Shown one piece after another: positions 1-64,000 of a stretch of DNA of 64,000 bases. Numbering within the stretch: the first letter of the stretch is position 1; each line of letters opens with the position of its first letter. Position numbers and translations under genes: made by a program. The notes beneath the pieces are model-generated. The model was given only the letters and a program-made list of their open reading frames with translations. It had not been told where the DNA came from and did not search any database. Source of the stretch: Nitrosopumilus sp. Its GTDB lineage: Archaea; Thermoproteota; Nitrososphaeria; Nitrososphaerales; Nitrosopumilaceae. The stretch spans positions 1,152,001 to 1,216,000 of the forward strand of contig OZ241981.1 in the NCBI GenBank assembly GCA_965204345.1, read 5' to 3'.

Positions 1-144
1 TAGTTCCTAGAATTCATTAAATTTATCGAAATTGAAAATTATTTAAGCATTCGAGACCCGAAAGCATGTCAAAAAGTAAATTGTTATATTTTAGTATATT
101 TTGATAGTAACATAAAAGATGAATATTATGATAAGGGTGATTAG

Positions 145-813
145 ATGAAGGTAAAATCAAATACAAAATTAGCAATTTTTGATACATTCAAAACAAAAGA
201 CAATCATCTAACCGGAGAAGCAAATAGGCAAAGAGCGATCATCGCCATACTTGGAAGTAATGCAAATCCGGCAGAAAGAACAAGGACCGGAATATCCCAA
301 AGAATAGCAAAAAAGGCAGATATTACATGGAAGAATATCTACTCAGGAATATTTCGCGATCTAGATGAGATCTTACTTCCTATTGGAATTGCAGAAGAGG
401 ATGGCAGATTACCTTTGAAAAGAGGTCCAAAAGCCTTACAGGAAAAAGGCATCCCATATTATCATTTAACTAAAAAAGGGATTTTGGTAGCTATATCAAT
501 CGATGAGTGTAAAAACAGAGAAGATCTTCTAAGCAGGTTTTTTGCCAAGGCAGAACCAAAAGAGAAAGAATTTGAGAAGGTTCTCTCCAGTCTTTTAAAG
601 ACCAGTCCTATTTTCACATATTCAATTTTTCAGAAATATGTAAAGGCTTTTTGTGAAAATAAAATCAAGGAATTACTTCCATTTGATCTCTCAAAATTAC
701 AGGATATTTCAGATGAATCATTGGTTATTCAGAAAGAAATTCTTTCTGCTTTTGCCAAGCTATCAAAGCAGGAAAAAGACGAAGCTATCATATTTTTGGA
801 TAAAATTACTTAG
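145..813 (+). CDS. Conserved thaumarchaeal hypothetical protein, probable winged-helix DNA-binding regulator
   Basis: 222-aa ORF; HTH-like segment (RTGISQRIAKK...WKNIYSGIFRDL) followed by wing-like YYHLTKKG. Confidence 0.5.
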   Translation: MKVKSNTKLAIFDTFKTKDNHLTGEANRQRAIIAILGSNANPAERTRTGISQRIAKKADITWKNIYSGIFRDLDEILLPIGIAEEDGRLPLKRGPKALQEKGIPYYHLTKKGILVAISIDECKNREDLLSRFFAKAEPKEKEFEKVLSSLLKTSPIFTYSIFQKYVKAFCENKIKELLPFDLSKLQDISDESLVIQKEILSAFAKLSKQEKDEAIIFLDKIT

Positions 814-875
814 AATTTGCTCCTAGGAACAGATCGCCAAACATTAAAATCAGTTGTCTAAAGAGATTGATCGAA

Positions 876-1913
876 ATGGGCGGCTCAAAGAATGTCTATG
901 CTTCTGTAAAAGCATACAGCAAACGGGGCAAATTACTTACACGTGCTGATTTCCAAACCCTTGCAGAATCTAGAGATTTGGAGGAATTGATGACTAGAAT
1001 CAAAAACACAGTATATGGAGAAGCTGTAGCAGATGTCCAAAAACCATACACATCACAAAATATTGAATCAGCACTTAGAAGTAAATTGGCAGATATTCAT
1101 TATTCCATTGCAAAGACATCCGGAAATTCAGGTGTTTTGGATGCGTATTATATGAAATTTATCGTTTCAAATTTAAAATTAATTTTAAAAGGCAAAATAT
1201 TAGGAAAATCTCAAGAGGAGATTGAATCTCATGTTAATCTTCACGCTGAAGAATTAATCAAACAAAGGGACATAATTGTTAAAGCACTAGTTGCAAAGGA
1301 CTTTGAGGAAGCAGTTGCAAGTTTGAATTCAGTTCAGTTTGCAGATGAGATTGCAAAGGCTGCCGCACTATACAATGAAAAGAAGAACCTTCAAATTTTT
1401 GATACATATTTTGATAAAATATTATTCCAACATCTAGATGGCGCAATGAAAAACTATGCGGATAAAGAGGCGACAAAAGTAGTTTCAATGGATATTGACT
1501 TTTACAACATTCTAAGTGTAGTTAGAGGCAAGTTCTGGGGATTACAAGAAGAACAAATTCAAGATTTGATAATTGGTACTAGCCCACCGGCTAAAGAGCT
1601 GCTTGGAAGAATGATGGCAGCAGCTACGGTAAGAGATGCATTTAATGAATTGTCAAGTACAAAATACAAGGATTTAGTCCCACAAGTAGAAGATGAACTA
1701 GATGCAATTGCTAAATTTGAAAGGGCTTTTGAATTATCAATATACAGTTCATCATTAAGATCGTTTACAAAGATGTTTAGTTTTGCAACAATTGTTGGAA
1801 TTACAAAATTAACTTCATTTGAGATTAGAAATCTAGCAGCAATTGCTTTTGCAGTAGAACAAAAAATTGCGACTGAAACTACAATGTCAAAGTTAATTCT
1901 AGAAGAAGAATAG
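876..1913 (+). CDS. atpC: A/V-type ATP synthase subunit C (V0D/AC39 family)
   Basis: N-terminal YASVKAYSKRGKLL, DFYNILSVVRGK and C-terminal FEIRNLAAIA motifs; ATG at 876 preferred over TTG at 867. Confidence 0.85.
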   Translation: MGGSKNVYASVKAYSKRGKLLTRADFQTLAESRDLEELMTRIKNTVYGEAVADVQKPYTSQNIESALRSKLADIHYSIAKTSGNSGVLDAYYMKFIVSNLKLILKGKILGKSQEEIESHVNLHAEELIKQRDIIVKALVAKDFEEAVASLNSVQFADEIAKAAALYNEKKNLQIFDTYFDKILFQHLDGAMKNYADKEATKVVSMDIDFYNILSVVRGKFWGLQEEQIQDLIIGTSPPAKELLGRMMAAATVRDAFNELSSTKYKDLVPQVEDELDAIAKFERAFELSIYSSSLRSFTKMFSFATIVGITKLTSFEIRNLAAIAFAVEQKIATETTMSKLILEEE

Positions 1914-1924
1914 GATTTTAGGAT

Positions 1925-2158
1925 ATGTTCAATTTTCCAAAGAAAAATGAGGTTTCTATAGAAATATTAGTCAAACTTGTATGGGTTAGTTCATTTTTAG
2001 CCATGATTTTTGCACTTCCCCCACTAGCGGTATTTTTAGGAATTTATTTCATGACAGGAGAACTCATTATCGGGGCAGTTATTGGTTTTGGCCTTCATTT
2101 TGTAATACTAGCCTTTTCTGGTAAGATTTCAAGAGCCGTAACCAAAATTGTGAGCTAA
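1925..2158 (+). CDS. Small two-TM membrane protein
   Basis: 77 aa, two hydrophobic helices, 11 nt downstream of atpC. Confidence 0.6.
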   Translation: MFNFPKKNEVSIEILVKLVWVSSFLAMIFALPPLAVFLGIYFMTGELIIGAVIGFGLHFVILAFSGKISRAVTKIVS

Positions 2159-2190
2159 GTATAAGAACTCAAAAAAGTAGAAGAAGTATC

Positions 2191-2841
2191 ATGATGGGTG
2201 ATAGGGATTTCCGAAATATTGTTGAAAATGCATTAGACTCTATTGGAAAAGAGTTGGAGATGGACATTGATTCGGCAGATATTCAGACCATACATCTGCA
2301 TGAGGTAGTTCAATGCCTCAGACGCTCATATTATGATAGAATTGATCCTCGAGAAATTCAAAGAAGAGGATTCAATGAACTCCTGTCAGGGTTACTTAGA
2401 AAGTTACAATACGGAAGTGACCCAAAAGAATTTGCCATTGATGATATCCGACTAAGGGGTCAGATAGATATGCTTGTTGATGATTATATCTTCTTATTTA
2501 GAGGGACAGCAGATGAACTAGAAAACCCTCAAGCAAATGACGTTCTTTATCTTAATGCTTGCATGTGGATTTATGATAAACCAGATGGAATTATTGTATA
2601 CATTACTGGAGATAGAAAGGAAACAACATTTTCAATTTCACGAAATAAAAAAATGTTTGAAGAAGTAGTCAGACGGGTAAGAGTTCTAAGCGATCTTCTA
2701 AAAGAACAAAAAACTCCTATTTTAGAGCCATCGGCTGAATGCTCTGAATGTCAATATTATGAAAGATGTTTTATGAAAAAGAAGAATGCCAAACAGCTAG
2801 ACCTATCAGAAATGTTAGGGTTTGGCAAAAAGAACGACTAG
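2191..2841 (+). CDS. Solo Cas4-like (RecB/PD-(D/E)XK) Fe-S protein, catalytic motif degenerate
   Basis: N-terminal QCLRRSYY plus C-terminal CSECQYYERC (four-Cys cluster pattern); RGQIDML motif II; no E-x-K in motif III. Confidence 0.7.
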   Translation: MMGDRDFRNIVENALDSIGKELEMDIDSADIQTIHLHEVVQCLRRSYYDRIDPREIQRRGFNELLSGLLRKLQYGSDPKEFAIDDIRLRGQIDMLVDDYIFLFRGTADELENPQANDVLYLNACMWIYDKPDGIIVYITGDRKETTFSISRNKKMFEEVVRRVRVLSDLLKEQKTPILEPSAECSECQYYERCFMKKKNAKQLDLSEMLGFGKKND

Positions 2842-2882
2842 TAAAAAATTAGAAAAATGTTGTGAAGGAAAAATTCCTTTGT

Positions 2883-2993
2883 TTAATCTAGTGGTTCTGG
2901 ATGTCCTTTACCACGAAGAGCGAAACACACTACTGCAAGTGCAATTGCGACTCCTGCTGCTGCGCCAAATGCGGCCATACTTGCTTCTGCCAT
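2883..2993 (-). CDS. 36-aa single-TM microprotein (MAEASMAAFGAAAGVAIALAVVCFALRGKGHPEPLD)
   Basis: Hand-translated; TTATAAAA box ~25-30 nt upstream on the minus strand, T-rich tract downstream; absent from ORF track. Confidence 0.65.
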   Translation of the reverse strand: MAEASMAAFGAAAGVAIALAVVCFALRGKGHPEPLD

Positions 2994-3091
2994 TTGATAA
3001 AAAACAATAAAACGGGCTTTTATAACTTTGCCAATATTTCTTGTCTAAAAACATATTATCACAATTTCAAGATTTTGTGATACTGTCTAAT

Positions 3092-3646
3092 TTATTTTGT
3101 AAATTCAAAATGAAGTTGATTTTCTTGACCACTAGTCATTGAGCTTAGATTGTAAAAGACATCACCAGATACCCTCCATGATGCGGTGTCATCCTCAAAT
3201 GCCTTCCACAAATCTGCTGTGTTTCCAGAATTTTTTATTGTCTTAGAATCTCTGAGAATAATTGAATTTTCGCCCAGTAATGTATAGTAGTTTGATCCAA
3301 ATTCTACCATTCCTTCTGGCCTACTGCCTATTTCACCACCCGTAATTTGCTCAGTTTCAGAGTAATTTGTTTCAAACAACTGATAATCCATTGTTTGAAC
3401 AATCATTGCACGTGGGTTTGGATTAGATAATTTAAATGCCAAATCAATAGTCACTGAACGCTCTGATATTTTGGCAATTGAAATGTCTTCTAATTCAATT
3501 TGAACAGACTGTGTTTGGGGAATGCCCTGAATTTGAGGTGTATTATCTTGTGTAGGAATAACAACTGTGGGTCCTGTTAAAAGAATGCCTCCTAAAATGA
3601 CTACCAATACTGCAACTGCTGCTGCAACGAAAATTTTGGGATTCAT
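3092..3646 (-). CDS. Membrane-anchored LEA_2/WHy-like beta-sandwich protein
   Basis: N-terminal TM helix; FKLSNPN motif followed by MDYQL. Confidence 0.55.
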   Translation of the reverse strand: MNPKIFVAAAVAVLVVILGGILLTGPTVVIPTQDNTPQIQGIPQTQSVQIELEDISIAKISERSVTIDLAFKLSNPNPRAMIVQTMDYQLFETNYSETEQITGGEIGSRPEGMVEFGSNYYTLLGENSIILRDSKTIKNSGNTADLWKAFEDDTASWRVSGDVFYNLSSMTSGQENQLHFEFTK

Positions 3647-3697
3647 GATTTTGTATTTCCTCTTGATATCTTAAATGTTGAGATAGTTATTATACCA

Positions 3698-4072
3698 TTG
3701 CAAGAAGAAAAAATTATGCAGTATTTTCAAGCAGTACAACAAGGAAAACAAAGAGCAAGCAAATCACAAATGAAGATGTTTGATGTGGCAGGATTTGGTA
3801 TGTTAACTTTGACTACTAAGAAAATTGATGGAAAATTTTATCCTGTTGGGGAGGAAGAATTTACCGCTGTTATAGATTCAGCAGATGGACATGTTGCAGT
3901 TATAGTAGATAAAGATGGGTTTACAAAGGCTCAATCAAAGGCTGTGGAAAAGGAAGAAGCCATCTCAATTTACAAAAAGCTCAGAGAAACAGGGATTTTA
4001 GAATACCCTGAAAAAGAGATTCAGATTTGGTCTGAAACTAGACGGACAATTCAAAACAATACCTCTGAATAA
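3698..4072 (+). CDS. Conserved hypothetical protein
   Basis: 124-aa ORF filling the gap, typical composition. Confidence 0.55.
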   Translation: MQEEKIMQYFQAVQQGKQRASKSQMKMFDVAGFGMLTLTTKKIDGKFYPVGEEEFTAVIDSADGHVAVIVDKDGFTKAQSKAVEKEEAISIYKKLRETGILEYPEKEIQIWSETRRTIQNNTSE

Positions 4073-4756
4073 TTATTTTGAATTAAGAATAATTTTGGTA
4101 CCAACATTTCCGCCTTTGACTGCTTTTTCAATGATTTTCGGGTTTGCTTTTAAAATTCGCGTTTTGATTTTTGATCGTTCGATAATTTTTAAAGCAACAA
4201 TATCCATCAAATCATAGCCTCCTGCAACAGAGTCTTCATGGATTAGCATGTTTTTCAAATTCTTCATATCAATTTCTTTGAATTTTTTGGCTTTTTTGAA
4301 TTTGTTTGGATCCATATCATAAACACCATCAACGTCAGTTGCATTCAAAAATTGTTCAGCTTGAATTTTTTCTGCAATTAGTGCAGCAGTACCATTAGTA
4401 CTTTGACCAGGATGAAGTCCTCCTGCTATCACAATTAATCCAGTATCAACTGCATGTCTAACCTCTTGTAGTGTAGTTGGAGGATGGGAATATGCCTTAT
4501 TCTTCAAAGCATAAATGAGAAGTTTGGCATTTAATCTTGAGATCTCAATTCCTAACTCATCAAGAGTGGATTCATCAGCACCAGAAGATCTTGCATGAGA
4601 AATATAATGTCGTGCAATAGTACCGCCACCTGCAATCACAATAGGTTGACAAACTTTACTTATTTTCACTAGGAATGCAGCATAATCTTTTAGAATTATG
4701 ACGTTATCCATTCCAAAAACACGTCCAGACAGTTTGATTACAATTCGTTTTTTCAT
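4073..4756 (-). CDS. pyrH: Uridylate kinase (archaeal type)
   Basis: [35 protein letters not shown] motifs. Confidence 0.92.
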
Positions 4757-5988
4757 TTTATACTACCAATGATTGATTTTGCGGCAATTTCAACTTTTTT
4801 TCTGTTCTTTTGATGAGTATATACTCTTAATATGTTCATAAACCCAGAAATAGCCGAAACCACGGGTATTTCAGAAATAGGCATCTCTTTTGCAGATAAT
4901 TTTCCATTTTCATTAGAGGTTAAGATTATCGATTTTGATTCATTTTTTGATGGTGCAAGAGGGATAGAGGGAGTAACAGAACTGTCTATAAAAATCTCAT
5001 TTTCGTCAATTTTAGACTTTTTTGAAAGATCAGATCTAAGTTCGTTTGTTTTAATATTTTTTAAATTCGTTTGATTTGTGATTATTCTTTCAAACACGCA
5101 TTTTAGTAATCTTCTATTTTGATAATCCTCTACAAACTGTCTTGCACGTTTTAATTTGGGGGACTTTGATGAGATTAAAGTTGATAGGACATATTCATCT
5201 GTAAGATTAACAAACTCGTTTGTGTCAAATGTAGTAAATCCAAATTCATCATCAGACAGTCTTAATGCTTCAATGAGCATTACTTCAGATGCACGTACAG
5301 TCTTATGAAAATAGACTGCTTTGAACATTTGATATCTAGAATGCATCATGGATTCAAAAGAATATAGTGCAGATCTTTCTAAAGCTAATTTTTTCTTATG
5401 TATGTTAAATGATTGTGTAATTCTCTTATGATCTACTTTTGCATGTTCTGCTCCGGTGAAATAGCCGTCTCTAAGTAAATAATCCATCATATCTGCACTC
5501 AGAGCTCCTGAAACAATCTCATTTAGATATTGGAATTTTGATTCTCCAAATGCAATTTTTGCCACTAGCTTCTTATCAAATCCGGTTTTAGATAGTGTAT
5601 CACCAATTTCAGAATTTAAGATTATTTTTTTGCCATAATCTTCATGTGAAATTTTTTTCTCTTGTATTATTTCTTCAAACAGATGAGAGAATGGTCCATG
5701 GCCAATATCATGCAATAATCCTGCCAAGCGTAAAATTTGAACGTCATCAGAATTTAAAAATTCTTTTTCATTTAATGCAAAACCAGCTTGACTAGCAATA
5801 TGCAATACTCCTAGAGAATGTTCAAATCTGCTATGTTGGGCCGCAGGATAAGTCAAATGAGCACCGGAAAGTTGTTTTATTCTTCTCAGTCTTTGAAAAA
5901 GGGGATTATCTATTATTGGAAGTTCGTAATCATATACACGAATAAAATCATGAATTGGATCAATGATATCTAGATAATTTTTTTTCAT
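4753..5988 (-). CDS. HD-domain phosphohydrolase (SAMHD1/YdhJ-like dNTPase)
   Basis: [50 protein letters not shown]. Confidence 0.85.
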
Positions 5989-6566
5989 AGGCCAAGTTTT
6001 TTTGTAAATATCTTTAAAATTTTTTTGTGAACCTCATCTTTAGATTTTGATGCATCTACTATCTTCCAGTGTTTTTTCTTTGCAGTAATACGATAAATTT
6101 TAGATATTTTTCTTAGAAATTCTTCATTCTTCTCAAATTTATCCCTGTTTGTTTTTTGTCTACGAAATGATTCTTTTTGTGTGATATCAAGTAAAATTAC
6201 AAGATCAGCCTTTGGAAGACCCTCATCAAGACTTTCAAGCCATTTTTGTTTCAAACCATTAGCTAATCCGTAGATCAAATTCGAATGATAGTACCTATTC
6301 ATGATTAAAATAGAATTTTTTTCTTCAGCCTTTTTAATTTCGGATAATTTTTCCCAACGATTAGCTGCCAAAAGACAATGAATTACTTGGGGAGGAAATT
6401 TTCTTTTTCCATCCAAGTATTTTCGAATTTCTTTGCCAATGGGGGTTTTGTAGTCAGGAAAATGAAATAGTTTGGTTTTGATTTTTTGTTTTTTTAAGGC
6501 CTGTTCTAATAATGTTGATTGGGTTAGTTTACCCGCTTGATCTCCACCTTCAATTACAATGATCAT
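5985..6566 (-). CDS. tmk: Thymidylate kinase
   Basis: IVIEGGDQAGKLT P-loop, LAANR, MNRY; first gene of tmk-HD-pyrH with 4-nt overlaps. Confidence 0.9.
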   Translation of the reverse strand: MIIVIEGGDQAGKLTQSTLLEQALKKQKIKTKLFHFPDYKTPIGKEIRKYLDGKRKFPPQVIHCLLAANRWEKLSEIKKAEEKNSILIMNRYYHSNLIYGLANGLKQKWLESLDEGLPKADLVILLDITQKESFRRQKTNRDKFEKNEEFLRKISKIYRITAKKKHWKIVDASKSKDEVHKKILKIFTKKLGL

Positions 6567-6797
6567 AAGTTATCAAAACAGAGAAGTTAATTGATTAAAA
6601 ATCTATCATTTTTTCTAAATTGATTTGAATTAATTTGTTTTTTCTTAATCACATTGTTCACATATGCCATTTTGTTGTCCAAAGAATATGTCTCCAGCTT
6701 TATCTATAACATGAACTCACATAATTCCTCTATATTTCTCCAGTTTCATCTTCATGATGATAATTTTAAAAAAATGTTAGGATATCTGTTGTATTTA

Positions 6798-6986
6798 TTA
6801 ATTTTTTAAATGATTTTTTGTGAATATCACAAAACTAATGGAAAATGCGACTAGCATTAAAATTCCAGGAATGTATGCATAATTGAACCCAATTCCAATA
6901 TGTGTTTCTTCATGATAATAATTTATCAAAAAAGTTACAACCAACAAGATAGCTCCTGCAAATGTTAATTTTCTGTGTATTTCCAA
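6798..6986 (-). CDS. Small two-TM membrane protein
   Basis: 62 aa, two hydrophobic helices. Confidence 0.55.
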   Translation of the reverse strand: MEIHRKLTFAGAILLVVTFLINYYHEETHIGIGFNYAYIPGILMLVAFSISFVIFTKNHLKN

Positions 6987-7177
6987 TAAACATAAAATTC
7001 CAAGTTACTATATGAATTTAGAAAGATTTGCAGGATTCTATAATGCGATGTTGTGATAAAACCCACTTACTAGCACAGTCAGAAACAAAAATACGTCATT
7101 TGTCATACCCAATGTTATTCATTTAAGATATGATATAACAATGATGTAAATTTCTCAAGAATGAAAACTAGCCTAGA

Positions 7178-7510
7178 TTATGGATCAGATTTCATTTTAG
7201 ACAGTTTTGTAATCACTTGTTCTAGTTCCACTTTATTTTCTTCAATTACTTGCTTTATTACTTTGATTTCTTCATTAATTTGATCCAGATGTACATCATC
7301 AGAATTTCGGATTTTATTTTCTAAATCTTCTAAAATGTGTTGATTATTTTGATTGAGTTTTTGTAATTCATTTTTGTATTTTTCAAGCTTTTGATATTGA
7401 TCAGAAATTTCAGGAACGTCAATATATTCTTGGGATGTTAGAAAACCTAAAGATATTATTGCGCCTCCTGTAATCAAGACAACAATAAGAATAACAGCAG
7501 TCAGTTTCAA
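7178..7510 (-). CDS. Membrane-anchored coiled-coil protein
   Basis: N-terminal TM helix followed by heptad-rich E/K/Q/L tail. Confidence 0.55.
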   Translation of the reverse strand: MKLTAVILIVVLITGGAIISLGFLTSQEYIDVPEISDQYQKLEKYKNELQKLNQNNQHILEDLENKIRNSDDVHLDQINEEIKVIKQVIEENKVELEQVITKLSKMKSDP

Positions 7511-7557
7511 TTTAACATCTTTGTATTATTGTTTTAGATTTTAAATTATATATTCAG

Positions 7558-8856
7558 TTAAGTTTGAGTCAGAGCCTTTTTACGCCTACGAATAACGTAA
7601 AGTGCAACAGCAATTGCTAATATGACAGGGATAATTATCATTGTTGGATCACCATCTTCTTCTTCATTTGGTGGTTCAGTGACAAAGATGGTACTATCAT
7701 GAGATAAAAAGATCTCATCTCTTGTGCTGTCTTTGTATCTAACAGTTATTGTAATATCATGTTCACCATATTTTGGTTCACCATCAAACTCAATTGGAAC
7801 ATTAAATGGCACAGGTGCATCTACTTCAATTTCATCAATAAATTGATTTGTTGGCTTTATGTTAGAATCACCTTTAGGTTCGATAGAAACAAAACCAAAT
7901 AACCCATCTTCATTTCCTTCATTAAGTATTTCACCAATTACCATTTGTGTGCCGGATAATTCAATTACATCTACATTGAATATGATTAGATCAATTAGTC
8001 CTTTAATGTAAAAATCAACAATTTTTGAAACTTCATGCAAGTCTCCATGTGCATTATAATACGAAATAGCCAAAGGAATTCTTAATGTATCGCCTTTAAG
8101 GGATTCAGGAACATATACTGTTGCAGTAAGATATTGTGCTGATTTTGGATTAATATTTCCAACATCCCAGCTGGATTCTGAAATTACAACATTTTCAACA
8201 TTGGTAATTGATGATGTTGTTGAGGCAAGTTCAGTTTGGGTGTTTGTTGCAGTAATATCCACACCAGAAATTGGAGCAGTTCCATCATTGGCAATCTCAA
8301 TTGTTACATTGTTAGAGGTTAGAGAAGTAAGAAATGGTTCTAATGCTTTGACATTGATTACACTATCTCCTGTAACTTTGAAATCAAAATCAGCAAAAGT
8401 TGTCCTCACTCCAGACTCTCGTAATCTGGAATAATCTACTTTTACAGTTCCAGGATATTGTTGAATTTGAACATTGTTGCCAATATTGACAAAAAATGTC
8501 AAGTGGAAATTCTCTCCTGCTAACGAGTTAGAATCACTATCTGCATAAATGATTGATCCCGGACCATCAGAAGCTGAAAAACCAAGAGGCAAAGATAGCT
8601 GTCCTCTAATTCCGGTAATATCTTGAGTTCCTACATTTGCCAATACAACTGTGAATGGAACGTTATTATCGCCGGATTCAACTTCAATTTTATCATCAAG
8701 TATGCCAAAATATGCATCTAAAAATTTAACATCCCCATAGTCTCTTTCAAATGGAGATTGGCCAGATCCTCCAGATGTTATTTGTGCATAAGAATTTTGA
8801 AAAATAATTGGTGTTAAACCAACTACAAACAAAAGTAGAATAATTTTAAATTTCAT
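7558..8856 (-). CDS. COG1361-like S-layer/Ig-fold surface protein
   Basis: Signal peptide, repeated N-x-G-T Ig-like modules, C-terminal TM + RRRKK; co-oriented with ABC genes. Confidence 0.7.
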   Translation of the reverse strand: MKFKIILLLFVVGLTPIIFQNSYAQITSGGSGQSPFERDYGDVKFLDAYFGILDDKIEVESGDNNVPFTVVLANVGTQDITGIRGQLSLPLGFSASDGPGSIIYADSDSNSLAGENFHLTFFVNIGNNVQIQQYPGTVKVDYSRLRESGVRTTFADFDFKVTGDSVINVKALEPFLTSLTSNNVTIEIANDGTAPISGVDITATNTQTELASTTSSITNVENVVISESSWDVGNINPKSAQYLTATVYVPESLKGDTLRIPLAISYYNAHGDLHEVSKIVDFYIKGLIDLIIFNVDVIELSGTQMVIGEILNEGNEDGLFGFVSIEPKGDSNIKPTNQFIDEIEVDAPVPFNVPIEFDGEPKYGEHDITITVRYKDSTRDEIFLSHDSTIFVTEPPNEEEDGDPTMIIIPVILAIAVALYVIRRRKKALTQT

Positions 8857-9551
8857 TATACAACAATCTCCATTTCAGATGACTGATCACTTTCAAATGC
8901 CTTACCATCCTTTATTGTAATTATTCTATCAACATCGCCAAAATGTTGTCTATCATGCGTAACAATGATGAATGTTTGATTGAGTTTTTTTGCCATTGAT
9001 TTCATTAATTGGACTATGTTTTCAGAAGTTATAGAGTCAAGGTTGCCAGTTGGCTCGTCTGCCAATACAATCGAAGGTTTGTTGATTAATCCTCTGGCGA
9101 TAGCAACTCTTTGTGCTTGACCGCCAGATATTTTATTTGCACGTTTATGGATTTGTGATTCAAGACCTACAACTTTTAATAAATCCATGACATCTTTTTT
9201 TGTAGTCACATTCTTACCTGAGATTTGTGCAGGTAACAACACATTCTCTAAAACTGAAAGATCACTTAGTAAATTAGAAAATTGGAAAATAAATCCTAGT
9301 TTGTTATTTCTAAATGATGAAATTTTGTCATCGTTTAGAGACGTAGTATTTACACCATCAATTGAAATTTCTCCATTAGTTGGCCTGTCTAACAATCCGA
9401 TCATATTTAGCAACGTGGATTTACCAGAGCCGGAACTTCCCACGATTAAAACAAATTCTCCCTGTTTAATTGAAAATGAAACATTATCAAGAGCTTTTAC
9501 TTGACTAGAACCTTCTCCATAGACTTTGTTGAGATTATTAATCTCAAGCAC
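8856..9551 (-). CDS. ABC transporter ATP-binding protein (LolD/MacB-type)
   Basis: GSSGSGKST Walker A, ISGGQ signature, VLADEPTGNLD, VTHD. Confidence 0.92.
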   Translation of the reverse strand: MLEINNLNKVYGEGSSQVKALDNVSFSIKQGEFVLIVGSSGSGKSTLLNMIGLLDRPTNGEISIDGVNTTSLNDDKISSFRNNKLGFIFQFSNLLSDLSVLENVLLPAQISGKNVTTKKDVMDLLKVVGLESQIHKRANKISGGQAQRVAIARGLINKPSIVLADEPTGNLDSITSENIVQLMKSMAKKLNQTFIIVTHDRQHFGDVDRIITIKDGKAFESDQSSEMEIVV

Positions 9552-9552
9552 G

Positions 9553-10740
9553 TTAGACAGTTCGCATAGCCTCCACAGGTAATAGCTTTGTAGCTCTATA
9601 CGACGGGTATAGGGATGCGATAATTGCTAGCGTAAAAGAAGTGAGTGCTGTTTGGAAAATTTTTTCCCAGTTATATGTTACTTCTAATTCAAGACTACCG
9701 TTAAATGACATTTTTGTTTCTTTAGCGTAAAAAGTATAACCTAACCCGGCTGCTGTTCCTACACCAGCTCCTATAGCTCCAATTATCATTCCTTGAAAGA
9801 TAAAAATTAATAGGATATCTTTTCGTTTAGCTCCTATGGATCTCATTACGCCTATTTCTCTAGTTTTTCCATTTACCAACATCATTTGAATTGTGACAAC
9901 TGCAAATGCAGAAGACATCATTCCAAAATAACCAACCATGTTAATCATAGCAATACCAGATCTGAAACCTTGTAGTTGGGCTTCAGATGCTTCTTCGGTA
10001 GTTTCAGCAATAAAATCATCGTTAGGAAATGAACGTAAAAAGAATTCTTTAACTTCTGTTGCAGCAGAATCATCATGTAGTTTTACCATAAATGAACCTG
10101 TATCTCCATGCCTGCTCATCATATCACGTAAAGTATCAATATGAATAACACCAGAATAATCAAATCCTTGTCCTCCAGGTGAGCTTGCTATTCCAGTAAC
10201 CATAAATCTTCTAATTTGATCTTGCCCCCATCTATCAACCACAAGAACTTTTACACTATCGCCAACTTGAGCTCCTCCTAAATCTCTTGCTACATTAGAT
10301 CCCAATACAATAGAATTTCTTGAAAAGACATAGCTTCCATCAGAAATAGTTGTGTATACTGTAGAAGCCCTAATGTCATTAAATGGATCAACTCCTACCA
10401 AGGGAATTCTGGTTTCTTGAACTAGGTTTCCATTTTTTGTCATATTCATTTCAGCTGTTGCAGAAAGCCGCGGGGTTGCGGCTTTAACATCTGGTATGCG
10501 TTCAAACCATCGAATAAGGGATTGATCAGACTTGTCTATAAAATCAAATTCATCAGTTACAATGACATCACCTGTACTGTAATCACTGATATCTCTGACA
10601 ATGGCATCATACAGACCTTGAAAAATTACAAAGTTTACATGAATAACTAAAATTCCAACAGTTACAGCTAAAATAGCACCGATTAGACTGCCTTTTTTAT
10701 TGAAAAGCATTCGTTTTGCTAGTTTTATCTTGTAATCCAT
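9553..10740 (-). CDS. ABC transporter permease (MacB/LolC/FtsX-type)
   Basis: TM1, large extracellular domain, then KTREIGVMRSIGA and three C-terminal TMs ending PVEAMR. Confidence 0.88.
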   Translation of the reverse strand: MDYKIKLAKRMLFNKKGSLIGAILAVTVGILVIHVNFVIFQGLYDAIVRDISDYSTGDVIVTDEFDFIDKSDQSLIRWFERIPDVKAATPRLSATAEMNMTKNGNLVQETRIPLVGVDPFNDIRASTVYTTISDGSYVFSRNSIVLGSNVARDLGGAQVGDSVKVLVVDRWGQDQIRRFMVTGIASSPGGQGFDYSGVIHIDTLRDMMSRHGDTGSFMVKLHDDSAATEVKEFFLRSFPNDDFIAETTEEASEAQLQGFRSGIAMINMVGYFGMMSSAFAVVTIQMMLVNGKTREIGVMRSIGAKRKDILLIFIFQGMIIGAIGAGVGTAAGLGYTFYAKETKMSFNGSLELEVTYNWEKIFQTALTSFTLAIIASLYPSYRATKLLPVEAMRTV

Positions 10741-10856
10741 AAGACAACTAAAATAGTCTAATATTTAATGTATATGATACATAGTGCTAACAATATAGAC
10801 AATTTTATATGATATTAGTTGTTTCTATAATTTATGAAGTCAATTGAGGTTACATA

Positions 10857-11759
10857 ATGGACAATTTAGATATGAAAATTCTAAGTAGACTGTTGAATAA
10901 TTGCAGAGAATCTGACAGACAAATAGGCATAGAATTAGGCATGTCAGGTGGTGCAGTCAGAGCTAGAATCCGAAAAATGCAAGAAAATGAGATTATTGAA
11001 AAGTTTATTGTCAAAGTTGAACCTCCTGTGTTAGGCTATGGTGCATTGTACTTTGTGGTATCTGGAGAAAATATTTCAGAGATTTTAGAACAGGCAAATC
11101 TTGTAGGTGAACCATATTTTATGGTTCCATGTGTAGGTGGAATTACTGTTTGTGGTATTTCTATAAAAGACAATATGAATCAAAAAATTGAACTTGCAAA
11201 AAAATTGATGAAAGATGTCAGCGTTTTAACTATTTTTGAGGCAGAAAATCCGGGATTTGATTCAAATCTTACAAAAACAGACTTAGAAATTTTAAATGAG
11301 TTAATAAAAGATCCAAGACAAAAAATTGAGCAAATTGCAAGGAATGCAAAAATATCAACAAAAACAACAACCAGATGTATAGAAAAACTACATGAAAATG
11401 ACGGAATTCAGTTTACATTAGTATATGATCCAAAAAAAATTAAGAGTTTCATCCCACATGCAATATTAACGTGGATAGAAGGAGATCTAAAAGAAACGTT
11501 AGAAGATTTAAATAAATTATTCTCTGAATCGTATTTGCAAATTCCATTCATAGCAAAAAATCAAATTGTTTTATTCATGTATAGTGATGATATTTTCAAA
11601 ATGGATGAATCAACGCAGAAAGTTAGAAATGTTAAAAATATAAAATCAGCTGATTTATTCATTCCAAAAAAGATTTCATTTTATGGAAAATGGATAGAAA
11701 AAGCTATTATTGATTTTAAAAAATCTCCTAGATTACATTTATCATATCAAACAAATTAA
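10857..11759 (+). CDS. Lrp/AsnC-family regulator with duplicated HTH
   Basis: MDNLDMKILSRL...RIRKM and second TDLEILNELIKDPR repeat. Confidence 0.8.
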   Translation: MDNLDMKILSRLLNNCRESDRQIGIELGMSGGAVRARIRKMQENEIIEKFIVKVEPPVLGYGALYFVVSGENISEILEQANLVGEPYFMVPCVGGITVCGISIKDNMNQKIELAKKLMKDVSVLTIFEAENPGFDSNLTKTDLEILNELIKDPRQKIEQIARNAKISTKTTTRCIEKLHENDGIQFTLVYDPKKIKSFIPHAILTWIEGDLKETLEDLNKLFSESYLQIPFIAKNQIVLFMYSDDIFKMDESTQKVRNVKNIKSADLFIPKKISFYGKWIEKAIIDFKKSPRLHLSYQTN

Positions 11760-11784
11760 ATAATAAAAAATTTTTGTATCTTAT

Positions 11785-12300
11785 ATGAAGGAAACAAAGA
11801 TCTATGAAGGAAAAATTTTAAGTTTTAGTGTTTATGATGGAAAAATTAAGGGAAGAAAAATCAAAAGGGAGTATATCAAACATGGAGGGGCAGCGGCAAT
11901 GCTTGCTTTTGATGAAAATAAAAAAGTGATTCTAGTTAAACAGTACAGATATCCACACGGATATGTTTTAGAAATTCCGGCCGGAACACTAGAAAAAAAA
12001 GAGAAACCGATAAAATGTGCATTTAGAGAATTGGAAGAGGAAACAGGGTATAGGGCAAAAAAGATGACACCTTTGATAACTTATTATCCTTCAATTGGGT
12101 ATAATGCAGAGATAATTCATTGTTTTTTAGCCTCAGGATTGAAGAAAGTTGCAGATTTGAAGCTGGATGAAGATGAAATTCTGTCTGTAGTAAAAATAGA
12201 TTTCAAAAAAGTTCTATCTATGATAAAAACGGGTAAAATTCAAGATTCAAAAACAATTTGCGCCATTATGACATATGCCATAAAGAAAAAACTGTATTAG
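11785..12300 (+). CDS. NUDIX hydrolase (ADP-ribose pyrophosphatase-like)
   Basis: Nudix box [24 protein letters not shown]; QYRYP. Confidence 0.85.
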
Positions 12301-13283
12301 TTATTCATATTGTAAATAGGCTGTACAAGGTCTGCAAGATCGGCCCAAGATTGTGCAATTCTTTCAAACATGTATACTAGATCAAGAAAATCTAATGGGA
12401 TTTGTTTTTTAGTACCTAATTTAGTTCTGAGTAAACTGAGTTTATTTTCATATTGTTTATGCATGGATATAGCTTCAATTGCTAAAAATCTATCAGGTTT
12501 TGTAAATGCATCAATAGATTTTTCTGCAACTTTATTAAAATCTCTAACTACATCATAGATTTTCTTTGAATATTCTTTTGACAAAGAAAAATTAAGAATG
12601 AAATTTGATAATTCTACAATTGAGTCTCCTGCATTTTCAAGAACACTGGCTGCTACTCTATAATCTAAGATATCTATATTTTCTAGGTTAAATGCACTGG
12701 CTAGCCTCCTATCAACAAGGGTACTTCTGATTAAACGGACAAGCAAGAAATATTGTCTATTAACTTCAACATCACGTTTTGATAGAGTTTGTAGATTAGA
12801 TTTGTCATCAGAGAGTAATCCAGTTAATACATCATCATACATGCCAAGTGCAATAGAGCTCATTCGTTTGAGAATTTTTGCAGGGTTAAGAGTCGTAGCA
12901 TCTAAAAGAAATTGCATGTTGATATGAGAAGCATCCTCTTCAATTATTTCCATTCCAACTAATCGTCTCATAGAATTACGGATTTTTTCTCTATCCTTAC
13001 CGGGAATAATAGATTTGGAATTAATTACAATAACATCATATCCTAAAAGATATGCGCCTGTGATGTTTGCAACAATATTTTCTTCTTTAGGTAACGGATA
13101 AGAGATTACAAGCTCTTTGGTAGGTCTAGTTTCTTTATTTGCAGAAATAGAAATATTATCCTGGCCGGTTTCAATTTCCACCTGACTGCTTTTATCAAGA
13201 TTATTTGCGTCAACCCACTCTTTAGGCAAAGATACTAGAATGCTGCTTCCAATTCTCTGTAGGCGTCGAACAAATTTAGTCAA
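12297..13283 (-). CDS. Archaeal AbrB-PhoU phosphate-uptake regulator
   Basis: [18 protein letters not shown] AbrB N-terminus plus two PhoU repeats (LENAGD, FERIA). Confidence 0.85.
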
Positions 13284-13348
13284 TTTATACTAATTTAATT
13301 AATTTAATCCATATTCTTATATTTTGTGTAAAATTTAAACTCAGATTA

Positions 13349-14260
13349 ATGGAGGCAAAAGCATTTTGTCCAGCACATATCACCGGATTCTTCAAAGCAT
13401 GCTTGTACGACAATCAAAATAATTTAGAAAATTTGGGCTCTATGGGAGCAGGCTTTTCAATTAAACAGGGAGTTACTACGAGAGTAAAAATTCAAAGTAA
13501 AAAAGATCAAACATCTAATTTCAGAATTACAACACATGGATATCAATCAGATAAAACTGATGTTTCTGAATTTGTTCTAAGTGAATTCTTAAAACTAGGA
13601 GAATTTTCAAATCATTTTTTTGAAATAGAGCACAACATATCAATTCCAGTGGGATACGGCTTGGGTTCTAGTGGTGCTGTGGCATTATCACTATCATATG
13701 CGCTAAACCAAGCTCTTCAAACCAAATTAGAAAAAACAGCAATTGGCAAAATTGCACATAATGCAGAAGTCAGTTGCAAAACAGGCTTAGGGGATGTTTT
13801 AGCGTCATATCATGGAGGATTTGAAATTCGTGTCAAACCTGGAGCGCCAGGTGTTGGTCATGTTGAAAAGATATCAACAGAAAAAATATCAATCATTATG
13901 ATTTGTTTTTCTCCAATTTCTACAAACAGATTCATCAAAGAACAATTATCTCAAATTAACGGATTAGGTGGAAAAATGGTAAATCGATTGTTAGAATCAA
14001 AAAATTATGAGAATTTTCAAGATATGTCATTAGAATTTGCAGAATATGCCAACGTGATGACCCCAAGAATGCAAAAAGTGATAGAAAAATTATCAAAAAA
14101 CAATATCAAATGTGGAATAGCCCTTTTTGGCGAAACAATTTTTTCAATGGTACCACAAAGAGAGGAATCCAAAGTTGTGGAAATTTTACAAAAATATTCC
14201 GATGGAATAATAATCCAATCAGAACTAGACGACAACGGAGCAAGAGTCCTTGTTAATTAA
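13349..14260 (+). CDS. Pantoate kinase (GHMP family)
   Basis: AFCPAHITGFF, GSMGAG, PVGYGLGSSG, TGLGDV; heads the CoA cluster. Confidence 0.88.
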   Translation: MEAKAFCPAHITGFFKACLYDNQNNLENLGSMGAGFSIKQGVTTRVKIQSKKDQTSNFRITTHGYQSDKTDVSEFVLSEFLKLGEFSNHFFEIEHNISIPVGYGLGSSGAVALSLSYALNQALQTKLEKTAIGKIAHNAEVSCKTGLGDVLASYHGGFEIRVKPGAPGVGHVEKISTEKISIIMICFSPISTNRFIKEQLSQINGLGGKMVNRLLESKNYENFQDMSLEFAEYANVMTPRMQKVIEKLSKNNIKCGIALFGETIFSMVPQREESKVVEILQKYSDGIIIQSELDDNGARVLVN

Positions 14261-14269
14261 TTAGAAATC

Positions 14270-15034
14270 ATGCCATTAATTCCCAAATCTCATCCAAGAG
14301 CAAAATCCTTGTTAATTCGTGAAAAATTAGTTGACGGATTTGACAAGGGATTGGTAGCTAAGGAAGGACTCTTGGCTCAAGGTAGAGGTGAAGCGTTTGA
14401 TTACCTTCTAGGAGAAAAAACAGGCAAAGCCGCATTGCGTGCAATCAAGGTGGCAGCAGCACAGTTACTTTTAGCAGAAATGCCTGTAATTTCAGTCAAT
14501 GGAAATATTGCAGCGTTATGTCCAAAACAAATTGTCAGACTAGCAAATCAAATTAAAGCAAAACTAGAGGTGAACCTATTTTATACCAATGAAAAAAGAA
14601 AACAGGCGATTGTAAAAATTCTCAAAAAAAATGGCGCAGGCAGAGTTTTAGGTACAAAAAGTACCTCGTCTAAAAAACTAGCAGAGGTGGATTCGGCAAG
14701 ACGAATTGTAGATAAAGACGGAATTTTTGTGGCAGACGTTGTTGTGGTTCCATTAGAAGACGGTGATAGGACTATGGCACTTAGAAAAGCTGGTAAGATA
14801 GTTATCACGTTTGATCTAAATCCACTTTCAAGAACCTCACAGACGGCAAATATTACAATTGTGGATAACGTGACAAGGGCAATTGACTTGTTAATTAACG
14901 AATCAAAAAAACTCTCAAGAAAGAATCAAAAAAGCCTTTTAAAAATTATTGATGAATTTGATAATAAAAAAAATCTAAGAGAGAATGTTATTCAAATAAA
15001 AAATAATTTAACAAGGAGAGCAAGAATTGCATAA
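14270..15034 (+). CDS. 4-phosphopantoate--beta-alanine ligase (phosphopantothenate synthetase)
   Basis: IPKSHPR, GRGEAFDYLLGE, PVISVNGN, VPLEDGDR, DLNPLSRT. Confidence 0.92.
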   Translation: MPLIPKSHPRAKSLLIREKLVDGFDKGLVAKEGLLAQGRGEAFDYLLGEKTGKAALRAIKVAAAQLLLAEMPVISVNGNIAALCPKQIVRLANQIKAKLEVNLFYTNEKRKQAIVKILKKNGAGRVLGTKSTSSKKLAEVDSARRIVDKDGIFVADVVVVPLEDGDRTMALRKAGKIVITFDLNPLSRTSQTANITIVDNVTRAIDLLINESKKLSRKNQKSLLKIIDEFDNKKNLRENVIQIKNNLTRRARIA

Positions 15035-15866
15035 AACCGTTGAAGATATAATTAAGATGAAAAAAGAAAAGAAGAGGATTTCAGTTATAACAAGTTACGA
15101 TTACACTTTAGCCTCACTGTGTGATAAAGCTGGAATTGATGTCATGTTGGTAGGTGATAGTGCAGGAATGGTAATGTTGGGATATGAAAATACAATTCCC
15201 GTAACCATGGATCAAATGTGCATGTTTACAGAATCTGTTAGCAGGGCAAGAAAAGATTCCCTACTTGTTTCAGACTTGCCTTTCATGTCATATCAAGCTA
15301 GTATTGAAGATGCCATAAATAATTCTGGCAGGTTAATCAAAGCTGGGGCAGATGCAGTAAAGCTTGAGGGCGGATCAATGATGGCCGAAACAATTAGTGC
15401 CATTGTAGATGTGGGAATTCCAGTCATGGGACATATTGGATTACAGCCTCAAACCACAATGCTGTCAGAAGGCTACAAGGTTCAAGGCAAAACAAAAGAT
15501 TCTGCAATGAAGTTAATCGGGGATGCAAAAGAGCTTGAAGACGCAGGAGTTTTCAGCATTGCTTTAGAGATGGTTAGCCGTGAAGTTGCTCAGATAATTT
15601 CTGAAACAGTTAGTGTGCCTGTTATAGGAATTGGTTCGGGAGTAGGCTGTGACGGTCAGGTACTTGTCGTTCAGGATTTACTGGGCATGTATGATAAGAT
15701 AAAACCGAAATTTGCAAAAAGATACATGAATCTATCCGAAGATATTGTAAAATCGCTTGAAAGTTATAAAAACGATGTAAAGTCTGGGGAATTTCCGGCC
15801 AAAGAAAATTCATTTGCAATGAACGAGAAAGAATTGGAAAAATTACGTGAACATCTTGGTAGCTAA
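15027..15866 (+). CDS. panB: 3-methyl-2-oxobutanoate hydroxymethyltransferase
   Basis: TSYDY, LVGDSAG, DLPFMSY, AVKLEGG, GHIGLQPQ, DGQVLV. Confidence 0.95.
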   Translation: MHKTVEDIIKMKKEKKRISVITSYDYTLASLCDKAGIDVMLVGDSAGMVMLGYENTIPVTMDQMCMFTESVSRARKDSLLVSDLPFMSYQASIEDAINNSGRLIKAGADAVKLEGGSMMAETISAIVDVGIPVMGHIGLQPQTTMLSEGYKVQGKTKDSAMKLIGDAKELEDAGVFSIALEMVSREVAQIISETVSVPVIGIGSGVGCDGQVLVVQDLLGMYDKIKPKFAKRYMNLSEDIVKSLESYKNDVKSGEFPAKENSFAMNEKELEKLREHLGS

Positions 15867-17109
15867 AAGGAAGATAAAGAAAAAAGATCATCCATCCTTG
15901 GATATAGTGGGCTCATATGGAATTGAATTGTCTGGGAAAAAGATTGTGCTTTGTGTTACAGGTAGTGTTGCAGCATACAAAGCAATAGAACTTGCAAGAT
16001 TGCTAATGAGACATGGTGCAGATGTTAAATGTGTAACAAGTAATGCAGTTACAAAATTAATTCAGCCAGAATATTTCAAATGGGCTACAGGAAACAAAGT
16101 AATAACAAAACTTACTGGTGAGTTAGAACATATCATGTTGGCAGACTATAACCAATCAGATCTAATAATAGTATATCCTGCAACTGCAAATACGTTAGGA
16201 AAATTGGCAAATGGGATTGATGATACGCCTGTATCAACAGTACTTACAGTAGGCTTTGGATCAAAAATTCCAATTTTGATGTGTCTTGCTATGCACGCAT
16301 CAATGTATGAAAATTCGGCGGTTAAAAAAAATATTGGATTTTTGAAAAATAAAATTGAGTTTGTTTCTCCTCAAATTATTGAAGGCAAAGCAAAGTCTCC
16401 TGAACCTGAGGATGTCCTGGAAAATGTATTAAGAAGGTTTGGATTTTCATCTGCATTAAAAAATAAAAAAGTACTAATGACTGCCGGACCTACAATTGAA
16501 CACATAGATCCGATACGAGTAATTACAAACCAAAGTTCTGGAAAAACAGGAATTAGTTTGGCATCAGAATTAATTTCTGCAGGAGCAAAAGTGACTTTGA
16601 TTTATGGACCAGGGGAAGAAAAACCGCCAAAAGGTGCCAAAATTATCAATGTTTTATCTAGCAAAGAAATGCATGTGGCAGTAAAAACAGAATTAAGGAA
16701 AAAATTTGACATTGTAATTATGGCTGCTGCAGTTTCAGATTACGTTCCTTCTGTTCGGAGTAAAAAGAAAATCAAGAGCTCAAGCTCCAGCATGAGTATT
16801 AGGCTTGAAAAAACTCCTAAAATCATAGATCAAATAAAAAAATATCAAAAAGATCTCTTTTTAGTAGGATTTAAAGCTGAAACAAATTTAACAAAAACTC
16901 AACTAATCAAATCAGCAGAAAAAAAATTAAAGGAAGCATCTGCTGATATGATAATTGCAAACGATATAGGTGCCTCCAGATACAGGAAAAATCCTCAAAA
17001 TAATCAGATTATTATTATTAGTTCAGGAAAAAACATTGTCTCAAAATGGACAAATAAAGAAAAAATTTCTAAACTTATTAAAAAAGAAATTGAAAATAAA
17101 ATCAAATGA
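15847..17109 (+). CDS. coaBC: Bifunctional PPC decarboxylase/PPC synthetase
   Basis: GSVAAYKA, PATANTLGK, TAGPTIEHIDPIRVITNQSSGKTG, AAVSDY, VGFKAET. Confidence 0.95.
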   Translation: MNILVAKRKIKKKDHPSLDIVGSYGIELSGKKIVLCVTGSVAAYKAIELARLLMRHGADVKCVTSNAVTKLIQPEYFKWATGNKVITKLTGELEHIMLADYNQSDLIIVYPATANTLGKLANGIDDTPVSTVLTVGFGSKIPILMCLAMHASMYENSAVKKNIGFLKNKIEFVSPQIIEGKAKSPEPEDVLENVLRRFGFSSALKNKKVLMTAGPTIEHIDPIRVITNQSSGKTGISLASELISAGAKVTLIYGPGEEKPPKGAKIINVLSSKEMHVAVKTELRKKFDIVIMAAAVSDYVPSVRSKKKIKSSSSSMSIRLEKTPKIIDQIKKYQKDLFLVGFKAETNLTKTQLIKSAEKKLKEASADMIIANDIGASRYRKNPQNNQIIIISSGKNIVSKWTNKEKISKLIKKEIENKIK

Positions 17110-17273
17110 AAAAATCTGAACTAAGAAGATTGGTTGCAGAATATAAAGAAAATAACTTAAAATTTCTTAAATCAAATGACATCAAATTAAAAGAAAAAAT
17201 TAGTGAAATTGAACATAGATACTATCATGAAACTGGTAGAAATTTAAAATCAGATTTAGAAGAGATTACATAA
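17106..17273 (+). CDS. 55-aa basic hypothetical protein (MKKSELRRLVAEYK...EIEHRYYHETGRNLKSDLEEIT)
   Basis: ATGA overlap with the coaBC stop; fills the gap before the methyltransferase; absent from ORF track. Confidence 0.65.
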   Translation: MKKSELRRLVAEYKENNLKFLKSNDIKLKEKISEIEHRYYHETGRNLKSDLEEIT

Positions 17274-17296
17274 AATAGATCAGATATTATACAATT

Positions 17297-18148
17297 ATGT
17301 ATAAGATGAAATTAGTTCATTCAGAATACAAACAACGAAATATGAAAATTTGGAATGAGGTTGCCCCAAGATATCATAAGAGATGGGCCAGCGTAAATAA
17401 AGGGCCATTTCAAAGTACAAAAAAACTAGTGGAGTTGGTAAATATCAGCAAAGATGATGTGGTGTTAGATGTTGCATGTGGTACGGGAGTAGTTACAAAT
17501 GAAATTCGAAAAAAAATTGGAAAATCAGGATACGTTGTAGGAATAGACACTTCAAGTACGGCAATTAAAATTGCAAAAAAATGGAATGGGAAAAAATCAA
17601 ATGTAAATTTTGCAAATATAGATGCAGAAAAATTCAATTTTTCTAAGAAATTTGATGTTGTTACCTGTCAATATGCTTTGTTTTTCTTTCCTGATGCACA
17701 AAAAGCGTTAAAAAATATGAAGAATAGCCTCAAAAAATCAGGAAGGATAGGGGTTTCTGTTCATGGAAGTAAAGACGCTGTTCCTTTCTTTAGTAGTATT
17801 ATTGATTCAGTTATCAAGTATATTCCAGATTATGTTCCACCAGGTTCACCAGATCTTGATAGATTTGGAACAAAATCAGCCTTGAGAAGAGAGGCAAAGA
17901 AAGCTGGGTTTTCAAAAATCATGGTAAAGGATTATGTTTTTTATTTCAGTCCAGGAAAATTTGAGGATTATTGGAAAAATTATCTAAAATACATTGCAAA
18001 GCCGCTAAAAGAAAAGCTAAACGAGTTGGATTATTCAAAAAGAAAAGAGTTGAAACAGCTAGTCAAAGACAAAACATTACAGTACACGAAGGAAAATGGA
18101 GAGATTTTATTTCCTTGGCAAGTTTTAATTCTAGGTGCTAAAAATTAG
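17297..18148 (+). CDS. Class I SAM-dependent methyltransferase (UbiE-like)
   Basis: VLDVACGTG, VVGID, FDVVTC, LKKSG. Confidence 0.85.
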   Translation: MYKMKLVHSEYKQRNMKIWNEVAPRYHKRWASVNKGPFQSTKKLVELVNISKDDVVLDVACGTGVVTNEIRKKIGKSGYVVGIDTSSTAIKIAKKWNGKKSNVNFANIDAEKFNFSKKFDVVTCQYALFFFPDAQKALKNMKNSLKKSGRIGVSVHGSKDAVPFFSSIIDSVIKYIPDYVPPGSPDLDRFGTKSALRREAKKAGFSKIMVKDYVFYFSPGKFEDYWKNYLKYIAKPLKEKLNELDYSKRKELKQLVKDKTLQYTKENGEILFPWQVLILGAKN

Positions 18149-18159
18149 ATTGAAGGGAT

Positions 18160-18642
18160 ATGGGTAAAGAAAGTAAGAAAAAAGAGGATAAACCAAAAAA
18201 GAATGATTTAAAGTCATTTTTGAAAAAGAGAGCTCCAATCTATCTTGCTTTGATCGCAATATTAGTGGTGTTTGTAATTCCTGAGTATACCAAGGGAACA
18301 CTAGAGAAGAGTTTTCCGGAATTCTCAGTTGAAGAGAAACAAGTGGTTGATATTTTAATGAAATATGACGGTCCAAATAATGATGGATTAACAGTCTTAG
18401 AAGCATTAGAGAATAAAATCAGCGAGGAATATCCCAATGAGAAGATCTTTGATCATAAGAAAACAATGGTTGATTTAGTTGTAACAAATATAGATTCTGA
18501 AAAATATAAGGTGAATTTTAATTTTAAATCATATAATGGCGAAATGAATTATGATTGGAATGTGGATATAATTTCTGAGGAGATTTCTTCTAACAATCCA
18601 GAAGCAAAGCACATAATTGATGTAGTTAATTATTACGACTAG
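18160..18642 (+). CDS. Membrane-anchored hypothetical protein
   Basis: Basic N-terminus, one TM helix, acidic ectodomain. Confidence 0.6.
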   Translation: MGKESKKKEDKPKKNDLKSFLKKRAPIYLALIAILVVFVIPEYTKGTLEKSFPEFSVEEKQVVDILMKYDGPNNDGLTVLEALENKISEEYPNEKIFDHKKTMVDLVVTNIDSEKYKVNFNFKSYNGEMNYDWNVDIISEEISSNNPEAKHIIDVVNYYD

Positions 18643-18646
18643 AAAT

Positions 18647-19711
18647 CTAAATTGTGACCAGATCCTTAGTAAATTTATGCATTATAATTGGTTTATCCTT
18701 TACAATCAACGAGTCCTCTATTCTTATTCCAAATTTATTTGGAATGTAGATTCCAGGTTCTACAGTAATTGCCATGTTTGTTTTTAATTTTGTACTGCTT
18801 CTGTAAGAAACGGTTGGGAGCTCATGTACTTCTAATCCAATTCCATGACCTGTCGAATGAATGAAATATTTGCCATAATTTTTTTCTTCAATGTATTTTC
18901 TACATGCAGCATCCACGTCCTTGCAATCAATATTTGGTTTTACCGCTTTTAAACCAAGTCTTTGTGATTCTTTAACAATTTCATATGCCTCATTTTCTCG
19001 TGGTGAAATTTTTCCCAATGCAAATGTTCTAGTTGCATCAGAAACATATCCTTTGTATCTTAATGTAAGATCAGTTACAATCAGATCACCTTTTTTGAAT
19101 TTTCTGTTTGTTACCTGAGCATGTGGAAGTGCACCATTTGGACCGCCCGCAATGATTAACGGGTTAAGGGTTGATTTGTATGCCGTATCAAACATTTCTT
19201 GTTGCATTGCATATGTCATTAGAATTGTTTGTAATTCTGATTCTTTTTGACCAACTTTCATCTTTTTTGAACAAATTTGGAACATTTCATCAATGATTTT
19301 TGATGCTTTTTTGAGAATTTGAATCTCTTTTTCATCTTTTATGATGCGAGCATTGTAAAATGGTTCAGTTGATGACTTGATTTTTGGGATTGATTTTTTT
19401 AGTGACATCATTATAGAGTGGTTTTGGCAATCAGTACAAACCCGATTTTTCTTTGTTTTTTTAATAACTGAAGAAATTAGGCCTTCTCCCCTCTCGGCAG
19501 TAACTACGTTACAATCTTCAGATTCTTCTTTTGCTCTTTGAACTTCAAGTTCGGGAGCAATAATGGTAGTTTTTCCATTCTTTTCTAGTAGACCAACTGC
19601 CTCACCCCAAAATCCAGTCATGTAAAATAAATTTTCAGGCTCAAATATTACTAGCGTATCGCAATCGATCTTTTGAGCATATTTGAGAAGATTCTTTCTG
19701 CGTTGCTTCAT
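18647..19711 (-). CDS. Xaa-Pro aminopeptidase/dipeptidase (M24B)
   Basis: SDATRT, HSTGHGIGLEVHE, TVEPGIY, GIRIED. Confidence 0.92.
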   Translation of the reverse strand: MKQRRKNLLKYAQKIDCDTLVIFEPENLFYMTGFWGEAVGLLEKNGKTTIIAPELEVQRAKEESEDCNVVTAERGEGLISSVIKKTKKNRVCTDCQNHSIMMSLKKSIPKIKSSTEPFYNARIIKDEKEIQILKKASKIIDEMFQICSKKMKVGQKESELQTILMTYAMQQEMFDTAYKSTLNPLIIAGGPNGALPHAQVTNRKFKKGDLIVTDLTLRYKGYVSDATRTFALGKISPRENEAYEIVKESQRLGLKAVKPNIDCKDVDAACRKYIEEKNYGKYFIHSTGHGIGLEVHELPTVSYRSSTKLKTNMAITVEPGIYIPNKFGIRIEDSLIVKDKPIIMHKFTKDLVTI

Positions 19712-19737
19712 ACAGAGACACTTGCATTTCTCAATTT

Positions 19738-20799
19738 ATGTATGATGTAAAGTTTGTATATGGAAAATTAAACTTGATCGCTGTGCCTGAAGATAAGGAG
19801 AAGAAGAAGAAGGTAGTTGCCCTACTGTCTGGAGGATTAGATAGCCAACTCGCTGTAAGAATGATGCAGGAACAAGGCTTTGATGTTTCAGCTGTTGCAA
19901 TTAAAACTCCATTTTGTGATTTTGATTGTGGAAGAGGTTGCGGTTTTGAAATTAGAGAAAGAGCAGACGATCTCAATGTAGATTTAAAAACAGTTTATCT
20001 CGGTGATGAGTATATTGAGATGTTAAAACATCCAAAGCACGGCATTGGTGCCGGATTTAACCCGTGTGTTGATTGTAGAACAATGATGTTTGATGCTGCA
20101 AAAAAACATATGGAAGAAATTGGTGCAGAATTTATTATTTCAGGGGAGGTGCTGGGCCAACGTCCAATGAGTCAACATGCACCATCATTACATATCATAG
20201 AGAATGAATCCAACTTAAAGGGAAAAATTGTTAGGCCCTTGTCTGCGGGATTACTGCCGCCCTCAGATGCTGAGAAAGATGGCTTGATCAAAAGAGAAAA
20301 TCTCGGAATGATTAAGGGAAGACAAAGAAAAATTCAAATGAAAATGGCCAAAGAATACGGAATTGAAAATCCGCCCAATGCAGGTGGCGGTTGTTTGTTA
20401 ACAGAACCGCAATTCGGAATCAAAGCTAAGGATTTGTTTGATCATATTGAAACCCCCACAATTAACGAAATTGATTTGTTAAAAATTGGAAGACATTTTA
20501 GATTGGATGAAGAAACAAAATTTGTCGTTGGAAGAAACAAAGATGAGAATGAAATGATAAAAGCACTGGCATTGCCCGAAGATATTTTGCTTGAAGCTAA
20601 AGATTACGTGGGACCAGTTTCAATATTACGTGGCAAGAATGCAAAATTGCATGTAGAATTTGCAGCAACTGTAACACTGAGATATTCAGATGCACCAAAA
20701 ACTGAACATAGTATTATTTCGGTTAAAAACGGAGATTCAGTTAAAGAAGTTAATGCAAAATGTGCAGAAGAGCAATCTTATATTAAATTTAGAATGTAG
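19738..20799 (+). CDS. ThiI/MnmA-like PP-loop tRNA thiolation protein
   Basis: LSGGLDS PP-loop, NPCVDCR, GEVLGQRPMSQ, AGGGCLLT; true start may be a few codons downstream. Confidence 0.75.
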   Translation: MYDVKFVYGKLNLIAVPEDKEKKKKVVALLSGGLDSQLAVRMMQEQGFDVSAVAIKTPFCDFDCGRGCGFEIRERADDLNVDLKTVYLGDEYIEMLKHPKHGIGAGFNPCVDCRTMMFDAAKKHMEEIGAEFIISGEVLGQRPMSQHAPSLHIIENESNLKGKIVRPLSAGLLPPSDAEKDGLIKRENLGMIKGRQRKIQMKMAKEYGIENPPNAGGGCLLTEPQFGIKAKDLFDHIETPTINEIDLLKIGRHFRLDEETKFVVGRNKDENEMIKALALPEDILLEAKDYVGPVSILRGKNAKLHVEFAATVTLRYSDAPKTEHSIISVKNGDSVKEVNAKCAEEQSYIKFRM

Positions 20800-20872
20800 G
20801 CGTGAAATTTTTTAAAAATTAGTTAAAACTAAGGAAGAGTTTTTGAGGAAGTAGATCTCATTTTCAACAAGG

Positions 20873-21151
20873 ATGCAAAAACAGGAAAATTCCACATATC
20901 TAAAGGCTATAACAATTAGGGATGTCAGTGATGTCCATTCTATCAAGGAAGATATCAAAAAAAACATGATTTTGATTCTAAGAGTCACACCGCTGGCACA
21001 AAAAGATGTCGAACAGCTTCGTAAAGTAGTGGAAGAGTTGTATTCTATTGCAAAGGCCGAAAATGCTGAAATTGCAAGATTAGGAGAAGAAAGAATTATT
21101 GTTGCTCCATCTGGCATTAAAATTTGGAAACCCGAATACGATCTAAAATAA
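20873..21151 (+). CDS. sepF: Cell division protein SepF (archaeal DUF552 type)
   Basis: 92 aa; ILILRVTPL...IARLGEERIIVAPSGIKI. Confidence 0.8.
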   Translation: MQKQENSTYLKAITIRDVSDVHSIKEDIKKNMILILRVTPLAQKDVEQLRKVVEELYSIAKAENAEIARLGEERIIVAPSGIKIWKPEYDLK

Positions 21152-23083
21152 TTTTATTGCTTCCTGTACCTGGGGATAGTGTGCAGTAACTTTATACATT
21201 CGTCTGATATTCATTGCAAGATTTTCTGATTTCTTACGTTCTCCATGATTGACTAATACGCGACGAAGTTTTGGTCTCAATCTTTGAACAAATGACATTA
21301 GTTGATTATAATCGCTATGTCCGCTAAAACCATCCAATTTTTCAACACCACAGTTAATTGAAACAACTTCAACTTTTCCTTCCTTGCCTAACATAGATGC
21401 TTGTTTGGAACCATCAAGAACTCGTCTTCCCAATGTTCCATTTACCTGATAAGAAACAAACAATACCTTGTTCTTTTTATCAGGGGCAATATTTTTGAAA
21501 TATTCCAAAACAGGTCCGCCTTCAAGCATTCCGGATGTCGCTAAAATGATGCATGGGGAATTGTCTCTCATTGGTTCTTCCCTAGCATCTGCATGTTCAA
21601 TATTAGTAAAGTATTCAGAGTCAAACGGATTATCATCAGTCTCTAGAATTTTTTGTTTTAGCTCCCTTGCTAAATATTCGGGATATGATTCATGTATTGC
21701 AGATGCCTCAGAGATCATTCCTTCTGTAAATACTGGTGCTTCAACCATTTCTCCTGATTTCATATAGTGATCAATTACCATCATGATTTCCTGCGCACGT
21801 CCAACAGCAGGAATTGGAATCAAGACTTTGCCCCCATCTGCCAAGGTATTGTTAACTGCATTAATGAAGGCAGATTCTACTTCTTGCCTGGTTGGTTGAA
21901 TATCGTCTTTAAGGCCATACGTACTTTCAATCAATAATGTTTCAACCCGCGGAAAGTTCCAGCTAGCAGCTTCAAACAAAATACTTTTTCCAAATTTAAT
22001 ATCACCAGAATAAACAAAGTTGTGGTCGCCATTTCCAATATGAAAGTGACATAATGCAGAACCAAGAATATGCCCGGCATTGGCTAAAACAAGCTTAATG
22101 TCAGGTGAGATATCAGTCACGGTACCATAAGGCAGAGTAATTGCTTGTCTCATGACTTGTTTTACGTCTCGTTCAGAATAAATGGGAGTTCTGCCTTGGG
22201 CTGCAGCCACCTTGATTGCATCTAGCTGAATTAGATTCATCATGGGTAATGTTGGTTCAGTACAATAAATTGGTCCTTTATATCCATATTTACATAATGT
22301 CGGTAAGAATCCGGTATGATCCAAATGTGCATGTCCAATGACAATGGCATCAAGCTCATCCAATGTTATATTTAGAGAATCTAATCGTGGAAATGCATCC
22401 ATTGGGGAACGCGCACCAGGATTAATTCCGCAATCAAGTAGAATTTTACTTTCAGGAGTAGACAGCAACATTGAAGAACGGCCTACTTGGCCAAATCCGC
22501 CAAGAGTATGAAGAGATACTTCGGTTCTTTGAGATAATCTAGGTCTAAAGATTTCATCCCCAACTTGTTTAAGCTGTTTACTTCTTTCAGCAGAGGCTTG
22601 TTTTAAAGTGGCATTAATTGTTTGGATTGTACGTGATGGTATAGTAGTGGATTTTCTAATACGCAATCTCCAACCTATTTTTTCAGTAACTTCAGCATGA
22701 TTGAATTCTTTTGCGTTTCTTTGTAGCAGCCAAGGTCTTTTTGCCTCAACTGATACTTCACCTGTTGCTGTATCAAAAATAGTTCCTTGCAGGTTTGCTT
22801 CCTCAGGAACAGATTCTGCCAAGATTTTTCTAGCTTCAGTTTCAGATTTTCTAATTGATTCATCGGTTCTAACAACAATTCTTTTTTTGATTATGTTTAC
22901 AAGATTTGAGATGGTGTCATTATTTTCCATTAAGTAGCGAGGAGAATTTGTGTAAAGGGCAATTCTTGGTCCTTCATATTCAATTTTTGTAACACTTGCC
23001 TCTTTGGGTATACTTTGCAGTATGGTTGCCATTATATTCTGGCTAGTAGGAGGTGAATCTTTTTCTAATTGTTTTCTTTGCAT
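21143..23083 (-). CDS. fttA: beta-CASP ribonuclease aCPSF1 (FttA), transcription termination factor
   Basis: N-terminal KH domains (EYEGPRIALY), LGGFGQVGRS, HAHLDH, AGHILGS, GFSGHSD, NHGE; ATG at 23083 avoids overlap with psmB. Confidence 0.92.
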   Translation of the reverse strand: MQRKQLEKDSPPTSQNIMATILQSIPKEASVTKIEYEGPRIALYTNSPRYLMENNDTISNLVNIIKKRIVVRTDESIRKSETEARKILAESVPEEANLQGTIFDTATGEVSVEAKRPWLLQRNAKEFNHAEVTEKIGWRLRIRKSTTIPSRTIQTINATLKQASAERSKQLKQVGDEIFRPRLSQRTEVSLHTLGGFGQVGRSSMLLSTPESKILLDCGINPGARSPMDAFPRLDSLNITLDELDAIVIGHAHLDHTGFLPTLCKYGYKGPIYCTEPTLPMMNLIQLDAIKVAAAQGRTPIYSERDVKQVMRQAITLPYGTVTDISPDIKLVLANAGHILGSALCHFHIGNGDHNFVYSGDIKFGKSILFEAASWNFPRVETLLIESTYGLKDDIQPTRQEVESAFINAVNNTLADGGKVLIPIPAVGRAQEIMMVIDHYMKSGEMVEAPVFTEGMISEASAIHESYPEYLARELKQKILETDDNPFDSEYFTNIEHADAREEPMRDNSPCIILATSGMLEGGPVLEYFKNIAPDKKNKVLFVSYQVNGTLGRRVLDGSKQASMLGKEGKVEVVSINCGVEKLDGFSGHSDYNQLMSFVQRLRPKLRRVLVNHGERKKSENLAMNIRRMYKVTAHYPQVQEAIKLF

Positions 23084-23090
23084 TAAATCA

Positions 23091-23732
23091 CTAAAGTTCG
23101 ATGACGGCTTTCTTTTGCTCATCGGTTAAAAGACGGAATCCGTCTTTGTCCATAACAGCGACATTAATTCCGTCGCCTGTACCAATGTTTCTAACTATTG
23201 CAGATTTAACAGCTCGTAGGGCTATTTGTTTTGCTTCTTCAACTGTGAGATCTTCTCTATACTCATCTTCAAGTAAACCATAAGCAACCGGTGAGCCACT
23301 GCCAGTTGTAACATATGATTTCTCTTCGACTGATCCAAACATATCTACATTAAACAACGAAGGACCGTCATCATCATAACCGCCAAGTAGGATGTCAGCC
23401 ATGAATGGATAGCCCCTATTTTGATGAAATATCAATGAACAAAGTCGTGCAAGTGAGTGAATAGAAATTGAGCCATGCTTTTGAACTCTATGAAGATTAG
23501 AATGATAGCGTAAAATATCAACAATATTTTGTGCGTCTGCAACTCCTCCAGCCAGGGTCAATCCTGCATGTAAATCGATTTGCTGGATTTTCATAGTATT
23601 GTTATTTGCAATAAAATAGCCTGCACTAGCTCTCATATCAGCGCATAATACAACACCATCTTTAGCCTTGATACCTACAGTGGTAGTCCCATGCAAAATT
23701 TTTTCTTCAACATTATTCGACAAAAAATACAC
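23091..23732 (-). CDS. psmB: Proteasome beta subunit
   Basis: HG|TTTVG autocleavage site, ADMRAS, GSGSP; conserved adjacency to aCPSF1. Confidence 0.95.
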   Translation of the reverse strand: MYFLSNNVEEKILHGTTTVGIKAKDGVVLCADMRASAGYFIANNNTMKIQQIDLHAGLTLAGGVADAQNIVDILRYHSNLHRVQKHGSISIHSLARLCSLIFHQNRGYPFMADILLGGYDDDGPSLFNVDMFGSVEEKSYVTTGSGSPVAYGLLEDEYREDLTVEEAKQIALRAVKSAIVRNIGTGDGINVAVMDKDGFRLLTDEQKKAVIEL

Positions 23733-23800
23733 CTGTGATTATAAAATAAGTGGCATCTCACCCTTTTAAATAACTTTTTGATCCTTTGAAATCATAAATA

Positions 23801-24865
23801 ATGACAAAAAATCAAGATCATATGCAGTCACATACTATGGAATTGCCTAGGCTCATTGAAATTGGTGAAAAGAATGTTAATGACTTTGGAAGATTTCTAC
23901 ACTCATTAAATAAACCAAAAAAAGTTTCTTTAATAGCTGGAATTAATGTTCAAAAAATTCTGAAGAAAAAAATAGAAAAATCATTAAAAATTAAAAAAAT
24001 TCAATTTATTTGGCATACTTCAATAGATAATCAAATAAAATCATTAAATCAAATTCAAAAGGATGTTAGAAAAGATAATTCGGATTTGATTGTGGGTATT
24101 GGCGGAGGTCGTTCTGTGGATACTGCTAAGCTAATTTCATACAAGCTGGCAAAACCGTTTGTAAGCTTGCCAACTGCGGCATCTCATGATGGAATGGCCA
24201 GTCCATTTGTATCAGTAAAGAGTGATAAGCCGCATTCAATTGTAGCATCAGCGCCAATGGGTGTTTTTGTAGATATTGACATTATCAAAAAAGCTCCAGC
24301 AAAATTACTAGCTAGTGGCTGTGGCGATCTTATTGCAAATATTATAGCCGTTAGAGACTGGCAATTAGGTTACAAAAAGAAAAAAGAATACTATGGAAGA
24401 TATGCTGCAGATTTGGCCATGATGAGCGCCAAAATAGTTATGGAAAACTCATCAGAATTTTCAAAAAAAGGACTAGATGCAAGAGTAATTGTAGAGGGTC
24501 TGATTAGTGCAGGAGTTGCATCATGTATTGCAGGAAGTAGTAGACCGTGCTCAGGTGCAGAACATCTTTTCTCACATGCGCTTGATAGGCTTGCCCCGGG
24601 AATTGGACTTCATGGAGAGAAATGTGCACTAGGATCTATCATGATGGCAAAATTACAGGGACAAGATTGGAAGAAGATTGTGAAAACTTTGAAAGACATA
24701 GGGGCGCCAACTACTGCAAAAGAGATTGGTCTTAAGCCAGAAGTAATCCTTGAAGCTCTAAGAATTGCACAAGATCTAAGACCAGAAAGATATACAATTC
24801 TAAAAGAAATTAAAATGACAAAGAAGACCGCATTTAGTCTTGCAAAAAGCGTTAAAGTGATTTAA
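23801..24865 (+). CDS. egsA: sn-glycerol-1-phosphate dehydrogenase
   Basis: GIGGGRSVDTAK, PTAASHDG, SSRPCSGAEHLFSHALD, LHGEKC. Confidence 0.95.
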   Translation: MTKNQDHMQSHTMELPRLIEIGEKNVNDFGRFLHSLNKPKKVSLIAGINVQKILKKKIEKSLKIKKIQFIWHTSIDNQIKSLNQIQKDVRKDNSDLIVGIGGGRSVDTAKLISYKLAKPFVSLPTAASHDGMASPFVSVKSDKPHSIVASAPMGVFVDIDIIKKAPAKLLASGCGDLIANIIAVRDWQLGYKKKKEYYGRYAADLAMMSAKIVMENSSEFSKKGLDARVIVEGLISAGVASCIAGSSRPCSGAEHLFSHALDRLAPGIGLHGEKCALGSIMMAKLQGQDWKKIVKTLKDIGAPTTAKEIGLKPEVILEALRIAQDLRPERYTILKEIKMTKKTAFSLAKSVKVI

Positions 24866-25608
24866 GCGGTTTTTAATTCGGAAATCTTTTCTTTTGTTTC
24901 TGGTTTCTTTTCCTGTGTTTGTTTGTTGATGTGCGTTTCAACAAAACTAATTTTTTCTAATGTTGAAACAAATTTGAAGATATCTAACTGGATCAAGTGT
25001 TTCATAATTTGTAAGCCATCAGCACGCAGAATTTCTTCAGGTATCATAATGCTTGCTTCGTTATCCTTCAGGTCAAATGCAATTTTAGTATCTTCTACAG
25101 GCAATCTATTTTTTAGAATTCCATCTACTTTGTCATTTGAAGAATCCAGTGATTTAATGACATTGACATCAAACAAAATTGTTTTTCCTGCATACCGATG
25201 ATTATAGTCGATTTGGACTCTGCCAGAACCAATAAAACGAATAATTCCCCTTTTGTTATCGACTTCAATTGTATCGCCAACTGAAACTTTTTCCGCGTCT
25301 TCTCCTAACTTTCTAATAGGAATCATTCTAACCTTGCCAGAATCTCTTTCACCAAAACCTTTGTCCGGCGTTACCTCAACTGTAAGTTTGTCTCCAACAG
25401 CAGTTTTTGCAAGAGCCTCATCAAGTCCTTTGAGAACAGGATAAGAGTCTTCTCCGATAGAAACTAGTTTTGGCTGATACTTGACATTTTGTTCATGAAT
25501 GGAATATTTTTTCGCATCTGCTTCAGTAGTTGTATCAAAAACTTCTTCAGTGTCTTTTACTTTTGCAGTATAATCAACTAGAATTAAGGAACCCTTATCA
25601 AATGTCAT
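24862..25608 (-). CDS. Long-type FKBP peptidyl-prolyl isomerase (SlyD-like)
   Basis: VDYTAK..VFDTT, GLDEAL, GFGER, IDYNHRYAGKTILF. Confidence 0.9.
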   Translation of the reverse strand: MTFDKGSLILVDYTAKVKDTEEVFDTTTEADAKKYSIHEQNVKYQPKLVSIGEDSYPVLKGLDEALAKTAVGDKLTVEVTPDKGFGERDSGKVRMIPIRKLGEDAEKVSVGDTIEVDNKRGIIRFIGSGRVQIDYNHRYAGKTILFDVNVIKSLDSSNDKVDGILKNRLPVEDTKIAFDLKDNEASIMIPEEILRADGLQIMKHLIQLDIFKFVSTLEKISFVETHINKQTQEKKPETKEKISELKTA

Positions 25609-25735
25609 TGTGATCGGTCTCGAATTTCCTTATATTAATCTAAACCATTTGAAATTGTTCATAATAGAACCGCATAAATCCGTAATTCTGCAAAAGATGT
25701 TTTTGTGTAAAATGCATTAGAGATGGCAAGGTAAG

Positions 25736-26010
25736 ATGAGTTTAGGGAAGGTAAGAAATACAGATAGTTTTTTTTGAGAAGATCTCCATAATGCCGAGAA
25801 ATTCCAAGGAGAATATTCAACAAACAATTAACAATTTTACAAAATTTTCTATGAAAAATATCAAGATACGCCGGATCAGATATGTGAGGAATTAAAAATT
25901 ATAAGAAAAACTAAGCAGGAAAGATATGAAAAGCGCTTTATGGATTATTCAAAGACTGGATTGATTGTACACATTCAATCTTAGAGAGAGAGGGGGTGTT
26001 TTCATCGATT
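25736..26010 (+). pseudogene. Frameshifted remnant resembling the N-terminus of a thaumarchaeal tyrosine integrase
   Basis: Stitched across ~3 frameshifts: MSLGKVRNTDSF/EKISIMPRNSKENIQQTINNFTKFSM/EKYQDTPDQICEELKIIRKTKQERYEK/ALYGLFKDWID; family assignment from recollection only. Confidence 0.45.
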
Positions 26011-26103
26011 TCAGACATAAAATACGTGTGATGGAGTTTTCACTTAAATTTATGGGATCTGAGTTTTCTCCAAAATTACCTAATTATTTTAGTTGAGGAG
26101 TAT

Positions 26104-27248
26104 TTAGAGAGCTCTTAGTTTTTCTTCTGCAGTTTTGAGTCCTGCTTGAGCATCAACATCATATCCCATCATTGATAATGTAGCTGAAATTGCTGAAATG
26201 GTTCTCATAACATGGTATGGACTAACTTCTCCCATGCATCCAACTCTGAATACTTTGCCTTTAAGATTACCAAAGCCTCCGGCAACCAGTACTTTAAATT
26301 TGTCAGCCAGTGTACTTCTGAAAGTTTTGTCTTCAAGTCCGTCCAGGTAATTTAACGCCACAATGGAGATTGAACGATCTTCTTCTTTTGCAAATGGGGA
26401 AAGGCCCATTGCACTTAATCCAGCGTATAATGAATCCGAACAAACTTTATGGCGCCTAAAGACATTTTGTAGTCCTTCTTCTAACATTATAGATAGTGCT
26501 TCTCTGTATGCATAAAGTAACGGCAGTGCAGGTGTGAAAGGGGTATGTTTTTCCTCATCATAATACTTGAAGTATCTTGCCAGATTAAAGTAGTATGTTG
26601 CTGGAGGATTTTCAATCATGTATTTTTTGGCTTTAGCACTAACAGAAACTGGAGAAATTCCAGGAGGTGCTGCAATTGCTTTTTGGGAGCCGGTTAAACA
26701 TACGTCAATATTCCATTTGTCTACTTGAAGATCAGCTCCTCCAAGTAATGAAACGGAATCTACAACATAGAATGCGTCATTTCTTGAGGTTAAGTCAGAT
26801 ATTTTGTCAAGATAATTTACCATTGTTCCTGTTGAAGTTTCATTGTGAACAACATAGAATGCTTTGACATCTTTATTGTTATCAAATGCCTCTTTAATCT
26901 GATCAAAGGATGCATTTTCTCCAGGGGGGGTTTGAAGTTTTATTACATTTGCGCCCTGGCCTTCAATTAATTGTGATAATCTAGTACTAAACTCTCCGTT
27001 AACTGGAACTATTACTTTATCACCTTTTTAACTACATTAACTACTCCTGCTTCAACAGCACCCGTTCCGGATGCAGATAGTGCCACAATGTCATTTTGTG
27101 TTTGAAATACTTGCTGAGTTTTTGCAACTACATCAGTGTATAATTCAACAAAATCGTCACTTCGATGATTAATGATAGGTGCAAGCATTGCTCTCATAAC
27201 CCGATTAGGTACGTTTGTTGGGCCTGGAAGCATTGAAAGATATTCCAT
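26104..27248 (-). pseudogene. Class-V aminotransferase (serine-pyruvate/alanine-glyoxylate type) split by a 1-nt deletion
   Basis: ORFs 27012-27248 (LPGPT, SGTGAVE) and 26104-26823 (VDSVS, TGSQK, FRVGCMG) join into one frame if the T5 run at 27025-27029 is T6 (restores KKGDKVIVPVNGEF...HNETSTG). Confidence 0.8.
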
Positions 27249-27287
27249 ATGTTATCTATCAGCAGTAGATTTTGGGTTTATTTATAA

Positions 27288-27791
27288 TTAGAGATTTTTT
27301 AAATGATCTTTGGCATTAGTGCGTTTCAAAAAATTTCTAGTGCCATCAGGTACAAGATGATCCCACTTTTGATCGCTAACAATTAGATCACGAATATTTG
27401 TTCCAGACAATGATTCTCTATTCAAAAAAGGGATGGCAAGAACTTGAATATCTCTTTTTGAGTAAAGGTGCTTTGTGAGGTCGTCATTTGAAAAAATTAT
27501 ATCAAATTTTGGAACAATGGTATCTATTTTTTCAATCCAGCGAATATGATCATCTAGATCAGGAACAAAATAAATTGAAATTTTTTCTTGCATAGAACCG
27601 TCAATGGATGATAGGATCATCTCTTTTCTTTGATCAGCAGTAAAAGGATTATTTTTTTCAACATGCCTGTTGGAGCTTCCTAGACCTACCCATAGTTTAT
27701 CAACTTTAGATAATGCAAATTGTAATGCTTCAAGATGGCCTAAATGAAAAGGCTGGAATCTGCCTATTAGCAAACCGTTCATACAGACCAT
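27288..27791 (-). CDS. nadM: Nicotinamide-nucleotide adenylyltransferase
   Basis: GRFQPFHLGH, NPFT, SGTNIR. Confidence 0.9.
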   Translation of the reverse strand: MVCMNGLLIGRFQPFHLGHLEALQFALSKVDKLWVGLGSSNRHVEKNNPFTADQRKEMILSSIDGSMQEKISIYFVPDLDDHIRWIEKIDTIVPKFDIIFSNDDLTKHLYSKRDIQVLAIPFLNRESLSGTNIRDLIVSDQKWDHLVPDGTRNFLKRTNAKDHLKNL

Positions 27792-27831
27792 AAGAAATTT
27801 CTTTTTAAAAAACTATCATAAAGAGTGTGAA

Positions 27832-28869
27832 TTGGTAAAGAATGTGAATTTTTTAAAAATTAATGGCGGTCACGGAGAGGGAGGTGGACAAATTGTTCGC
27901 TCAGCAATTACGCTTTCATGTATTACCAAACAACCAATCCATTTAGAAAATATTAGAAAAAATCGGAAGATCCCCGGATTAAGACCGCAACATCTAACTG
28001 CAATTAAAATTCTTCAAAGAATTGCAAATGCAAAAGTTATTGGTGCAGAGATAGGATCAACTGAATTAAAATTTATTCCAGGTAATATTGAAAATGCAAA
28101 AATAGCTGAGGATGTTGGCACGGCAGGAAGTATATCACTGATTTTGCAAGTTTTGATTCCGGTAGCGGCCTTTTCGCAAAAAAAACTTGGTTTAAAAATT
28201 AGAGGCGGGACAGATGTTCTTTGGAGTCCTTCCATAAATTATACACAACATGTACTAAAAGAAGCATATTCTAGAATGGGAATTAAATTTTCATTAGAAT
28301 TAAGCAAGCGAGGTTACTATCCAAGAGGAGGGGGAGAGGTTCAATTACACGTTTATCCTTCCAAGGTAAATTCAATATCATTTTCAAATCGAAAGACTAG
28401 TGATATGAAATTGATTTGTTCTTTTTCAAAGATATCAAGTGATGAAATCAAAAAAGCAGTTGAAAAGATTGAGGAAAGATTGGTTAATGCAGGGTTTAAT
28501 GTGGATATTGAGATTAAATCTGAAGACACAGTAGATTCAGGGGCAACTTTGTTAGTTTACAGTATTGATGAGGATTCAATAAACGGGTTTGATGCGTTGT
28601 ATAACAAAAAAATACAAGAATTTGATTTGGATTTTGATGGGTTTGAAGGGAACTATTCGGTGGACAGTAATTTGTCAGACATGATAATAGTTCCAGCCAG
28701 CCTGTGTGAAGGAAAGACAATTTTTCAGGTTAAGGAGATTACAGATCATCTTGAAACTAATTTGTTCGTAACGTCAAAAATTACAGGGTGTAAATACGGA
28801 ATAGGAAAGATAAGGGATGGATATGAAGTGATTATTGAGGGTATTTCAAACTCCGGCATCAAGCAATGA
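27832..28869 (+). CDS. rtcA: RNA 3'-terminal phosphate cyclase
   Basis: GEGGGQIVR, PGLRPQHL, TAGSISL, GGTDV, RGYYPRGGG, HLETN. Confidence 0.92.
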   Translation: MVKNVNFLKINGGHGEGGGQIVRSAITLSCITKQPIHLENIRKNRKIPGLRPQHLTAIKILQRIANAKVIGAEIGSTELKFIPGNIENAKIAEDVGTAGSISLILQVLIPVAAFSQKKLGLKIRGGTDVLWSPSINYTQHVLKEAYSRMGIKFSLELSKRGYYPRGGGEVQLHVYPSKVNSISFSNRKTSDMKLICSFSKISSDEIKKAVEKIEERLVNAGFNVDIEIKSEDTVDSGATLLVYSIDEDSINGFDALYNKKIQEFDLDFDGFEGNYSVDSNLSDMIIVPASLCEGKTIFQVKEITDHLETNLFVTSKITGCKYGIGKIRDGYEVIIEGISNSGIKQ

Positions 28870-29343
28870 TGCAAAGAAAAGAATTGCTATGGATAAAATT
28901 ACGGTAATTTCACCCAAGATGATAATTTTTTTTCTAAGTTTTTGAATTTCCGGTTCGGGCATTTGGTTTGACATTATTTTTTCTTCAATATCTTTGCGAA
29001 TGACTCTTACATGAACAGCATACGTAATAACTAATGCAATAACAAGGATTATCTTGATAATTAAGAATGTGCCATAACTAGTAGATAAAACGAGATAAGG
29101 TTTCTGCAGTAATGCATGCGAAGTATACAAACCGGTTATCATCAAAATTATTAGTGATGGAACTGCAATCTTGTTAAATCGTCTTCCAACACGAATCATT
29201 ATTTGCATTCGCTCTTCAACAGAATTGGTCATTGTTTTTAAAAGTGGAGAAAAAACAATTCCGATAAACAGAGAGCCTCCTACCCATATTGCAGCGGCAA
29301 CCAGGTGTATCCAAGTAACAATTGCTTGCTCAATTGCAGTCAT
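28846..29343 (-). CDS. CopD-family membrane protein
   Basis: WIHLVAAAIWVGG, RFNKIA, TSYGTFLIIK; four TMs. Confidence 0.75.
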   Translation of the reverse strand: MTAIEQAIVTWIHLVAAAIWVGGSLFIGIVFSPLLKTMTNSVEERMQIMIRVGRRFNKIAVPSLIILMITGLYTSHALLQKPYLVLSTSYGTFLIIKIILVIALVITYAVHVRVIRKDIEEKIMSNQMPEPEIQKLRKKIIILGEITVILSIAILFFASLLDAGV

Positions 29344-29400
29344 AATTTGTTGTAATTTAGTTCAAATATTATGTATTTGGATCTTGATAACCTTTTTTAG

Positions 29401-29922
29401 TTGCCCAGAATTCAAATCGTTGATATGGCACTGCAAAGTAAGATGACAGTTTATGTTGCAATAGCTGGAGTTTTTGCTTTAATGGGCGGAATTGTTTTCT
29501 ATGCTAGTCTAGATAATGTAGAACTAGATCAAGTTGAAATCGAACTAGATACTGTAGAATTAAGAGAAGTCGATCCAATAAGCAATCAGGCCAAATTTGA
29601 TGTTACATTTTTAGTAAAAAATCCAAGTACAAAAGTGCTGACAGTTTCATTAATTGATTTTAAATTATATGGTGATGGTGAATTATTAGGCTCTGGACAA
29701 TACTCTACAGTAGATGTCGCATTGCCTGGAAGAGCCCTGTTTTATTCGGGAGCAGAAATTCCTTTAAAAAATACGTTCCTGTTAAGTAAATCCGACATGA
29801 ATTCTGAAATTTATGAAAAAGCAATAAATGAAAAGATTGTTAGTTTTGCTGCAGAAGGCAGAATCACTACTCAAACCTCATGGAGTGAAGTTGACAAAGA
29901 TTTCAAAACGGGATTTAATTAA
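29401..29922 (+). CDS. Membrane-anchored LEA_2/WHy-like protein
   Basis: TM anchor, FLVKNPS, IDFKLYGDG; similar to 3092-3646; start may be a later ATG. Confidence 0.55.
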   Translation: MPRIQIVDMALQSKMTVYVAIAGVFALMGGIVFYASLDNVELDQVEIELDTVELREVDPISNQAKFDVTFLVKNPSTKVLTVSLIDFKLYGDGELLGSGQYSTVDVALPGRALFYSGAEIPLKNTFLLSKSDMNSEIYEKAINEKIVSFAAEGRITTQTSWSEVDKDFKTGFN

Positions 29923-29926
29923 AAAG

Positions 29927-30000
29927 TGGGCCTGATGAGATTTGAACTCATGATCACCGCCGTGTCGAGGCGGTATCCTAACCAGCTAGACTACAGGCCC
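29927..30000 (-). tRNA. tRNA-Val(GAC)
   Basis: Minus strand GGGCCTGTAGTCTAGCTGGTTAGGATACCGCC-TCGACAC-GGCGGTGATCATGAG-TTCAAAT-CTCATCAGGCCCA folds into a cloverleaf; CCA not encoded. Confidence 0.92.
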
Positions 30001-30066
30001 ATTGAAGATTAAATCAAATAATTGATATTATTAACGTTTAACAAAAGAAAGAATAAGTGAAAACAG

Positions 30067-30777
30067 ATGACAGATGATTTTACAGAAGAAGAGAAAAAAG
30101 GATTCTACAAGGCAATTTATTCAAGAAGGGATGTAAGATCTCGTTTTATCTCAAAATCCATAGAGGATGATATTTTATCAAAGATTCTAAATGCTGCACA
30201 TCATGCCCCTTCAGTAGGATTTTCACAGCCTTGGAATTTTATTTTAATTAAAGACAATCAGACAAAAAGGAAAATTAAGGAATCATTTGAGGAAGAGAAA
30301 AAACGATCATCACAACTGGTAGAAGAGCCTAAAAAATCAAAGTATCTTTCTTTCAAATTGGAGGGAATAATGGAATCCCCAGTAAATCTTTGTGTAACAT
30401 ATGACCCGACAAAATTTGGTCCCTTTGTGATTGGCAGATCAAGTATTCCTGAGGCAGGCCTTTACAGTGTTTGCTGTGCAATTCAAAATTTATGGTTATC
30501 AGCTAGAACGGAAGGGATAGGTTTAGGATGGGTAAGTATCTTATCAAATGAAACATTAAAAGAGACTTTAGAGCTACCAGAACATGTAATTCCTGTAGCA
30601 TACTTGTGTCTAGGTTACGTCGATGAATTTGCCAAAAAACCAGATCTGGAAACAAAAGGTTGGTTGCCAAGATTAGAATTAAAAGATGTGGTTTATTTTG
30701 AAAAATGGAACAAAAAAGAAAACAAGAATTGGGAAAATATTCAAAATTTACTTAAAGAGAATCTTGATTACGCTTAA
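30067..30777 (+). CDS. bluB: 5,6-dimethylbenzimidazole synthase
   Basis: SRRDVR, APSVGFSQPW, LKLEG-like FKLEGI, CAIQNLWLSAR.EGIGLGWVS. Confidence 0.92.
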   Translation: MTDDFTEEEKKGFYKAIYSRRDVRSRFISKSIEDDILSKILNAAHHAPSVGFSQPWNFILIKDNQTKRKIKESFEEEKKRSSQLVEEPKKSKYLSFKLEGIMESPVNLCVTYDPTKFGPFVIGRSSIPEAGLYSVCCAIQNLWLSARTEGIGLGWVSILSNETLKETLELPEHVIPVAYLCLGYVDEFAKKPDLETKGWLPRLELKDVVYFEKWNKKENKNWENIQNLLKENLDYA

Positions 30778-30801
30778 ATAATTAGAAATGTTTTTTTCGC
30801 T

Positions 30802-30894
30802 GGGCTTGTGGCGCAGAGTCAATTTGACGCGAAATATGGATAGCGTGGTAGCCTCCTAAGTTACAGGTCGAGGGATCGAAGCCCTCCAAGCCCG
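30802..30894 (+). tRNA. tRNA-Arg(CCT) with an 18-nt non-canonical intron (30817-30834) in the D-loop
   Basis: Acceptor GGGCTTG/CAAGCCC, anticodon arm GTAGC-CTCCTAA-GTTAC, T arm GAGGG/CCCTC; removing AGTCAATTTGACGCGAAA gives a 75-nt cloverleaf. Confidence 0.88.
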
Positions 30895-30932
30895 TTTTAA
30901 TTTAATTAATAGAAATTTAAATAGAAAGACAA

Positions 30933-31475
30933 ATGGTTTCATGTATGAAAATTGTAGTTATTTCAGGCAGTCCAAGAAAAAATGCAAATACGCAAGTAAT
31001 TATGAAATATGTCTTTGAATATGCTAAATTAAAAAACCAAGATACAAAACTGATTAATCTTTCTGAGAATCAGATTGAGTACTATAAGGGACCAGACGTA
31101 GAATATAATGAGGCTACAAATACAGCTGCAAAGGATATCATGGAGGCAGATGTGTGGTTAATTGGTTCTCCAATTTATAATTCATTTTTTAGTTCAGCAT
31201 TAAAAAATCTCTTTGAATATGTTAACTACAAAAAAACATCTGGAAAAGTAGCAGGAATTACAATTTTAGCTTCAGGAGATATCGGTTTTATTAATGTCCA
31301 GAACTTGATTACACAACTAATGTCATATTTTAGAGTAATCACGAATCCAAAGGCGGTGTTTCTAACTACAAAGTCTGTAATAGACAATCAAGTTGTTGGT
31401 GAAGATGCCAAAGACAGACTAAAAGAGATGGTTGATGAGACTTTGGCAATTGCCTCTAAACTACATCAAAACTAA
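30933..31475 (+). CDS. NADPH-dependent FMN reductase (SsuE-like)
   Basis: ISGSPRKNANT, GSPIYNS...LKNLFE flavodoxin-like motifs; likely start 30945. Confidence 0.85.
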   Translation: MVSCMKIVVISGSPRKNANTQVIMKYVFEYAKLKNQDTKLINLSENQIEYYKGPDVEYNEATNTAAKDIMEADVWLIGSPIYNSFFSSALKNLFEYVNYKKTSGKVAGITILASGDIGFINVQNLITQLMSYFRVITNPKAVFLTTKSVIDNQVVGEDAKDRLKEMVDETLAIASKLHQN

Positions 31476-31761
31476 GTTTTGGATTTTGTTTGACTCATAA
31501 ACAAAATATCATTTAGGCTTCCCTAAAAATTAGATTTGTAAATAACCAAAACAAGACGTCATATTTTTGCAGGTATTTTATGAAAATAAATATTTTACAA
31601 GAATCAAAAAAGAGAAGGGAATTTTTAAATGAACTGTATTGTACTAAAAAAATGATTGGTTTTTACAAAAAACCTGAATAGAAAAACAAGTTAAATTTAC
31701 AAGAATATAATTAAATTCAAAATTAAACACAAAAGTCAAATATTCATATCATGATATAATT

Positions 31762-31887
31762 ATGTCATTGAATTTGGAAAAAGAATCAACTGAATTATGT
31801 CTGTGTAAATGTCATTTTGGCGGGGCTATCAGCTGTCCAGGATGTAAAGATAATCACGGTCAAACATGCCGTCACTGTAAAGATTAA
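31762..31887 (+). CDS. 41-aa Cys/His-rich microprotein (MSLNLEKESTELCLCKCHFGGAISCPGCKDNHGQTCRHCKD)
   Basis: Hand-translated; 7 Cys + 3 His; stop lies 3 nt from the stop of the convergent gene; absent from ORF track. Confidence 0.65.
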   Translation: MSLNLEKESTELCLCKCHFGGAISCPGCKDNHGQTCRHCKD

Positions 31888-31890
31888 GAT

Positions 31891-32367
31891 CTATTTATTC
31901 TTGGTTTTTCTTTCAGAAGCTAACATTTTTAGATTTGCCAGTTCTGTTTTTAGTGATTCTAGCTGAACAAGAGTTTGTAAATTAGAAATTTCTTTATTTA
32001 GTCGTTCAATTTCACTGTCCTTGAGTTTGACAGATTCTTTTACACTGTTTAATTCTAGAGACAGTTCGTTTTGAATCTGTTTTATTTCTGAGAGGCTTAC
32101 CTGATTGCTATTAGTGGAAGTTTCAATGGTCTGTGTACTGCTCAAGCTTTTTTTTTCGCTGTGAGCTGGTGCGTGATTATGCATATAGTCAGTACTTTTC
32201 TGGGAGATCCAACATGTAAAGGTCATAAACCAAGTAATTGGAACTGCCATTACGAAGATAAAGTTTAGAAGTGGGGCAAAATCAATAAAATAAGGCCAGA
32301 GGCCAGTTAGTACAGCAGCAAAAACGCCGGTTACTAATGTAGCTAAGTGGTTACCAAGATATCCCAT
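31891..32367 (-). CDS. Two-TM protein with C-terminal coiled coil
   Basis: Two hydrophobic N-terminal helices, heptad-repeat tail. Confidence 0.6.
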   Translation of the reverse strand: MGYLGNHLATLVTGVFAAVLTGLWPYFIDFAPLLNFIFVMAVPITWFMTFTCWISQKSTDYMHNHAPAHSEKKSLSSTQTIETSTNSNQVSLSEIKQIQNELSLELNSVKESVKLKDSEIERLNKEISNLQTLVQLESLKTELANLKMLASERKTKNK

Positions 32368-32449
32368 AACCTTGTGAAAATTTCATTATTTATAACAGTA
32401 ATGCTGAAAATCAAAAAATAATATAATTAAAAAGAAAAAAGAGCTGAAT

Positions 32450-32680
32450 TTATTCGTCTTCAGCAGAGGTGGTAGTTGTTTTTGGCATATCAGATTGTAA
32501 GATTTGGATTTTTTGCAATAATTCGGTTCGTAGATCTCTTGCAACTCTTCTTACAGTTGGCCTTGGAACACCAAGTTCATCAACTACTTTGGTGTAAATA
32601 TCCTGCTTGTCGGTCACTCCTCTGTCAAGATAAGAATTAATCGCTTCTTTAATTATCGTGCTTTGGTTTGTACGATTCAA
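32450..32680 (-). CDS. Small helix-turn-helix DNA-binding protein
   Basis: KQDIYTKVVDELGVPRPTVRRVARDL HTH-like signature. Confidence 0.6.
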   Translation of the reverse strand: MNRTNQSTIIKEAINSYLDRGVTDKQDIYTKVVDELGVPRPTVRRVARDLRTELLQKIQILQSDMPKTTTTSAEDE

Positions 32681-32708
32681 CGAATTCTAAATTTTAATTG
32701 TTCTATAT

Positions 32709-32904
32709 AAGACTATAACTTTTAAAATTCTAAAATTTCCCCATCTAACAAATTTAAATTAGATAGTTTTTTTGAAATAAAAAATTTCCAAAAGACTATA
32801 ACAATAAATTTACTAACGAAAAACGTACTGATAGTTATAGATTTTTCAATATTGTTAAAGTATCTACAGGTATTTTTCAAACGGTTTTCGCAAAAGACTA
32901 TTAA
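32709..32904. promoter_or_regulatory. Repeated AAGACTATAAC motif in a divergent promoter region
   Basis: Exact copies at 32709 and 32792, a 9/11 inverted copy at 32834-32844, a partial copy at 32894. Confidence 0.5.
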
Positions 32905-32927
32905 GATGTATTTCCAGATTTATTCTA

Positions 32928-33404
32928 ATGACAACAGTTAGTATTGAAACTAATTTAGGAAATATTTCATTCAAATTGTTACCTGAATTAGCCCCAGAAA
33001 CTGTTAGAAATTTTCAAAAATTAGCCCAAGATGGATTTTATGATGGCACTCTTTTCCACAGAGTCATTCCTGGATTTATGATTCAAGGCGGCGATCCTAA
33101 TACAAAAACAGATAACAAGGGTTCATGGGGAATGGGAGGCCCAGGATACAATATAAAAGCTGAATTTAGTTCCAGATCTCATTTGCGAGGCATAGTTTCC
33201 ATGGCTAGATCACAGGATCCAGATAGTGCAGGCTCACAGTTCTTTATTGTTACAGCAGATAGTACATTTTTGGATAGACAATATACGGTATTTGGCGAAG
33301 TAACAGAGGGAATGGATGTTGCTGATAAAATTGTAAATCTTAAAAGAGATGGAAATGATTGTCCATTAGAAAAAGCTCAAATGCTTCACGTAGTAGTGGA
33401 ATAA
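32928..33404 (+). CDS. Cyclophilin-type peptidyl-prolyl isomerase
   Basis: APETVRNF, FHRVIPGFMIQGGD, SMAR, AGSQFFI, YTVFGEV. Confidence 0.95.
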   Translation: MTTVSIETNLGNISFKLLPELAPETVRNFQKLAQDGFYDGTLFHRVIPGFMIQGGDPNTKTDNKGSWGMGGPGYNIKAEFSSRSHLRGIVSMARSQDPDSAGSQFFIVTADSTFLDRQYTVFGEVTEGMDVADKIVNLKRDGNDCPLEKAQMLHVVVE

Positions 33405-34334
33405 ATGAAGATAATTATTGTATTTACCATCATCTCACTAATTCTAGTTATTCCTCCTGTAAACGCTCAAGGAATTGATATAGGTGAAAAGGCAAAACAA
33501 AAGTTAGTGGAAATGACAATTAGTAAAAATGGAGATATCCATGTCAAACATGTTGTAGGATCTTCTAAAATTCCAATACAAGTGGATTTGATTGATGGCA
33601 CTATTCAAAATTTAACGATAACAGATGAGGATGGCAAAAAGCAATTACCAACAATGGTTGGAGATGGCGATGCAGTATTAATTTTACCATCAAGTAGCGA
33701 TTCTACTGTTGAATATCAGTTAGAAGATACATTATTGTTAAAAGATAATATTTGGACCTTGGATTTTTTATATTTGGAAACAACTGACTTTATTATGCCT
33801 GAAGAAGTTGATTTAGTTTTTGTAAATGATAGCCCGTTATACTTGGATGATAAAAAAGGATTTTCTTGTCATGGCTGTCAGGTAATTTTAGAATACTCAT
33901 TTGACGAACCAAGGATAATAAAAGAAGTTAATTGGGAAGATAAAAAATTTCTAGTAGAAATTAGAACATTTGCAGATATAGAAAAATTTGGTTTTAGCCA
34001 ATCTGCAAAGGAAATCAGCATTGAGATAAATGGAAACAATCAATTTGTTACAACAATAGTACCTTTAGAATTATTGTGGGGTCCATATGCAGTATTTCTT
34101 GACGATAAAAAAATTGGTTTTCAAGATTACAAAAATAATGGCACTCATGTTTGGATTAATATGAGACCAGATGTGTCAGGTGAAATTACGGTTATAGGAA
34201 CTACAGTTGTACCTGAATTTCCGATTGTTGCTCCTTTGATTATCGGGTTTTTGATAATTCTTATCATTCCATTAATAAAAAGGATTAATCCCCACCAGAT
34301 CCACATGAGCAAAAACCATATTCATCAATTCTAA
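33405..34334 (+). CDS. PEFG-CTERM-type surface protein
   Basis: Signal peptide; C-terminal ITVIGTTVVPEFP + TM + KR sorting signal. Confidence 0.75.
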   Translation: MKIIIVFTIISLILVIPPVNAQGIDIGEKAKQKLVEMTISKNGDIHVKHVVGSSKIPIQVDLIDGTIQNLTITDEDGKKQLPTMVGDGDAVLILPSSSDSTVEYQLEDTLLLKDNIWTLDFLYLETTDFIMPEEVDLVFVNDSPLYLDDKKGFSCHGCQVILEYSFDEPRIIKEVNWEDKKFLVEIRTFADIEKFGFSQSAKEISIEINGNNQFVTTIVPLELLWGPYAVFLDDKKIGFQDYKNNGTHVWINMRPDVSGEITVIGTTVVPEFPIVAPLIIGFLIILIIPLIKRINPHQIHMSKNHIHQF

Positions 34335-34440
34335 CATTACAAATTGCACATTTTTCACCATAGTCTACTTCCCATGGCTCTTTTCCAAAAAGCTTGAAAT
34401 GATCATCAATTTCTATGGGTATTTCTCTTTTCTTTTCCAA
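34285..34440 (-). CDS. 51-aa zinc-ribbon-like microprotein (MEKKREIPIEIDDHFKLFGKEPWEVDYGEKCAICNVRIDEYGFCSCGSGGD)
   Basis: Hand-translated from TTG at 34440; CxxC...CxC motif; absent from ORF track. Confidence 0.65.
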   Translation of the reverse strand: MEKKREIPIEIDDHFKLFGKEPWEVDYGEKCAICNVRIDEYGFCSCGSGGD

Positions 34441-34489
34441 TCATTTGTATATACACTGCAACTATACATATCATTATCGGAATAATATC

Positions 34490-34681
34490 ATGAAAATTGA
34501 ATGCGGTTGTCACTGTATAAAATGCAAAAGTATGGATCTAGAATCAAATAGAATCGGGGAAATTGAAAAAGATGGATACTTTGAGATGCATCATACATGC
34601 AAGCAGTGCAATACACATTTTGATCACTTAGATGGAGAGATTTTTTCTAAATGTGGTACGTGTAATTATTATCCTAGTTAG
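34490..34681 (+). CDS. 63-aa Cys/His-rich zinc-binding protein
   Basis: CGCHCIKC...HHTCKQC...CGTC; ATG at 34490 preferred over 34415, which would overlap the divergent microprotein. Confidence 0.65.
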   Translation: MKIECGCHCIKCKSMDLESNRIGEIEKDGYFEMHHTCKQCNTHFDHLDGEIFSKCGTCNYYPS

Positions 34682-35162
34682 TCACTAGAGATTCTTGAGT
34701 AAAATAGTGCGTTCTGTTTTCTTCAGAATTCTTCAAAATTTGTTTGTTAAAAACCATTTTTGCCAATACCTTTGAGACATCCAATGGACTAGCAGCCCAG
34801 CCGTATTCTCTAAGCTGCTGTACAGTCTCAGTGACTGTTCTTGGGGAATCAAAAAATCTGCCTGTTTCCAGAATTCCTAGTTTTGATTTAATTTCATGGG
34901 ATGTGATAGATTTTGGTTCATTAAATTCAGATTCAAATGCTTCAGCATCATCTAAAGTTTCTAAACCAAATTGATTTGAATGTTCAGTCTCAGATGATTG
35001 CTGGGAATCATATTCATGCACAACTTTAGCTTGATTTTCAGGCAAACAACGTAAAATATTATCAATTATCTCCCCTAACGTCTGATTATCAACGTAAAAA
35101 TCTCTAGAATCTACCTCAATCTCATTTTCTCCTATCTTGAGTTTAATTCTAGCCAATGACAA
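34674..35162 (-). CDS. Hypothetical protein with C-terminal winged-helix-like domain
   Basis: IKLKIGENEIEV N-terminus; FFDSPRTVTETVQQLREYG...VSKVLAKM. Confidence 0.55.
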   Translation of the reverse strand: MSLARIKLKIGENEIEVDSRDFYVDNQTLGEIIDNILRCLPENQAKVVHEYDSQQSSETEHSNQFGLETLDDAEAFESEFNEPKSITSHEIKSKLGILETGRFFDSPRTVTETVQQLREYGWAASPLDVSKVLAKMVFNKQILKNSEENRTHYFTQESLVTN

Positions 35163-35287
35163 ATAATGGGTTAATTTTGATTTATTCTGTTAGCTCTAAT
35201 GAGGTTTAAGATTAGATCAAAACTTTTACACAATTTATTGGAAATTTTTTCCTTTTTAGTTGAAATATAATTTTGTGATTACTAGTC

Positions 35288-35740
35288 ATGGATACATCAA
35301 AGAAGGGAAGTATTATCGTTCTAGTTTTGGTATGTATAGGCATTTTTGGCTACTCACAATATGCCTCAGCCTCTGAAATAGAAGTAAACATTACTCAAAG
35401 TGAATTATTTGATAAGAATGAGAACGGGCTTAACTATAATGTAGAATTACAATTTGAAAACCCCTCATTATTATTATTAAATGCAGGTGAGACAGAATTC
35501 TTTGTTATTTCTAATGACATAATGGTTGGAAAAGGAGAGTTAGAGCCATTCATGTTACAGCCATTAGATAGCAGTTATGTCAAAGGAACATTTTACACAG
35601 ATTCTAGCATCAATCAAGAGGTTGGATCAGTAAAAATTACAGGTGTAATGAAATATGATGCGTTTGTCACATCTATTGATATTCCGTTTGTATACTATCC
35701 AACAGAAGAACAGGCGAGAGAATTTATACATCAAAATTAA
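35288..35740 (+). CDS. Membrane-anchored LEA_2-like protein
   Basis: TM anchor, LQFENPS, VGKGEL.PF.L.P. Confidence 0.5.
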   Translation: MDTSKKGSIIVLVLVCIGIFGYSQYASASEIEVNITQSELFDKNENGLNYNVELQFENPSLLLLNAGETEFFVISNDIMVGKGELEPFMLQPLDSSYVKGTFYTDSSINQEVGSVKITGVMKYDAFVTSIDIPFVYYPTEEQAREFIHQN

Positions 35741-35751
35741 TTTTTAATTAA

Positions 35752-36645
35752 ATGTTAACTGTTTTTGGATCTACAGCATTAGACACTATTAGAACTCCAA
35801 AAAAAACTCTAAAAAACGTATTGGGAGGAGCAGCTACATTTGCAGCAATTTCTGCAAGTAATTTTGTGGATACAAGGTTAATTGCAGTGGTCGGAACGGA
35901 TTTTCCAAAACAGCATCATAAAATTTTATCAAAATATGTCGATTTACAGGGATTGACTATCAAAGACGGTAAGACATTTCGTTATGATGGAAAATATGAC
36001 AATACCTTGAGTACAAGATCAACATTAAAAACTGAATTAAATGTGCTTGGTGACTTCAAGGCCAGAGTTCCTGAAGCCTATAAAAAATCTCAATTTGTAT
36101 ATCTTGCAAATAATGATCCAGAACAAAATACGTCATTGATCAAGGAATTTGACAAAGTCAAGTTTTCTATGTGTGATACGATAGATTTTTGGATTTCTAC
36201 AAAACGCGAGGCGGTAATTAAGATGATCAAGGCAGTTGATGCAGTCGTAATTAATGACGAAGAGGCTAAACTTCTAACTAAGGAATTCAATCTGATAAAA
36301 TGTGCAAAGAAGATGATGCGATGGGGTGCAAAATACGTCATAATCAAAAAAGGTGAGCATGGTTCTTTGATGTTTTATGATGATGTTATTTTTCCTACAG
36401 CGGGATTTTCATTAGAAGACGTTGTTGATCCTACCGGGGCAGGAGATTCTTTTGCAGGAGCAATGATAGGATATCTGGCAAGTAAAAAATCCACTAAGAT
36501 TTCAGATATTAAAAAGGCAGTTGTTTATGGAAATGTCTTAGGATCATTTGCAGTTGAGCGGTATGGATTAGATGGTTTGCTAAAAATAAAAAATGGCGAC
36601 ATTGCAAAACGCGTAAAGACATATGAAAAAATGATTCGCTTCTAA
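35752..36645 (+). CDS. PfkB-family carbohydrate/nucleoside kinase
   Basis: LGGAATFAA, NDEEA, KKGEHG, DPTGAGDSFAG. Confidence 0.88.
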   Translation: MLTVFGSTALDTIRTPKKTLKNVLGGAATFAAISASNFVDTRLIAVVGTDFPKQHHKILSKYVDLQGLTIKDGKTFRYDGKYDNTLSTRSTLKTELNVLGDFKARVPEAYKKSQFVYLANNDPEQNTSLIKEFDKVKFSMCDTIDFWISTKREAVIKMIKAVDAVVINDEEAKLLTKEFNLIKCAKKMMRWGAKYVIIKKGEHGSLMFYDDVIFPTAGFSLEDVVDPTGAGDSFAGAMIGYLASKKSTKISDIKKAVVYGNVLGSFAVERYGLDGLLKIKNGDIAKRVKTYEKMIRF

Positions 36646-36688
36646 AAAAAAAGACTTAAGTTCAATAATTTCCCAAATTAATTTATCA

Positions 36689-37039
36689 TTGGCACAAGAA
36701 ACATCTCAAAAAGATCGGCTAGACACCATATTCAAACTTCAACAAGGCCTATCAGACATGATGAAATTGGATAGGTATCCAAAAGATGTCGAGGGAAGAG
36801 TCTCTGTATTATGTACAGCAATTATGCACGAGGCAGTTGAGCTACAAAGAACAACTAAATGGAAATGGTGGAAGACCCCAGTTGAATTTAACGAATCTGA
36901 AGCAAGAGAAGAGTTGATTGATATTTGGCATTTCGTTGTACAGGCATCTTTGGAACTAAAACTTACACCTGATGATATTTTAGATGAGTACAAAAAAAAG
37001 AATAAGATAAATCGTGAAAGACAGCTAACTGGATATTAA
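36689..37039 (+). CDS. All-alpha (dimeric/MazG-like) dUTPase
   Basis: HEAVEL...WKWWK...EELIDIWHF...YKKKNKINRERQ. Confidence 0.82.
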   Translation: MAQETSQKDRLDTIFKLQQGLSDMMKLDRYPKDVEGRVSVLCTAIMHEAVELQRTTKWKWWKTPVEFNESEAREELIDIWHFVVQASLELKLTPDDILDEYKKKNKINRERQLTGY

Positions 37040-37044
37040 AAAAT

Positions 37045-37512
37045 CTAAATTTGTTCTGCAATTAACTTAAAATCAGTTTGATTAATTAGATTTACTAGCC
37101 TTACATTATCCTGGAAATATTTTATTTCTGATACTGATACTGTAAGATGGGGATCAGGACTGGTGGAATTAATTATTTTATTGTTTTTATCAGTCCCATT
37201 TTTATGTAATTCAAATAAAGAATGGCCGGATTTGTGACCCCAAACCTCTTTTCCACAAACAACAATGGAGTCAACTTGGGGATTTTCATTTACATATCTG
37301 ACAATAGAATCAATTCCCTTATTTTCAGATAAAAGACGTCCTACAATAGATATTTCATTTAGAAATTCAGAATTTGCAAATTTTTTCAGTAAATCTATGC
37401 TTGAAAGAGTGCAAACTGCTACGGGGGATTCTGAATTACCAAGGTAAAAATTTTCATTGATGGGCAAAATGACCCTGCATAATTCACCAATAGCCTCGCC
37501 TATTGCATTCAT
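37045..37512 (-). CDS. Stand-alone soluble MtrA-like corrinoid-binding protein
   Basis: VAVCTLSS, ENKGID, N(P)...IVVCGKEVWGHKSG motifs of the MtrA family; no C-terminal TM. Confidence 0.78.
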   Translation of the reverse strand: MNAIGEAIGELCRVILPINENFYLGNSESPVAVCTLSSIDLLKKFANSEFLNEISIVGRLLSENKGIDSIVRYVNENPQVDSIVVCGKEVWGHKSGHSLFELHKNGTDKNNKIINSTSPDPHLTVSVSEIKYFQDNVRLVNLINQTDFKLIAEQI

Positions 37513-38594
37513 AATATCTCATGCATTGTTTTGGCAATAAACTCAATATTTTTTTGAGTTACACCCGGATGAATTGGTAAAGAGAGTACGCGGGCAGATG
37601 CCCAATCAGTAACAGAAAGTTTTGTTTTTAATTTGTAAAACGGGGTTTTATGAACCGGTATTGGATAGTATGATACAGCGCCTATTCCTTTCTCATTTAA
37701 TTTTTTTAATAATTTATTACGTTTATCTGACGAAATCGTATAAAGATACCAATTTACATTTTCATTTTTTCTTTCAACAGGTAATTCCACCTTAAGATCT
37801 GAAATTAATTGCGACAAAAGTTTGGCATTACTCCTTCTAGATTTTAAAAATTTGGGAAGTTTTTTCATCTGTACAGTTGCAATTGCTGCACTAATTTCCG
37901 GCAATCTCAGATTCAGACCAAATATTCTAGTATCATATCCATGTACCATGCCATGATTTCTAATCATCAATAATTTATCGCGGAGGTTTTTGTCATCAGT
38001 TACAACAAAACCTCCCTCACCGGCAGTCATGACTTTAGCAGGATACATACTATAACATCCCATCTCAAAAAAAGTTCCGGTATGTTTTCCCTTGTAAGTT
38101 GAACCCAAGGATTGTGCAGAATCTTCAATGATAGGAATATTATATTTTTTAGAAATTTCAGATAATCTTTCAATAATTGCGACATTGCCATAAAGATGAA
38201 CCGGAATTATTGCACGGGTTTTTTTAGTAATTTTTTTTTCTAGATCACTAGGATCAATGGTAAAATTTTCTTTTAAAATATCAACAAAAACCGGTCTTGC
38301 TCCAGTAGAAACAACTGCATTTGCAGTTGCTATAAACGTAAAAGAAGGAACTAGGACTTCATCTCCCTTTTTGATATCCAGTGCATATAGGGCTGCCTGT
38401 AAAGCTGCAGTACCAGAATTTACGGCAACAGCATATTTTGAGTTTACAAAAGATGCGGCAGATTTTTCAAAATTTTGGACATATTTTCCTCCCAAATTGG
38501 CAGCAGATGTTAGTACGCCATTTTTTAGAATAGATGTGACTGCAAATATCTCTTCCTTGCCTACAAGAGGAATGTTAATTGCAACTTTCAACAT
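37509..38594 (-). CDS. DegT/DnrJ/EryC1/StrS aminotransferase
   Basis: NSGTAAL, FTFIATA, PVHLYG, EDSAQ, SMYPAK, GEGG, LSLPIHP. Confidence 0.9.
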   Translation of the reverse strand: MLKVAINIPLVGKEEIFAVTSILKNGVLTSAANLGGKYVQNFEKSAASFVNSKYAVAVNSGTAALQAALYALDIKKGDEVLVPSFTFIATANAVVSTGARPVFVDILKENFTIDPSDLEKKITKKTRAIIPVHLYGNVAIIERLSEISKKYNIPIIEDSAQSLGSTYKGKHTGTFFEMGCYSMYPAKVMTAGEGGFVVTDDKNLRDKLLMIRNHGMVHGYDTRIFGLNLRLPEISAAIATVQMKKLPKFLKSRRSNAKLLSQLISDLKVELPVERKNENVNWYLYTISSDKRNKLLKKLNEKGIGAVSYYPIPVHKTPFYKLKTKLSVTDWASARVLSLPIHPGVTQKNIEFIAKTMHEIL

Positions 38595-38658
38595 TATTCC
38601 TGTTTATAACTAGTCTATAAATCTCAGCAAAGAAACATGAATTTTTATATTTCAAGAT

Positions 38659-39240
38659 TTGGCAAACGGCATCATGAAACCGCATCACTTAGAAAAATCA
38701 GATCCAAGCTACAGAGTCTATCTATACATTTTCTACATCTGCGGTTTCATAATGGCAGCATCGCTAGTTTTTGGCGTATATGTTACCATGACAGAGTGGT
38801 TAAAAAATGGAACTTATATCATGGGTGAGGCAATTCACAATACAACTATTCCATTTGAAAATTTTGCTAGGGTGTCAACTTGGATATTTTTTTCCACAAT
38901 AATTGGTTGGTATTGTGTTGCAAGAATAGGATGGAGAAGAACAGCTGGTGATAAGATAATTGGTACAAGAATGGCATTACTTCAACTAATGTTGTTAGGA
39001 TTTTCAATAATTTGTCTCTACGAAGTATTATACAATTTTACAGTGTTAAATGCACAAATGACAGCAGGAATAATAGATGGGATGGTTCCAGATATAGATA
39101 AATTATCGGTGGCTTATCCAGATCCGGATAGACCGTGGAATTTGGTTTTTGCAACCAAGGTATTTCTTGCAGCTTTTATCATTAGTACTCATGCATTCTA
39201 TCTCAGTGTAAAACCAAGAAAAAGGCTAGATGAACAATAA
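38659..39240 (+). CDS. Four-TM membrane protein
   Basis: Hydrophobic helices; YEVLYNF and PWNLVFATK motifs. Confidence 0.6.
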   Translation: MANGIMKPHHLEKSDPSYRVYLYIFYICGFIMAASLVFGVYVTMTEWLKNGTYIMGEAIHNTTIPFENFARVSTWIFFSTIIGWYCVARIGWRRTAGDKIIGTRMALLQLMLLGFSIICLYEVLYNFTVLNAQMTAGIIDGMVPDIDKLSVAYPDPDRPWNLVFATKVFLAAFIISTHAFYLSVKPRKRLDEQ

Positions 39241-39280
39241 ATTTTAAAAACTATTTCTACTTTGCTTGATTTATAGCAAT

Positions 39281-39469
39281 ATGGGATTATTTGGGTCTAA
39301 CAAAAATGAATTAAAATGCAAAAAATGTGGGACCATTCTGCCTGATTCTGACAGATTAAAAAAACACCAACAAAAAGCTCATAACAAGAAAAAGGAAAAA
39401 TGCAGAGCCTGTGGCGCTGAATTTGATTATTCTGAAGAACTAAGAAAGCATAAAAAGAATTGCAAGTAA
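39281..39469 (+). CDS. Tandem C2H2-type zinc-finger protein
   Basis: CKKC-x12-H-x4-H and CRAC-x12-H-x3-C; ATG at 39281. Confidence 0.78.
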   Translation: MGLFGSNKNELKCKKCGTILPDSDRLKKHQQKAHNKKKEKCRACGAEFDYSEELRKHKKNCK

Positions 39470-39470
39470 A

Positions 39471-39680
39471 TTATTTGGATAGTCCAGATTCGTATTTTGG
39501 CTGTCTTCTCAAAGCTTTTTCAATCGAGTCCAAATTTGCAATTTCATTTTTAGAATTCATTGAGAGCACTTTTATCATTTCTGGGCCTAATTGTACTGAT
39601 TGTTCAGGTAATGTTTCTAGGAATTTTTCAAGAGCCTTCTTGTAATTAGCAATTAACTCTAATCCTTCTTCAAGGGCCAT
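39471..39680 (-). CDS. Small conserved hypothetical protein
   Basis: 69-aa helical ORF filling the gap. Confidence 0.55.
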   Translation of the reverse strand: MALEEGLELIANYKKALEKFLETLPEQSVQLGPEMIKVLSMNSKNEIANLDSIEKALRRQPKYESGLSK

Positions 39681-39732
39681 AAATAATCTATAGATATCCA
39701 GTATTCAAATCTTCTAATCTCAAAAGAAAATT

Positions 39733-40821
39733 TTGAATAACTTTATACGTTTACTTCTCAAAAGTTGTTTTGATTTGGATATTGCAGAGAAGGTAGACCT
39801 GATTCAGAGACCTCCTACTGAAGAAGTAGTGACTCAAGAAAAACTAATGGAATTATTCAAAACAAACTCATCGCCAAACCATTACATTGGTTTGGAAATT
39901 TCCGGATTTCTGCATCTTGGAAGTTTGATTAGTACAGGTTTTAAAATTAATGACTTTGTAAAAGCTGGAGTAAAATGCAAGATATTTCTTGCAGATTGGC
40001 ATACTCTGATAAATGATAAGCTTGGTGGAGATTGGGAAACAATTGAAAAAGTTTCAAAATACTATCAAGATGCTTTCAGACTAGTCTGTCCTGATGCTGA
40101 AATAATTCTTGGCTCAAAATTATATGAAGAAAAAACAGAATACTGGTCCAATCTTGTCAAATTTACAAAACATATGTCGATTGCTAGAACGATGAGAACG
40201 TTAACTATAATGGGAAGATCAGAAGATGACAAAAAAATTGATGTTGCAAAATTACTATATCCAGCAATGCAGGCAGTTGATATTCATTCGCTAGATGTTG
40301 ATATTGCACATGCCGGGATGGATCAGAGAAAGATACACATGCTTGTAAGAGAAATATTTCCCAAAATGAAATGGAAGGTTCCTGTTGCAGTTCATCACAA
40401 ACTATTGCCAGGACTTTCAAAGCCTGCTGATTGGAATGATGACAAAATAGTAGGAAAAATGAGTAAATCAGATCCAAACTCAGGCGTATTTATTCACAAT
40501 ACTGATGATGAGATTAGGAAGAAAATAAGCAAAGCATGGTGTGAAGAGGCTAATATACAAAACAATCCTCTGCTTGAAATCTCAAGATCTGTAATCTTTC
40601 ATGAATTTAATGAAATGAAAGTGGAAAGGCCTGAAAAATTTGGTGGAAATGTGTCATACGCTGATTATAGCCAGATAGAAAAAGACTTTGCAGAAAGAAA
40701 ATTGCATCCGGGAGATTTGAAACAGGCCGTTGGAAATTATTTGGTAGAGATAGTTTCTCCAATCAGAAACAAGCTAAACCTTACTGATGAATTAACTGAG
40801 GTCATTGAGAAAAGCTTTTAA
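39733..40821 (+). CDS. tyrS: Tyrosyl-tRNA synthetase (archaeal/eukaryal type)
   Basis: YIGLEISGFLHLG, LADWH, YPAMQAVD, GMDQRK, KMSKS, HPGDLK; true start probably TTG 39775. Confidence 0.95.
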   Translation: MNNFIRLLLKSCFDLDIAEKVDLIQRPPTEEVVTQEKLMELFKTNSSPNHYIGLEISGFLHLGSLISTGFKINDFVKAGVKCKIFLADWHTLINDKLGGDWETIEKVSKYYQDAFRLVCPDAEIILGSKLYEEKTEYWSNLVKFTKHMSIARTMRTLTIMGRSEDDKKIDVAKLLYPAMQAVDIHSLDVDIAHAGMDQRKIHMLVREIFPKMKWKVPVAVHHKLLPGLSKPADWNDDKIVGKMSKSDPNSGVFIHNTDDEIRKKISKAWCEEANIQNNPLLEISRSVIFHEFNEMKVERPEKFGGNVSYADYSQIEKDFAERKLHPGDLKQAVGNYLVEIVSPIRNKLNLTDELTEVIEKSF

Positions 40822-41612
40822 ATTTTAAGATTAGGATTTGTCTGTTCTTCTAAATTATATTTTGATTTGTATCCTCTTGGGTTAATCATCAAGTCTTTGT
40901 AAGTATATGTAGATGAATTTCCAATGATTACAGTACTAATCATGCCTAACTGATCTGAATGATCAGGCAAATTTTCTAAATTAGTCACTACAACGGTTTC
41001 AGATTCTCTAAATGCACCTTTGATGATTGCAACAGGCGTAGTTGGTTTTCTATACTTTAAGAGAATTTTTCTTGTATCTTGTAATTGATGAGTTCTTTTC
41101 TGGCTTGCAGGATTGTAAATGACGACGACAAAATCGCCTTTTGCCGCAGCCTCAACTCGTTTTGAAATAATTTCCCATGGAACTAGTAAATCACTCATGC
41201 TAACTACTGCAAAATCAGACATTAATGGTGAGCCAATTATTGATGCACATGAATTAAGAGCAGAGACGCCGGGAACAATTTCAACTTGTAAATCATCTTT
41301 AGGACTCCATCCGGATTCGGCCAGCGTTTCATAGATTAATCCGGCCATCCCATAGATTCCAGGATCTCCACTTGAAACAAGCGAAACAATTTTCCCAGAT
41401 TTTGCAAGATCAATACACTGATGAGCTCTTTCAACCTCCTGAGTCATGGCATAACGATGAACGGTTTTGCCTGCAATTAGATCCTGAACCAAATTTACAT
41501 AAGTTTCATAGCCTACAATCGTATCACTTTCACCAATCACTTCTTTTGCTCTAAATGTCATGTGATCATGATGGCCGGGACCGATGCCAACAATGTAGAG
41601 TTTGCCAGTCAA
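40818..41612 (-). CDS. cbiH: Precorrin-3B C17-methyltransferase
   Basis: YIVGIGPG, VSSGDPGIYGMA, VPGVSA, SMSDLLVPW, IYNP, NPRGY. Confidence 0.92.
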   Translation of the reverse strand: MTGKLYIVGIGPGHHDHMTFRAKEVIGESDTIVGYETYVNLVQDLIAGKTVHRYAMTQEVERAHQCIDLAKSGKIVSLVSSGDPGIYGMAGLIYETLAESGWSPKDDLQVEIVPGVSALNSCASIIGSPLMSDFAVVSMSDLLVPWEIISKRVEAAAKGDFVVVIYNPASQKRTHQLQDTRKILLKYRKPTTPVAIIKGAFRESETVVVTNLENLPDHSDQLGMISTVIIGNSSTYTYKDLMINPRGYKSKYNLEEQTNPNLKI

Positions 41613-41660
41613 TTTTTAAAAGAAATTTTTTGCCAAGTAATTTATCCGTTTAGCGGGATC

Positions 41661-43124
41661 TTATTGGAATGGATCTATGAACGGAGAATTCACTATGTAA
41701 TCACTGTTTATAGGTCGTGCAATGCTTACTGACAGCATGTCATCTGCTCGAAATGAATCAATATCAGATTTTGTTTCAAGAATTTTTGCAGATTCGGAAT
41801 TATTCCATTCAACTAGATAAATTCTCCACATCGGACTATAATTTTCATCACCGAGCGCAGCTGCGGCAATTCCTGGCTGAAATCCTAATGATCCAGAACC
41901 AAGAATTCCATTTTTGAATTGGAACAAATCAGCTGCTGCCGAACTAGCAATAAGATTGGCAGAGCTTGGAGATGATGCAACTCCCATTGATTCGGCAGTA
42001 CCTCCAGGAGTTGCGTCTGTAACGATATAGTAAATAGTTCGTCCATCAGGGCCCCAACCTCTGTGAGCCACAAATGTCACAGTCATTTCTTCCTCATTGA
42101 TCTCAGTTATTTGACCGCCGCTGTAAGACATTTCATCGGTAATTTCTTTATCAGCACGAACTATCATTTGTCCATCTGGCCAACTGATTTGAGGAGCATT
42201 TAGTATTACTCCTGTTTCATTGAATTCAATTCTGCCGCCTTCCTCAGCTGCAATTATATCTGCTGCTGATGTAAATTCAATTTCTCTTTGTCCGGCTTTC
42301 CACGTAACTTCAATTATGGAACTTAGTGCACTATATTCTGATTCTTGTGAAGGTGTATGGGAAATTACTTCATTTTGAAATCCATAAATTCCATCACCCT
42401 TGACTCCATTTTTGAAAATAAATAATTTTTGTAAAATATTTTCAGGAACACTTGCAAGTAATGGGGCAGCTTCCACTTTCCACTCTTGCCTCTCAGAGAT
42501 TGTTTTTGCATAATCTTCATCACTGCTATCAGTAATGATGTACAGAACTTGATTGCCCTCATAGATTCCTTTATGCATTGGAATTACGGCTGGAACACTT
42601 GTTCTTGATAATAATGATGATGGCTCTTCTTTTTCTAGTTCAATTTTTTGCATGATTACTTCTGTTGGCTGTCCCCTAATCCAGCCGTCAACACTTACAG
42701 TGGAGGTAAATTCTTTAGAATCAGGAGAATGTAGTCCTAGGGCAGCTCCTGTAAATTCAAATGAGCCTGAATTTTTTTGTAGATCAATTAATGATAAACC
42801 ATAGATTGTTTTTCCATCCACTGTCCATGTGGGTTGGCCTTTTGATTCCTGAGGACTAATCTCATGTAAAACTATAATTTGTACAGGCTCACTTGAGGTA
42901 AATGTCATAGAGCCGTCATATATTGTTCCCTCATTAGGAGATAGGATTAATGCGAGTTGGTGATTTTCATGTCCTTGACCCGGATCTTGTGAAGAAACTA
43001 TAGTTTCAGTAAAATGGATTTTTTTTCTTGAACCTGCATCAACTAATTGATCAGATGCTGAGGATGCAAAAATTATGCCAATTGTAAAGATCCCAATTAT
43101 TAGCAGAGCTGAAAGTTTTTTCAA
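41661..43124 (-). CDS. Secreted protein with an internally duplicated domain
   Basis: Signal peptide; two repeats H-K/R-G...Y-I-I/V-TD...YS-A/P...V-x-W...N-x-P. Confidence 0.6.
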   Translation of the reverse strand: MKKLSALLIIGIFTIGIIFASSASDQLVDAGSRKKIHFTETIVSSQDPGQGHENHQLALILSPNEGTIYDGSMTFTSSEPVQIIVLHEISPQESKGQPTWTVDGKTIYGLSLIDLQKNSGSFEFTGAALGLHSPDSKEFTSTVSVDGWIRGQPTEVIMQKIELEKEEPSSLLSRTSVPAVIPMHKGIYEGNQVLYIITDSSDEDYAKTISERQEWKVEAAPLLASVPENILQKLFIFKNGVKGDGIYGFQNEVISHTPSQESEYSALSSIIEVTWKAGQREIEFTSAADIIAAEEGGRIEFNETGVILNAPQISWPDGQMIVRADKEITDEMSYSGGQITEINEEEMTVTFVAHRGWGPDGRTIYYIVTDATPGGTAESMGVASSPSSANLIASSAAADLFQFKNGILGSGSLGFQPGIAAAALGDENYSPMWRIYLVEWNNSESAKILETKSDIDSFRADDMLSVSIARPINSDYIVNSPFIDPFQ

Positions 43125-43162
43125 TGAGTAATCTTAAGACTGTCCCCTTAAATGATTTTATC

Positions 43163-44566
43163 TTAATTGATTTTATCTAGTGCAAATTCATTATGTAAAG
43201 CACGTACAGCTGCATTGGTATCAGAATTTTTTACAACAAAAGCCAGATTAAGCTCAGAAGAGCCCTGTGTGATCATTGATACATTTACTTTATTTTTCTC
43301 AATTGCGCCAAAAACTTTCGAAGCAACGCCTACAGTTCCCCTCATTCCTGATCCAATTAGTGCAATTATGGCGACATTTGTGGTAATATCTAATTTTTTG
43401 ATAATCTTGCCCAATAGCTCCAGTTCTAACGCACTAACAGCTTTATCAAGATCAGTGTTTTTAACTACAATTGTAATGCTTGATTCAGATGGATTTTGAG
43501 AGATCATCATTACGTTGATTCCAGCTTTTGCTAGTGTTGCAAATATTTTTGCTGCAGTTCCAGGAGTTCCTACCATACTGCCTCCTTGAACATCAATTAA
43601 CCCGTTATTTCGTACATTACTGACACATTTTACCGTATTTTTTACAGATGGGGATGTTGAGGCCGAAACTAGGGTCCCTTCATTTTTGATATTGAAGGAA
43701 TTTCTAATTTTCATTGGGATTTTCTTTGTGAGCAGAGGTTCAAATGTACGTGGGTGTATTTGCTTTGCACCAAACAGAGCCATTTCAATTGCTTCAATGT
43801 ATGATACCTCTTTGAGTAATTTTGCATTTTTTACAATTTTTGGATCTGCTGTCATCAGTCCATCTACATCACTCATTAACCAGATCTCATCTGCTTTTAT
43901 GCAAGAACCTATAATTGTCGCAGAATAATCAGAACCGCCCCTGCCAAACGTGGTTACATGCCCATGCTGATCAGCGCCGACAAATCCTCCTACAACAGGT
44001 ACTGTTCCCTTTGAAAATAAGGCATCTACAGTTTTTGATACTCGTAATCTGGTTGTATCTATTAGCGGTTTTGACTCACCAAAGTTTGAATCAGTGACAA
44101 TTCCTACTTCCTTACCGGTAAGAGGAATTGATTTTTTTCCAGAATCCGCGATTGCCGATGAGATTAATTTTATAGATAGTCTTTCTCCGAATGAAAATAG
44201 GTAATCCATTGTTCTAGGAGTTACTTCTCCCAACAATACCATTCCGTCAATTAGTGCAACAAGTTCATCAAAATCTTGATCAAACTTTGAAAGTAATTTC
44301 TTTCTCAGATCAGATTTTTTGATAGTTTGTTTTGCTAATTGTTTGTGTCTATTGATAATTTTTGATGCAAGCTGTTCGGCTTTGGATTTATTTTCTTTTT
44401 TTATGGATTCTGAAATTTCTATTAAATCATCTGTAGTGCCACTTATTGCAGAACATACAACAACAATTTGGTTTTTCTTTGATAATTCATTAAGGTGTGT
44501 AGCTACTGCTTGAATATCTTTTGTGGCAGAAATTGATGTCCCACCATATTTTATTACGAGTCTCAA
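43163..44566 (-). CDS. lysC: Aspartate kinase with two ACT domains
   Basis: KYGGTS, SFGERLS, TFGRGGSDYSA, DVDGLMTADP, GAKQIHP. Confidence 0.93.
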   Translation of the reverse strand: MRLVIKYGGTSISATKDIQAVATHLNELSKKNQIVVVCSAISGTTDDLIEISESIKKENKSKAEQLASKIINRHKQLAKQTIKKSDLRKKLLSKFDQDFDELVALIDGMVLLGEVTPRTMDYLFSFGERLSIKLISSAIADSGKKSIPLTGKEVGIVTDSNFGESKPLIDTTRLRVSKTVDALFSKGTVPVVGGFVGADQHGHVTTFGRGGSDYSATIIGSCIKADEIWLMSDVDGLMTADPKIVKNAKLLKEVSYIEAIEMALFGAKQIHPRTFEPLLTKKIPMKIRNSFNIKNEGTLVSASTSPSVKNTVKCVSNVRNNGLIDVQGGSMVGTPGTAAKIFATLAKAGINVMMISQNPSESSITIVVKNTDLDKAVSALELELLGKIIKKLDITTNVAIIALIGSGMRGTVGVASKVFGAIEKNKVNVSMITQGSSELNLAFVVKNSDTNAAVRALHNEFALDKIN

Positions 44567-44601
44567 TCCAAAATATCTGAACTAGTTAATCTTTAAATGC
44601 T

Positions 44602-45372
44602 TTAACTTTCGACGCGCGGAGCCAAGTAAAAGTGAATTCTGCCGATATTTGCCACCTTGAATTCAATTCTAAGCGGTTTTGAGCTTGAGAATTCACATGT
44701 GATTGAGCCTGCATTAGAGCCCACAGCTTTTACTACCGGATTTAGGTATTCAAGACTGTAAGTACCAATACTAGATTCTTTTGAAGATATTTCTTCTATA
44801 TCCTTATCATCCTTATCTAAATCAATTACAACTTCGCCAGAATCGCCTTTTCCTGAAAAATCTCCTTTTGAATCTGATGTTTGTATTGTAAGATAATCAG
44901 ATACGACTTGTACATCACCGAGAATTTTATCAAATTTTGAAGAAGCCAAAATGATTTTTGAGTCATATGGGATTTTTGGTAGCGGTGTATCAGTTGCCGA
45001 ACTTTCAATTAAACGCATTTTGTATTTCTTGTTTTTTCCAACTGTAACAAGCAACATGTTTTGTTCTGAAATACTAATCTCTATACTGTCTTTCTTATCT
45101 GCTCTTTTGATAAGTTTTGAAAATTCGTCAATTCGTACTCCAAATTTGATGTCACTATCACATTCATATTTTTCAAATGCAGAGTTGGGCCAGGAAATAT
45201 CAATAAGAGCAACGTGGGACGGATCCATTCCCCTAAAAGTAATTCCTTCTGCTGTCGCAACAAAAGTTGCTTCTTCAACAAGTGTGGATATTGCAGAAAT
45301 TATAGCTTTTAGATCATCTGAACCGCTTGTCTTTGCGCCAAAAGTCAAATCAATTTTCCTGACTATATGCAT
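44602..45372 (-). CDS. pcn: DNA polymerase sliding clamp PCNA
   Basis: GMDPSHVAL, YSLEYL, KPLRIEF, FYLAPR; true start probably TTG 45348. Confidence 0.95.
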   Translation of the reverse strand: MHIVRKIDLTFGAKTSGSDDLKAIISAISTLVEEATFVATAEGITFRGMDPSHVALIDISWPNSAFEKYECDSDIKFGVRIDEFSKLIKRADKKDSIEISISEQNMLLVTVGKNKKYKMRLIESSATDTPLPKIPYDSKIILASSKFDKILGDVQVVSDYLTIQTSDSKGDFSGKGDSGEVVIDLDKDDKDIEEISSKESSIGTYSLEYLNPVVKAVGSNAGSITCEFSSSKPLRIEFKVANIGRIHFYLAPRVES

Positions 45373-45382
45373 TTTTTAAGTT

Positions 45383-45700
45383 TTATGTATAGTCACGCCA
45401 AGTGTATTTACATTTTAGACAACGATAGAATCTAGTTGTAGGTTCGTCTGCACTTCTAGTTTGAAACATCCAACCAACTGCTTCATCATGTCCGCATTTT
45501 TCACAATCTATCTTGATTGTCGGTAGAGATTCTTCTCCTTCATTTCCTTCAAAAGCAAGCAGTGAGAAATCAGGTTCTTCTTCAGTAACAGTTTTTTTAG
45601 TTTTTTTTGCTTCTTCACCTTCTGTATAACCGCATTTGGAACATTGAAGAGCAGAACCGTTGTTCTTTAATTTGACCTCACATTTGGGGCAAAATTTCAA
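45383..45700 (-). CDS. tfs: Transcription factor S (TFS/RpoM)
   Basis: MKFCPKC...CSKC...CEKC...QTRSADEPTTRFYRCLKC. Confidence 0.92.
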   Translation of the reverse strand: MKFCPKCEVKLKNNGSALQCSKCGYTEGEEAKKTKKTVTEEEPDFSLLAFEGNEGEESLPTIKIDCEKCGHDEAVGWMFQTRSADEPTTRFYRCLKCKYTWRDYT

Positions 45701-45701
45701 T

Positions 45702-45980
45702 CTAATTTACCTTAATTTTAGAATTAAACAGTTGCTTGAACTCTTCGGCCATTTTAATTGCTGATTCGGTAGCCTTTTTGATTTCACCTAGTGGTTTTGA
45801 ACTAGAATTAATTCTCATCCAACATTCATTGGTAAGAGGATGTTTTACAATGACACCTGCAAAATCAATGTTTGATGCTTTTAGTAGCTCATGCTGAATT
45901 ATGTATAAGATTCCTATATCAGTTTCAGTGATAGAAAGGCTGATTTCTTTAGGCTCAGAATTGATCACTTGTGCGTTCAT
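45702..45980 (-). CDS. rpoL: RNA polymerase subunit L (Rpo11)
   Basis: FAGVIVKHPL motif; conserved rpoL-tfs-pcn order. Confidence 0.82.
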   Translation of the reverse strand: MNAQVINSEPKEISLSITETDIGILYIIQHELLKASNIDFAGVIVKHPLTNECWMRINSSSKPLGEIKKATESAIKMAEEFKQLFNSKIKVN

Positions 45981-46018
45981 GTATTCAGAAAAAGCACTTA
46001 TTGCGGATATAAATCATT

Positions 46019-46567
46019 ATGAGCGTTAAGATGGGAGAAAGCAGAATTTCAGAGATTTCACTAGTAAAAAACAAGGATGAGTACGTATCTGATGAAAATA
46101 TTGAGATAAATGTCCAATTTTCAGTTGAAGGAGACCTTAGAAAAGCCTTCAACGAGGCTAATTGGACCAAGGCCTACAACAATAATGATGTTTCATTCAA
46201 AATGAAATATGGTATAAAATTGACCTCTGGCGGGTTCAGAAAGAAGGAATTGGGAAGGACAATAGACACCTATAGAAAGGCATCAATATTTTGGACAAGA
46301 AATCCAAAATTGGTCAATCCAATCAAAGATAGAAGGATTTGGGTGCAAGTCGCTAAAAACTTTGAGCCATTTATCAGATTATCAGAAGAGGAGGTAAGAG
46401 AAGAGCTGTTTGACTTTGATGAAAAATTTGTATTCAAGGCATCAGATTTAGGAAAAGGCAGACACAAGATCGGAGCTGAAACCTTTGCATCATGGCAAAA
46501 ACATGATTTTACAGAAACAGGAAATGTAAAAAACAGTTCAAATGAAATTGAAGTCACAATCAATTAG
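46019..46567 (+). CDS. Conserved hypothetical protein
   Basis: 182-aa ORF with FWTRNP, RIWVQV motifs; its stop codon lies within the left island repeat. Confidence 0.6.
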   Translation: MSVKMGESRISEISLVKNKDEYVSDENIEINVQFSVEGDLRKAFNEANWTKAYNNNDVSFKMKYGIKLTSGGFRKKELGRTIDTYRKASIFWTRNPKLVNPIKDRRIWVQVAKNFEPFIRLSEEEVREELFDFDEKFVFKASDLGKGRHKIGAETFASWQKHDFTETGNVKNSSNEIEVTIN

Positions 46568-46629
46568 GTACCCTCAAGATTTACTAAAAATAACGACTAG
46601 GAATTTTTAACAGTAATTAAATTGTCTTA

Positions 46630-47520
46630 ATGGCAGTTAGAATGAGTTTTGAAAATTCAGAATAAGCTTTGCAGGAATTTCTTGATTCTTGTTATGCAAT
46701 GTCACATAGTTCTGCAATTGTTAATGGTTACAAAAATGCAATTATAGGTAAAACTAAGGGATTCAGAATCTTTCTTACAAAAAGATAAGATTTGATGAAA
46801 TTAAATTAGTGGTTAGAATAAAAAGCAAAAATTTTGGTGTGTGTCAGATTCTAAAAATTATGTGATTTTTTTAGATAAACCTGTACTAATGCCAAATTCT
46901 ATCAAGCAATTTTTCTATGCTATAAAGGGATATCTTATTCATTTGAGAGTTAACATATATTTAGATAAATGCATATAAGATATCAAACTTCCAGAGATTC
47001 TAAGAAAACGTAAAGAAGCAATAACAAAAAATATTTTGGTTAGAACTTTGGGAGTTGTATCATTTAAGCTTTGAGTTGTATTTCTTGTTGTAATATCATC
47101 AGGAATGAGAATTGGAGAAATTAGTGATCTCAAACTATCAGATATTGATTTTGCATGTACTCCAACTAAAATTAGAATCAGGGCAGAAACTACAAAGACA
47201 AGAGAAGCAAGAAAAATATTTCTTATATCAGAGACAGTAATTGCTCTAAAAGATTATCTCGGAAAATATTTTGATTGAAATGAAATACATGAAAATATTC
47301 ATCTTAAAAATAGAAATATTTTTAGTAGAGCGTCTATTAGAAAATATATTAGAAAAGAGAATATCAATGAACAGAAAGGCATCAGTAGATCTTTTAGAGA
47401 ATATACTTATGAGTAATTAAAGAATATTCCATTTTCATGCTCTAAGAGAGTTTTTCTATAGAATTTTAAGTAGTGTTGCAGACTTAAATTTTGCCCATGT
47501 TCTGATTAGACGATTCTGTT
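46630..47520 (+). pseudogene. Tyrosine recombinase/integrase pseudogene
   Basis: Box I SSGMRIGEISDLKLSDIDF (~47096-47152), IRAETTKTREAR, box II FHALR (47433-47447), FAHVL; many stops and frameshifts; catalytic Tyr region absent. Confidence 0.85.
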
Positions 47521-47793
47521 GTGTTCATGAAGGATATACATGAATCTGTTTGATCGCACAAGTTTTAATCAAGACATACAAACAGTACTGGTAAATTCCA
47601 GCGATCAGATCATCAAAATTTATCAGAACTGTCCGTTGCATTTACCGTGTTCATCTTAAAATTATCAGGATTTGCTTTGATGTGGTTGTTTTCTCTAGTT
47701 CCTTGATCAATGTCAGAGAAATAATCTCACTACACCAAATGAACATCAGTTTGAAAATCAGGAAACACCTCAAGATTCAACAATGTCTCAGAT

Positions 47794-48037
47794 TTATCTC
47801 TCATGCCTATCCCTCATGAACGCAACAGAATCGGCTGTCCATATGCGTCTGATGTGTCTTGCACTGACCTGCATGGTCCGGGCCAGAACTGCTACACCTG
47901 TGCCCTTTTGACGCTGCCATATGATGTATCTGATCTGATCTTCTTTTAGTCTGGTTCTCTTCATTATTCGTGATCGATATATGTGGTAATAATCCCTTGC
48001 ATGAAGCCTGAGCTTAGGCGGACATAATTTTCGTACA
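47794..48037 (-). mobile_element. Truncated IS481/ISA0963-like element: left end plus transposase N-terminal HTH
   Basis: Terminal 5'-TGTACGAAAATTATGTCCG from 48037; ORF 47964-47794 MKRTRLKEDQIRYIIWQRQKGTGVAVLARTMQVSARHIRRIW; locally higher GC; no DDE core or right end found. Confidence 0.6.
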
Positions 48038-48099
48038 ATAGAGATTTGTGTCCTCTAACATCAATCATAAATGCTGGAATAGGAAATATAGATGAAGAT

Positions 48100-48735
48100 T
48101 AATCTATATTCAATTCTCTCTTCTTTTTTAATATTATTTCATCAATTTTTGAAGTAGAGAGATCTGGTATTATTTTAATAAAAAAACTAAGTAATCATCT
48201 TGTGTCTGCAGAAATTAATTGTATAGATAGAATTGGAATTTTATTTTGTAATTTCTCTAGTTGATTTTCCATTTTCTCAAATTCTTTATGTTCTTCACTT
48301 TTGAAATCAGGAAACATTTGACAGCTTAGTTTCATTACATGCATGTCAATTTCTTTACTCTTTATTCTAGGTGTATAATCATTAGTTATCAATACATCAT
48401 TATGTTTTTTCGTTCTATGATAAACCCTAAAAATCTGTCATCGTTAAGATTAGAATCTAAACCAACTTAGTTCTAATCAATATCTGGTTCTGTGATATGT
48501 ACTGACAGTTTGACATTTTTTCTTAACTCTTTCTTAGTTATATTATAAGATTCTATCACGGATAGATTTTTTGTTGCTCTCTCAGATATTTTTTGATTAC
48601 CATCAGATTTTTTATTATCTAATTCTTTCAAAACTGTTGAACAAATAATCTCAACTTTATTCGAATCTAATTCTTTGCACCAATCTACACTCAAAATATC
48701 ATAATGCAAAAAAATATGTGTCTAGAGAGCATATT
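48100..48735 (-). pseudogene. PIN-domain (PIN_4/YlaK-like) ribonuclease pseudogene
   Basis: Stitched LDT/IFLHY...VDW...STVLKELDNKK...ERA...NDDRFL...LITNDYTPRIKS; internal stops and frameshifts; covers ORFs 48473-48709 and 48195-48392. Confidence 0.65.
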
Positions 48736-48863
48736 TTATCATAAAATTACTTATTTTTTATTGGATTATTGCTTTTCTCATGATCGGAAATGCGAGAAAA
48801 CTGCATATTTTGCCTAATTAGACGAATTTATCACTAACTATGTCTTAGTCAATACAAATCATC

Positions 48864-49598
48864 ATGAAAATATTAAAAAGGCTAGATCTCGTAAGATGGG
48901 ATATAATGCTTGAGGCAAGGGAGTATTCGTCAATAACTGTCGCACAACTTCTAGGTCGTCTACTAAATGACATTGAATCAAAAGCTGATCCAGGAGAACT
49001 TTTTGTAAGAGGCTCTTTAAATATTCCATTAACATATCCAAAAGTATCAATAATTGGTTCCAGAAAAGCATCCACACAAGGAATTGCAAATGCTCAAAAA
49101 ATTGCAAAGAAATTGATTGAAAATCAAGTAATTATTGTCAGTGGACTTGCTGAAGGTATTGATACTGCAGCACATGTAACAGCATCAAGCATGAATGGGA
49201 AAACTATTGCTGTAATAGGTACACCATTAGATAAAGTATATCCAAAAATAAATTATGAACTTCAACAAGAATTAGTGAAAAGTCATCTTGTAGTTTCACA
49301 ATTTCCAACAGGTTATCCAATTACTGGGAAAAATTTTGTAATACGAAACAGAACAATGGCACTTATTTCTGATGCTTCAGTAATTGTAGAAGCTGGAAAA
49401 ACAAGTGGGTCAAAACATCAAGGATGGGAAACTCTTAGAATGGGAAGACCGTTATTCATTTGGGAATCTGTTGTGAATGATAAAGAACTAGACTGGCCAA
49501 CAGAAATGATTGAGCATGGAGCAGTAGAATTATCTGATCCATCAGTCATACTTGAAGTACTACCAACACGTTTTGAAGTGATCGATGTGTTTCAATAA
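48864..49598 (+). CDS. DprA/Smf-like (SLOG) protein, core domain only; ShosA-like
   Basis: VSIIGSR, IVSGLAEGIDTAAH, TIAVIGTPLD..YP..N, VSQFP, F..RNR, VIVEAG..SGS; lacks the N- and C-terminal accessory domains of competence DprA. Confidence 0.88.
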   Translation: MKILKRLDLVRWDIMLEAREYSSITVAQLLGRLLNDIESKADPGELFVRGSLNIPLTYPKVSIIGSRKASTQGIANAQKIAKKLIENQVIIVSGLAEGIDTAAHVTASSMNGKTIAVIGTPLDKVYPKINYELQQELVKSHLVVSQFPTGYPITGKNFVIRNRTMALISDASVIVEAGKTSGSKHQGWETLRMGRPLFIWESVVNDKELDWPTEMIEHGAVELSDPSVILEVLPTRFEVIDVFQ

Positions 49599-49603
49599 TA
49601 ATT

Positions 49604-50260
49604 ATGGAAATTACTAATATAGAATTTGGGTCTCTTCTTACGTATTCTCCACGTGGAAGTACCGATGAAGAGGCTCGTTCAAGAACTTTCATGGCGACAT
49701 TGAAGAGTGATGGATGTTTAGAAAAAGAAAAAATCCCAATGACAGAATATATTGCACAGGGAATTAAGAATAATTTAGAAAAACTTCCTTTTGCTCATTT
49801 CTTTAAAGTAAATCCTATTCTTATTCCAACTCCAAGTAGTTCTCATACTAAACCAAATACACTTTGGGTTCCACAACGTTTAGCAATTGCTTTAGTGAAT
49901 AATGGTCTGGGAAAGAAAGTTAGTTCATGTCTTGAACGAACAAAGCCTTTACGTAAATCTCATACAAGCTCTAGTAAAGATAGGCCAAAAGCTCAAGAAC
50001 ATTATGACACAATGGCAGTTCAAAAAGAACTTTCTGAGCCAGATGAGATTTTATTAATAGATGATTTGATAACAAGAGGATCTACATTCGTTGGAGCTGC
50101 AATTAGATTGAGAGATGCATTCCCAAATGCCAATATTCGTGCATTTGCAGGGATAAAAACAATAAGTAAGTCGGAAAATTTTAAGAAAATTTATCATCCA
50201 TGTATAGGAGAAATCAATTTTAACGGTGAAAATTCATTCAATGATTGTATTGAAGAATAA
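49604..50260 (+). CDS. Type I phosphoribosyltransferase (ComF/ShosT-like)
   Basis: ILIPTPSS, CLERTKPLRKS, PRPP-binding loop ILLIDDLITRGSTF; no ComF zinc finger; 5 nt after the DprA-like gene. Confidence 0.82.
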   Translation: MEITNIEFGSLLTYSPRGSTDEEARSRTFMATLKSDGCLEKEKIPMTEYIAQGIKNNLEKLPFAHFFKVNPILIPTPSSSHTKPNTLWVPQRLAIALVNNGLGKKVSSCLERTKPLRKSHTSSSKDRPKAQEHYDTMAVQKELSEPDEILLIDDLITRGSTFVGAAIRLRDAFPNANIRAFAGIKTISKSENFKKIYHPCIGEINFNGENSFNDCIEE

Positions 50261-50525
50261 AATTTGATATTGTTCAGTCATAGAATTAGAGAACTAGATT
50301 GCAATTCATATAAACCATAGCTTGATGTCTACTTCCAGCAGTAAATCTATCAAAAATATTGCTTTTTGTGTCATCATTAGGCTCAAAAAATCACAAAATA
50401 GAAAAAAATAGAACTGGTCAACAAATGCAATCCTGTAATATACTAACATGTGATTGGAAAATCAGTTAATATAAAAAATATTCCAGTCAATTAGGGATAT
50501 AAGGAACTTTTTTCTGTAATTAACA

Positions 50526-50678
50526 ATGGCAAAATATGACGGTTTGTTAGGACAACCAATACTTGAAGTTGAAGAACCGGATAAAGAAGGCGGAATTACA
50601 TTTATCTTCAAAGATAACAGGTTTATGTTCATAAAAGCAGTTGATGGTAAGATTGAGACCGTATCAATTCCAGAATAG
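50526..50678 (+). CDS. 50-aa microprotein, paralog 1 (MAKYDGLLGQPILEVEEPDKEGGITFIFKDNRFMFIKAVDGKIETVSIPE)
   Basis: Hand-translated; TATA-like GATATAAG ~25-30 nt upstream; similar to the next ORF. Confidence 0.75.
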   Translation: MAKYDGLLGQPILEVEEPDKEGGITFIFKDNRFMFIKAVDGKIETVSIPE

Positions 50679-50687
50679 GTGATAAAA

Positions 50688-50834
50688 ATGGAAAAATTTG
50701 ACGCAATCAAAATGCTAGAACTTGTAAGAGTAGAAGATCCTGATTCGGATGGCGGATTGACTTTAATTTTTCAGGAAGACAAGACTTTGAAAATCAGGAT
50801 TGTGGATGGAAGGCTAGTTTCAGAATTTGTGTAA
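50688..50834 (+). CDS. 48-aa microprotein, paralog 2 (MEKFDAIKMLELVRVEDPDSDGGLTLIFQEDKTLKIRIVDGRLVSEFV)
   Basis: Hand-translated; SD-like GGTGA at 50678-50682; shares VE.PD..GG.T.IF...I..VDG with paralog 1. Confidence 0.75.
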   Translation: MEKFDAIKMLELVRVEDPDSDGGLTLIFQEDKTLKIRIVDGRLVSEFV

Positions 50835-50835
50835 A

Positions 50836-51330
50836 CTAGTTTTTCACATGTTTTTCATAATACCCAATAGCCAATTCTTGTACCTTAGATTGAATTGAGC
50901 CAGGTCTTTCATCCCGAATTTTTTCAATTGCATCGTTTGCTGTAAATTTTTTGTATTTTATGAAATAACATGCAAGTATAGTACCAGCTCTTCCCAGTCC
51001 AGCTGCACAATGAACCATTACAGACTGATCATTTTTAATTTGTTCATGAATAAAATCTACAGCAGAATCTATCCTATCCATGTCAGGAGCAGTCAAGTCA
51101 GGAGTTGGCACGTGCAGATATCCAATATCTTGCACCCATTCATCAGGTAATGCTTGTTCAGTCATGGTGACAATTGATTTTACACCTTGGTTTAGTAACC
51201 AATCAAATTCATCAGAGCTGGTAGGAATGCCTGAGCCAGCTAATTTTTCCTCGATTAACCATGAAAAATTTGTTGGTTTTTTGGTAATTTTTCCATGAAC
51301 CTTTCTCCAGATATTGCCAGGTTTACTCAT
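50836..51330 (-). CDS. Dual-specificity protein phosphatase (DUSP23/CDKN3-like)
   Basis: PTPDLTAP acid loop, VHCAAGLGRAG CX5R, RPGSIQS. Confidence 0.9.
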   Translation of the reverse strand: MSKPGNIWRKVHGKITKKPTNFSWLIEEKLAGSGIPTSSDEFDWLLNQGVKSIVTMTEQALPDEWVQDIGYLHVPTPDLTAPDMDRIDSAVDFIHEQIKNDQSVMVHCAAGLGRAGTILACYFIKYKKFTANDAIEKIRDERPGSIQSKVQELAIGYYEKHVKN

Positions 51331-51380
51331 GACAATATTAGAATAATTCTATATTTTTAGTATTACTAAGCTTGATTTTA

Positions 51381-52022
51381 TCATGATGCCATTGCACGAA
51401 CAGGAGACCCTGTTGCATCTTTTAATTTTAGAGGAAGAATTGTGAAATTAAATTCATTAGAATTTATTTTATTCATGTTTGCTAAATTCTCAACTATCAA
51501 AATATTGTTTTTTGATAAGACATGATGAACACAAAAGGATTCGTCTTTTCCCAAATCAATACTTGGGGAATCAATTCCAACTAGATTGATTTTTTTTGAT
51601 GAAAGATATTTTGCAGATGACAAGTCTAATCCAGGATTTTCAGTAAAATAATTATGTTTTTTTAGATTTTTTTGCCACCCAGTATGGAAAAAAAGGGACG
51701 AGTAATTTGGAATTTTGCCATTCTTTTTTTCAAATGAAACAATATCAGACTTTGTGATAGTATTATTTTTTGATTTTTCAAGTTTTAGAAGAATTCCTCT
51801 TCCAATCAACCTGTCAAGGGGAATTTGATTGATTTTTAGGCCGTTTTTCACGAAATGATATGGTGCGTCAATATGAGTGCCTGTATGTGAACTCATGAAT
51901 AACAATTCAAGATTATATCCGTCGGTTTTGATATTTGACCAATCAATGAATTGTGGTGCAGGAGAACCAGGGAAACTGGGAATTGATTCAGATAATGTAA
52001 GTGAAAGATCTATGGGTCTCAT
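51381..52022 (-). CDS. Cyclase-family metal hydrolase (kynurenine formamidase-like)
   Basis: HTGTHIDAPYH, VGIDSPSID, IVENL, GSPVRA. Confidence 0.88.
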   Translation of the reverse strand: MRPIDLSLTLSESIPSFPGSPAPQFIDWSNIKTDGYNLELLFMSSHTGTHIDAPYHFVKNGLKINQIPLDRLIGRGILLKLEKSKNNTITKSDIVSFEKKNGKIPNYSSLFFHTGWQKNLKKHNYFTENPGLDLSSAKYLSSKKINLVGIDSPSIDLGKDESFCVHHVLSKNNILIVENLANMNKINSNEFNFTILPLKLKDATGSPVRAMAS

Positions 52023-52083
52023 ATCAGCATAACGTAATGGTAATTAATCAATTTTTGAAAAATCAAAGGTTAAATACTGTCTG

Positions 52084-52356
52084 ATGAAAAAAAATCTTGT
52101 GCCTACAGCATATGTTCTATTAAATTCTGACTTGGGATCTGATGAATCAATCATTAATGAAGTAAAACAGATGCTAACTGAAGAAGAAGTCAAATTTGAG
52201 GTTCAAGGTGTCTATGGGGTATACGATATTGTATTGAAATTATCCTCAAATGACGCTGAAAAATTACGTGCAATCATTACCAACAAAGTCAGAAAAATTG
52301 GCAAAGTTCAATCAACATTAACCATGATGGTAATAGAAGAACAAGAAAACCTATAG
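52084..52356 (+). CDS. Stand-alone Lrp/AsnC ligand-binding (RAM) domain protein
   Basis: AYVLLN...GVYGVYDIVLK...KVRKIGKVQSTLTM. Confidence 0.85.
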   Translation: MKKNLVPTAYVLLNSDLGSDESIINEVKQMLTEEEVKFEVQGVYGVYDIVLKLSSNDAEKLRAIITNKVRKIGKVQSTLTMMVIEEQENL

Positions 52357-53502
52357 TTTCTTTATCGCATCAATTACTTTAAGCATTTGAGATTCAGTGT
52401 TGAAGAAGTGAGGGGAAGCACGTACAATTGTTTTGTCCATAATTTCTCTTACTGCTAAAATAATATTTTGTTTTTCAAGTTTGTCAACAACTTGCTGAGA
52501 ATCAATTCCTTTGATGTTAAAAGAAACAATGCTGGTTCTAAGATTCTGATCGTCAGGTCCGTACAAAACAATATTTTGGATTTTTGATAATTCCTCTCTG
52601 AATAGATTTGAAAGATATTGATTTTTTTTATGGATATTGCTCATTCCAAAATTTAGCATATAGTTTGCAGAAGATGCAAGGCCAACTATTCCCACATAAT
52701 TTCTAAAACCGGTCTGAAATTTATCTGGTAATTCTTTATACGCAAGTTTTGAATCGTCATAAATTATCGCAGATTCGCCGCCAATGGTTTTCGGTTCCAA
52801 TAGTTTGCTTGAGTGTCTATTACAATAAAACAACCCTGTACCCATCGGGCCACAAAGCCATTTGGATCCATTAAATGACATAAAATCACACTTTATCTTT
52901 GAAACATCAACATCTCCAATGCATCCTATAGTTTGTGCACTGTCAATAAAAAATGGAACCTTGTTATCAAGAATTTTTCCTATTTCTTCAACAGGCAAAA
53001 TTGAACCTGTATTATACAGAGCATGACTAAGTGCGACTAATTTTGTGTCCTGATTTACAAATGATTTCAAATCGCCTAATTGAAAAAATCCATTATTGTC
53101 AATAGGCAGATTTTGTATTGAAATCTGTTCTTTTAGTTTTATCCAAGGATAAAAATTTGAATGATGTTCATGAGTCATTCCACGAATAATTATGTTAGAA
53201 TCATTATCAAAAGTCAATCCATTTGCAACAAAATTAATCCCGTCAGTTGTGCTTTGGGTTAGAATTACTTCATCGGGTTGAGAGGAAATAATTTTTGCAA
53301 TAGTTTTTCTTACAATTTGTAGTTTTTCAGCAACAAAATATTCAGAATCCTTTGAATCCGGACCGATAGAACTGTATTTGGTCAGAAATTCCTTCATTGC
53401 CTCAATACTTTGATTGGGCATCAAGGATACAGATGCATTATTTAGGTAAATTTTGTCAGAGGATGGAAAATCATGTAAAATATCTTTTGATATCAAATTC
53501 AT
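52351..53502 (-). CDS. Class-V PLP enzyme (cysteine desulfurase/selenocysteine lyase-like)
   Basis: IYLNNAS, EHHSN, DSAQ, NGSKWLCGPMG, VRASPHFFN; catalytic Cys loop not evident. Confidence 0.8.
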   Translation of the reverse strand: MNLISKDILHDFPSSDKIYLNNASVSLMPNQSIEAMKEFLTKYSSIGPDSKDSEYFVAEKLQIVRKTIAKIISSQPDEVILTQSTTDGINFVANGLTFDNDSNIIIRGMTHEHHSNFYPWIKLKEQISIQNLPIDNNGFFQLGDLKSFVNQDTKLVALSHALYNTGSILPVEEIGKILDNKVPFFIDSAQTIGCIGDVDVSKIKCDFMSFNGSKWLCGPMGTGLFYCNRHSSKLLEPKTIGGESAIIYDDSKLAYKELPDKFQTGFRNYVGIVGLASSANYMLNFGMSNIHKKNQYLSNLFREELSKIQNIVLYGPDDQNLRTSIVSFNIKGIDSQQVVDKLEKQNIILAVREIMDKTIVRASPHFFNTESQMLKVIDAIKKL

Positions 53503-53525
53503 TATTATATCTGTAAAATCTCAAA

Positions 53526-54122
53526 ATGGTGTTGGATAAAAATCCTGATCACATTATAAAGAATGATTTAACGCAGATTCAAATCAAGTTTGAACAGAAT
53601 AATCCAAATATTGTATTATGTTCAAATTCATTCCATAAAATTGAATTTATTAATAGACTAATCAATTCAACTAAAGATCCAATAATTATCATGGACATGG
53701 ATTTGCTTTATACCGGTTATGTTCAGTCGGGAATGATTCAAAAAAAGGATAATGTAATATTTTTTTATCCAGATAAAACAAATTGGGGGGAGAAATTATC
53801 TGAAATTGGTTTCAAAGTATCAAAGGAAAGATTTTTGGTGATAATTGATTCGTTTAATGGAGTATACAATACATTTGATAATTTAGAATCTGCCAGATTC
53901 ATAAATTCATGTATAATGCTATTGTCTTCGATTGGAAATCATGTAAAATCATCTGTCTTGATTGTGGGCATGGCAAGAAAAAAAGAAGATGATAGTTGGG
54001 TACTAGCACCAGGGGGAAAATATATCATCAAATCAGAAAAGACGGGAGTATATTTTCTTAAAAAAACTGCAGGTGATTTGCTCATTAGCACTTTGGATAA
54101 ATTTGAGGATAATTCAAAATAA
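53526..54122 (+). CDS. Hypothetical protein, degenerate RecA/RadB-like fold
   Basis: IMDMD and LVIIDSFNG Walker-B-like strands; Walker A eroded. Confidence 0.45.
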   Translation: MVLDKNPDHIIKNDLTQIQIKFEQNNPNIVLCSNSFHKIEFINRLINSTKDPIIIMDMDLLYTGYVQSGMIQKKDNVIFFYPDKTNWGEKLSEIGFKVSKERFLVIIDSFNGVYNTFDNLESARFINSCIMLLSSIGNHVKSSVLIVGMARKKEDDSWVLAPGGKYIIKSEKTGVYFLKKTAGDLLISTLDKFEDNSK

Positions 54123-54158
54123 AAAGTAATTTTTAGCGTCGTATCTGCGATCAGAATT

Positions 54159-54193
54159 TTAAACGCCGTTATAAAATATTAAACGCCGTTATA
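54159..54193. promoter_or_regulatory. Tandem 15-bp repeat TTAAACGCCGTTATA (dyad AACG-C-CGTT), 20-bp period, upstream of the ferredoxin TATA box
   Basis: Exact copies at 54159-54173 and 54179-54193; TTATATTA at 54214-54221. Confidence 0.6.
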
Positions 54194-54247
54194 CAGCCAT
54201 ATTTTTAGGCAAATTATATTAAGACCAAATCTCAAATTAATTTTGTT

Positions 54248-54547
54248 ATGCCAGTAGGAATTATTCCAGACATCAGCGAACAAATGTGTATAGGATGTGC
54301 ACTATGTGTAGAGATCTGTACCACACTTGGACCAGATGTCCTTAGAGTAAAACCAGTTGAAGGCTGGAAGAGAGGTAAAGCATTTGTCTTCTACCCAGAA
54401 AGATGTATTTCTGATGGTGCATGCATTGGTGTATGCCCAACAAAAGCAATCTTTTGGATGCGACCAATGGACTTTACTGTTGGACAACCAGTTCCACTCT
54501 ACAAGAACTCAGTCTTCGTCAAAGGTTGGACTGAATTAATCGATTAG
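54248..54547 (+). CDS. 2[4Fe-4S]-type ferredoxin
   Basis: CIGCALCVEIC and CISDGACIGVCP (one Cys replaced by Asp); T-rich terminator follows. Confidence 0.88.
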   Translation: MPVGIIPDISEQMCIGCALCVEICTTLGPDVLRVKPVEGWKRGKAFVFYPERCISDGACIGVCPTKAIFWMRPMDFTVGQPVPLYKNSVFVKGWTELID

Positions 54548-54668
54548 GTTAGTTCATCAATTTTTAATTTCTTTTTATTATTTTAGATTCTAACAGTTAG
54601 TCCCATCATTTTTGATTTTTTCTTTAAACAACAACAACATATGATACGAAATATAAGAATAAGGAGGT

Positions 54669-55658
54669 ATGTTTAAGACAATATTTTTTAGTTTACAAAA
54701 AAAATTATTGTTACTAGTATTATCTGCTACATTAACCTCGATACTTATCACAACCATTCTATTCCTAAATTTTGATCATATTCAAATTTTTGAAATGCAA
54801 GAAAATATCATAGGAATTGGAATGGCATTGATGGTCGGACTAAGTGGCATTACATATTTTCTTTCAAAGCGCCTTTCTCAGCCAATAACAAAACTAAGTG
54901 ATGCAGCTAATAAAATAACACATGGAGACTTTAGTGTTAGAACCAATATAAAATCAAATGATGAAATTGGGCATCTTTCTTCATCCTTTGACTCGATGGC
55001 TCAAAAATTACAAGAGTCACTAATCGAGATTAAAGAACAAAAAGATGTCATAAAACAACAAGAAGATATCTTATTGCAGTTTTCTGAACAGAGTGAAAAG
55101 TGTTGTGTGGGGCTGATAGATATTATGAATTCAACGAAGATATGTGCAAATTTATCAGATTCACAAATAAGTGAATTTTATAAAATTTTCCTAAATTCTA
55201 TAGCATCCACAATCAGAAGATTTGAAGGCACCATTGTAAAAAATCTTGGGGACGGATTGCTTTTCTATTTTTCAATAAAGGATACGAAAGATACGGTCAC
55301 ATTAAAAAAATGTCTGAATTGCTGTCTGGCCTTGGGGGAAGAACACGGCAATATTTTAAAAGAATTAGAGAAACAGAATCTTCCATCACTAAACTATAGA
55401 ACTAGCGCAACATATGGAGGTGTGAGAATAGCTAAAACAACATCATCATCAACAAATGATATTTTTGGGGTTACTGTAAACAGATGTGCTAAAATCAATC
55501 GTAGTTCGCCTGCAAACGGAGTAATTATTGGCGAGGGCCTTTATGGTTTAGTAAAAGAATTTGAGGGATATTTTTTCAAAAAAGTTGAAAATGAATCAAT
55601 TTCTGCAGAATATGGATATACGGGATATGTAGTTTCTAAAAAAAATTATAATGATTAA
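54669..55658 (+). CDS. Membrane class III adenylate/guanylate cyclase with HAMP domain
   Basis: Two TMs, HAMP (PITKL...DEIGHLSSSFDSM), IDIMNST, VKNLGDGLL, DIFGVTVN. Confidence 0.85.
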   Translation: MFKTIFFSLQKKLLLLVLSATLTSILITTILFLNFDHIQIFEMQENIIGIGMALMVGLSGITYFLSKRLSQPITKLSDAANKITHGDFSVRTNIKSNDEIGHLSSSFDSMAQKLQESLIEIKEQKDVIKQQEDILLQFSEQSEKCCVGLIDIMNSTKICANLSDSQISEFYKIFLNSIASTIRRFEGTIVKNLGDGLLFYFSIKDTKDTVTLKKCLNCCLALGEEHGNILKELEKQNLPSLNYRTSATYGGVRIAKTTSSSTNDIFGVTVNRCAKINRSSPANGVIIGEGLYGLVKEFEGYFFKKVENESISAEYGYTGYVVSKKNYND

Positions 55659-56809
55659 TTTTTAGAAAAACCTAGTCTTGATGCCCATCCTCGCTTTTGT
55701 TTTTTAGTTGATTTCATCGATAGATTATCTAACATTTCATATGTGATCGTAAATCCATTGCCAACCATAGTGGCATCTTTTGCATAGTTTTCCTTGTTTG
55801 GCACAAATTCATCAGACAAGTCTTTAATTTTTTTAGTCTTCAAATCAAATAGCCGAATTTTTTTATTATTTTCAAGTTTTATGATTGCATCCCCACTTAG
55901 TCCTTGAATGGAAAAATTTTCAAAGAAACGTATGAAACCACCCTGTTTTAGTTCAATCACAGAATCATAGGTGAATTTTCCGCCATAAAATAAAATTTCC
56001 CGTGCAGACAAAATGACATCATCTTCTACATTAAGGACAATGATTGAATCTGCTTCTAGCAATACGGTATTTATAATATTTTCAGCAATGATCTTTCCGT
56101 TTGGAGCTGAAATGTGGGTTCGATGTTCTTGAATTTGAAATATTCCTACCCTGCCCTGAGGATCTTCAACTGTATATTTTCTGCCATAAACGTTCCCAAT
56201 TACAGCATTGCCATTATCTATAGTTATTTCAGCACCATTTTCAATTTTATATTTATTTTCTAATGGATCAATAAATTTGAAATCTCCATTAGTAAGATGG
56301 ATGTGTGTTTGGAATTCCTGCGTCCATGATGGACTAGTAATGCTACCTTGCATAATTATCGGGCCATCATAGGTCAGATTTCCTGCCATAAAATTTCCTT
56401 TGATTGATAAAGATCCTGTTATTTTTCTTTCTAATTCAATTTCACCGAGGGTTTTAGAACCAAATAATCGTGAGGCAGTTGAGTTTGACCTATTTAATGC
56501 TGCAGCCCATTCTTCAGCGATTTTCATTTCTTTGAATAACTCTTGACCTAAAATCTGATTTTTTCTTCTAACATCAGCCTCGGTGTCACCAGAAAATACC
56601 CTAGAATTTTTTAATTTTTCATTATCAGTATCAGGATACTTTTTACCAATTTTTAGATCATCGTATGCTTGTTTAATTTTAATAAACTGTTCATTTTCTC
56701 CCCCACGATCAGAATGGAATTGAAGTGCCAGTCGTCTAAATGCATCTCGAATTTCCTTTTCAGTGGAACCTTCCATTATTCCTAAAATATCATAATTACT
56801 CTCTGCCAT
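55655..56809 (-). CDS. J-domain protein (HSD variant) with beta-rich C-terminal region
   Basis: NYDILGI...IRDAFRRLALQFHSDRGG...FIKIKQAYDDL. Confidence 0.75.
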   Translation of the reverse strand: MAESNYDILGIMEGSTEKEIRDAFRRLALQFHSDRGGENEQFIKIKQAYDDLKIGKKYPDTDNEKLKNSRVFSGDTEADVRRKNQILGQELFKEMKIAEEWAAALNRSNSTASRLFGSKTLGEIELERKITGSLSIKGNFMAGNLTYDGPIIMQGSITSPSWTQEFQTHIHLTNGDFKFIDPLENKYKIENGAEITIDNGNAVIGNVYGRKYTVEDPQGRVGIFQIQEHRTHISAPNGKIIAENIINTVLLEADSIIVLNVEDDVILSAREILFYGGKFTYDSVIELKQGGFIRFFENFSIQGLSGDAIIKLENNKKIRLFDLKTKKIKDLSDEFVPNKENYAKDATMVGNGFTITYEMLDNLSMKSTKKQKRGWASRLGFSKN

Positions 56810-56868
56810 TTTTACATCAGCAAAGTTAATTTCTATATTTTCTATACTTTTAGGTTTCTACACGATTA

Positions 56869-57522
56869 TTACTGATTATTAGATTTGATAAGTGCAATAA
56901 CTGCAATTGTAATTATAATAAATCCAACCGTAATTATAATAAATCTAATGGGGTTTAATTGTATATTTTCAAGATTGTCTATTGATTCTTTCAGATCATT
57001 GACATCCTCAATTAACGCAGTATGCCCATCAATCATTTGTGTTATTGTAATATCAGATGGTTCGGGAAATTCTATGTATGAACGCTCATTAACTTTGGGT
57101 GGATGCATAGATAAGCTGATTGGAGTATCAACAATGGTTCCTAGAATGTTTGCTTGATAAAAGCCTGAGACAGTTGGGTTTACAAATGCATAATATTTTC
57201 CAGGAATGTTATGATCAGGCGATAAAGGAAGAGTGATGCTCTCATCTTTGTAAATTAATTTTATTTTTACTGTTTTTTTTAAATCTGGAACGCCATTTTT
57301 AAATACTTGATCTTCAAGCTCCAACCCAGACTCTAAAGGACTCACATAGAATTCAATAGCATTGGTTTCTCCAGATACAACCGGCTCATTCATCCAGCCA
57401 ATTTCAACTCGATATTCCCCCACAGCATCAACTGTGTGACCATATGCAATCCCAAATAATCCTGGTGCAATCAATAAAGATAAAATCAGATACTTTAATT
57501 TCATACTCAAAAAACCAAACAT
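56869..57522 (-). CDS. Surface/membrane-anchored hypothetical protein
   Basis: Signal peptide ending AYG|H, IGWMNEP motif, C-terminal coiled coil + TM. Confidence 0.6.
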   Translation of the reverse strand: MFGFLSMKLKYLILSLLIAPGLFGIAYGHTVDAVGEYRVEIGWMNEPVVSGETNAIEFYVSPLESGLELEDQVFKNGVPDLKKTVKIKLIYKDESITLPLSPDHNIPGKYYAFVNPTVSGFYQANILGTIVDTPISLSMHPPKVNERSYIEFPEPSDITITQMIDGHTALIEDVNDLKESIDNLENIQLNPIRFIIITVGFIIITIAVIALIKSNNQ

Positions 57523-57573
57523 GATTTTAAAAACGTTCTACTAACTTTCCTTAAAGATTGATATTTGTACCAG

Positions 57574-59037
57574 TCATGCATCCGCATACATTGAAACTTC
57601 CCAGGCAGTGGGGGTTTGTGCAAAAGCAGTATATTCTTTGTATTTTAATTCAGCATATTGATCTAAAAAGTCAGTAGTAAAAATTTCTTCTAAGAATTTT
57701 GAATCACTTGCTAAAGAATCAAGTGCGCCTTTTAGAGATACAGGCAAAGATCCAATGTTATATTCGCGCTTTTTTTCTGTAGAGAGTTTGTATACATTTT
57801 CTTCAATAGGGTCTCCGGGATCAATTTTATTTTTTATTCCGTCTAATCCTGCAAGTAATAATGCAGCCTCTAAAAGATAGATATTTGCAGAAGGGTCAGG
57901 CACGCGATATTCAATTCTTTTACTCTTTTCTTGATTTCGGTTATACATTGGAATTCTGATTGCAGTAGAACGGTTTGCTAGTCCCCAACAGACATTGACA
58001 GGAGCTTCAAATCCGGGAACAAGACGCTTGTAAGAATTTGTCGTAGGGTTTGATATTGCACACAAAGCCGATGCATGACTCAGAATTCCTCCTACATAAT
58101 ATCTTCCAGTTTGACTCATTTGTGCTACGTCATCATCCCTATCATACATTACATTCGTATTTTCATTCCACAAACTCTGATGCGTGTGCATGGCCGATGC
58201 GTTATCACCAAAGATTGGTTTTGGCATAAATGTTGCAACTTTGTTTTTCCTTTTAGCTTTAATTTTAACTAAATTTTTTACTGCAATTACATTGTCTGCC
58301 ATAGAAATCATTTCATCATAAACCAGATTAATTTCACATTGGCCAGAAGTTGCTACCTCATGGTGTTCAGCTTCAATTTTTATTCCGAAATAATTATACA
58401 AATCATCACATACATCCTTTCTGAATCCTTCAAGTGTATCCTTGGGTTGTGATGGATAATATCCTTCTTTGATATCTATAGCAGTACTAACATTTCCTTT
58501 AGACCAAGGCGATTCTTTAGATTCTATAGAATAGCCGGATCCTCCTCCAGAATGCGTTGCAGCATAAGGTGATGGATAAACATTGATAGCATCAAATACA
58601 AAAAATTCTATCTCAGGACCCCAATTAGTATGGGTAAAACCAAATTCTCCAAGTTTTTCTGTTGCTTTGTGTGCAATTCCTCTAGAATCACGGTTATAGC
58701 GTGATTCTTTATTTGTGTTCCCATCATACAGATCACAAAATATTCTTGCATTTTTTCTGTGACCTGGATCATAGTCATTGGGAAGAACTTTAAATGACGT
58801 TGGATCAGGCATTAAGATCATATCAGAGTTATTTACCGACTTGAATCCAACAATCGAGCTTGCATCTAATTTTTCAAGACCGTTAACAAAGCTGTTCTTA
58901 TCAATTGCGTAACTTGGCATGCCAACGTTATGAAGCTCGCCGAAGATATCTACAAACCAGAAATCTATGAAAGATATATTTTCATCTTGAATGGCTTTTA
59001 ACACTTGATCTGAATTCAATTTTAATATTTTTAACAA
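57574..59037 (-). CDS. glnA: Glutamine synthetase type I family protein (divergent glutamate-binding loop)
   Basis: LDASSI, GPEIEFF, HHEVA...QCEI, FMPKP, DNASAMHTHQS, NSYKRLVPGFEAP, NRSTAIRIP, RIEYR. Confidence 0.88.
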   Translation of the reverse strand: MLKILKLNSDQVLKAIQDENISFIDFWFVDIFGELHNVGMPSYAIDKNSFVNGLEKLDASSIVGFKSVNNSDMILMPDPTSFKVLPNDYDPGHRKNARIFCDLYDGNTNKESRYNRDSRGIAHKATEKLGEFGFTHTNWGPEIEFFVFDAINVYPSPYAATHSGGGSGYSIESKESPWSKGNVSTAIDIKEGYYPSQPKDTLEGFRKDVCDDLYNYFGIKIEAEHHEVATSGQCEINLVYDEMISMADNVIAVKNLVKIKAKRKNKVATFMPKPIFGDNASAMHTHQSLWNENTNVMYDRDDDVAQMSQTGRYYVGGILSHASALCAISNPTTNSYKRLVPGFEAPVNVCWGLANRSTAIRIPMYNRNQEKSKRIEYRVPDPSANIYLLEAALLLAGLDGIKNKIDPGDPIEENVYKLSTEKKREYNIGSLPVSLKGALDSLASDSKFLEEIFTTDFLDQYAELKYKEYTAFAQTPTAWEVSMYADA

Positions 59038-59099
59038 ATTTCGTTACTAATGTTATCTAGTAAGATAGAATTGTCAAGTTAGTCAGGTAAATTATAAAA

Positions 59100-60455
59100 T
59101 TATTGATGTGAGCTGATCTTTGATGCCTTAAGGGCATCAAGTTCGTCTTCAAAGAAGAATTTATCTCCATATGCAGGTTCCAAGTCATCTAACCAAATTG
59201 CATTTTCATCATATTTTGCAAAAAATGGTTCATGTACCCAATCAGGGTTCCTTCCCTGTAAGAATCTCAAAACTATCAATTTTTGATCGTTTAATTGAAT
59301 TGTCCCGGCTACCTGTACTTTTCCAGGCGTGGCAGACATACTGGGTCCACGAACGGTTCTTGCTAATCCGCTTACAGACGAATATGCCTTGCTAAAAATC
59401 TCATATGCTTTGATTAAAGGAACGCCAAAGTAATGTTGTGCGCCTGTATCTCTTACAACAAACATGTAGTATGGTATACAACCTAGTTGAACCTGGGTAG
59501 TCCACATTTTTGCCCACATGTTGGCATCATCATTGATATGTGCCAATATTGGCGACTGGGTTCTAATTTGTGCACCTGTCTTTCTTATTTCTTTTATTGC
59601 GGATTTTACAGCATCTGTTGATAATTCATTTAGATGATTAAAGTGTCCCATGAAAGCTAGATGTAAACCGCTATCAGTAATTCGTCTGAAAACATCTAGC
59701 ATTTCTTCAGAATCAGAATCAGTCAAAAATTTGTAAGGCCAGTAGGAGAGAGCCTTTGTTCCAATTCGAATTGTTTTAAGATTTGGAATCTTCGATTCAA
59801 TTAATGCATCAATATACCTAGAGAATATTTTTGCTTTCATGATCATAGGATCACCGCCTGTAAAAAGTACATCACTGATTTCTGGATGTTCTGAGACATA
59901 TTGGGTTAATTGCTCGCCCTCTTGCATTGCAAATTTCATTTCATCCATTCCAACAAACTGCGGCCATCTAAAACAAAAGCTGCAGTACGCATGACATGTT
60001 TGGCTTTGACTGGGGAAAAAAAGACAGGTTTCCTTGTATTTATGTTGCATTCCATACAACTTTGTTCCATCTTTTAATGTAGGAACGTTTAGTTCCATTT
60101 GACCTGCCGGGTGGGGATTTAACTGTAAACGAATTTCATTTGCAACATTTGCTATTTCTTTTTTATCGGCATTATTTTTTAAAGCGGTTTCCATTTTTTT
60201 GTAATGCTCTGGATTTAACATTCCTTTCTGAGGGAAGGTCAAAACATACATTGGATCATTGGGAATATTATTCCAATCAATTAATTTTTCAACAACATAA
60301 TTATTTGCTTTAAACGGCAGTACATTTCCAACTACCTCCATTTCAAATTGGGTTTCTTCAGAAAGATTTTGAATGTGCGGAAGTGTGCGAAAATTTGATA
60401 ATGTATAAGACTTTAGTGATGGAGAACCACTCCATATTGATTCCTGATATGTCAT
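59100..60455 (-). CDS. KamA-family radical-SAM/PLP amino-acid 2,3-aminomutase
   Basis: HKYKET, CHAYCSFC (CxxxCxxC) + FR, FTGGDP, RIGTK, PYYMF, PGKV (candidate PLP lysine). Confidence 0.88.
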   Translation of the reverse strand: MTYQESIWSGSPSLKSYTLSNFRTLPHIQNLSEETQFEMEVVGNVLPFKANNYVVEKLIDWNNIPNDPMYVLTFPQKGMLNPEHYKKMETALKNNADKKEIANVANEIRLQLNPHPAGQMELNVPTLKDGTKLYGMQHKYKETCLFFPSQSQTCHAYCSFCFRWPQFVGMDEMKFAMQEGEQLTQYVSEHPEISDVLFTGGDPMIMKAKIFSRYIDALIESKIPNLKTIRIGTKALSYWPYKFLTDSDSEEMLDVFRRITDSGLHLAFMGHFNHLNELSTDAVKSAIKEIRKTGAQIRTQSPILAHINDDANMWAKMWTTQVQLGCIPYYMFVVRDTGAQHYFGVPLIKAYEIFSKAYSSVSGLARTVRGPSMSATPGKVQVAGTIQLNDQKLIVLRFLQGRNPDWVHEPFFAKYDENAIWLDDLEPAYGDKFFFEDELDALKASKISSHQ

Positions 60456-60602
60456 TTTGTAAGTAGGCTATTTGCCCTTGTTAAAGGTTACATGATTTTT
60501 ACGCACGGAATTTCTTAATTTATAAAAAACTTGATTAAAATTGGAAGTAAAAATGATAATAGTGGCTATCTTTGTATTCTAGAATGGAGAATGTGCTAGT
60601 TA

Positions 60603-62381
60603 ATGGCTGAAGACGAAATAATAGGAGCAGTTGCAGGACAGGCAAGTGAATTTCAAAGTGTCTCTGAATTAATAGGGTCATCTGAATCATTACAAATTGC
60701 ATTTACTGTTTTAGTTATTGGAATTATTGGAATCATACTGGTATATCGTGGTTTTTCAAATTGGGTCAAAACTCAAAAATTTAATTATGTAAGACCCCAT
60801 CTTTCACGATTTGTTAGAGTGGGTGTCTTGCCATTTTTTGCAATAATTCTCATTACCAGCATGAACATGTACATCCAATCCTTTGATGTATTTGATGAAT
60901 CCATAATAAAAGCAGAGCAAATTGCATTGGATATTGAAGAAAACCAAGAAGGAAAAAACCCAGCTGAAACTTTTTCCAAGATTCTCAATACGATCAACAT
61001 ACTTGTAATTGGATATTCAGTAGCACACTTAATTCCCATAATGCTTACTAAACGAGAAAAAAGCAATCTTGAGAAAGAAGATTTTGAAATGTGGAAAGAT
61101 ATGAGGGGCTTTTCTGATGATAAAGATGATTTATTTCATAAATTCTTCAAGTGGGTTGCACCTAAAAATACGCCGGAGGATATGTCTGAAGAAAATTTTG
61201 AAGAAAATCTCAAAACAGAAGAAGGAATGCGCATACTTGAAGAATACAGGACAACTAAAGGACTGCCAATTGGAAGTTATGAGCAACTGATCAAAGAACC
61301 GTTTGAAGAATGGAAAAAGTCTGAAAGAATAAAGTATAATGAATATTTTAAAAAAGCAGTCTCAGGAAACAATCAATCAGGAAAAAAGCTTAGAACAGGA
61401 CAAGAAACAGAAGAAATCTATCCAATTGACACATGGAGAGAAGAAAAAAGATTGGGCGGATTTGATCCGATAATTCCTGGTACAAAACCGCCCGGATATG
61501 CAGTAAGAAAAAGAAAAAATCTCCCTAAATCAATTTCACAAATTTTGCCTTTAGGAATTTTTGCAGTTGTGATTATTGGTGTCGTTAGTTGGTGGGGGAT
61601 TGATCTTATTGTACTTGCGACTGCAACAGGAGGATTGGCAATAGGTATAGGATTGGCTTTGCAAGAAACGATGCAGAATTATTTTGCATATATTTTGATT
61701 AGAAAGGATAAGATATTTGGAGAAGGAGAACGTGTCAAGCTAGATACTGGATATAACGGATATGTACATAAAATTACGCCTAGAGTTACCTATGTTAGAG
61801 ATGCGCTAAACGAATCATTTGCAGTAATTCCAACAAGACAGTTAGTTAATGCCCAAATAATCAACTATTCTAAAGAGATCAAGATGGTACCTGCAATTGT
61901 AGAAGTGGGTGTTTCGTACCTCAATGATCCAAAGCAAGTTTCGGCAATTCTTGTAAAAGTAGGAAATCGTGCAATGAAGGAAGTCATTGATAGGAAAGGA
62001 AGGCATCTAGTTAGACAGTTACGTTGTCCATACTTGGAAAAAAACAAGCCTAGTTGTGGATGTGACAACGATATTCATGTTGAAATAAATCAGCCGGTTG
62101 TACGATTCAATCAATTTAATGATTCATCATTAGATTTTTCATTGTGGCTTTATGTAAGGGATTATGGGGCACAGTTCAAGACCAAAACAGACATGAGAAT
62201 GATCATGTATGAAGAATTCAAGAAATATGACATTAGAATTCCATGGCCAATCAGAACTGTGTATCAGGGAGATGAAAAACGTGAGAAAGAAGAGATTGAC
62301 AAACTCAACGAACAAAGAAACAGTGTTATTGACAAATATGGTATCGGCGATATTGGTCGTGGCAGTGGAGAAGATGAATAA
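60603..62381 (+). CDS. MscS-family mechanosensitive channel with a large insertion
   Basis: GGLAIGIGLALQETMQNYFA TM3, GERV...GYV..I, IPT, VGVSY, F..SSLDF, IRIPWP. Confidence 0.88.
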   Translation: MAEDEIIGAVAGQASEFQSVSELIGSSESLQIAFTVLVIGIIGIILVYRGFSNWVKTQKFNYVRPHLSRFVRVGVLPFFAIILITSMNMYIQSFDVFDESIIKAEQIALDIEENQEGKNPAETFSKILNTINILVIGYSVAHLIPIMLTKREKSNLEKEDFEMWKDMRGFSDDKDDLFHKFFKWVAPKNTPEDMSEENFEENLKTEEGMRILEEYRTTKGLPIGSYEQLIKEPFEEWKKSERIKYNEYFKKAVSGNNQSGKKLRTGQETEEIYPIDTWREEKRLGGFDPIIPGTKPPGYAVRKRKNLPKSISQILPLGIFAVVIIGVVSWWGIDLIVLATATGGLAIGIGLALQETMQNYFAYILIRKDKIFGEGERVKLDTGYNGYVHKITPRVTYVRDALNESFAVIPTRQLVNAQIINYSKEIKMVPAIVEVGVSYLNDPKQVSAILVKVGNRAMKEVIDRKGRHLVRQLRCPYLEKNKPSCGCDNDIHVEINQPVVRFNQFNDSSLDFSLWLYVRDYGAQFKTKTDMRMIMYEEFKKYDIRIPWPIRTVYQGDEKREKEEIDKLNEQRNSVIDKYGIGDIGRGSGEDE

Positions 62382-62419
62382 TCCTCTCAAAACTTAAGAA
62401 TCCCATTAAATCACATTTC

Positions 62420-63298
62420 TTGTTGAGTAAATTAACTGTAATTGCAGGAAAATCATCTGAAGATTTAGCAAGAAAATTATCTAAAGAAATAAAGGCAAAT
62501 CTTGTTAAGTCAGAAATTAGGGTCTTTGCTGATGGAGAAAGCAAGATAACACTTTCAGGCAATATATCAAAAAGAAAAGCTGTTGTAGTTCAATCAATTT
62601 ATCCTCCGGTTGATACGAATTTAGTTCAAACACTGTCACTTATTTCAAAAGCTAGGGAAATATCATCAGAAGTGATTGCTATAATTCCATATATGGGGTA
62701 TGCAAGACAGGACAGAGAATTTTTACCAGGGGAAATTGTGACCATGAAAGTTCTTGGAAAATTATTTAGAAGTGCCGGTGCATCAAAAATTATTGCAGTA
62801 GATATTCACAGCATGATGGGTCTCAAATATTTTACCAGTAAAACAAAAAACGTGTCTGCAATACCCGAACTTGTAAAATATTTCAAAAAAATGAGCCTGA
62901 AAAATCCTCTTGTCATATCTCCTGATCAAGGAGGAAAAAAGAGGGCAAGAGAATTTGCAAGAGAATTAGGCTCAGAATATATTGCATTGGAGAAAAAAAG
63001 AGATAGAAAAACAGGAAAAATTCAGATAAAAACAAAGAATTTAGATGAGGTTGTTAATAGAGATTTGATTTTGGTTGATGATATGATTAGTACAGGAGGA
63101 AGTATTGTAAAAGCTACCCAATTTCTTAAAAAACAAAAATGTAAAAAAGTGTACGTTGCATGTACACACGCGTTATTAATGGATAATGCAGAAAAAAGAA
63201 TTAAAAAAGCTGGAGTTACTAAAATAATCAGCACAAATACAATTCCCAACAAAACATCCGTGGTAGATATTTCCAGCATTATTGCAAAGGCAATTTAG
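62420..63298 (+). CDS. prs: Ribose-phosphate pyrophosphokinase
   Basis: FADGE, PYMGYARQD, VDIH, SPDQGG, VDDMISTGGS, CTH, TNTIP. Confidence 0.95.
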   Translation: MLSKLTVIAGKSSEDLARKLSKEIKANLVKSEIRVFADGESKITLSGNISKRKAVVVQSIYPPVDTNLVQTLSLISKAREISSEVIAIIPYMGYARQDREFLPGEIVTMKVLGKLFRSAGASKIIAVDIHSMMGLKYFTSKTKNVSAIPELVKYFKKMSLKNPLVISPDQGGKKRAREFARELGSEYIALEKKRDRKTGKIQIKTKNLDEVVNRDLILVDDMISTGGSIVKATQFLKKQKCKKVYVACTHALLMDNAEKRIKKAGVTKIISTNTIPNKTSVVDISSIIAKAI

Positions 63299-63300
63299 CA

Positions 63301-64000
63301 ATGCCAGAAAGTTTTTTTGTTTTATCTAAAGATCACTTGGAACTTGCTACGGATGAAATTATTGCAATAGCAAAAATGTATGACAGATTTTCTAAAATTA
63401 AAGTGATTTCGAATTTGGTAATTGTACAGTCAAAGACAAATTGGAATGAAATTGCTAAAAGGGCAACATTTGTAAAAATTTCAGGACAAATATTACGTAA
63501 AATGTCGGGATTGTTTTTGAATGAAGAAAATGTTGGTGTTTTAAAAAATGCAAAAACATTTGTGTGTAGAGTTGTGAATTTGTCCTCAAACCAATTTAAT
63601 ATTCCAGAATTAGAAGGCTCTATGGGAGACATGATCTCAAAATTCTCTCATGCAAAAGTGAAATTAAAAAATCCAGATATCACCGTCTATCTGATTTTTA
63701 CAAATAATGAGAACTTTTTTGGATTTTCAAAGCGGGTTAAAGAAAAGACTAGGCCCAAAAAAATCAAAAAACATCCTCATGAATTGGATTGGAAGCTAAC
63801 AAGGGTAATGATTAATTTGATAGGCCTGAAAAAAGGAGAAACGGTGTGTGATCCATTTTGTGGTACTGGTACTACACTTTTAGAGGCCGAATCAATGGGC
63901 GTGCATGCCATCGGACTAGATTTTGACGAAAAAATGTGTGAAATCGCAAAAGCGAATCTCAAGGCAAACAAGTATAATTCAAAAGTTCTCAAGTCTGAAT
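63301..64000 (+). CDS. THUMP-domain tRNA (guanine-10 N2)-methyltransferase (Trm11/TrmG10-like), truncated by window end
   Basis: Open frame from ATG 63301 to the edge; KVKLKNPD THUMP segment, MINL, VCDPFCGTGTTLLEA, GLDFD. Confidence 0.78.
   Translation, partial: MPESFFVLSKDHLELATDEIIAIAKMYDRFSKIKVISNLVIVQSKTNWNEIAKRATFVKISGQILRKMSGLFLNEENVGVLKNAKTFVCRVVNLSSNQFNIPELEGSMGDMISKFSHAKVKLKNPDITVYLIFTNNENFFGFSKRVKEKTRPKKIKKHPHELDWKLTRVMINLIGLKKGETVCDPFCGTGTTLLEAESMGVHAIGLDFDEKMCEIAKANLKANKYNSKVLKSE

Follow-up and report, generated by a model that had tools for sequence, protein, structure and literature searches.

We analysed a window of 64,000 nt from the marine ammonia-oxidising archaeon (AOA) Nitrosopumilus sp. 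(GCA_965204345.1, contig OZ241981.1), to which all coordinates refer. At the centre of the locus lie two intact ORFs on the plus strand, a DprA-core gene (A) and, 5 nt downstream, a PRTase gene (T), as the earlier note had described. The features of the locus are listed below; loci in other genomes carry L numbers.

46627..47483, plus strand: tyrosine integrase remnants on the left border of the island; 47075-47278 matches Pfam Phage_integrase at 3.9e-8
47508..48054, no strand assigned: possible IS/MITE remnant, weakly supported, consisting of an inverted repeat and an HTH-like fragment
48057..48742, minus strand: PIN-like pseudogene, a two-frame match to the intact L001 orthologue
48867..50274, plus strand: two-gene cassette as transfer unit; blastn similarity to L002 is confined to exactly this stretch
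48906..49598, plus strand: gene A, DprA-like (ShosA-type) Rossmann/SLOG core, putative antitoxin, 230 aa from the conserved start
49604..50260, plus strand: gene T, stand-alone 218-aa PRTase, short ShosT-type, putative toxin
50048..50086, plus strand: predicted PRPP-binding loop of T, I149-LLIDDLITRGS-T161, with D153/D154 at 50060-50065
50318..50476, minus strand: truncated Zn-ribbon ORF remnant downstream of T, N-terminal half only

The stop codon of A (TAA, 49596-49598) is followed by the five nucleotides TAATT and the ATG of T. The longest ORF of A spans 48864..49598 (plus strand, 244 aa), and its first codon had previously been taken as the start of the gene. The start of the relatives corresponds instead to the ATG at 48906, and the one at 48864 is probably spurious, the product of a 1-nt deletion. 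Four of the best 80 loci are cut by a contig end, leaving 76 with upstream sequence available. In 75 of these A lies directly upstream of T on the same strand, and L075 is the sole testable locus truly lacking A. The spacer between the two genes measures -20 to +12 nt in 70 of the 75 pairs. No third conserved gene was found beside the pair across taxa. The window thus holds adjacent, co-directional DprA-like and PRTase genes, which is the arrangement of a ShosTA-like operon.

The pair had been described as intact amid broken integrase, IS and PIN genes. This holds for the integrase and the PIN-like gene, whereas the “IS” comes down to a weak HTH-like fragment and an inverted repeat. Pieces of the integrase are found in frames +1, +2 and +3 (tblastn against the L032 and L001 integrases). 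The PIN-like gene, whose L001 orthologue is intact with 234 aa, is broken into two frames (-1 and -3) at ~48404-48425; its match to PIN_4 (3.2e-4, 21.4 bits) is just below the cut-off of 21.9. The inverted repeat is 36 nt long (47508-47543 / 47801-47836, 86% complementary), and the HTH-like fragment (47794-48054, minus strand) gave weak matches only, with E 0.02-0.05. Downstream of T, the Zn-ribbon remnant matches just residues 6-58 of a 121-aa ORF in L026; intact copies are present in L001, L026 and L032. A search for attachment sites revealed no convincing direct repeat in a flanking position, and the sole tRNA of the whole window, which is also its sole Rfam match, is located at 29926-30000.

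Residues 40-221 of the 244-aa ORF of A match Pfam DNA_processg_A (3.5e-49), and the match to SLOG cluster4 is just 1.9e-4, under the cut-off of that model. Neither a SAM domain nor a C-terminal domain was found by Pfam profile search. In the AF2 model (pLDDT 90.0) residues 1-20 score below 50, and ~20 ordered residues precede the DprA core, which begins at residue 40. The closest solved relative by sequence is competence DprA (1.4e-31). Foldseek returned S. pneumoniae DprA (3uqz, TMq 0.76) as the top match and ShosA (8zva) at TMq 0.68. In E. coli ShosA the ssDNA-binding residues are reported to be R139, R234 and R261, and deletion of the SAM domain is reported to destabilise the protein (PMC12961424). 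R67 and R161 of A align with R139 and R234, respectively. R261 has no aligned counterpart; ungapped extension leads to W188, close to which the invariant R192 and R195 are found. Judged from these alignments, A is a DprA Rossmann core in which two of the three ssDNA-binding arginines of ShosA have aligned counterparts.

T was modelled as a single domain of 218 aa (AF2, pLDDT 90.7). Its match to Pfam PRTase_2 is just E 0.0017 (18.4 bits, cut-off 28.8), and the PRPP loop ILLIDDLITRGST is present. D153, D154, T157 and G159 are found without exception in all 30 aligned relatives, and the loop motif occurs in 62 of the 67 rows of the family alignment, showing that T retains an intact predicted PRPP-binding PRTase site. 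D153/D154 align with D331/D332 of the 424-aa E. coli ShosT, whose D331A/D332A mutant is reported to lose toxicity (PMC11961720, PMC12961424). A mutant in the PPase domain of ShosT is reported to be only marginally less toxic (PMC11961720) and a bare PRTase could therefore suffice for toxicity. No zinc finger was found in T, which has no CxxC and carries its cysteines at positions 38, 109, 200 and 215; the E. coli ComF-like protein YhgH has four CxxC within its first 60 residues. Among the 67 family rows, CxxC is seen in just two.

The earlier note had proposed a ShosTA-type pair, and at the level of profile matches the PADLOC models do call the two genes ShosA and ShosT. The ShosA match (PDLC03961, 8.8e-69, 230 bits) is, however, not specific, as it also gives housekeeping E. 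coli Smf 195 bits. On the ShosT model (PDLC03962) T scores 86.6 bits (5.4e-25), ComF-like YhgH 27, the 424-aa E. coli-type ShosT 180, the T protein of Burkholderia phage Mana 141, and six other short T proteins, archaeal and bacterial, 58-77. Judged by these control scores, only the ShosT match of the two discriminates. Models built for the E. coli type responded weakly or not at all: A reaches just 65.9 bits on PDLC02997, and T gives no match at E <= 0.1 to PDLC03012, on which the 424-aa ShosT scores 973 bits. Both proteins stay below the NCBIfam thresholds for the competence proteins, A with 144.1 bits on TIGR00732 (competence DprA, cut-off 191.15) and 122.2 on NF008007 (cut-off 495), and T with 18.8 on TIGR00201 (ComF, cut-off 233.55). 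E. coli-type ShosA, with 171 bits, also misses the TIGR00732 cut-off, and so do the remaining short A proteins that were scored (149-161).

The same note had regarded the pair as a minimal version of bacterial ShosTA, a description that T does not bear out. Neither phmmer nor the family profile gave a link from T to the crystallised ShosT at E <= 10, and BLASTP and hhalign aligned only the PRPP loop. With hhalign, the T family profile aligned with the 424-aa ShosT over 27 columns (probability 10%) and with YhgH over 87 columns (probability 86%). For T, Foldseek ranked H. pylori ComF first (7p0h, E 2.1e-5, TMq 0.46), and E. coli ShosT 8zvc/8zvd gave TMq 0.43/0.51, so that the TM-scores against ComF and ShosT are all modest (0.43-0.51). 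The short T family comprises 1,365 clusters at 50% identity, with sizes of 137-298 aa among the best 150 representatives; no match to T was obtained in 50,697 phage records. By these comparisons T belongs to a separate short family and is not a truncated E. coli ShosT. Outside the PRPP loop it is no closer to the 424-aa ShosT than to competence ComF, and we therefore infer toxicity, rescue and antiviral activity by analogy.

A measurement of dN/dS had been suggested as a check. Against six close relatives it was 0.13-0.21 for both A and T, which establishes them as real genes under purifying selection inside a decaying island and fits addiction or defence. Between the window and L001, the nearest genome, dS was 0.30 for A and 0.40 for T, compared to 0.91-1.28 for four flanking genes. 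The only stretch common to L002 and the window is the cassette itself (87.5%, blastn), which sits there in a different genomic context. The cassette occupies other sites in L002, L003 and L005, is present twice in one genome (L005 and L048) and has decayed at L075, L004, L050, L053 and L059. One hotspot holds divergent alleles, and grouping the same-site loci as a single clade was rejected (p-AU 6e-90). Thus, the cassette is mobile, and A and T are transferred together as a single closely spaced unit. AOA core genes would be single copy, at a conserved site and diverged in step with their flanks, and the cassette does not have this profile. The pair is not a fixed core locus, which supports the reading of the earlier note: its sites differ between sister genomes, one genome carries it twice, and in some places it has decayed.

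Of the best 80 genomic relatives, 77 come from archaea and 3 from bacteria. Both the T and the A tree follow archaeal classes, with 4 label changes, the minimum possible, and nothing therefore points to a recent bacterial donor. Trees of this shape would also fit a long-resident cellular function. The transfers that sequence comparison could demonstrate are among Nitrosopumilus genomes. The sequences added from outside (E. coli Smf, E. coli-type ShosA and Mana A) join the A tree by very long branches (0.9-2.65), which makes this tree uninformative on whether archaeal A lies closer to ShosA or to housekeeping DprA.

One of the nearest known systems, ShosTA of E. coli, consists of a DprA-like ShosA of ~330 aa and a 424-aa ShosT (PDB 8ZVA-8ZVD, 9VZO). 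It shares with the window pair the order DprA-like gene before PRTase, seen in E. coli phage P2_4C9 with proteins of 349 and 424 aa, as well as matches to the general PADLOC models PDLC03961 and PDLC03962, the conserved DD in the PRPP loop and a location on mobile DNA; two of its three ssDNA-binding arginines have aligned counterparts in A. T differs in that it lacks the N-terminal hydrolase/PPase domain (ShosT residues 1-164) and has no detectable sequence similarity to ShosT beyond the PRPP loop, and A in that the SAM domain and an additional C-terminal helix are missing. The recombinase of the host would be RadA, not RecA as for E. coli ShosTA. Short bacterial pairs, on Allochromatium pALVIN01, on a Pseudosulfitobacter plasmid and in Burkholderia phage Mana, have the layout of the window pair, with A of 228-282 aa, T of 208-225 aa, the same order, overlapping genes and matches to the same PADLOC models. 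The plasmid A proteins group with archaeal A (SH-aLRT 94). The plasmid T copies are merely 26-33% identical to the window T, and the Mana PRTase can be aligned with it only in the PRPP loop.

PsyrTA (RqlHI) likewise joins a DprA-like antitoxin to a PRTase-bearing toxin, and A matches PsyrA with 3.6e-24. The PsyrT model, however, has 689 positions, of which T matches only 600-680 (E 0.0052), so T has the profile end alone and not the long toxin of that system. For a retron with a PRTase effector, the T match to PRTase_III-A was just E 0.0056. The 11 island ORF pieces scanned, from 40 stop-to-stop ORFs, gave no Pfam match to a reverse transcriptase, and Rfam returned only the tRNA over the whole window.

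The earlier note cited no characterised archaeal example, but the novelty this suggests is overstated, since in published surveys ShosTA already ranks with the most common defence systems of archaea. It is reported to occur in >25 of 45 archaeal taxa, to be one of the 8 systems found most often in archaea and to be commoner there than in bacteria (bioRxiv 10.1101/2024.10.26.620412), and is reported as enriched in Asgard archaea (PMC11291487). A haloarchaeal preprint ties ShosTA to virus resistance by correlation only, and the main text of a survey of 7,747 archaeal genomes (PMC12988326) does not mention it. Protection against phages is reported for the long E. coli relatives (PMC9122126, PMC11961720). 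Our literature search found no experiments on any short or archaeal pair.

Taken together, these observations make a toxin-antitoxin cassette of the ShosTA type the probable identity of the locus: mobile, self-contained, made up of two genes, and in a short and mainly archaeal form. Speaking against it are the missing sequence link from T to crystallised ShosT, the ComF-like top structural match of T, the unspecific ShosA model, the lack of a SAM domain in A, tree shapes that also fit a cellular function, the absence of T matches in the phage records and neighbours that are not enriched in PADLOC matches. By analogy, T would use PRPP to phosphoribosylate an acceptor, upsetting nucleotide metabolism and DNA replication and leading to cell arrest or death. 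A, translated first from the common transcript, would bind ssDNA and offset the damage via the recombinase, here RadA rather than RecA. Viral host shut-off or a flood of ssDNA would cause A to be lost or titrated, whereupon T would act, resulting in abortive infection. The logic of addiction would preserve the cassette while the island carrying it decays.

Ammonia-oxidising archaea are key players in the marine nitrogen cycle, and to our knowledge little is known about their resistance to viruses. As a candidate the cassette has the merits of being compact, intact and evidently mobile, and it is testable by simple expression. It could show whether a bare PRTase without a pyrophosphatase domain is toxic, and whether a DprA core without the SAM domain acts as an antitoxin in cells that use RadA. 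The gain would be incremental, because systems of this kind, also those of archaea, are already covered by the literature and by detection tools. The short form itself is common among archaea and recognised by defence-finding software, which makes the pair a good candidate but not a surprising one.

A related reading, which we consider unlikely, is that the pair represents a separate, mainly archaeal family that arose from the ssDNA-handling pair DprA-ComFC and is not orthologous to E. coli ShosTA. A would then restrain T by direct contact, like that between DprA and ComFC in transformation, and viral ssDNA or loss of A would free a PRPP-dependent toxin, with RadA as the recombinase. If so, it would be the first archaeal-type member with a mechanism of its own and a clue to how competence proteins turned into immune proteins.

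The cassette may instead be a purely selfish addiction module, in which T is toxic, A neutralises it, and the pair stabilises itself and its carrier with no antiviral benefit. An intact cassette inside a decayed island is in accordance with this, as are the neighbours of the short bacterial pairs: those on plasmids adjoin RepB, or RepA/ParA and another TA pair, YoeB/Phd (the pair in the P2-like Burkholderia phage adjoins its integrase). In addition, the neighbours of the pair at 73 loci (L004 was omitted as a near copy of L001) were not enriched in defence-model matches over control ORFs, for which we used the window ORFs outside the island. PADLOC matches at E <= 1e-5 were found in 24 of the 150 nearest neighbours and in 11 of the 63 controls, many in both sets being generic ATPases or of the cysteine desulfurase type. 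Individual neighbours nevertheless include Cas1, type I and type II restriction enzymes, OLD nuclease and AbiEii-like genes. Considering also the phage protection by the long E. coli relatives, and that addiction and defence are compatible with each other, we find a module of purely selfish character unlikely.

In the competence system DprA and ComFC have the same two folds as A and T, being the source of their top structural matches, and both handle ssDNA. The pair could accordingly be non-toxic, protecting ssDNA on mobile elements and loading recombinase as DprA/ComFC do in transformation. The broader hhalign alignment of T with YhgH than with ShosT and the nearness of A to competence DprA speak for this, and binding of DprA by ComFC has been reported for C. 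jejuni and S. pneumoniae (PMC9005727). It is nevertheless improbable: T lacks the 4-Cys zinc finger of ComF and is scored three times higher than YhgH by the ShosT model, both proteins fall short of the competence cut-offs, and A and T are joined in a cassette that moves alone and is duplicated or decayed in some genomes, in contrast to the separate core genes of competence.

Finally, a housekeeping role in nucleotide metabolism, with T as a salvage PRTase and A as a LOG/SLOG-type nucleotide-processing partner, is very hard to credit: T does match xanthine, adenine and orotate PRTases, and for A there are a match to the SLOG fold and distant structural similarity to LOG proteins, but the T matches are weak (E 0.04-0.09 and E 0.17-0.6) and far below cut-offs, salvage PRTases are structurally weaker matches of T (TMq 0.28-0.39), the cassette varies in location within a mobile island context, and A is far nearer to DprA (Foldseek E 5.9e-20) than to LOG (1e-6).

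Two co-directional ORFs separated by 5 nt make up the pair in the window:
48864–49598, + strand: gene A, an ORF of 244 aa, DprA-like (ShosA-type), the putative antitoxin
49604–50260, + strand: gene T, an ORF of 218 aa, a short PRTase (ShosT-type), the putative toxin

PADLOC calls A ShosA (PDLC03961, 8.8e-69, 230 bits) and T ShosT (PDLC03962, 5.4e-25, 86.6 bits). Both models were calibrated with control proteins. As Smf, a housekeeping protein of E. coli, reaches 195 bits on PDLC03961, the ShosA match of A is non-discriminating. The ShosT match of T is informative, since the ComF-like control YhgH of E. coli scores only 27 bits on PDLC03962, against 58–77 bits for six further short T proteins from archaea and bacteria, 141 bits for the PRTase of the Burkholderia phage Mana and 180 bits for the 424-aa T of the E. 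coli phage P2_4C9. On more specific models the P2_4C9 pair scores 973 bits (PDLC03012) and 765 bits (PDLC02997); the window T gave no match to PDLC03012 at E ≤ 0.1, and the window A matched PDLC02997 weakly (65.9 bits). The NCBIfam DprA equivalog cut-off of 191 is not reached by A (144), by E. coli-type ShosA (171) or by the other short A proteins tested (149–161), and T stays far below the ComF cut-off (18.8 vs 233.55).

T consists of one PRTase domain (AF2 pLDDT 90.7) with an intact PRPP loop, ILLIDDLITRGST; all 30 of the relatives compared keep D153, D154, T157 and G159 unchanged. The PRTase had been described as stand-alone and lacking the ComF zinc finger. This is borne out by the complete absence of CxxC motifs from T, compared with four within the first 60 residues of YhgH. 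The Pfam PRTase_2 match is weak and under the cut-off (E 0.0017), and at E ≤ 10 neither phmmer with T nor a search with a 30-member family profile matched any ShosT chain of the PDB. With BLASTP and hhalign only the PRPP loop aligns to ShosT (27 columns, probability 10%); the same profile aligns to YhgH over 87 columns with a probability of 86%. In structure T comes closest to H. pylori ComF (E 2.1e-5, TMq 0.46); ShosT entries rank next (TMq 0.43–0.51), and salvage PRTases lie lower (0.28–0.39). Based on these comparisons, T falls in the ComF/ShosT corner of the PRTase fold yet belongs to its own family. This family comprises 1,365 clusters (50% identity) at E ≤ 0.001 and 1,005 at ≤ 1e-10, and the best 150 clusters are all 137–298 aa long. 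Atlas clusters matched by T are unnamed or called "phosphoribosyltransferase family" (217–230 aa). The short form is a family of its own, found mostly in archaea, and ComF is nearer to it than the studied toxin is. The proposal of a ShosTA-type pair is upheld in part: T matches the ShosT model above the YhgH control, but the ShosA match does not discriminate and T is not close to the studied ShosT. We consider the pair a sound added member of the already known ShosTA kind, with modest points of interest.

A is a DprA Rossmann core without anything further, in agreement with its earlier description as core-only: Pfam DNA_processg_A covers residues 40–221 (3.5e-49), and neither a SAM nor a C-terminal domain was found. 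The AF2 model (pLDDT 90.0) shows disorder in the first 20 residues. The top solved relative is S. pneumoniae DprA (phmmer 1.4e-31, Foldseek TMq 0.76), ahead of E. coli ShosA (1.2e-17, TMq 0.68). An alignment with five close relatives places the family start at ATG 48906. Four of the five have the upstream ATG in another reading frame, and in L001, L002, L003 and L006 it runs into a stop (L numbers denote genomic loci encoding relatives of T). When aligned with the upstream regions of these four loci, the window shows a 1-nt deletion within 48864–48906 (GATA-TAATG vs GATAGTAATG), which brings the upstream ATG into frame and fuses 14 additional codons to the front of A.

One genome was scanned for each of 185,579 species, yielding 191 candidate stretches, 174 of which encode a relative. 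Going by record titles, the best 80 of these 174 comprise 46 loci of Nitrososphaeria/Thaumarchaeota type, 22 from Bathyarchaeia, five from DPANN, one from Methanosarcinales, three from unassigned archaea and three from bacteria. In 75 of these 80 loci, A is the gene directly 5′ of T and has the same orientation. Four others reach a contig end before A, and one, L075, lacks A despite 6 kb of upstream sequence. The spacer is −20 to +12 nt in 70 of the 75 pairs, and across loci no conserved third gene was found beside the pair. Mean pairwise identity is higher for A (0.58) than for T (0.50), the identities of the two correlate (Spearman 0.79, pairs not being independent), and dN/dS against six close relatives is 0.13–0.21 for A and T alike.

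A pair is found at the same chromosomal site as in the window at L001, L004, L006, L026, L032 and L069, and close relatives lie at other sites at L002, L003 and L005. Similarity between L002 and the window is confined to 48867–50274, the cassette itself. Between the window and L001, dS is 0.30 for A and 0.40 for T vs 0.91–1.28 for four flanking genes, so the cassette postdates the divergence of the two genomes. L026 and L032 carry another allele at the window's site (dN 0.35–0.44 vs 0.08–0.09 for the flanks). A single clade of the window, L001, L006, L026 and L032 was rejected (p-AU 6e-90), the group having been named only after the first tree was seen. Chromosome OZ242274.1 holds two A–T cassettes of different clades (L005 and L048), about 615 kb apart. 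The pair is not a fixed core locus; the Nitrosopumilus cassette behaves as a 1.4-kb mobile unit with a shared insertion hotspot. The earlier note had proposed horizontal acquisition. At class level, however, the T and A trees track taxonomy with four label changes, the minimum possible, which favours a long-standing presence in archaea and counts against a recent donor among bacteria.

Decayed copies occur as well, with a truncated T alone at L075 and broken spacing at L004, L050, L053 and L059. In the L075 stretch 3941–9473, T is cut at its N-terminus to 184 aa and A is absent within 6 kb; the neighbours of T are an AbiEii-like gene (5e-8) on one side and an OLD-family nuclease of 686 aa (1.5e-24) on the other. 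By impression, this stretch looks G+C-richer than usual for a Nitrosopumilus genome.

E. coli ShosT is reported to be toxic via PRPP binding, with a harmless D331A/D332A mutant and a marginal contribution of the pyrophosphatase domain; ShosA is described as a dimeric, DprA-like, ssDNA-binding protein that interacts with RecA and neutralises ShosT with no contact between the two. Two triggers have been proposed, namely shut-off of the host by T7 Gp0.7 combined with instability of ShosA, and ssDNA of the phage (PMC11961720, PMC12961424). Because D331/D332 align with the DD pair of the window T, and two of the three ssDNA arginines of ShosA with the window A (R67, R161), we infer the same logic here. 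T would be a PRPP-dependent toxin and A an ssDNA-binding antitoxin working via the archaeal recombinase, with T released once A is lost or titrated. The main rival reading takes A and T as a non-toxic, DprA/ComF-like pair handling ssDNA, in keeping with the ComF-like fold of T and with reported ComFC–DprA contacts (PMC9005727), but T has no zinc finger, both proteins fall short of the competence cut-offs, and A and T behave as a selfish cassette, all of which argues against it. Short pairs of the same order and sizes adjoin RepB on the Allochromatium plasmid pALVIN01 and lie between RepA/ParA and a YoeB/Phd pair on a 24-kb Pseudosulfitobacter plasmid; in the P2-like phage Mana a short pair adjoins the integrase. 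Addiction and defence modules are typically met in such rep/par and integrase surroundings.

ShosTA is defined as a DprA-like antitoxin with a PRTase toxin (bioRxiv 10.1101/2022.05.11.491447; PMC9122126). Surveys already report it in archaea: it is listed in >25 of 45 archaeal taxa, which places it in the top eight archaeal systems by frequency, and as more frequent there than in bacteria (bioRxiv 10.1101/2024.10.26.620412), as enriched in Asgard archaea (PMC11291487) and as correlating with virus resistance in haloarchaea (bioRxiv 10.1101/2025.11.08.687337). Among the literature matches listed for ShosTA, for ShosTA with archaea and defence systems, and for AOA and defence tools, none reports experiments on a short-form or archaeal pair, consistent with the earlier statement that no characterised archaeal example was known. 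The interest of the pair lies in its separate short-form family and in its mobility as a small cassette in Nitrosopumilus.

Apart from A and T, nothing is intact between the core gene hyp_46019 and the small ORF at 50526. Integrase fragments are spread over three frames, a PIN-like gene that is intact in the nearest relative L001 (234 aa) is split across two, and the C-terminal half of a small Zn-ribbon ORF is gone. A and T had been called the only intact genes in an island of broken integrase, IS and PIN genes, which is accurate for integrase and PIN; the "IS" amounts to weak HTH matches and an inverted repeat, possibly the ends of a small IS or a MITE remnant, in a slightly G+C-richer part of the island:
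47508–47543 / 47801–47836: inverted repeat of 36 nt, 86% complementary, arms 257 nt apart

The hotspot (46570–50520), common to the window and the six loci sharing its site, is flanked by a conserved gene of 178–182 aa and by two small ORFs that are kept at its right edge in relatives and gave no family match:
50526–50678 and 50679–50834, + strand: tandem ORFs of 50 and 51 aa, mutual paralogues (33–44% identity in cross matches)
It holds two cassette allele lineages and varying cargo (IS, the PIN-like gene, other genes). A 329-aa protein encoded outside the island (54669–55658, + strand) matches Pycsar cyclase models (PycC 1.7e-14); it has hydrophobic stretches at its N-terminus, resembles nucleotide cyclases towards its C-terminus and may serve ordinary signalling.

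Defence-island enrichment was absent, PADLOC matching 24 of the 150 nearest neighbours vs 11 of 63 ORFs taken as controls from elsewhere in the window. Individual neighbours include Cas1, type I and II restriction enzymes and candidate MNT/HEPN pairs; candidate nucleotidyltransferase/HEPN-type pairs (PADLOC PDC-M05A/B) adjoin the cassette at five loci of different lineages (L008, L025, L038, L066, L079). L026 has a second PRTase, as a 311-aa protein (4069–5004, + strand) with a C-terminal PRTase domain (PsyrT 7e-12, ShosT 1.2e-11) and a possibly TPR-like N-terminus lies directly 5′ of its A–T pair. A further neighbour duo recurs at L006 (1728–3643, + strand), L024 and L048; it consists of a 451-aa HD-domain protein, which matches dGTPase weakly (1.5e-6), and a protein of 172 aa whose match to the DarG model (9.2e-12) lies in the model's C-terminal part.

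Follow-up and report, generated by a model that had tools for sequence, protein, structure and literature searches.

A short locus in a Nitrosopumilus genome, where a KamA-family aminomutase, a type I glutamine synthetase (GS) and an MscS-type mechanosensitive channel are neighbours, raises the question of how marine ammonia-oxidising archaea make beta-glutamate. Few kinds of cell in the ocean are as numerous as these archaea. The available text of PMC8269262 ranks beta-glutamate first in abundance among the metabolites identified in N. maritimus, at 730 mM, and describes its increase with depth in seawater particles. A sequence-only reading of the locus had proposed a module for synthesis and release of beta-amino solutes and knew of no description of it in ammonia-oxidising archaea. 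Since beta-glutamate itself had already been published for them, as just cited, the novelty may be limited to the gene assignment; no paper in the literature searched connects beta-glutamate with a KamA-family gene from these archaea. The view that the locus serves synthesis and release of beta-glutamate is well supported by our analysis, and the aminomutase, the channel and the accessory GS probably explain how marine ammonia-oxidisers make their main solute. We assign a probability of about 0.6 to the complete proposal of a three-part compatible-solute unit, made of a glutamate 2,3-aminomutase, an MscS valve and an accessory GS that amidates beta-glutamate.

Layout and conservation of the locus

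The window analysed is a stretch of 64,000 nt of the forward strand of contig OZ241981.1 (assembly GCA_965204345.1, Nitrosopumilus sp.), and the features of the locus are collected in Table 1. The list of open reading frames and the family profiles bear out the three genes, their orientations and the gaps, as called, of 62 nt between GS and aminomutase and 147 nt between aminomutase and MscS, all of which had been described in the sequence-only reading. The gene and family of the GS were also right, but its boundary has to be moved: the start conserved among 51 distinct orthologous spacers is a TTG at 59019 and not the called one at 59037, and because of this the true spacer is probably about 80 nt long and the GS protein probably has 481 aa.

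Table 1 Features of the proposed beta-glutamate locus (positions in the 64,000-nt window)
Feature	Position	Strand	Remarks
Accessory type I GS paralog ('GSw')	57574..59037	-	487 aa as called; proposed beta-glutamine synthetase
Aminomutase-GS spacer	59038..59099	-	TATA-like TTTTATAA at 59092-59099; block conserved at least at 90% at 59044-59091; probably GS promoter/operator
KamA-family radical SAM/PLP aminomutase	59100..60455	-	451 aa; proposed glutamate 2,3-aminomutase, putative member of the IdnL4-like subfamily
Divergent aminomutase/MscS intergenic region	60456..60602	.	Conserved blocks at 60474-60492 and 60564-60583; probably two promoters
Large MscS-type mechanosensitive channel	60603..62381	+	592 aa; proposed solute release valve

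The conserved block and the TATA-like element of the aminomutase-GS spacer come from the alignment of those 51 distinct spacers. A structured RNA leader was also considered for this region, but the spacer has no Rfam match and its predicted RNA fold is no better than that of shuffled sequences (z -1.2), so such a leader is not supported. A DNA-level promoter and operator of the GS is preferred as the probable function, and the accessory GS appears to have its own conserved upstream control region. The coding parts of the three genes are all covered, at 99% identity or more, by contigs of RNA libraries from two studies; such coverage alone is no proof of transcription. In four runs no contig bridged 59008-59057 or 60486-60679, although holes between contigs prove nothing.

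The channel protein is recognised by PF00924 (MscS beta-domain, 28.5 bits with a cut-off of 20.2) and PF21082 (C-terminal domain, 28.4 bits with a cut-off of 21), and it reaches no NCBIfam equivalog cut-off. Its hydrophobic segments are found at about residues 23-55, 66-91, 130-149 and 307-354, the last one immediately ahead of the beta-domain. We compared the surroundings of the gene in 80 close loci, the best 80 of 340 relatives, all of them titled Nitrosopumilus, Nitrosarchaeum or with broader names. Among these best 80 of 340, 72 loci extend far enough upstream to be judged for MscS, and in 68 of them it divergently adjoins the aminomutase; 71 extend far enough downstream, and the GS follows directly in 46 of them, so the gene arrangement is not random. 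The pairing with MscS extends to other genera: of 19 loci, 14 have the channel as a direct divergent neighbour and one more has it at 1.1 kb. Two further genera have a different, short MscS placed between the aminomutase and the GS, all three on the same strand, which gives a second gene order for the cluster. The stable core of the locus is thus the aminomutase with its divergent MscS. The alignment of 70 of the intergenic regions between these two genes revealed the two conserved blocks of Table 1, one at about 20-39 nt ahead of each start codon; besides being probably two promoters, they could correspond to the BRE/TATA elements of short-leader mRNAs.

The accessory glutamine synthetase

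Domains Gln-synt_C and Gln-synt_N are recognised in the GS of the locus, and its TIGR00653 score of 516.6 bits exceeds the GlnA equivalog cut-off of 429.15. The presence of a separate canonical glnA, whose search the sequence-only reading had called for, was confirmed 16 kb from the locus, and its product shares 44% identity with the GS studied here. The housekeeping GS is universal and follows the phylogeny of the family and the outgroup, while the GS of the locus belongs to a separate long-branch clade; it is accessory and not the housekeeping enzyme. Positions fixed differently in the accessory GS and the housekeeping clade number 24.

The distribution of the accessory GS is restricted. It was detected in 78 of 151 genomes of the family, 76 of which also carry the aminomutase. 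The aminomutase is absent from 40 of the 151, including all 4 sampled in each of two genera, which counts against the proposal. The accessory GS is missing from 34 of the 110 aminomutase-bearing genomes of the family and from 24 of the 71 close loci that reach far enough downstream (best 80 of 340 relatives). Of the three genes, the aminomutase and MscS form the stable pair and the GS is an accessory to it; of the proposed synthesis-plus-release module, the coupling of beta-glutamate synthesis to MscS is well supported, but a fixed set of three genes is not. Within three genera where the two genes are patchily distributed, aminomutase and accessory GS share the same set of genomes without exception (4 of 12, 4 of 7 and 5 of 12), although, the genes being neighbours there, physical linkage by itself could account for their being gained or lost together. 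Decayed copies of the accessory GS were found in two genomes (G097 and G193). The few record titles with hints about habitat, among the best 80 of 340 relatives, gave no obvious pattern with the presence of the GS.

Regarding its active site, residues E141, E143, E227, E235, H284, E376, R338, E344, R356, R361 and R378 align with their Salmonella counterparts, which we take to be the metal ligands and the catalytic arginines. Asp50, Ser52 and Ser53 (Salmonella numbering) are also retained, Asp50 and Ser53 being presumably the ammonium site. On the other hand, A59, A280 and A282, which belong to the 24 positions mentioned above, replace Gly51, Gly265 and Gly267 of the Salmonella enzyme and are fixed or nearly so in 64 sequences; we assume that these glycines lie next to the residues holding glutamate's amino group and the ammonium ion.

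These features can be read in two ways. The adjacent GS could be a second isoenzyme specific for alpha-glutamate, with different regulation or kinetics, that only shares the glutamate pool with an aminomutase that does make beta-glutamate. The score above the GlnA cut-off, the conservation of all metal-binding and catalytic residues and the dispensability of the GS in many aminomutase-bearing genomes would fit such an enzyme, as would the available text of PMC8269262, which names beta-glutamic acid only and not beta-glutamine, its metabolite tables being external; the portions of literature examined contain no sign of beta-glutamine in these organisms. Against an ordinary isoenzyme stand its presence nearly always with the aminomutase, its clustering with the aminomutase and an MscS in a second gene order, and the fixed substitutions beside the residues assumed to bind the amino group and ammonium. 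We regard the isoenzyme as unlikely, albeit the most serious of the alternatives. The same three observations back the amidation that would turn beta-glutamate into beta-glutamine, which is a plausible activity for the accessory GS. With a GlnA equivalog match and all the catalytic residues in place, ordinary glutamine synthesis is possible for this protein, and this counts against the assignment.

The aminomutase and its substrate

The only KamA-family gene of the genome is the one at this locus. The best-scoring model for its product is TIGR00238 (KamA family), with 126.6 bits, under the cut-off of 199.2, and its sequence places it in a divergent subfamily within the KamA family. In spite of the low score, the cofactor motifs of the family are present: neither alignment shows variation at the cysteines of the CxxxCxxC cluster motif (C154, C158, C161), at G200, D202 or the PLP lysine K379, and G201 of the GGD motif is invariant among 8 aligned sequences and conserved in at least 90% of 36. 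The fold also resembles that of lysine 2,3-aminomutase (LAM). The AlphaFold model has a pLDDT of 92.5 and its top match among solved structures is 2A5H, a LAM, with an E-value of 2e-20 and TM of 0.62-0.69, 14 orders of E-value ahead of the next match (6.5e-6).

The two aspartates that bind the side-chain amine of lysine in LAM are reportedly Asp293 and Asp330, according to the paper on 2A5H. In the archaeal protein, Arg335 is aligned to Asp293 in pairwise, multiple and profile alignments, a placement also consistent with a predicted strand at 327-333 ending just ahead of it, and Ser372/374 takes the place of Asp330 in the multiple alignment. Two further arginines, R366 and R369, are located ahead of the PLP lysine. 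The identity as a lysine 2,3-aminomutase was rejected on these replacements and on a TIGR03820 score of 108 bits, far from the cut-off of 525.4.

The closest relatives outside the family are bacterial, with 43-51% identity, and the actinobacterial ones have the motifs ERDTG and ARTVRGP(S/V)MS..GK in common with the archaeal aminomutase. One of them, encoded in a Streptomyces plasmid, matches it at 48% identity across 89% of the length and lies flanked by type I PKS genes, with a hydrolase of the proline-iminopeptidase family, a gene of the PLP aminotransferase fold and an adenylation enzyme as neighbours; this layout is that of the incednine starter-unit genes. For incednine, formation of beta-glutamate is ascribed to the radical SAM enzyme IdnL4, whose knock-out abolishes the derived starter unit, as described in the accessible part of the review PMC11284099; the same source states that the activity of IdnL4 was not observed. 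No member of this aminomutase subfamily is known to be active in vitro, which counts against the assignment. Other bacterial members differ in context, one being fused to an N-hydroxylating monooxygenase and another clustered with a cupin and a tRNA-ligase-like gene, so the subfamily may not share one substrate.

Because of the active-site substitutions, the homolog in an incednine-type cluster and the absence of any AblB-type acetyltransferase (TIGR03827) throughout the genome, glutamate, rather than lysine or arginine, is the most likely substrate of the KamA-family enzyme. The production of beta-glutamate postulated in the sequence-only reading is thereby supported, and the lack of AblB, noted then for the neighbourhood, holds for the whole genome.

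Beta-glutamate might also be just an intermediate on the way to another product, as in the decarboxylation to 3-aminobutyrate for incednine, with MscS as an incidental neighbour. All the bacterial relatives whose context was read are indeed in secondary-metabolite or catabolic clusters, but nothing like the PLP decarboxylase IdnL3, an adenylation enzyme or a PKS is found beside the archaeal gene, beta-glutamate itself reaches 730 mM in N. maritimus (available text of PMC8269262), and the pairing with MscS is kept across genera and recurs with a different type of MscS; we consider this highly improbable. Least credible of all is the alternative given in the sequence-only reading, a KamA enzyme acting on lysine or arginine with the GS-like enzyme modifying the beta-amino product, for instance by glutamylation, since the public annotation of close relatives as 'lysine 2,3-aminomutase' and the bacterial members fused to or near Lys/Orn-type N-hydroxylases are opposed by the loss of both lysine-holding aspartates of 2A5H, the scores with the lysine model and with the arginine aminomutase model (97 bits, cut-off 600), the genome without AblB and a GS that keeps Asp50, Ser52 and Ser53.

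A proposed beta-glutamate system and its known counterparts

In the preferred reading, the aminomutase, using a [4Fe-4S] cluster, SAM and PLP, would shift the L-glutamate amino group from C2 to C3, and the beta-glutamate so produced would be the anionic solute measured at about 0.7 M in N. maritimus. MscS would act as a safety valve that releases the solute pool when the external osmolarity drops, and the accessory GS would use ammonia and ATP to convert beta-glutamate into the zwitterionic beta-glutamine. What the analysis shows is the membership of each protein in its family, the missing lysine-binding aspartates, the conservation of the MscS pairing, the second, canonical GS and the dependence of the accessory GS on the aminomutase from genome to genome. 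What the two enzymes act on, how the channel serves the cell and any control by salt we infer. Tentatively, we can go one step beyond and suggest that the accessory GS might be the first dedicated beta-glutamine synthetase, converting an anionic pool that requires counter-cations into a zwitterion and so tuning the charge and nitrogen of a near-molar pool, which would itself come from a bacterial-type, oxygen-sensitive radical SAM aminomutase, gained in a single event by the family's ancestor and working at very high flux in an obligate aerobe.

The gene assignment would supply a marker for the carbon and nitrogen held as beta-glutamate in metagenomes and metatranscriptomes, and would be the first physiological role for an aminomutase subfamily known only from antibiotic clusters. 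It also poses the puzzle of how an aerobe keeps a near-molar product pool supplied by an oxygen-labile radical SAM enzyme. If the accessory GS forms beta-glutamine, it would represent a new enzyme specificity, and also a simple genetic difference between strains that could explain how they differ in salt or nitrogen ecology.

Several known systems resemble parts of this one. The association of osmolyte genes with a mechanosensitive channel has a precedent in related archaea: the ectoine gene cluster of N. maritimus, reportedly described by Widderich et al. in 2016, is said to include mscS in one operon. The solute and the enzymes are different there and the channel is part of the operon, whereas here it is divergent and the genome has no ectoine synthase above the cut-off (20.9 bits, with a cut-off of 27). 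The clostridial glutamate 2,3-aminomutase (Eam) belongs to the same superfamily and has the same cofactor motifs and proposed reaction, but represents another subfamily, the archaeal protein scoring only 84.8 bits with TIGR04368 (cut-off 650), a point against the assignment. Eam is said to carry Lys and Asn where LAM has its two aspartates (attributed to Ruzicka and Frey, 2007), instead of the Arg and Ser found here. IdnL4 is presumably of the same KamA subfamily, by way of the 48%-identical plasmid homolog and not of the IdnL4 sequence itself, and shares the proposed conversion of L-glutamate to beta-glutamate. In the bacterial pathway, however, the product goes to a polyketide starter through a decarboxylase, which the Nitrosopumilus locus does not have, and the archaeal aminomutase is paired with a channel in an aerobic host.

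The archaeal lysine aminomutase/acetyltransferase pathway is similar in concept, with a KamA-family enzyme leading to a beta-amino-acid osmolyte and a second enzyme that removes charge, as outlined in the available portion of PMC1224877. Its substrate is lysine and its second step an acetylation, whereas the Nitrosopumilus locus has neither the lysine-binding aspartates nor AblB, and a GS paralog is the second enzyme. For methanogens, the same portion of PMC1224877 mentions early NMR work arguing against an aminomutase route to beta-glutamate, and also that a methanogen GS makes beta-glutamine from it. This type I GS of Methanohalophilus portucalensis, which amidates beta-glutamate to a zwitterionic osmolyte, is the counterpart of the reaction proposed here. 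The activity is described there for the GS of the organism, whereas in Nitrosopumilus it would belong to a separate accessory paralog that coexists with a canonical glnA and is tied to the aminomutase.

The aminomutase locus and its conservation

ORF calls place the three genes where the sequence-only reading had put them, with 62 nt between the glutamine synthetase (GS) and the aminomutase and 147 nt between the aminomutase and the channel gene. The channel contains an MscS beta-domain and a C-terminal domain, both exceeding the Pfam cut-offs. RNA libraries from two studies yielded contigs covering the coding portions of each of the three genes at no less than 99% identity. The two conserved downstream neighbours listed in the table hold their position with or without the GS.

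Genes at the aminomutase locus and conserved downstream neighbours (window coordinates)
Feature	Position	Strand	Description
GS	57574-59037	minus	487-aa ORF; conserved start TTG at 59019 (51 distinct spacer sequences)
KamA-like protein	59100-60455	minus	451-aa ORF
MscS-like protein	60603-62381	plus	592-aa ORF
Downstream neighbour	56869-57522		217-aa protein, hydrophobic ends, without family match
Downstream neighbour	55655-56809		384-aa protein, N-terminal DnaJ as sole domain

We looked at 80 close loci, those ranking best among 340 relatives, with the record titles of the closest naming Nitrosopumilus, Nitrosarchaeum or Nitrosopumilaceae; eight were too short upstream and nine downstream, leaving 72 with at least 2.1 kb upstream and 71 with at least 1.7 kb downstream. 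In 68 of the 72 loci MscS lay next to the aminomutase in divergent orientation; it was 1.6-2.1 kb off in three and missing in one. The accessory GS (GSw, the window gene and its orthologs) was adjacent downstream in 46/71 and 1.5 kb further in one. Among 19 aminomutase loci from other genera, 14 had the divergent MscS neighbour and one had MscS at a distance of 1.1 kb; GSw was directly downstream in 12. Of the proposed three-gene linkage the MscS pairing is conserved; GSw, absent in 24 of the 71 close loci, is an accessory gene. Five genomes without an adjacent GS all have a gene of the housekeeping glnA type (GS2), which is the single GS in four; one of the five carries a stop-broken GSw-type gene elsewhere in the genome. 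Broken GSw-type genes (stop codons or frameshift) were seen at G097:C1:17603-18556 and in locus L101 of genome G193, one still beside the aminomutase and the other elsewhere, and therefore the accessory GS has been lost repeatedly.

Across 151 family genomes, in which kin are not independent, GS2 was found in all, the aminomutase in 110 (plus one 28-residue remnant) and GSw in 78, calling GSw at a best E of at most 1e-190 and scoring four genomes with ambiguous partial matches as without it. The sequence-only reading had proposed testing co-occurrence of the three genes; 76 of the 78 GSw genomes also hold the aminomutase, and in the other two GSw is 144 nt (G096) and 828 nt (G124) away from a contig start. 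The aminomutase occurs without GSw in 34 family genomes. In three patchy genera both genes were found in identical genomes (4/12, 4/7 and 5/12), always adjacent. These counts include three unpublished genomes (G128, G112 and G113), and the conclusions are the same without them. A class-level search found the aminomutase in 77/92 family genomes and in none of 58 genomes from 12 other families.

Two further genera (L115:6190-12509 and L120:5946-13507) have one same-strand cluster with an order different from that of the window: aminomutase, DUF432 protein, short canonical MscS (279-310 aa) and a GSw-type GS (58-59% identity), with one or two Na+/H+ exchanger genes coming next. That the same three functions recur in a new order and with another channel type makes the strongest case for their belonging together. 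Between the short MscS and the GS, L115 also encodes a stand-alone Lrp/AsnC ligand-binding domain, which might sense amino acids for the cluster.

Two blocks are conserved in the divergent intergenic region, one ahead of each start codon at a distance of 20-39 nt. The aminomutase-GS spacer (59038-59099) has a TATA-like element directly after the aminomutase stop codon and is at least 90% conserved over about 50 nt among 51 distinct sequences, more than expected from a plain spacer. These elements probably represent separate promoters, plus a regulator site for the GS. The spacer also holds a small palindrome (TATCT..AGATA); it gave no Rfam match and its RNA fold was not significant.

A candidate glutamate 2,3-aminomutase

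The top-scoring model for the radical SAM protein was the general KamA one (126.6 bits, under its cut-off of 199), and the scores fell far below the cut-offs of the equivalogs for lysine aminomutase (108 against 525 bits), EpmB (99 against 369), arginine aminomutase (97 against 600) and glutamate aminomutase (85 against 650). The protein has the cysteines that bind the cluster (C154, C158, C161), a GGD motif and K379 as its PLP lysine. The best solved match to its AlphaFold model (pLDDT 92.5) was the lysine 2,3-aminomutase 2A5H (TM 0.62-0.69), with other radical SAM folds far behind. In 2A5H, Asp293 and Asp330 are the residues that hold the side-chain amine of lysine. Arg335 aligns with Asp293 in pairwise, multiple (including an annotated arginine aminomutase and a canonical KamA protein) and 36-sequence profile alignments, and in the model strand 327-333 stops just ahead of it. 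The counterpart of Asp330 is Ser372 or Ser374, and two further arginines precede the PLP lysine. A pocket with Arg and Ser for the two acids would fit an acidic side chain, not lysine or arginine.

The source genome has one KamA-family gene, and AblB, said earlier to be missing nearby, was not found anywhere in it. N. maritimus has a known ectoine route, which this genome seems to lack: its sole match to ectoine synthase (G000:C1:2001829-2002074, 20.9 bits) stays below the cut-off of 27. No paper naming the aminomutase gene was found in the full-text literature searched. The central result is a candidate glutamate 2,3-aminomutase gene paired with a putative release channel. This is probably the gene that had long been missing for an archaeal solute both known and very abundant. 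One caution comes from methanogens, for which early NMR data spoke against an aminomutase route (PMC1224877).

Housekeeping and accessory glutamine synthetases

Two GS genes are found in the source genome (2.12 Mb, 99.7% complete). Both GS domains are present in the window GS, which reaches 516.6 bits against the GlnA equivalog TIGR00653 (cut-off 429). A separate canonical glnA, which had been left to be checked, does exist about 16 kb away, beyond the window (L002:1147-2607, 486 aa, 44% identity to the window GS, 535.2 bits). We compared 97 GS sequences taken from the retrieved loci, after dropping matches below 430 residues or frames below 440 aa. GS2 is 75-96% identical throughout the family and tracks family and outgroups in the tree; GSw (58-100% identity) forms a distinct clade with longer branches. 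GS from other families of the order (five genomes) are 50-62% identical to GS2 and only 44-47% to the window GS. Because the outgroup GS are nearer to GS2, which tracks the phylogeny, and GSw is a separate clade, these comparisons identify GS2 as the housekeeping glnA and GSw as an accessory paralog. Locus L148 (G127:C70:21772-23241) carries a third GS type with 49% identity to GSw and 44% to GS2. It branches next to the GSw clade and has an intermediate motif, Gly at 265 and Ala at 267.

Aligned to the Salmonella enzyme (1F1H; its corresponding residues are given in brackets), GSw keeps every metal ligand and catalytic residue. Comparing 64 GSw with 31 GS2 or outgroup sequences, 24 positions are fixed differently, among them A59 (Gly51, in the Asp50-Gly-Ser-Ser loop), A282 (Gly267), C350 and G352 (Ala333 and Ser335), I386 and E390 (Pro367 and Phe371), and a four-residue insert is listed with them. 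A280, at the Gly265 site, is constant in GSw; GS2 mostly has Gly. In the Salmonella enzyme the glutamate amino group is held by Asn264 and Gly265, and ammonium by Asp50 and Ser53, which places the changes where the enzyme would sense a displaced amino group. These residues are suggestive, not decisive, for beta-glutamate amidation, and a beta-glutamine step by a dedicated GS paralog would be the bolder part of the proposal, comparative evidence being its only support. A GS of Methanohalophilus portucalensis is reported to amidate beta-glutamate (PMC1224877).

The housekeeping GS (L002:1147-2607 and the GS2-type genes in L096-L100 and L130-L149) has Asn at the site of Salmonella His271 and varies at that of Asn264; the accessory GS retains His271 and Asn264. 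This deviation is unexpected in the sole GS of many family genomes.

Bacterial relatives of the aminomutase

HMMER, run as a full scan, gave 320 cluster representatives at E of at most 1e-30, and a tblastn search against plasmids returned homologs (43-51% identity) from Mycetohabitans, Nonomuraea, Burkholderia, Amycolatopsis, Nocardia, Streptomyces and Rhodococcus, which share the ERDTG and ARTVRGP(S/V)MS..GK motifs with the aminomutase. The Rhodococcus homolog, in a cluster at L151:9031-15825, lies beside cupin, SidA-type monooxygenase (N-hydroxylase), class I tRNA-ligase-like and saccharopine-dehydrogenase-like proteins, and one representative of the subfamily (P0128) is fused to a Lys/Orn-type N-hydroxylating monooxygenase. 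This layout resembles hydrazine-forming pathways, and given the Rhodococcus cluster and the P0128 fusion the subfamily may act on more than one substrate. The Amycolatopsis homolog adjoins a PLP aminotransferase-fold gene, in a region with a Glu/Leu/Phe/Val dehydrogenase-family gene and CoA-ester enzymes. The Streptomyces plasmid homolog, flanked by type I PKS genes, has as neighbours a proline-iminopeptidase-family hydrolase, a PLP aminotransferase-fold gene and an adenylation enzyme. This neighbourhood matches the incednine cassette as presented in PMC11284099, where the radical SAM enzyme IdnL4, its role confirmed by an idnL4 knock-out and its in vitro activity unobserved, is taken to turn L-glutamate into beta-glutamate and the PLP enzyme IdnL3 decarboxylates the product.
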